A DNA stretch of 17,114 bases from Candidatus Bathyarchaeia archaeon (GCA_050010515.1 JBEKKX010000046.1:1-17114); one strand, 5' to 3'. Positions 1 through 17,114 are shown, counted from the first letter of the stretch. The notes: generated from the letters alone by a model not told the origin. Program-made: numbers and translations.

Positions 1-19
1 TTAATCAATTGGAAAGCTA

Positions 20-93
20 GGGCCGGTAGTTCAGCTGGTATGAACGCTTGACTTGCACTCAAGAGGTCGGGGGTTCAAATCCCCCCCGGTCCA
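20..93 (+). tRNA. tRNA-Ala (anticodon TGC), intron-less, CCA not encoded
   Basis: Full cloverleaf: acceptor GGGCCGG(20-26)/CCGGTCC(86-92) with the G3:U70 alanine identity pair; D stem GTTC/GAAC; anticodon stem CTTGA/TCAAG with loop CT-TGC-AC; T arm GGGGG-TTCAAAT-CCCCC; discriminator A93. Confidence 0.97.
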
Positions 94-244
94 CTTATAC
101 ATCGATTACGCTGATTCCTCGTTTATTATCATATTTCTTATAGCGTTAAACAACATTATAAATTGAGTTTATTTGCCCAATTAAGCTCAGAATAAGTGCG
201 CATGCACAGGCGCATTTACAACCGTTTCCTTAATAAAAGTGAAG

Positions 245-508
245 TTATTGCGAGGGCAATATTTCTGCCTTAATTAAGGTTACATTTTTCAGAGGTTTGT
301 CATTGTTGTTTGCATCCACGGGCACCAGATATTGCCATAACAACGTTCATTCCTTGTATAACTTGGCCGAAAACCGTGTATGATGTGTCGAAGGAAGGGT
401 AAAGGTTTTGGTTGTCGGCGACGTTTATGAGGAACTGGCTGGTTGCAGAGTTCGGTTGACCCGTTTGCCATGGCTATTTGTACCGTTGTAATTGACGTTG
501 TCGTTGCC
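245..508 (-). pseudogene. Cyclophilin-type PPIase pseudogene (C-terminal half, about 3 frameshifts)
   Basis: Manual translation across frameshifts gives GNDNVNYNGT/IAMAN/GQPNSATSQFLINVADNQNLYPSFDTSYTVFGQVIQGMNVVMAIS/VPVDANNNDKPLKNVTLIKAEILPSQ*. This is colinear with the intact neighbour (GNDNVNSNMTIAMANAGPNTASTQFFINVANNNNLYPSFDTSYTVFGQVIYGQNVVMAISQVPV). Confidence 0.9.
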
Positions 509-547
509 TCTATGAGCAATATAACTATTCAAATGCGAGATGACAAA
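509..547 (+). pseudogene. Inverted 39-bp fragment of the cyclophilin N-terminal region
   Basis: TCTATGAGCAATATAACTATTCAAATGCGAGATGACAAA (SMSNITIQMRDDK) matches the reverse complement of 1013-1051 (SMGDIVIQMRDDK) at 30/39 nt, but on the opposite strand. Confidence 0.8.
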
Positions 548-604
548 AACGACTTGAACATGCAAAATTGGGGTACAAACAAAAGAATGGTGGTTGATGG
601 GAAG

Positions 605-1333
605 CTATGGCATGACTACTGCGCCGATTAAGGTCACGGGTGTTGTTGGTTGAGAGTTTTCCTGATACGTGGCGCTGTATTCTACGGGCACTTGTGAAAT
701 TGCCATTACAACGTTTTGGCCGTATATTACTTGACCAAAGACTGTGTATGAAGTGTCGAAGCTTGGGTAGAGATTATTGTTGTTTGCAACGTTGATGAAG
801 AATTGGGTGCTAGCCGTGTTGGGTCCAGCGTTAGCCATGGCTATCGTCATGTTGCTGTTTACATTGTCATTACCTATCTCGTCGTTGATCTCTGGTTTTG
901 TTGTTTTGCCTTCTCCACCCTGAATCATGAAGCCAGCGATGACCCTCATGAATGTAGTGTCATTATAGTATCCTTCGTTAACCAAGTTTACGAAGTTGGT
1001 TGTGGTTATGGGTTTGTCGTCTCGCATCTGGATAACTATGTCACCCATAGAAGTTATGAAGAGAACCTTGGTCCCGCTTGCACTGTACTCGCCTGCTGGT
1101 GAAGTCAGCGGAGTCACGGACGGAAATGGACTAGTTGAAGAAGTTGGAGACGGCGAAGGAGTGTTTACCGCCTGATTAGGACTAGCCTTATGCGAGCCGC
1201 TTTGATCAACCACGACATAAGCGACAGTTGCAATGGCGATAACCGCTATAATCGCTACTGCAATCAGCTTTCGGTTTCTGCCTTGCGTTTTAGGATTGTA
1301 AGTTTTAACTTTGCTGTTTCTTTTCGAGCTCAT
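605..1333 (-). CDS. Membrane-anchored cyclophilin-type peptidyl-prolyl cis-trans isomerase
   Basis: Cyclophilin motifs FMRVIAGFMIQGG (catalytic Arg present), IAMANAGPNT..QFFIN and YTVFGQV. A basic N-terminus and one TM helix are followed by a Ser/Pro/Thr linker. Confidence 0.95.
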   Translation of the reverse strand: MSSKRNSKVKTYNPKTQGRNRKLIAVAIIAVIAIATVAYVVVDQSGSHKASPNQAVNTPSPSPTSSTSPFPSVTPLTSPAGEYSASGTKVLFITSMGDIVIQMRDDKPITTTNFVNLVNEGYYNDTTFMRVIAGFMIQGGEGKTTKPEINDEIGNDNVNSNMTIAMANAGPNTASTQFFINVANNNNLYPSFDTSYTVFGQVIYGQNVVMAISQVPVEYSATYQENSQPTTPVTLIGAVVMP

Positions 1334-1357
1334 GCCCAGAATTATAAAGCATTTTTT

Positions 1358-1372
1358 TATTTAAACATTTCA
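1358..1372 (-). promoter_or_regulatory. Archaeal BRE/TATA promoter of the cyclophilin gene (near-leaderless)
   Basis: The minus strand reads TGAAATG-TTTAAATA, ending 24 nt before the ATG at 1333. Confidence 0.6.
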
Positions 1373-1551
1373 GATTTTCACTTTCACCCTCCGAGGCAAC
1401 TGTGCTTAAATCTGGGAAAACGCGTTCGGAAAACAAGTGCCAGAAAGTGTCATCTTAATTATTATTTTGGATCATGATTTTTGAGTCATAACTGTTTTAT
1501 TAATTTTTTATCAAATAAGTAATACTTTAAGAAAAATATGGATGAAATTAT

Positions 1552-2850
1552 ATGCGAATTGGATTTTTCGTTTGGGAGTATCCGCCTTCAATTGTTGGCG
1601 GTCTGGGCACTTATGCCGAAAACATAACACGTGAATATGTTTCTATGGGGCATGATGTAACCCTTTTTACGCTCAACCCAGGCAACTTAAAAACAAGAGA
1701 AGTTATCAGGGGCGTAGAAGTTCACAGACCACTTATTTCGGATGCAAGTAATGTTTTTCCCATGTTTGTAGTGGATGACTTAAAAAAATGGGGAACAAAC
1801 ATCCGCATGTTTAATGACATTTTCACCTACAACATTTTGAGTGCATCAAAATTTCTAAACAGCATGCTAAAAAAGGAAAAATGCAATTTTGACGTCGTTT
1901 GCGTGCACGACTGGCTAAGCAGTATAGCTGGGATTATGGTTAAAAACGAAACGAAAATTCCAGTGGCGTTTCATGTCCATAGCACAGAATGGGGAAGAAG
2001 CGGAGGACCAGGTTCAGGAGTTGTTTCTCATTTTGAATGGGCAACAGCTGAAAAGGCAGACAGAATCGTGACTGTAAGTCATGCCATGAGGGAAGATTTA
2101 GTGAAGCACGGTTGGTCAAGTTCAAAAATAAGCGTTGTTTGGAATGGCGTAGATAGTGAACGATACAATTTAAAGAATTGCAAGAGCGAAGAGATAGAAG
2201 CTATTCGAGAAAGATACGGCATCAAATCAGACGAAAAAATGATACTCTTTTTGGGTAGGCTAACATGGGTGAAAGGGGTCATGAACCTCGTTCAGGCAAT
2301 GCCCATGATTCTGGCTGAATATCCAAAATCAAAACTATTAATTTTGGGCAAAGGAGAACAACAAAACGACATCATAGAAACTGCATATAGACTTGGAATA
2401 GCAAAAAACGTTATTTGCAGATTTGATTTTGTGCCAGAAAAAGAGCGCATCCTACATTATGCTGCATCCGACTTGTGTATCTTTCCTTCAACATATGAAC
2501 CCTTTGGCATAGTGAGCCTAGAAGCGATGTCAATGGAAAAGCCAATAGTTGTGGGTGCTCACGGCGTGGTCGGCTTCAGAGAGCAAGTCATGCCCGATGG
2601 CCCTGACAAAAATGGCGTGCACGTAAATGGAGAGAGCCCAAGCGATATCGCATGGGGAATAAAAGAAGTATTATGTGACGACAACAGGGCTAAGCAATGG
2701 GGCAAAAACGGAAGAAAACGGGTTTTACAATATTTCCAATGGAGAGAAGTTGCAGAACAAACATTGCAAATATACGAACGACTCCAACACCCAAATGAGC
2801 AAGATCAACAGGTAACTGTTGGATTAGTAGAAAGACCACTTGTTTCATAG
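1552..2850 (+). CDS. Glycosyltransferase family 4 (GT-B, retaining; glycogen/alpha-glucan synthase-like)
   Basis: Motifs WEYPP..VGGLG, HDW, HVHSTE.GR, FLGRL..VKG and the EX7E motif EPFGIVSLEAM. Confidence 0.92.
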   Translation: MRIGFFVWEYPPSIVGGLGTYAENITREYVSMGHDVTLFTLNPGNLKTREVIRGVEVHRPLISDASNVFPMFVVDDLKKWGTNIRMFNDIFTYNILSASKFLNSMLKKEKCNFDVVCVHDWLSSIAGIMVKNETKIPVAFHVHSTEWGRSGGPGSGVVSHFEWATAEKADRIVTVSHAMREDLVKHGWSSSKISVVWNGVDSERYNLKNCKSEEIEAIRERYGIKSDEKMILFLGRLTWVKGVMNLVQAMPMILAEYPKSKLLILGKGEQQNDIIETAYRLGIAKNVICRFDFVPEKERILHYAASDLCIFPSTYEPFGIVSLEAMSMEKPIVVGAHGVVGFREQVMPDGPDKNGVHVNGESPSDIAWGIKEVLCDDNRAKQWGKNGRKRVLQYFQWREVAEQTLQIYERLQHPNEQDQQVTVGLVERPLVS

Positions 2851-2964
2851 GTATCTGCTCGTTTCTGCACAACTAAATCAAACAAGCAGGTTCACTTTTC
2901 CTCTTTTCCAAGATCAGCCCAGAGAACAGTTTTTCCACGCAAAGAGTTGAAAAGTTAGCTCTGG

Positions 2965-3516
2965 CTAAAAAGGGAACCTTCTGCGACCGAATTGCCGCTG
3001 CTGGTCTGGTTGTCTTTCTGTGGGGAATCTGGAAAGGTGCTCATGAACCAGTTTCCAAGATGAATCTTGTTTTCTCAGAACAGCGGTAACACGTGAAGTC
3101 ACGTCAAACTGTTCGTTTCTCATGGTTGCCTTATAGTTTATGGTGAAAGTGGCTAAGGCTACCTCGCCCAGAACGGTGTCTTTAAAATCTTTCAGCGCGT
3201 ACGTATAGTTGGAAAGCACCTTGAATGCCGAGAACTCGTTCTTCAAGGCTTCTGCACGATCCTGCCTTTGATAAGGAGGCCAATCGTCAAATTTACTATA
3301 GCTCTCATCCAAGAGTGCTGTAACTGCTTTTTCGTCTTTATTCTTTATTCCATCAAACCTCTTAACAATAACGCTCCTGACTTCATCCTCAACATTAGAT
3401 ACCGGCGGGCTTTGAGAAGCAGACTGGCTTTGAGTTGAGCCAGCCATTTTGCTTCCACACTTGTTGCAGAAAGCGTTTCCCTCTGGATTTTCAGTTCCGC
3501 ATGTTGGACATTTCAA
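2965..3516 (-). CDS. Zinc-ribbon plus NTF2/SnoaL-like (DUF4440-type) domain protein
   Basis: N-terminal CPTCG-x8-FCNKCG and an S/Q linker. The C-terminal domain ends RVTAVLRKQDSSWKLVHEHLS, typical of SnoaL/NTF2 folds. TTG start. Confidence 0.85.
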   Translation of the reverse strand: MKCPTCGTENPEGNAFCNKCGSKMAGSTQSQSASQSPPVSNVEDEVRSVIVKRFDGIKNKDEKAVTALLDESYSKFDDWPPYQRQDRAEALKNEFSAFKVLSNYTYALKDFKDTVLGEVALATFTINYKATMRNEQFDVTSRVTAVLRKQDSSWKLVHEHLSRFPTERQPDQQRQFGRRRFPF

Positions 3517-3690
3517 CTTTCATTTTTCCATCCTGAGCGGTTTTTCTTGCTTATAATTCAAAGCAGTCTTAAGTCTATTTCCCCTCACTAAGATAAACAA
3601 AGCTATGCAGTTTAGCTTCAGGTTTGCAGGATCAAAAAGGGCGGCTTTGTCCGTTTCGCATATTAATGGGAAGTGCTACATGAAATTGCA

Positions 3691-4506
3691 ATGAAGAAGT
3701 CGTCAGTCATAGCGATCTTGCTTATAGTGGTCATTATTGTTTTGAGCGCTTCAATACTGATTATCTTTAACAGCAATAACGCTTCAGCCAAATCCACTGC
3801 AACGTATTACACTTACGCAATAGTTAACACTTATCCGCACGATACAAATGCCTTCACAGAGGGACTCGTGTACTCAGATGGCTTTCTCTACGAGAGCACA
3901 GGACTTAACGGTAATTCAACTCTACGCCGCGTGGACTTGACCACAGGCAATGTACTGCAAGAGTACACTTTGCCAACCCAGTATTTCGGCGAAGACATAG
4001 CCATCGTCAACAACACCATCATACAGCTAACTTGGCAATCAAACATAGGCTTCATCTACAACAAAACCACATTTGCCGTGCTGGGAAATTTTACTTACCC
4101 CACGCAGGGTTGGGGCTTAACCTTTGACGGCAAAAACCTAATCATGAGCGACGGCACAGACCACCTCTATTTCTTGAATCCAACAACGTTTCAGCAGACA
4201 GGACAAATCCAAGTCCATGACGGAAACACATCCGTAGTAAACATCAATTCGCTAGATTACATCAACGGTGAAGTTTACGCCAACATCTGGCTAACAAACA
4301 CAATCGCCATAATCAACCCAGAAACTGGACAAGTCAAAGCTTGGATAAACCTCACAGGACTACCAGACGAAAACAATCCAAACCCAGAAGCCGTGCTTAA
4401 CGGCATAGCATATGACCAACAAAACAACAGACTCTTCGTAACAGGCAAAGATTGGCCAAACATCTACCAGATAAAACTAATTCCGCAAACTAACCAAACA
4501 ACCTAA
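3691..4506 (+). CDS. Glutaminyl-peptide cyclotransferase (type I, plant/bacterial beta-propeller QC), exported or membrane-anchored
   Basis: Motifs YPHD..AFTEGL, LYESTG, FGE, QLTW, GWGLT, MSDG, YANIW, VLNGIAYD and VTGKDW, with an N-terminal hydrophobic helix. ATG 3691 is preferred over GTG 3673 because a TATA-like ATATTAAT lies at 3660-3667. Confidence 0.92.
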   Translation: MKKSSVIAILLIVVIIVLSASILIIFNSNNASAKSTATYYTYAIVNTYPHDTNAFTEGLVYSDGFLYESTGLNGNSTLRRVDLTTGNVLQEYTLPTQYFGEDIAIVNNTIIQLTWQSNIGFIYNKTTFAVLGNFTYPTQGWGLTFDGKNLIMSDGTDHLYFLNPTTFQQTGQIQVHDGNTSVVNINSLDYINGEVYANIWLTNTIAIINPETGQVKAWINLTGLPDENNPNPEAVLNGIAYDQQNNRLFVTGKDWPNIYQIKLIPQTNQTT

Positions 4507-4570
4507 AATTAACTGGCTGCCCTGTTATATCCAGGTTTAAGCGGTTAGTTTTGTAATTGTTAAGCTTCCA

Positions 4571-5389
4571 TTAACGTTGCGCCATGTAGTAAGATAAAAT
4601 TGCTAATGGAACCACAAGGGCATAGGAAAACAAGGTTCCAAACCAGATTCCTAAGCTCGGATACAAATACCTAACAGCTACACTGAAGGGAATAATCGTT
4701 AGAATACCAGACAACACTAATGGCTTAGTCACAGCTCGCGAGAATTCAGTTCCTCTACTCTTGTTAAGTATTATCAACGTTGAAGTGAAAACCGCTGGGA
4801 ACGCGGCTGCAATGCCGCCTAGCACAGGACCACCTATTTGGCTCAAAAGCACTGAAATCAAAACAAGCGATCCTGCACCGACTCCACGCAAAACAACCTC
4901 ACGAACCTTGTATACTCTTGCGTCCCCCTTTAGGTTTTGGAGTTTAAGCTTTTTAGTAAAAGAATAATAAGTTAAAACCGAAATCGCAGCGCCCCCGACC
5001 AAGGAAAGCCCAAAATCCCTCAGACCAGACGCAACAATTAAGCCAGAAAATGCGAACCACATGAACAGAGAAACAGAGATTCCGCGGCTAAACCCTTTCT
5101 GGGCGAAAAAAGCAAAAAAGAAAAGATAAGCACTCGTAATGCCGAAGGCTAAAGGAAACACCGTAGTCGCTTGAACCGCAGCGGCTGAAGATTGGTTAAT
5201 CCCGATGAAGAAAAACGAGAAAGCCGATGTAGAGGGAAGACCGCCAAGGATTCCGCCTAAGACGCTTCCTTTCTTTTCTGCAACGATTGTGATTATAGAC
5301 ACCCATAAGCTTCCAACAGCAAATGCCAGAAAAAGATGCAAGAAAAAAGAGTCTGAAACCATATTTTGAGCCTTGGCATCATATGGCAA
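4571..5389 (-). CDS. Polytopic membrane protein, DUF3147-like, with two internally repeated halves
   Basis: About 8 hydrophobic segments. Repeated motif G.VLGGILGGLPST / GPVLGGIAAAFPAV. Alternative start ATG 5362. Confidence 0.75.
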   Translation of the reverse strand: MPYDAKAQNMVSDSFFLHLFLAFAVGSLWVSIITIVAEKKGSVLGGILGGLPSTSAFSFFFIGINQSSAAAVQATTVFPLAFGITSAYLFFFAFFAQKGFSRGISVSLFMWFAFSGLIVASGLRDFGLSLVGGAAISVLTYYSFTKKLKLQNLKGDARVYKVREVVLRGVGAGSLVLISVLLSQIGGPVLGGIAAAFPAVFTSTLIILNKSRGTEFSRAVTKPLVLSGILTIIPFSVAVRYLYPSLGIWFGTLFSYALVVPLAILSYYMAQR

Positions 5390-5520
5390 ATTAGATATTA
5401 ATTAATTCTTCCAATAAATTTGAAAAAAATAGTTAACCTTACCTGCTGAAATCTTATAGTTAAAGTCAGGCTGAGCTTCTAAGCTGAGCGAAAAATAGAA
5501 ATCTTGGTAAGATAGTTTTA

Positions 5521-6012
5521 ATGAAGTATTCGGGAGATCTTGGCTTGTCGAACGACGTCAGTGTGGAGCTTGAGAGGACCACCTTCAGTGTTTATTTGTT
5601 TGTGGCTAAAAAAGGCAAGCCTGTTGGCCCAAGGGATGTGATGCGTGGTGCGCATCTTAGCAGTCCAAGCGTGGCTTATCGGCATCTTCAGAAACTTGAA
5701 GATTCGGGACTATTAAAGAAAAACGAGTATGGTGAATACTTACTCAAGAAGAAAATGAGGGTCAATGGATATCACTGGATTGGTCGACGCCTCTTGCCTA
5801 ATGCAATGTTCTATTTCTATTTTTTCCTCGGACTCTTCATTACCGAAATTGTGATTTTAGCAATTCATTACGCGGTCGAAACCTACGAGTTCAAGATCTT
5901 CTTCGCGTTAGGTCTTTCAATAACGGCGATCGCCATGATCCTCTTCCTTAAAGAGGGATTATCGTCGTTTAAGAAAATAGAGAAAACGTTAGCACCTAGC
6001 CAAGATGAATAA
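5521..6012 (+). CDS. Membrane-tethered winged-helix transcription regulator (LexA-like DNA-binding domain plus 2 C-terminal TM helices)
   Basis: VYLFV..GKPVGPRDVMRGAHLSSPSVAYRHLQKLEDSGLLKKNEYGEY is a wHTH with a wing. It is followed by hydrophobic AMFYFYFFLGLFITEIVILAI and IFFALGLSITAIAMILFL. Alternative start TTG 5545 after GGGAG. Confidence 0.85.
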   Translation: MKYSGDLGLSNDVSVELERTTFSVYLFVAKKGKPVGPRDVMRGAHLSSPSVAYRHLQKLEDSGLLKKNEYGEYLLKKKMRVNGYHWIGRRLLPNAMFYFYFFLGLFITEIVILAIHYAVETYEFKIFFALGLSITAIAMILFLKEGLSSFKKIEKTLAPSQDE

Positions 6013-6126
6013 TTTCTGTTTCAAAAAGTTCCTAGCGAGATGGAGAATCGCATTTTTTGGAGTGTGACAAAAAGAACTTTATTTAACCGTTACCTTCATT
6101 TTCATAGCGCATTGGGACTTGAGGCG

Positions 6127-6171
6127 TGTTCCAGCAGTGGAACAAATTGTTCCATGGCGAGAGTAATATAC
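6127..6171 (+). promoter_or_regulatory. Conserved operator-promoter element, copy 1
   Basis: TGTTC-CAGCAGTG-GAACA-AAT-TGTTC-CATGGC-GAGAG-TAATATAC, upstream of the beta-propeller gene. Confidence 0.85.
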
Positions 6172-6202
6172 ATTCGAGGTCAAAGTATAGTTGGGGTTTA
6201 GC

Positions 6203-7657
6203 GTGTACAAAAAGGCAATATTGATATTTTCCGCAGTTATCCTGCTGTCAAGTTTGTATCGGATTCACGGTGCTTCAGCGTTCTTGAATCCTGTTTCTGT
6301 CAATGCTGAGGGTTTGGTTGTTGGCATACCGGTAATTGTTATCGTAAGCGCAGGATTAGCCGTGTACTTCGGAAAAAGAAAACCTCTGAGCAAGGCTTTT
6401 TCAGCGTTTCTGATAGCGGTACTCTTGGTTTCGGCGTTATCCGGAGTAGCGCTCGCGGTTTTAGGAGCGGAGATTCCCGTCACGTTGTCGTCTCCTGTTG
6501 AGTTGCAGACTAATTTGACGGGCGAAATGGGGTACTGTGTCTTTCAACTTGCAGATGGAAGTTTGGTTTTGAACACGGCCAACCAATCCTGCACGTTTCT
6601 CATTAAACTTGACTCTTCAAACCATGTGTTGTGGACCAGGACAATTCGTATCGGTCAAGAAATCACGAATCTCACTCGTCTTTTACCTACAAGCGATGGG
6701 GGCTTCGCTTTGGCGGGGCTCGTTGATAACATGTACGTGTTGGTGAAAACCGATTCTCAGGGCAACATTCAATGGACCAAAATGTTCAGTTCGGGAGCTC
6801 CGATAAACTATTTTATGTCGATTATTCAAACTAGGGATGATGGTTTTGCCATTGCTGGTTTCGGCGAGAAAGTTTTAGAAGGCTTGGGCGCGATTTGGTT
6901 TGCCAAAACAGATTCATCCGGAAACCTGGAGTGGAACGAGACTCTTTCGGGGCAGGTGGCTGCTTGCCCATCAACCATCATCCAAACGCCGGATGGCGGA
7001 TACATTATTTCTGACGTCAGCTATTCTTTTGTTCCGAATCGGGGTTTCTTCACGCTTATCAAAATGAACGCGACTGGAGATGTACTTTGGATCAAAAATT
7101 ACGGCGGCGAAGGCTACTACTTTCAACCCGAGTGCAACCTCGCTATAGCCACGAAAGACGGCGGGTACTTAATGGTGGGTTACCTTTGGGATAAGAGCGC
7201 GTGGGTAGTCAAAACCGATGCTGAAGGCAATATGCAGTGGAACCAAACATACGGCGCCAAAGACAGCTCAATAACTTGTGCCCTTGAAACCCAAAGCGGA
7301 GGATATATGCTCCTGGCCATTTCAAACCTAACGGATGTCGGGTTAATCATGATCGATAAAGCCGGCAACGAACTTTGGAACATGACCTTTCCAGGAGTCA
7401 CCTTGCCATGGGGGTTGGAGTCAAACTATAATTCCCTTATCCCTGCAAAAGACGGCGGCTATATTGTGGTGGGTTCAAAAAATCAGTCCGTATGGCTTGC
7501 AAAACTTAACTATCAGGATAACAGGTCGATTGCGCTTCAATTCCTATCGATTGCGGATGTAGCGTTGGCTGTTGCTGCGATTGCGACGCTTTTGATTGCA
7601 CCGAGAAAAAAAAGACAGCCCGACGATCAACCCGACCTAAAACAAGCAGCATATTAG
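6203..7657 (+). CDS. Membrane-anchored cell-surface beta-propeller repeat protein
   Basis: Seven repeats of about 45 aa, consensus IIQTxDGGY..AG...W(L/V)VKTDxxGNxxWxxT. Three N-terminal hydrophobic segments, and a C-terminal TM followed by RKKR. GTG 6203 is preferred over TTG 6191 from its distance to the TATA box. Confidence 0.85.
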   Translation: MYKKAILIFSAVILLSSLYRIHGASAFLNPVSVNAEGLVVGIPVIVIVSAGLAVYFGKRKPLSKAFSAFLIAVLLVSALSGVALAVLGAEIPVTLSSPVELQTNLTGEMGYCVFQLADGSLVLNTANQSCTFLIKLDSSNHVLWTRTIRIGQEITNLTRLLPTSDGGFALAGLVDNMYVLVKTDSQGNIQWTKMFSSGAPINYFMSIIQTRDDGFAIAGFGEKVLEGLGAIWFAKTDSSGNLEWNETLSGQVAACPSTIIQTPDGGYIISDVSYSFVPNRGFFTLIKMNATGDVLWIKNYGGEGYYFQPECNLAIATKDGGYLMVGYLWDKSAWVVKTDAEGNMQWNQTYGAKDSSITCALETQSGGYMLLAISNLTDVGLIMIDKAGNELWNMTFPGVTLPWGLESNYNSLIPAKDGGYIVVGSKNQSVWLAKLNYQDNRSIALQFLSIADVALAVAAIATLLIAPRKKRQPDDQPDLKQAAY

Positions 7658-7692
7658 GTTACTACCGATAATAAAAAAGCTCATACCACATG

Positions 7693-7718
7693 CGTTCTCG
7701 CGACAGAACTAAGTGTTC
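7693..7718 (+). promoter_or_regulatory. Degenerate copy of the operator without BRE/TATA
   Basis: CGTTC-TCGCGACA-GAACT-AAG-TGTTC keeps the N8/N3 spacing. Further TGTTC, GAACA and GTTC half-sites follow at 7734-7751. Confidence 0.55.
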
Positions 7719-7980
7719 CGAAGGGCAGAAAAGTGTTCCCGAACAAGGTTCGTTATGCGATGTTGACTAAAGCGGGGTGTGTAACATATAATGGGACATA
7801 ACTATGTTTTATGGGTTTTCGCCCTTATCCAGAAGGTTGCTCTTAGGAAAAGTTTGCCCCAGACTGAAGAAATAAAAAGTCCGTTAATTGTGAAATTAGA
7901 AAAAAAGGAAACCTGTCGCTTTTGGTTGCCGCTATTTCTTGCAACAGAGCAAAACCGAAACACGGAAACCTGCTAAAGGC

Positions 7981-8025
7981 TGTTCTTCTTGCGGAACACT
8001 CTGTTCTCTGGGGAGAGCTATATAG
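7981..8025 (+). promoter_or_regulatory. Conserved operator-promoter element, copy 2
   Basis: TGTTC-TTCTTGCG-GAACA-CTC-TGTTC-TCTGGG-GAGAG-CTATATAG, ending 41 nt before ATG 8067. Confidence 0.85.
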
Positions 8026-8066
8026 CACGTGCGTAGCAATATTATTGGTGTGGGAAAAGAAAGTTT

Positions 8067-10151
8067 ATGAAATCCGACAAAAAACGGTTCGTCCCTGCTC
8101 TTCTTCTGTTAGCTTTAGTCACTATAATGGTTCTACCGGAATGCGCGATGGCCTTTTCTAACGTTCCGTTTCTCGGCTCTTCGGTTCCAAACGTTTCAAT
8201 GGTCTCAACGAACTCGCTGACAGCTACAAAAACAATAATCGTTCCTAACGACTACCCGTCCATAAACGACGCCATCGGAAATGCCTCGGCAGGCGACACA
8301 ATAGTGGTTCGAAGCGGAACCTATTTTGAAAACCCGATAATTGACAAACCATTGACGCTGCAAGGCGAAAACAGCGCGAACACTATAGTGGTGGGAACAG
8401 GCAACTCTTTAGGAGCCAGCGTTTTCACGATTGCGGCAGATAACGTGAAGATTTCAGGCTTCACCATCACAAGCGTCAACTATTCAGCCTCTGCCAACTA
8501 CGCTTACGGCGTTATGATTGAAGGAGACAACTGCATAATAACTGGCAACAACATAGTGAATACGTTGTCAGGAATCTTTTGTTCAGTCCAGTCCTCCACC
8601 TTAATCACCCAAAATAACATAACTGGGAATCACGCAGAACTTCTAAATGCGCACAACGACGGCATCGAATTCTACGGTGGCTTCAACAACACCATCTCAG
8701 AGAACAACATAACAAACAACACGGGTTCTGCCATCGCCATCATAGGCTATTCAGACAATATAACAGGGAACAACCTGTCGCAAAACACTATAGGCATAGG
8801 GATGAGTGCGACTTACTCAGTAATTTTCAGAAACAATATAATTGAAAACAGCAATTCAGGCATTTACCTCACAGGCTCCAACAACGCCATATCCGCGAAT
8901 TATATCGCTAACAACAAATACGGTATCTGTTCACTCTCGAGTTTTGGCTTATCCAGCAATAACACGATATTCCATAACGACTTCGTAAACAACCAGCAAA
9001 ATGCGTATTCGACCTCGCCTTACAACATCCAAATTTGGGATGAAGGCTATCCTCTGGGAGGAAATTACTGGAGCGATTACTCGATAGTTTGTCCTAACGC
9101 AACAGAGATTGCTAATTCTGGAATAATGAATTTGCCTTACACAATTTGCGCCAACAACACTGACAAATACCCGCTCATGGCGCTTTTTGACGCCTCAAAC
9201 GCCGTCACTCCAGCTGAAAAAACTCCACCAACTATCGGCTCCAACCATGTTGCTGGATCATGGAGTTTTGGCAGTGTTGAACCTAACGGTGTCACGCCCG
9301 ATGCGACAGGAAATAACCCAGCAATTTTGGGGAATGAGACTGGTACCTATTCAACTCTGGTGACTGCGTTAGGGGGTGAATGGTCTCCTGCTAAGTTAGT
9401 TGAAGGCAAGTTCGGCGAAGCTCTATACTTTAGTGGAGACTCATATGCGTACGTTCCAGCGTCGCCCAGCTTAACCATTCCAGCTGATATCACCATCGAT
9501 GCATGGATCAAAGTGAATCAATTCAAAGACGTGACTTACAACAATATTGTGATCGAATTCGTGAGTACGACCACAGAATATCCAATTACTGCAACTAGGA
9601 TTCTTGGACTTGCTATAAACGGCGTCGCGCCCAGCAACAGCACCTCCCCAACTTTGGGAGTTCTGCGCGGCTACGTAACAACCGACACGGGAGGCTTCAA
9701 CGAAATAGACACTACCCAACCACTTTCTCTAAATGAGTGGTATCACGTCGCGTTTACTCGCAGCACCCAAACAGGCATGCACATCTATGTTAACGGAGTA
9801 GAACAGAATGTGACAGTCTTCGCCGGAACTCAGAATCCCACTGGCTCAATAGAACCGACTACAGGCCTGTACTTTGGGCATGACTCAATAAGCACCTTAG
9901 AAGATGTCCAAATCCTTAACGTGGCCGCAGAACCAACAAGCACACCTATCTGGCTACAATGGTGGTTCTGGACCCCAGTAGCTGCCGCTTTCGCAGTATT
10001 AGTAGGAATGGTTTACTATGTGAGGAAGAATGGCATCAAACAAAACACCGCAATTTCAAGGTCTCCTCAAATGCTTAGCCCTGTACATTCGAGTTGGGAA
10101 TTAGGAAAAAACCTGTCAGCACCAAATAACGGACATAAAAATCAAAGCTAA
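8067..10151 (+). CDS. Cell-surface protein: NosD/CASH-type parallel beta-helix plus LamG/concanavalin-like domain and C-terminal TM anchor
   Basis: Signal peptide, then IIVPNDYPSINDAI...GDTIVVRSGTY.EN..IDKPLTL.GE, Asn-ladder repeats (I..NNI..N..GI) and GNYWSDY...DKYPL. The LamG-like part reads GKFGEALYFSG..TIDAWIK..WYHVAFT..IYVNG. The anchor is WWFWTPVAAAFAVLVGMVYYVRK. Confidence 0.88.
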   Translation: MKSDKKRFVPALLLLALVTIMVLPECAMAFSNVPFLGSSVPNVSMVSTNSLTATKTIIVPNDYPSINDAIGNASAGDTIVVRSGTYFENPIIDKPLTLQGENSANTIVVGTGNSLGASVFTIAADNVKISGFTITSVNYSASANYAYGVMIEGDNCIITGNNIVNTLSGIFCSVQSSTLITQNNITGNHAELLNAHNDGIEFYGGFNNTISENNITNNTGSAIAIIGYSDNITGNNLSQNTIGIGMSATYSVIFRNNIIENSNSGIYLTGSNNAISANYIANNKYGICSLSSFGLSSNNTIFHNDFVNNQQNAYSTSPYNIQIWDEGYPLGGNYWSDYSIVCPNATEIANSGIMNLPYTICANNTDKYPLMALFDASNAVTPAEKTPPTIGSNHVAGSWSFGSVEPNGVTPDATGNNPAILGNETGTYSTLVTALGGEWSPAKLVEGKFGEALYFSGDSYAYVPASPSLTIPADITIDAWIKVNQFKDVTYNNIVIEFVSTTTEYPITATRILGLAINGVAPSNSTSPTLGVLRGYVTTDTGGFNEIDTTQPLSLNEWYHVAFTRSTQTGMHIYVNGVEQNVTVFAGTQNPTGSIEPTTGLYFGHDSISTLEDVQILNVAAEPTSTPIWLQWWFWTPVAAAFAVLVGMVYYVRKNGIKQNTAISRSPQMLSPVHSSWELGKNLSAPNNGHKNQS

Positions 10152-10253
10152 AATTAATTTAGAAGACCAGTAGTTCAAATTTAACGGAAATCCAGCCTAC
10201 TGAAATCCAATTTTGGAAAAAATTTTTGATGGAAATTTTGTTTAAATTTTGTT

Positions 10254-10268
10254 GAAAAGCATTAAATA
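10254..10268 (+). promoter_or_regulatory. BRE/TATA promoter of the ECF operon
   Basis: GAAAAGC-ATTAAATA lies 34 nt upstream of TTG 10303, with an SD-like AGGGG before the start. Confidence 0.55.
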
Positions 10269-10302
10269 CTGATACCGCTGACTAAGAGGAAAGGGGATTC
10301 AT

Positions 10303-11007
10303 TTGAGTGAGGGAGGAAAGGCAACATCTAATACGGAAAGTAAGTATCCTTGGAGCAACTACACTTTAAAATTGGGCAGGGGAGAACCCGTTTCTACAAC
10401 GCAGTATGTGCTATATGCGGTGCAGATCGCGGCAATAATAGTTTTGTCATACTTAAGCGTCTCTTTGCTTGGTCCATTAAGCTACTCAGGCGTCTCATTG
10501 TTCTACTTTGTGTACCCCTTCTTCTTAGTGTTCACAATGTGGTGGGGAATCTGGGGTATAGCGTCTGCGTATATCGGCTGTGTACTCGGAGCAGGATTGA
10601 TGGTCGGTTTAGGCGTAGTTCCATCGTTAGCATACTCGATAAGCGACTTCATACCGCCGCTAATCGCATTCATAATTTACCGCGGGCTACTATCGAAACA
10701 AGGCTTTGACCCATTATGGAGAGACTTAACCGACAAAGAAGTTGGCGGCGTCAAAACAAAGAGAATAGGTGCATGGTTCTGGTTTATACTTATAAACGGA
10801 CTCATACTTAACGCAATCAGTGCAGAGCTAGGCATTGGAATACAATACCAATTGGGACTGATTCCAGGCAACGCATATTGGGTCTGGTGGGCAGGATGGT
10901 TCGTAGGCGATTTGCTGGCAATGGTGATAATAACTCCGGTGCTTGTCAAGGGACTTACAAACCTTGTCGAAAGGCAAGGACTAGTCAATCACGGCTGGAT
11001 AACTTGA
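10303..11007 (+). CDS. Putative ECF transporter substrate-binding (S) component
   Basis: About 6 TM helices and first gene of an S-T-AA' operon. GIASAYIGCVLG and WFVGDLLAMVIITPVL recall QueT/MASE1-type membrane domains. Substrate unknown. Confidence 0.7.
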   Translation: MSEGGKATSNTESKYPWSNYTLKLGRGEPVSTTQYVLYAVQIAAIIVLSYLSVSLLGPLSYSGVSLFYFVYPFFLVFTMWWGIWGIASAYIGCVLGAGLMVGLGVVPSLAYSISDFIPPLIAFIIYRGLLSKQGFDPLWRDLTDKEVGGVKTKRIGAWFWFILINGLILNAISAELGIGIQYQLGLIPGNAYWVWWAGWFVGDLLAMVIITPVLVKGLTNLVERQGLVNHGWIT

Positions 11008-11046
11008 GAACAACTCTTCCTTAACTGAACAATTTAAAGGGGAAAG

Positions 11047-12111
11047 TTGTTGGCAAGCCCAGACGAGGAAGCACGTGCTTCCAAGAAGTACGTGTGCACC
11101 TTTATTTTTTCTATGCGAACAGGAACCCCAATTGAAAAGCTACATGTTATAACAAAATTCTTAATGATTGCAGTCATGTCCGTGCTGGCTCTTTACATGT
11201 TTGATATCCCGGTCTCAAAAGGCGGTCCGGACATCGTTGGATTGATCCTCTTGTTAATTCTTGTATTTACCCTCTTGATAATCTCAAGGACCGCAAAGCA
11301 TTTAGTAAACTCGTACTTAGTATTGGCGTTGCCAGTGCTTTTCGGTGAATTCTTCTGGTGGCTCTTCTTTAACGGTTCACTACCCGGGGCGAGAGTGATT
11401 TTTTATCTGTGGCCAGGATTTTTGCCAATAGGAATATCAACAATAGTTCTTGTAGGCGTTTTTAGCCTCGTATATTATAAGACACGAAACATTGGCCTGT
11501 CCCTTGTGCCCGCATTACTGCTATGGTGGTTCACTATCATGCCCAGCGCTCTTAGTTTCTCGCAAACGGCAACATGGGTCAGAATTCCCATCGGGGCAAA
11601 TTACGCTTTTTCGCTTCCTGAATGGTCAACCATGGTTGCGTTATCGAAAGCGCTTGGATATGGAGTGCTAATTTACACATCATTTCTTTTTCTTTTAACA
11701 ACAAGAGACGTAGAGATTGCTGGAGCCCTCAGACAACTGCGTCTTTCATTTCGGAAGGCATTTTTCGTTGCATTGATGTTCAGAAATCTAAACACAATAC
11801 TACTTGACTATCAGGACATCAAAATTGCCCAAACTGCGCGTGCCGCCAATGTAGTCAGGAAAAGCATTTTTTCGAAGATAATAGACCTCGCCTATGTATC
11901 TATTCCGTTGGTTGCAACCATGATAAGGCGGTCTACAGAGATGGGTGTAGCGCTCTACGCTAGGGGTTTTGAAGCATCAAAAGGCATGACGGATTATAAA
12001 GAGACAAAACGACTAAGCGTCGTGGACTTCACGATATTGGCGATATTAGCAGCCTTCTTAATATACGAGGTTATCCTTGGACACTCCATCACTTCCTTGT
12101 TCATGAGGTAA
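11047..12111 (+). CDS. ecfT: ECF transporter transmembrane (T) component, extended
   Basis: N-terminal KLH..TK and LLTT...EI..AL..LRL. Coupling-helix motifs AQTARA and IPL....IRRS..M..ALYARGF. Confidence 0.9.
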   Translation: MLASPDEEARASKKYVCTFIFSMRTGTPIEKLHVITKFLMIAVMSVLALYMFDIPVSKGGPDIVGLILLLILVFTLLIISRTAKHLVNSYLVLALPVLFGEFFWWLFFNGSLPGARVIFYLWPGFLPIGISTIVLVGVFSLVYYKTRNIGLSLVPALLLWWFTIMPSALSFSQTATWVRIPIGANYAFSLPEWSTMVALSKALGYGVLIYTSFLFLLTTRDVEIAGALRQLRLSFRKAFFVALMFRNLNTILLDYQDIKIAQTARAANVVRKSIFSKIIDLAYVSIPLVATMIRRSTEMGVALYARGFEASKGMTDYKETKRLSVVDFTILAILAAFLIYEVILGHSITSLFMR

Positions 12112-12116
12112 AAGAA

Positions 12117-13907
12117 ATGTCGGTATTGGAAGTCAACGATTTCTGGTGGAAATACCGATCTTACGTAGGAGTAGAGAACCCCTACACGCTAAAAGGTTTA
12201 TCCTTCACCGTAAATAAAGGAGAATTCTTCGGAATCATCGGACCCAGCGGAGCAGGCAAGACTACACTTTGCTACGCTTTGACTGGAGTAATACCTCACG
12301 TTTTCACAGTTCCATACGGCAAAGAAAGAGAGCACATAAAAGGTGAAATAAAACTATTCGGGCAAACACTAACTAAAGTCGAAGCTGCGACCGATGAGAA
12401 GACAGGCAAAGTCGTTGATAAAATTATCGGCATGAAACAAACAGCGCCAAGGGTTGGACTGCTGCTTCAAGATCCTGAGAATCAGTTTTTAAGAATGGAC
12501 CTTCTGCATGAAATTAGCTTCGGAATGGAGCTTTTAGGGCTATCTGGGAGCGAAATTGAGAGAAGAGCTAAAGAAGCGCTTGAAATAGTCGGGCTGGGCT
12601 CGCTGTGGCCAATCGCGGATCTCGTTCACCCAAGTGAATTGTCTGGTGGGCAAAAGCAGAGGGCTGCAATTGCTTCCTTCATTGCGCTGAGACCTGAACT
12701 GTTGGTCTTGGATGAACCCATGTCTAACCTGGACCCCGAAGGGAAGCTTAGCATAATACAGGCTATTGACAGCATAAGAAACGAATTTGACATAACAATA
12801 ATTGTTGTCGAGCACAACCCTGAGGTAATACAAAAATACGCCGACAAGGTGCTTGCCATAAACAATGGGCAAACGATTGCGTATGGAACCACAGAACAGG
12901 TTTATTCTCAGTGGAAACTGTTTGATGAAAATGGACTCTACTCCTCAGACATAGCGAGGATCGGGTGGCAAGCAGGTCTAAGTTACAATGGAAGGGTTCC
13001 CTTTACTGTCGATGAAATGCTTGAAGCATTCGATGGCAGAAACCAAAAGTCTCTAGCGCCGAACCTTGAAGATGACCCAATAGACCAATCGGCTCAGGAA
13101 ATAATAAGCGTTAAAGACCTCAACTTTTCGTATGAAGATGGAACACGTGCCCTAAGAGGAGTAACTTTCGCCATAAAACAAGGAGAATACGTAGGGCTCA
13201 TAGGGCAAAACGGGGCAGGCAAATCGACCATATCCAAGATAATCAGCGGCTTGTATAAGAAGTTCCAGGGCGAAGCAAAAGTAATGGGAATGGACCTACG
13301 AGACAAGAAAGTGATTCAGAAAATACCCTGCTACGTTGGATACGTATTTCAGAACCCTGACAACCAGATTTTCATGAGAAAAGTCTACGACGAAGTAGCT
13401 TACGGCCTGAAAAACCTAAAGACGCCACAGCAAGAAATAGACCAAAGAGTCAAGGAAGCGTTAAAGAGCGTTGGTTTACTCTCAAAAATTGATGAGGACC
13501 CAATGTTTTTGGGAAAAGGCGAAAAAAGAAGACTAACTGTAGCTTCTATTCTTGCCATGAACCCGAAAATAATGATAGTTGACGAGCCAACAACAGGTCA
13601 AGACTTCAGAATGTCCGAAGACATAATGAACCTGCTTGAAGAACTAAACAAGGCTGGCACCACAATCTTAGCTATCACTCACGACATGACACTGGTCTCC
13701 GAACACACGAAAAGAGTCATAGTAATGCACAACGGAGCCGTAACCTACGATGGATCCACAAGAGGCTTCTTCTCAAATGCAAAATTACTCGACGAAGCCG
13801 GCATAATCCCCCCCATGGCAGTCAGACTAAGCCATGAATACAAGAAAAAAAACCCCTCTTCCCCATGCCTAATGAACGCAAAAGAGTGGGTCGCAGCATT
13901 AAAGTAA
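12117..13907 (+). CDS. ecfA: ECF transporter ATPase with two fused ABC domains
   Basis: Domain 1: GPSGAGKT, LQDPENQF, LSGGQKQR, LDEP, VEH. Domain 2: GQNGAGKS, FQNPDNQI, LGKGEKRR, VDEPT, ITHD. Confidence 0.95.
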   Translation: MSVLEVNDFWWKYRSYVGVENPYTLKGLSFTVNKGEFFGIIGPSGAGKTTLCYALTGVIPHVFTVPYGKEREHIKGEIKLFGQTLTKVEAATDEKTGKVVDKIIGMKQTAPRVGLLLQDPENQFLRMDLLHEISFGMELLGLSGSEIERRAKEALEIVGLGSLWPIADLVHPSELSGGQKQRAAIASFIALRPELLVLDEPMSNLDPEGKLSIIQAIDSIRNEFDITIIVVEHNPEVIQKYADKVLAINNGQTIAYGTTEQVYSQWKLFDENGLYSSDIARIGWQAGLSYNGRVPFTVDEMLEAFDGRNQKSLAPNLEDDPIDQSAQEIISVKDLNFSYEDGTRALRGVTFAIKQGEYVGLIGQNGAGKSTISKIISGLYKKFQGEAKVMGMDLRDKKVIQKIPCYVGYVFQNPDNQIFMRKVYDEVAYGLKNLKTPQQEIDQRVKEALKSVGLLSKIDEDPMFLGKGEKRRLTVASILAMNPKIMIVDEPTTGQDFRMSEDIMNLLEELNKAGTTILAITHDMTLVSEHTKRVIVMHNGAVTYDGSTRGFFSNAKLLDEAGIIPPMAVRLSHEYKKKNPSSPCLMNAKEWVAALK

Positions 13908-14143
13908 ACTTCCAGAAATATTACTTATTTGCAGATTGGAACCTGTCATAAATCGTTATTCGCGATTTCGAATCGATTCCACGGTTCTCTGAGACACGAT
14001 GTTTACCCTTGTCATCAAGAACGACTAAGTTGCCATATTCAAGGTTATTAAAACCTAATTTAGCTAAGAACAAATTTGCTAAAGAGTTTTAATTGCATTT
14101 ACTTCGTCGCTAATTAGAACCAAGAACACACAACAGCCTATGC

Positions 14144-15040
14144 TTAGCGCTTACGATTCTTGAGGTAGATCAGAGAACCACTGATGACAACAGCTGCTGA
14201 GGCTACTAAAACTGTGACTAATGCTGTCGGGAAGGGTTCTGGCGACTGAGAAGCTACTGATGTCACGTTAGTCACGGCAAAGTTGACCGTTTGACTGGCG
14301 CCAATGTTTCCAGTATCATTCCAGACATAGACCGTCAGAGTATGTGCTCCGACAGATAATCCTGTTAGTGTAGTATTTCCAGCAATCGTGACGTTACTTT
14401 CCCCGTCCAAGCTGTATGCGGCTGTGATGATGTTTTGGTTAACGGTAAAATTCAATGGAACATCTTGTGTAGTGTATGTTTCGTTTTCTATTGACAGGTT
14501 CGTTATGGTTGGCGGAGTCGAAGTTTGCGGTGGCGGCGTTGAGTTTTGCGTTACAGCGCCCGTGCTTATGGAGAAATCGACTGCATCAACCCAAGCAGCA
14601 TAATAATCTGCGCTGCCAGGAGCTGTTGGTTTGAAGGGTGCGCCTGGAGGGTTTGCGCCATGGTAATCGTTGAGGTTGGCTTCTTCATAAATTGTTAAGC
14701 AGTGTGAGCCATCAGGTAATTCGGGTAACTGCACAGTTCCAGTCGCTGGGCAAATGAGTTCGCCGAACACGGGGTCATTAAGCACCAAAGGTATAGGACC
14801 ACCATAGTTTCCATCAATGCTATAATTCAACGAACATTGCAATCCTTCTCCCCAACCGAAATTAACATTCAACGTTAGAAAATTGGAATCATAGGTTGTA
14901 TTAACAGGGGACAAAATTGTAACTCCACCAGAGAAAGAAACTGAATTATTGGAATCCGCCTTAACAACGTGAACGCCCATTGCAAGCGAAACGAGCAGCA
15001 CGGAAATAACGAGGGCCACCAAAGCCGTTTTCAGATTCAT
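14144..15040 (-). CDS. Cell-surface glycoprotein with two Ig/FnIII-like repeats and a PEPFPT-TM-basic C-terminal anchor
   Basis: Signal peptide (..VHVVKA). Two related units I.S..N.TY....L....YS(I/L)DG....L..L..G.H.LT(I/V)Y. Eleven N-X-S/T sequons. C-terminus PEPFPTALVTVLVASAAVVISGSLIYLKNRKR. Confidence 0.85.
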   Translation of the reverse strand: MNLKTALVALVISVLLVSLAMGVHVVKADSNNSVSFSGGVTILSPVNTTYDSNFLTLNVNFGWGEGLQCSLNYSIDGNYGGPIPLVLNDPVFGELICPATGTVQLPELPDGSHCLTIYEEANLNDYHGANPPGAPFKPTAPGSADYYAAWVDAVDFSISTGAVTQNSTPPPQTSTPPTITNLSIENETYTTQDVPLNFTVNQNIITAAYSLDGESNVTIAGNTTLTGLSVGAHTLTVYVWNDTGNIGASQTVNFAVTNVTSVASQSPEPFPTALVTVLVASAAVVISGSLIYLKNRKR

Positions 15041-15091
15041 GTTTCATCCAAGCCTCCATTGTTAAGCGCTACTTACATCTAATACCAAGCG

Positions 15092-15136
15092 GCATATTAC
15101 TCTCCTTATGGAACAGTCTGTTCCACAACTGGAACA
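15092..15136 (-). promoter_or_regulatory. Conserved operator-promoter element, copy 3
   Basis: The minus strand reads TGTTC-CAGTTGTG-GAACA-GAC-TGTTC-CATAAG-GAGAG-TAATATGC. It is 37/45 identical to copy 1 and oriented toward the 15040 start. Confidence 0.85.
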
Positions 15137-15266
15137 CTTCAGCTTAAGCTTTGACTGCAGCTTCGGCGATGAAAATTATGTCCTAAAACTAAAACGCACC
15201 GAATTTTGCGGCTAATTCCTTTGATAGACATTCTACGGGATTTGAATGCCGCTAATCACGCATATT

Positions 15267-15299
15267 ATTTGTCCAGATATATTTGAACAAATTATAAAT
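15267..15299 (+). promoter_or_regulatory. 26-bp palindromic operator abutting a TATA box
   Basis: ATTTGTCCAGATATATTTGAACAAAT has 11 of 13 pairs complementary and runs into TTATAAAT (15292-15299). Confidence 0.6.
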
Positions 15300-15378
15300 A
15301 TTCCGATTATGTATGGTTGATTGGATTTGTGGCTCAAAGTGCCAATAGGGTAACATATGCTTAAAGTGAGATGATTAG

Positions 15379-16011
15379 TTGAAAATTATAGTTTTTGGAG
15401 CAAGCGGCAACACAGGCAAACAACTCGTTGAGCAGGCACTGGCAGCAGGATATGAAGTTGTCGCCTATGCACGTAACCCCTCCAAGCTCAACATTAGCAA
15501 TGAGCATCTAACGGTTATTCAGGGCGAGTTGTCTGACGCAGCGCTAATTGAAACTGCCGTAAAAGGCACGGGTGCGGTTCTTAGCGCGTTGGGTCCACGG
15601 GGAGGCTCAAAAAACAAGCCACTTACACAGGGAATGCAGAACATTATTGCAGCCATGAAGAACCAAGGCGTGCGCAGACTAATCATGACATCGACGTTGA
15701 GCGCCAAAGACTCAAAGGACAAACCAGACTTCAGAACCAAAGCCATGGTGAATATTGTAAAAACCACCATGCACGCGGCCTACGAAGACATCGTCAGCGT
15801 CGCCGAAACCGTTCGTTCGTCAGACCTTGATTGGACAATTGTGCGGTTGGCAATTCTAAATAATAAGCCGAAATCTGGAAAAGTCAAAGTGGGCTATGTA
15901 GGCTCAGGAGAAGTTGGAACACAGATTAGTCGTGCAGACATTGCGGACTTTATGCTCAAGCAAATAGAAGACACGAAATATCTGCGAGAAGCACCTGCAA
16001 TAAGCAACTAA
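15379..16011 (+). CDS. NAD(P)H-binding atypical SDR, flavin reductase/biliverdin reductase B-like
   Basis: Motifs IIVFGASGNTGK, AYARNPSKL, QGEL.D, SDLDWTIVR and ISRADIADFML. Confidence 0.92.
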   Translation: MKIIVFGASGNTGKQLVEQALAAGYEVVAYARNPSKLNISNEHLTVIQGELSDAALIETAVKGTGAVLSALGPRGGSKNKPLTQGMQNIIAAMKNQGVRRLIMTSTLSAKDSKDKPDFRTKAMVNIVKTTMHAAYEDIVSVAETVRSSDLDWTIVRLAILNNKPKSGKVKVGYVGSGEVGTQISRADIADFMLKQIEDTKYLREAPAISN

Positions 16012-16043
16012 TGCATGAATATAAATGGAGAAGAGGTGGAAAA

Positions 16044-16373
16044 ATGGTTTTTGAAAAAGTCGCTGAAACCCAAGAGATATCTCCTGGGCAAATGAAAGCA
16101 GTCAAATTTGGAGCAGAAGAAGTTTTGCTTGCAAACCTAAATGGCGTATACTACGCTATCGGAAACGTATGCACTCATGAAGGCGGAAACCTTTCAAAGG
16201 GAACATTGCAGGGAAACATTGTATCTTGCCCCAAGCACAAAGCACAATTCGACGTAACAACAGGCAAAGTAGTTTCTCCTCCAAAAGTGCTCTTCATGCA
16301 TCCTAAAATCAACAACGAACCCACTTACGCAGTCAAAGTTGAGGGAACAGCCATTCTGCTTGAACACAAGTAG
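16044..16373 (+). CDS. Rieske [2Fe-2S] ferredoxin (small, soluble)
   Basis: Ligand motifs CTH...CPKH and FDVTTGKV..PP. ATG 16044 is preceded by SD GAGGTG; the ORF track starts at 16011. Confidence 0.92.
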   Translation: MVFEKVAETQEISPGQMKAVKFGAEEVLLANLNGVYYAIGNVCTHEGGNLSKGTLQGNIVSCPKHKAQFDVTTGKVVSPPKVLFMHPKINNEPTYAVKVEGTAILLEHK

Positions 16374-16541
16374 CACCGATGTTTTCATGTACCAAAAGCC
16401 TAATTTAGCGACTATAGATAAGTTAGCTCTCTCTAAAAAATTTTCAAGAAGACTTGTTTGGGTTTGAGTTTAAAATTATATATAATGGTTGTTACAGTCT
16501 CTTGAAAGTATTAGTTAGCGTTAATTTGGGGGAGAAATAGG

Positions 16542-16973
16542 GTGGATGAAGTATTAGACTTGCTAGATAAAACTGCAAAGCGTATACAGAAAGCTGCTGA
16601 TGAAACAAAAGAGGCAGCTTGGAAACAATCAGCCGTTTACGACCAAATCATGCAGTCACCTGAAGCGTCGCAAGAGCAAAAAATCAAGGCTTTTATTCGG
16701 AAAACTCGTTATTTAGACCAGCTAGAAGCCTTAAACTCCCAGCTTAGTTTGCTCTATACCCTTCAGATATTTGCGTTTAAAGTTAAAGTGCTTGAGGTAA
16801 CGGTTGGCAACATCAACGAGCAACTCATAAAGTCCGGTGTTCTTCTAAAGAGCGCAGAGTTAGAGAACATAAAAAAGAATATCGATGCCCTAAAAATCCT
16901 AATTGAAGCGCAGTATGAATCGATGAAGGAAATCCGGGAAACAGAAAACAAAACCTTAGACTATATTCATTAG
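16542..16973 (+). CDS. Hypothetical alpha-helical/coiled-coil protein
   Basis: 143-aa ORF with SD-like GGGGGAG and an upstream TATA-like TTATATAT (16476-16483). The sequence is rich in L/I/E/K/Q with a heptad-like pattern. No family recognised. Confidence 0.75.
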   Translation: MDEVLDLLDKTAKRIQKAADETKEAAWKQSAVYDQIMQSPEASQEQKIKAFIRKTRYLDQLEALNSQLSLLYTLQIFAFKVKVLEVTVGNINEQLIKSGVLLKSAELENIKKNIDALKILIEAQYESMKEIRETENKTLDYIH

Positions 16974-17114
16974 CAAAAATAAAATGAATGATCGCAACCT
17001 TACGGTTGCGGTATCTTCAGAAAAATTATGGATGCTTAGATTGTTCTATGTAGCGTTTGATTGTTTCAGCATTGACCTGGCCAATTGAACGGTAGAATTT
17101 ACCTCTCGACCAAA

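Follow-up and report, generated by a model that had tools for sequence, protein, structure and literature searches.

A composite operator–promoter element before surface-protein genes, and a candidate membrane-anchored winged-helix regulator, in two families of Bathyarchaeia

The window analysed here, a 17,114-nt stretch of DNA from a Candidatus Bathyarchaeia archaeon (GCA_050010515.1 JBEKKX010000046.1:1-17114), holds a candidate regulator gene, three genes for predicted cell-surface proteins and three exact copies of a 45-base element, TGTTC-N8-GAACA-N3-TGTTC-N6-GAGAG followed by a TATA-like octamer. The candidate regulator gene (5521..6012, + strand), which an earlier note on this DNA had overlooked, encodes a 163-aa protein, P0004, and lies directly upstream of copy 1 of the element (6127–6171, + strand), which begins 114 nt past its stop codon. 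Within copy 1, motif matching places the first three half-sites at 6127–6131, 6140–6144 and 6148–6152, GAGAG at 6159–6163 and the TATA-like TAATATAC at 6164–6171. Copy 2 (7981–8025, + strand) has GAGAG at 8013–8017 and CTATATAG at 8018–8025, and copy 3 (15092–15136) is on the − strand, running from 15136 down to 15092, with TAATATGC as its TATA-like part. The archaeal source assumed in the earlier note is supported by a genome with two genes each for TBP and TFB.

The element is a genuine cis-element under selection, set at a fixed spacing to the TATA-like box. An exact re-check bears out the original observation that all 20 box positions and the spacer lengths are identical in the three window copies, with variable spacer sequences and 21 bp between the TGTTC boxes. 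Across the whole genome, there are 6 exact 20-position copies, compared with 4.7e-6 expected, none with 1 or 2 mismatches, 1 with 3 mismatches and 4 with 4 mismatches, the last being reverse-strand shadows. With the 15-position core and up to 2 mismatches, the window gives 7 matches (0.07 expected), a number attained by 0 of 200 shuffled windows; these are the 3 exact copies, 3 reverse-strand shadows and 1 degenerate three-box core (7693–7718, + strand; 2 mismatches). This degenerate core lies in the spacer ahead of copy 2, has no GAGAG/TATA part and recurs in the orthologous loci L048 and L049. Single TGTTC-N8-GAACA dyads number 8 in the genome, of which 6 belong to the composite sites. The other two fall in coding sequence (contig C10) and in an intergenic region (C18:14809), the latter roughly 2 kb away from a distant paralogue; this genome-wide single-dyad scan gave no sign of a hidden larger regulon.

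The operator had been described as tripartite and compared with sites of the Ptr2/TFB-RF1 type, which lie wholly upstream of the BRE. Neither the description nor the comparison holds: four half-sites form a double palindrome, the last of them occupies the BRE position, overlapping the BRE/TATA region, and the TATA box follows directly. A better description is of a tandem pair of 18-bp palindromes (TGTTC-N8-GAACA), 21 bp centre to centre, a spacing that would put both on one face of the DNA. Box 4 is GAGAG in this genome and TAGAA-C or C/TAGAG in relatives, where the TAGAA-CT variant gives TGTTC-N8-GAACT, that is, a second dyad; every site inspected has the tandem pair. Across relatives, nAGAn at N6 together with a TATA-like octamer is found in 76 of the 81 core sites with enough flanking sequence, and start codons fall at a median motif coordinate of 77.5 (interquartile range 68–81), about 23–36 nt past the TATA-like box. 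We found no conserved positions outside the element in the 30 nt upstream or the roughly 65 nt downstream of 76 sites. An origin as a mobile element or MITE was considered and rejected, since neither terminal repeats nor duplications accompany these 76 sites and their flanks are not conserved.

The TATA-like octamers of relatives are CTAAAAG, CTAAATA or TTAAAAG. Those of the element match the BRE/TATA pattern in the upstream regions of this genome's own tRNA genes (AAAC-TTAAAT / CTAAA), so that the proposed 'non-consensus' character of the TATA boxes is not evident; it is the BRE position (GAGAG) that departs from the A-rich norm.

Each copy in the window precedes a gene for a putative surface protein. 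Target gene 1 (6191..7657, + strand) is listed as an open reading frame of 488 aa from a TTG at 6191, with a GTG at 6203 as the likelier start; its product is a secreted repeat protein with a C-terminal transmembrane (TM) segment and a basic tail. Target gene 2 (8067..10151, + strand; 694 aa) encodes a signal peptide, a NosD/right-handed beta-helix, a LamG domain (Laminin_G_3) and a C-terminal TM segment. Target gene 3 (14144..15040, − strand; 298 aa) encodes a signal peptide and many N-x-S/T sequons, and its product ends in a PEPFPT motif, a TM segment and a KNRKR tail. The previously given distances of 31, 41 and 51 nt from element to start codon hold if gene 1 begins at GTG 6203, although the earlier in-frame TTG at 6191 exists. 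All three products have an N-terminal hydrophobic leader, a C-terminal hydrophobic stretch and a basic tail, as expected from the signal peptide and C-terminal anchor ascribed to them, and they are indeed unrelated (pairwise BLASTP non-significant, E ≥ 0.16). As to folds, Pfam recovers the beta-helix/NosD and LamG domains of the 694-aa protein; the products of genes 1 and 3 match no Pfam family above cut-off, and the labels 'beta-propeller' and 'Ig-like' were confirmed by no tool.

This pattern extends beyond the window. In this genome, 6 of 6 element copies precede genes for signal-peptide, C-terminally anchored proteins. With relatives included, an open reading frame of at least 60 aa follows 80 of 82 sites; a signal-peptide-like N-terminus is present in 73 of these 80, compared with 453 of 2,133 background proteins, and a signal peptide plus C-terminal TM segment in 54 of the 79 complete ones, compared with 244 of 2,133, which bears out the suggested enrichment for this class. 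The element does not mark the surface proteome as a whole, as had been claimed: in this genome it precedes 6 of the 106–244 genes that share the same crude signature. Of the downstream proteins, the 69 with 100 aa or more fall into 25 BLAST clusters, one of which, a modular single-linkage cluster, takes 30 of the 69, including 5 of this genome's 6 targets. Pure gene duplication was rejected as the source of the copies, given at least 25 unrelated clusters and window proteins without significant pairwise similarity.

P0004 is predicted to begin with a winged helix-turn-helix (wHTH), whose recognition helix is SSPSVAYRHLQKLE, and to continue through a beta hairpin into a pair of transmembrane helices at the C-terminus. 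The start of many homologues corresponds to residue 9. The AF2 model (pLDDT 81) has helices at 19–31, 37–44 and 49–61 and wing strands, such that residues 19–75 form three helices and a beta wing with pLDDT of about 87–91, followed by two long hydrophobic helices (94–116 and 122–157) joined by a loop of about 5 residues. This genome also encodes two distant paralogues with the same layout, which recurs in 36 aligned homologues. The HTH assignment leans on sub-threshold Pfam matches and domain-level fold matches. HTH_20, IclR and LexA_DNA_bind match weakly, below cut-off (LexA_DNA_bind E 0.0089), and a precomputed PF01726 match is present in 4 of 120 among the homologues listed. In Foldseek, 55–70 residues align to wHTH domains of IclR, MarR, Zur and LexA at an rmsd of 1.4–2.9, with probability of about 1.0 but E > 0.001 and at the level of the domain only. 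Neither a full-length match in the Foldseek search of the PDB nor a significant match in a PDB sequence-profile search (E 0.62, 0.95) was obtained, and Pfam gave no HAMP match, only about 18 residues, the beta hairpin, separating the wing from TM1. Conserved charged residues, E109, H116, E120 and K125, lie in or around the TM hairpin.

The element and the regulator family have a narrow distribution. The 18-position form of the motif is present in 25 of 301 Bathyarchaeia genomes, with 0 for the control; these are 18 of 48 genomes of family f1 plus G000, 6 of 12 of family f7 and 0 of 240 in other families. The 15-position core is found in 23 of 41 related genomes, the reversed control giving 2 matches in total. 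Allowing 1 mismatch in the genus's four genomes without the motif yielded only 5 matches, in G002, G015 and G018, with none in G006; in G030, the sole match of this search was the exact copy already detected. Our literature search turned up no published description of the element or of the regulator family in Bathyarchaeia, in keeping with the earlier description of the element as undescribed.

Several lines of evidence tie regulator to operator, with the caveat that all co-occurrence counts are phylogenetically non-independent. At E ≤ 1e-28, strong homologues of P0004 are present in 34 of the 301 genomes, confined to f1 and f7, and a reading of the two tables together gives a strong homologue in 25 of 25 motif-bearing genomes. 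In genus g16, motif and homologue are both present in 6 of 7 genomes and both missing from the seventh. Nine genomes have a strong homologue and no exact motif, and G020 and G002 (65% and 89% complete) have a site, in G002 with 1 mismatch, and no strong homologue among those listed. An operator lies 0–500 nt past the stop codon on the same strand for 10 of 73 homologues, compared with 0.025 expected (Poisson 2.5e-23), 3 of these 10 adjacencies being orthologous to one another; coordinates reveal 5 further adjacent pairs in other genera (G190:C13, G132:C15, G070:C15, G172:C33 and G305:C2). Most sites and genes stand apart: for about 70 of 82 sites, a regulator gene is missing from the surrounding 4 kb, and 63 of 73 regulator genes have no site in the flanks examined (about 1 kb for most loci).

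Recognition-helix variants (AYRH, AYRN and A(Y/H)WH) appear to track operator subclasses. AYRH regulators adjoin GAGAG sites, AYRN regulators adjoin TGTTCCA..TGGAACA/TAGAA sites and A(Y/H)WH regulators adjoin TGTTCTA..TAGAACA/(C/T)AGAG sites; this genome has only an AYRH-type regulator and only GAGAG sites. Per-genome association across 26 genomes is significant for class C with clade IV (2 × 2 table 4, 0 / 2, 20; p = 0.001) and for class B with clade I (12, 1 / 5, 8; p = 0.011) and weak for the GAGAG class with AYRH (14, 4 / 3, 5; p = 0.078). The GAGAG/AYRN pairing (A-I) has the same table and p value as GAGAG/AYRH (A-II), and the 10 off-diagonal class–clade pairings besides A-I are non-significant (p ≥ 0.149).

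P0004 is the likely binder of the 45-base element, judging from the sequence comparisons above, and we put at about 60% the probability of a lineage-specific regulon in which this composite operator–promoter is run by membrane-anchored winged-helix regulators. In such a regulon, the element would be occupied by a pair of dimers of the small winged-helix protein, here the product of 5521–6012. Being anchored in the membrane, this regulator would hold a few surface-protein gene promoters there and govern how TFB/TBP are recruited to them; the operator subclasses of relatives appear to be served by paralogues whose recognition helices have changed. DNA binding by P0004, the dimer-of-dimers stoichiometry, the transcription start sites and the sign of regulation are what we infer.

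As to that sign, we favour activation, at about even odds, over repression, at about one in three, because the TATA spacing is invariant, the BRE of the main class is G-rich and non-consensus, and membrane activators of the ArnR/ToxR type offer a precedent. Counting against activation are the overlap between the promoter-proximal dyad and the BRE and the intact fourth half-site of the TAGAA class, which would fit TFB occlusion. The corresponding alternative, possible though rather unlikely, keeps the same element and the same membrane-anchored regulator and makes it a repressor, its promoter-proximal dimer blocking TFB/TBP at the BRE/TATA edge until a membrane or envelope signal releases it. 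Archaeal repressors typically have operators overlapping the BRE/TATA, and BRE overlap more often means repression. Here, the second dyad spans the BRE position, with the last half-site abutting or overlapping the TATA box. The TAGAA class combines a near-perfect GAACT fourth half-site with a consensus-like BRE/TATA, which would make for an intrinsically strong promoter, and the recognition helix covaries with box 4, suggesting that the regulator itself touches the BRE position. Simple occlusion, however, does not require spacing as strict as that seen in 76 of 81 sites over many gene families; the main class, with a G-rich BRE that departs from consensus, also speaks for an activator, as does ArnR, the characterised membrane-anchored analogue, which is described as an activator (PMC6396743).

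The remaining alternatives dispense with the wHTH-2TM protein as the binder. It is doubtful that the operator, though real, is bound by another regulator and that the wHTH-2TM genes simply lie nearby or are co-regulated as part of surface-gene islands: direct adjacency to a site is seen for only 10 of the 73 homologues and the GAGAG/AYRH association is non-significant, yet adjacency is about 400-fold over expectation, in several genera and three paralogue clades, homologues and motif are confined to the same two families, and the helix variants follow the operator subclasses. Much less probable is that GAGAG/TAGAA is a special BRE recognised by an alternative TBP/TFB pair, the element being a promoter class with no dedicated regulator. 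The duplicate TBP and TFB genes and the invariance, within each class, of the box immediately before the TATA would suit it, but a BRE variant leaves unexplained both the three perfect palindromic half-sites reaching 37 bp upstream and their 21-bp phasing. Very improbable, finally, is that the copies share no regulation and were only passed on as promoter cassettes when one gene family duplicated, or are mobile-element remnants. Copy 2 does share extended upstream and 5′-UTR similarity with the copies on contigs C12 and C47, and the large modular cluster of downstream proteins points the same way; inherited cassettes fit poorly, however, with the variety of the downstream clusters, the unrelated window proteins, boxes that stay invariant while spacers and flanks have diverged, the sharp gap from 0 to 3 mismatches and the retention of the element across two families.

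Within the preferred reading of a membrane-anchored regulon, a bolder and improbable extension is that this minimal membrane-tethered winged-helix family constitutes a paralogue-specific operator code and senses anchored-protein load or membrane state through E109, H116, E120 and K125. If so, transcription of surface genes would be coupled at the membrane to insertion and anchoring of their products, giving feedback and a transertion-like tethering, and the variants of the recognition helix would each be matched to one form of a common, BRE-fused double palindrome.

Bathyarchaeia are abundant, we know of no genetic system for them, and our literature search turned up no work on gene regulation in the class. 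The analysis offers the class a predicted regulator–operator pair and flags a defined, predicted co-regulated subset of the surface proteome, with beta-helix, LamG and repeat proteins that probably serve substrate or surface contact. It also supplies native promoter parts for future genetics and a natural covariation of operator and recognition helix usable for specificity studies, and would add to the transmembrane transcription regulators (TTRs) a minimal wHTH-2TM architecture invisible to Pfam.

Bacterial examples of TTRs include ToxR, TcpP and CadC. The TTR survey of Demey et al. 2023 required a recognised DNA-binding domain, and its main text contains the word 'Bathyarchaeota' 0 times (PMC10269533). 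As far as that text goes, the P0004 family, which has no Pfam match above cut-off, may have been missed by the survey. The family shares with the TTRs described there a DNA-binding domain and TM segments in one polypeptide, lineage-specific expansion and, as predicted here, action from the membrane; it differs from them in that P0004 has no extracytoplasmic sensor domain, its TM loop being about 5 residues in the AF2 model. ArnR and ArnR1 of Sulfolobus acidocaldarius are described as membrane-bound one-component activators of the archaellum promoter, built from an HTH at the N-terminus and a pair of TM helices at the C-terminus. They regulate surface appendages and depend on a pair of inverted-repeat boxes between −43 and −84 in the flaB promoter (PMC6396743). 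On that account, they have in common with P0004 this arrangement of HTH and TM helices (predicted here), the existence of lineage-specific paralogues, two tandem inverted-repeat boxes upstream of a core promoter and cell-surface targets. By contrast, P0004, at 163 aa, is too short for the HAMP and sensor domains reported for ArnR; the boxes it is predicted to bind have the form TGTTC-N8-GAACA (18 bp), against TCGAC-N5-GTCGA (15 bp) for ArnR, the proximal one runs into the BRE/TATA whereas that of ArnR ends at about −43, and anchored surface proteins take the place of type IV pili as the putative targets. On the preferred reading, the regulator would be an analogue of ArnR.

Soluble archaeal activators, of the Lrp type or other families, such as Ptr2, TFB-RF1 and GvpE, have sites fixed immediately upstream of a sub-optimal BRE. 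The element shares with them this fixed position and two sites in helical phase, and differs in that its last half-site overlaps the BRE and its candidate factor is predicted to be membrane-anchored. The SOS box of E. coli, CTGT-N8-ACAG, is bound by winged-helix dimers of the LexA type. Although P0004, unlike LexA, has no S24 peptidase domain, carries a C-terminal TM hairpin and has putative targets unrelated to DNA damage, the two have in common a LexA_DNA_bind-like wHTH, weak and below cut-off in P0004, and half-sites 8 bp apart.

Direct reading and a pattern search place the 45-bp element at the three window positions named in the earlier note: copy 1 at 6127–6171 (+), copy 2 at 7981–8025 (+) and copy 3 at 15092–15136 (−). 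Each reads TGTTC-N8-GAACA-N3-TGTTC-N6-GAGAG (boxes 1–4) followed by a TATA-like octamer, TAATATAC, CTATATAG or TAATATGC, with the same boxes and spacer lengths and different spacer sequences. With up to two mismatches allowed, the 15-position core matches the window 7 times against 0.07 expected, a count reached in 0 of 200 shuffles; these are the three exact copies, three reverse-strand shadows that arise because the element as a whole is nearly palindromic, and one degenerate copy at 7693–7718. The genome-wide scan suggested earlier was run on the source assembly (2.38 Mb in 66 contigs, estimated 98.5% complete, with the window as contig C46) and returned 6 exact 20-position copies versus 4.7e-6 expected, none with one or two mismatches, 1 with three and 4 with four, the last being shadows. 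Given this gap, the motif is sharply bounded and not the tail of a fuzzy distribution.

The degenerate core at 7693–7718 (+), CGTTC..GAACT..TGTTC without GAGAG or TATA, lies between target gene 1 and copy 2, and recurs in two orthologous loci of relatives (L048 and L049); it may represent a promoter in decay or serve as an auxiliary site. Apart from the six composite sites, the source genome has just one intergenic single TGTTC-N8-GAACA dyad (contig C18, 14809), with a TTTTAAA box after it.

Directly upstream of copy 1, a gene at 5521–6012 (+), whose stop codon precedes the element by 114 nt, encodes the 163-aa candidate regulator P0004. Pfam gives P0004 sub-threshold matches alone (HTH_20, IclR and LexA_DNA_bind), NCBIfam gives lexA at E 0.032, and a PDB profile search found no match. 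In an AlphaFold2 model built with 36 homologues (pLDDT 81, pTM 0.62), residues 19–75 form a three-helix winged helix-turn-helix (wHTH) followed by a beta hairpin, and a loop of about 5 residues links two long hydrophobic helices at 94–116 and 122–157; Foldseek matched the wHTH domain alone (IclR, MarR, Zur, LexA and similar), all at E > 0.001. The family numbers 2095 members at E ≤ 0.001 in a large protein collection, mostly unnamed or automatically named ‘ArsR family’, with any Pfam match in 4 among the 120 family matches listed; public records encoding close relatives are almost all Candidatus Bathyarchaeia or Bathyarchaeota MAGs. Across aligned homologues the recognition helix, SSPSVAYRHLQKLE, is near-invariant, and polar residues in and around the transmembrane (TM) hairpin (E109, H116, E120, T121 and K125) are conserved. 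Two distant paralogues in the source genome share the wHTH-2TM layout with another recognition helix, and one of them (contig C18, 12380–12733) lies about 2 kb upstream of the single dyad at 14809.

Element and regulator share a narrow distribution. The 15-position core was found in 20 of 24 same-genus genomes and in both genomes of a second family, f7, one of whose two matches (in G030) lacks box 4; it occurs in 0 of 14 genomes from ten other families of the order, and the reversed control gave 2 matches in total. Scanning related MAGs, as the earlier note had proposed, was extended to an even draw of 301 genomes across the class, in which the 18-position form appears in 25 (18 of 48 in family f1, the source genome, and 6 of 12 in f7) and in 0 of 240 from the remaining families, with a reversed control of 0 everywhere; the motif is thus conserved and, among these 301 genomes, limited to f1 and f7. 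Of the 301 genomes, 34 encode a strong P0004 homologue (E ≤ 1e-28): 27 of 48 in f1, the source genome, and 6 of 12 in f7, as against 0 of 240 from other families. All 25 motif genomes hold a strong homologue, 9 genomes hold a homologue without the exact motif, and 267 have neither; within genus g16, both are present in six of seven genomes and neither in the seventh.

The two are also physically linked. Among 73 strong homologues from 24 genomes, 10 are followed on the same strand, 0–500 nt past the stop codon, by an operator (at most two mismatches, with nAGAn), where 0.025 would be expected. Three of these adjacencies are orthologous to the window pair, and coordinates give five more pairs in other genera (genome:contig G190:C13, G132:C15, G070:C15, G172:C33 and G305:C2) and one divergent pair (G070:C1); orthologous loci show that the adjacency can persist without the first target gene.

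Homologues fall into five recognition-helix clades, three of which adjoin their own operator subclass: clade AYRH, present once per genome and including P0004, adjoins GAGAG sites; AYRN adjoins TGTTCCA-N4-TGGAACA ... TAGAA sites; and A(Y/H)WH adjoins TGTTCTA..TAGAACA ... (C/T)AGAG sites, often both before and after a gene-plus-regulator unit. Across 26 genomes, counted per genome from exact-match sites with kinship ignored and several genomes incomplete, (C/T)AGAG sites associate with A(Y/H)WH (2 × 2 table 4, 0; 2, 20; p = 0.001) and TAGAA sites with AYRN (12, 1; 5, 8; p = 0.011). GAGAG sites give the same table and p value with AYRN as with AYRH (14, 4; 3, 5; p = 0.078), so the GAGAG–AYRH pairing is not specific; none of the remaining off-diagonal pairings reaches significance (p ≥ 0.149). 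In the source genome itself AYRH is represented once, AYRN and WH are absent, and all sites are GAGAG. At four A(Y/H)WH loci (L083, L100, L119 and L158) the order is operator, a gene of ~300–440 aa, regulator, operator and next gene, an arrangement from which the sandwiched regulator may be co-transcribed with its target and autoregulated.

Sites in relatives recast the anatomy of the element. Among 81 sites picked on boxes 1–3 alone, 76 carry nAGAn at the same N6 spacing with a TATA-like octamer after it; box 4 is GAGAG in 45, TAGAA in 22, another nAGAn in 9 and absent in 5. The TAGAA class has C as the next base and therefore reads TGTTC-N8-GAACT, so that the element, previously described as tripartite, is better read as two tandem 18-bp palindromes (TGTTC-N8-GAACA) with centres 21 bp apart, the whole 39 bp being two-fold symmetric and the fourth half-site lying at the BRE position, abutting the TATA box. 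Flanks (30 nt upstream and 65 nt downstream) have no conserved positions, which speaks against a mobile element and against mere inheritance of a cassette. The tRNA promoters of the source genome have an A-rich BRE plus TTAAAT or CTAAA; by this comparison the octamers, including CTAAAAG, CTAAATA and TTAAAAG in relatives, are ordinary TATA boxes. The premise of a non-consensus TATA is therefore weak, and the reading of an activator at a weak TATA is not established; the unusual part of the promoter is the G-rich GAGAG at the BRE position. Downstream start codons have a median motif coordinate of 77.5 (IQR 68–81) and the octamer ends at 45, implying very short leaders at the canonical TATA–TSS distance; an SD-like 4-mer lies at about coordinate 68 in 25 of 76 sites.

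A LexA-like wHTH dimer would fit a palindrome with N8 spacing, as at the E. coli SOS box. Most economically, two dimers of the membrane-anchored protein would sit on the two palindromes on one DNA face, the proximal dimer touching the BRE position. The regulator itself probably reads box 4, since this box covaries with the recognition helix, and because P0004 is without an extracytoplasmic domain, any signal would presumably be sensed within or at the membrane. The source genome carries two TBP and two TFB genes, which identifies it as archaeal. We give roughly 50% to activation by recruitment of TFB/TBP, favoured by the strictly fixed spacing, the G-rich BRE of the main class and the precedent of ArnR; the same points weigh against repression by occlusion of TFB/TBP, a possible but less probable mode with which the overlap with the BRE, and a TAGAA class combining an intact fourth half-site with a consensus-like BRE, are in keeping.

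By analogy, the closest counterpart appears to be ArnR/ArnR1 of Sulfolobus, which carries an HTH at its N-terminus and a pair of TM helices at its C-terminus, regulates surface appendages and depends on two inverted-repeat boxes, TCGAC-N5-GTCGA, lying between −43 and −84 of the flaB promoter (PMC6396743). The likeness to P0004 is one of architecture: P0004 has no HAMP or sensor domains, and the element differs in boxes, spacing, overlap with the BRE and targets. More broadly, P0004 can be placed among the transmembrane transcription regulators that Demey et al. surveyed from recognised DNA-binding domains, in a paper whose main text makes no mention of Bathyarchaeota (PMC10269533); the supplementary lists might include members of the P0004 family. 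A full-text literature search found no description of the motif or the P0004 family. What is new here, and of most use, is the wHTH-2TM regulator family next to the element and its covariation with the operator. The earlier observation is confirmed and considerably extended, and its regulon idea is supported; the regulon would be of ArnR-like or transmembrane transcription regulator type.

The targets are surface proteins in appearance. Each of the six genome copies precedes a gene whose product has a hydrophobic leader at the N-terminus and, at the C-terminus, a hydrophobic segment plus basic tail, the signature proposed for the three window proteins (488, 694 and 298 aa), which holds for these and for the 443-aa and 605-aa beta-helix-like and 311-aa LamG-like proteins; Pfam finds NosD/beta-helix and LamG in the 694-aa protein. 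A crude hydropathy test on downstream ORFs from 23 genomes scored 73 of 80 as signal-peptide-like and, of the 79 that are complete, 54 as having a C-terminal TM segment too; binomial tests compared these with 453 and 244, respectively, of 2133 in a crude source-genome gene set (bitopic-looking, 106 of 2133). Single-linkage BLAST clustering of the 69 downstream proteins with 100 aa or more gives 25 clusters, the largest being a modular beta-helix/LamG/Ig-like family of 30 that includes five of the six source-genome targets; the three window proteins are pairwise unrelated, as the earlier note had held. What the element marks is therefore a small part of the surface proteome, six genes here, from several unrelated families.

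Between targets 2 and 3, an ECF-type transporter module (10303–13907, +; membrane protein, CbiQ-like T component and double ABC ATPase) has no element. In its N-terminal part (6191–6500) the 488-aa protein has, after the first signal-peptide-like segment, a second hydrophobic stretch ending YFGKRKP that resembles the C-terminal anchors of other targets, and then another signal-peptide-like segment; the pattern suggests either that a small anchored ORF upstream has become fused to it or that the N-terminus has three TM segments. Of the six targets, three (the 298-aa protein, with its C-terminus at 14144–14250, and those on contigs C12 and C47) end in (E/K)PFP(T/I) followed by a TM segment and a tail rich in K/R, and in relatives IPEF, IPEL or IPEY precedes the TM segment. 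We take these ends to resemble a PEF-CTERM-type archaeosortase sorting signal; in the window proteins NCBIfam detected no domain of this kind. About 1.6 kb upstream of the regulon genes lies a glutamine cyclotransferase gene (3673–4506, +; Pfam E 4e-95), A-Q stands at the probable signal-peptide cleavage site of several targets (VKAQ, AKAQ), and [AGS]Q falls within residues 19–45 in 18 of 76 downstream proteins; together, the enzyme and the A-Q sites hint at N-terminal pyroglutamate on surface proteins.
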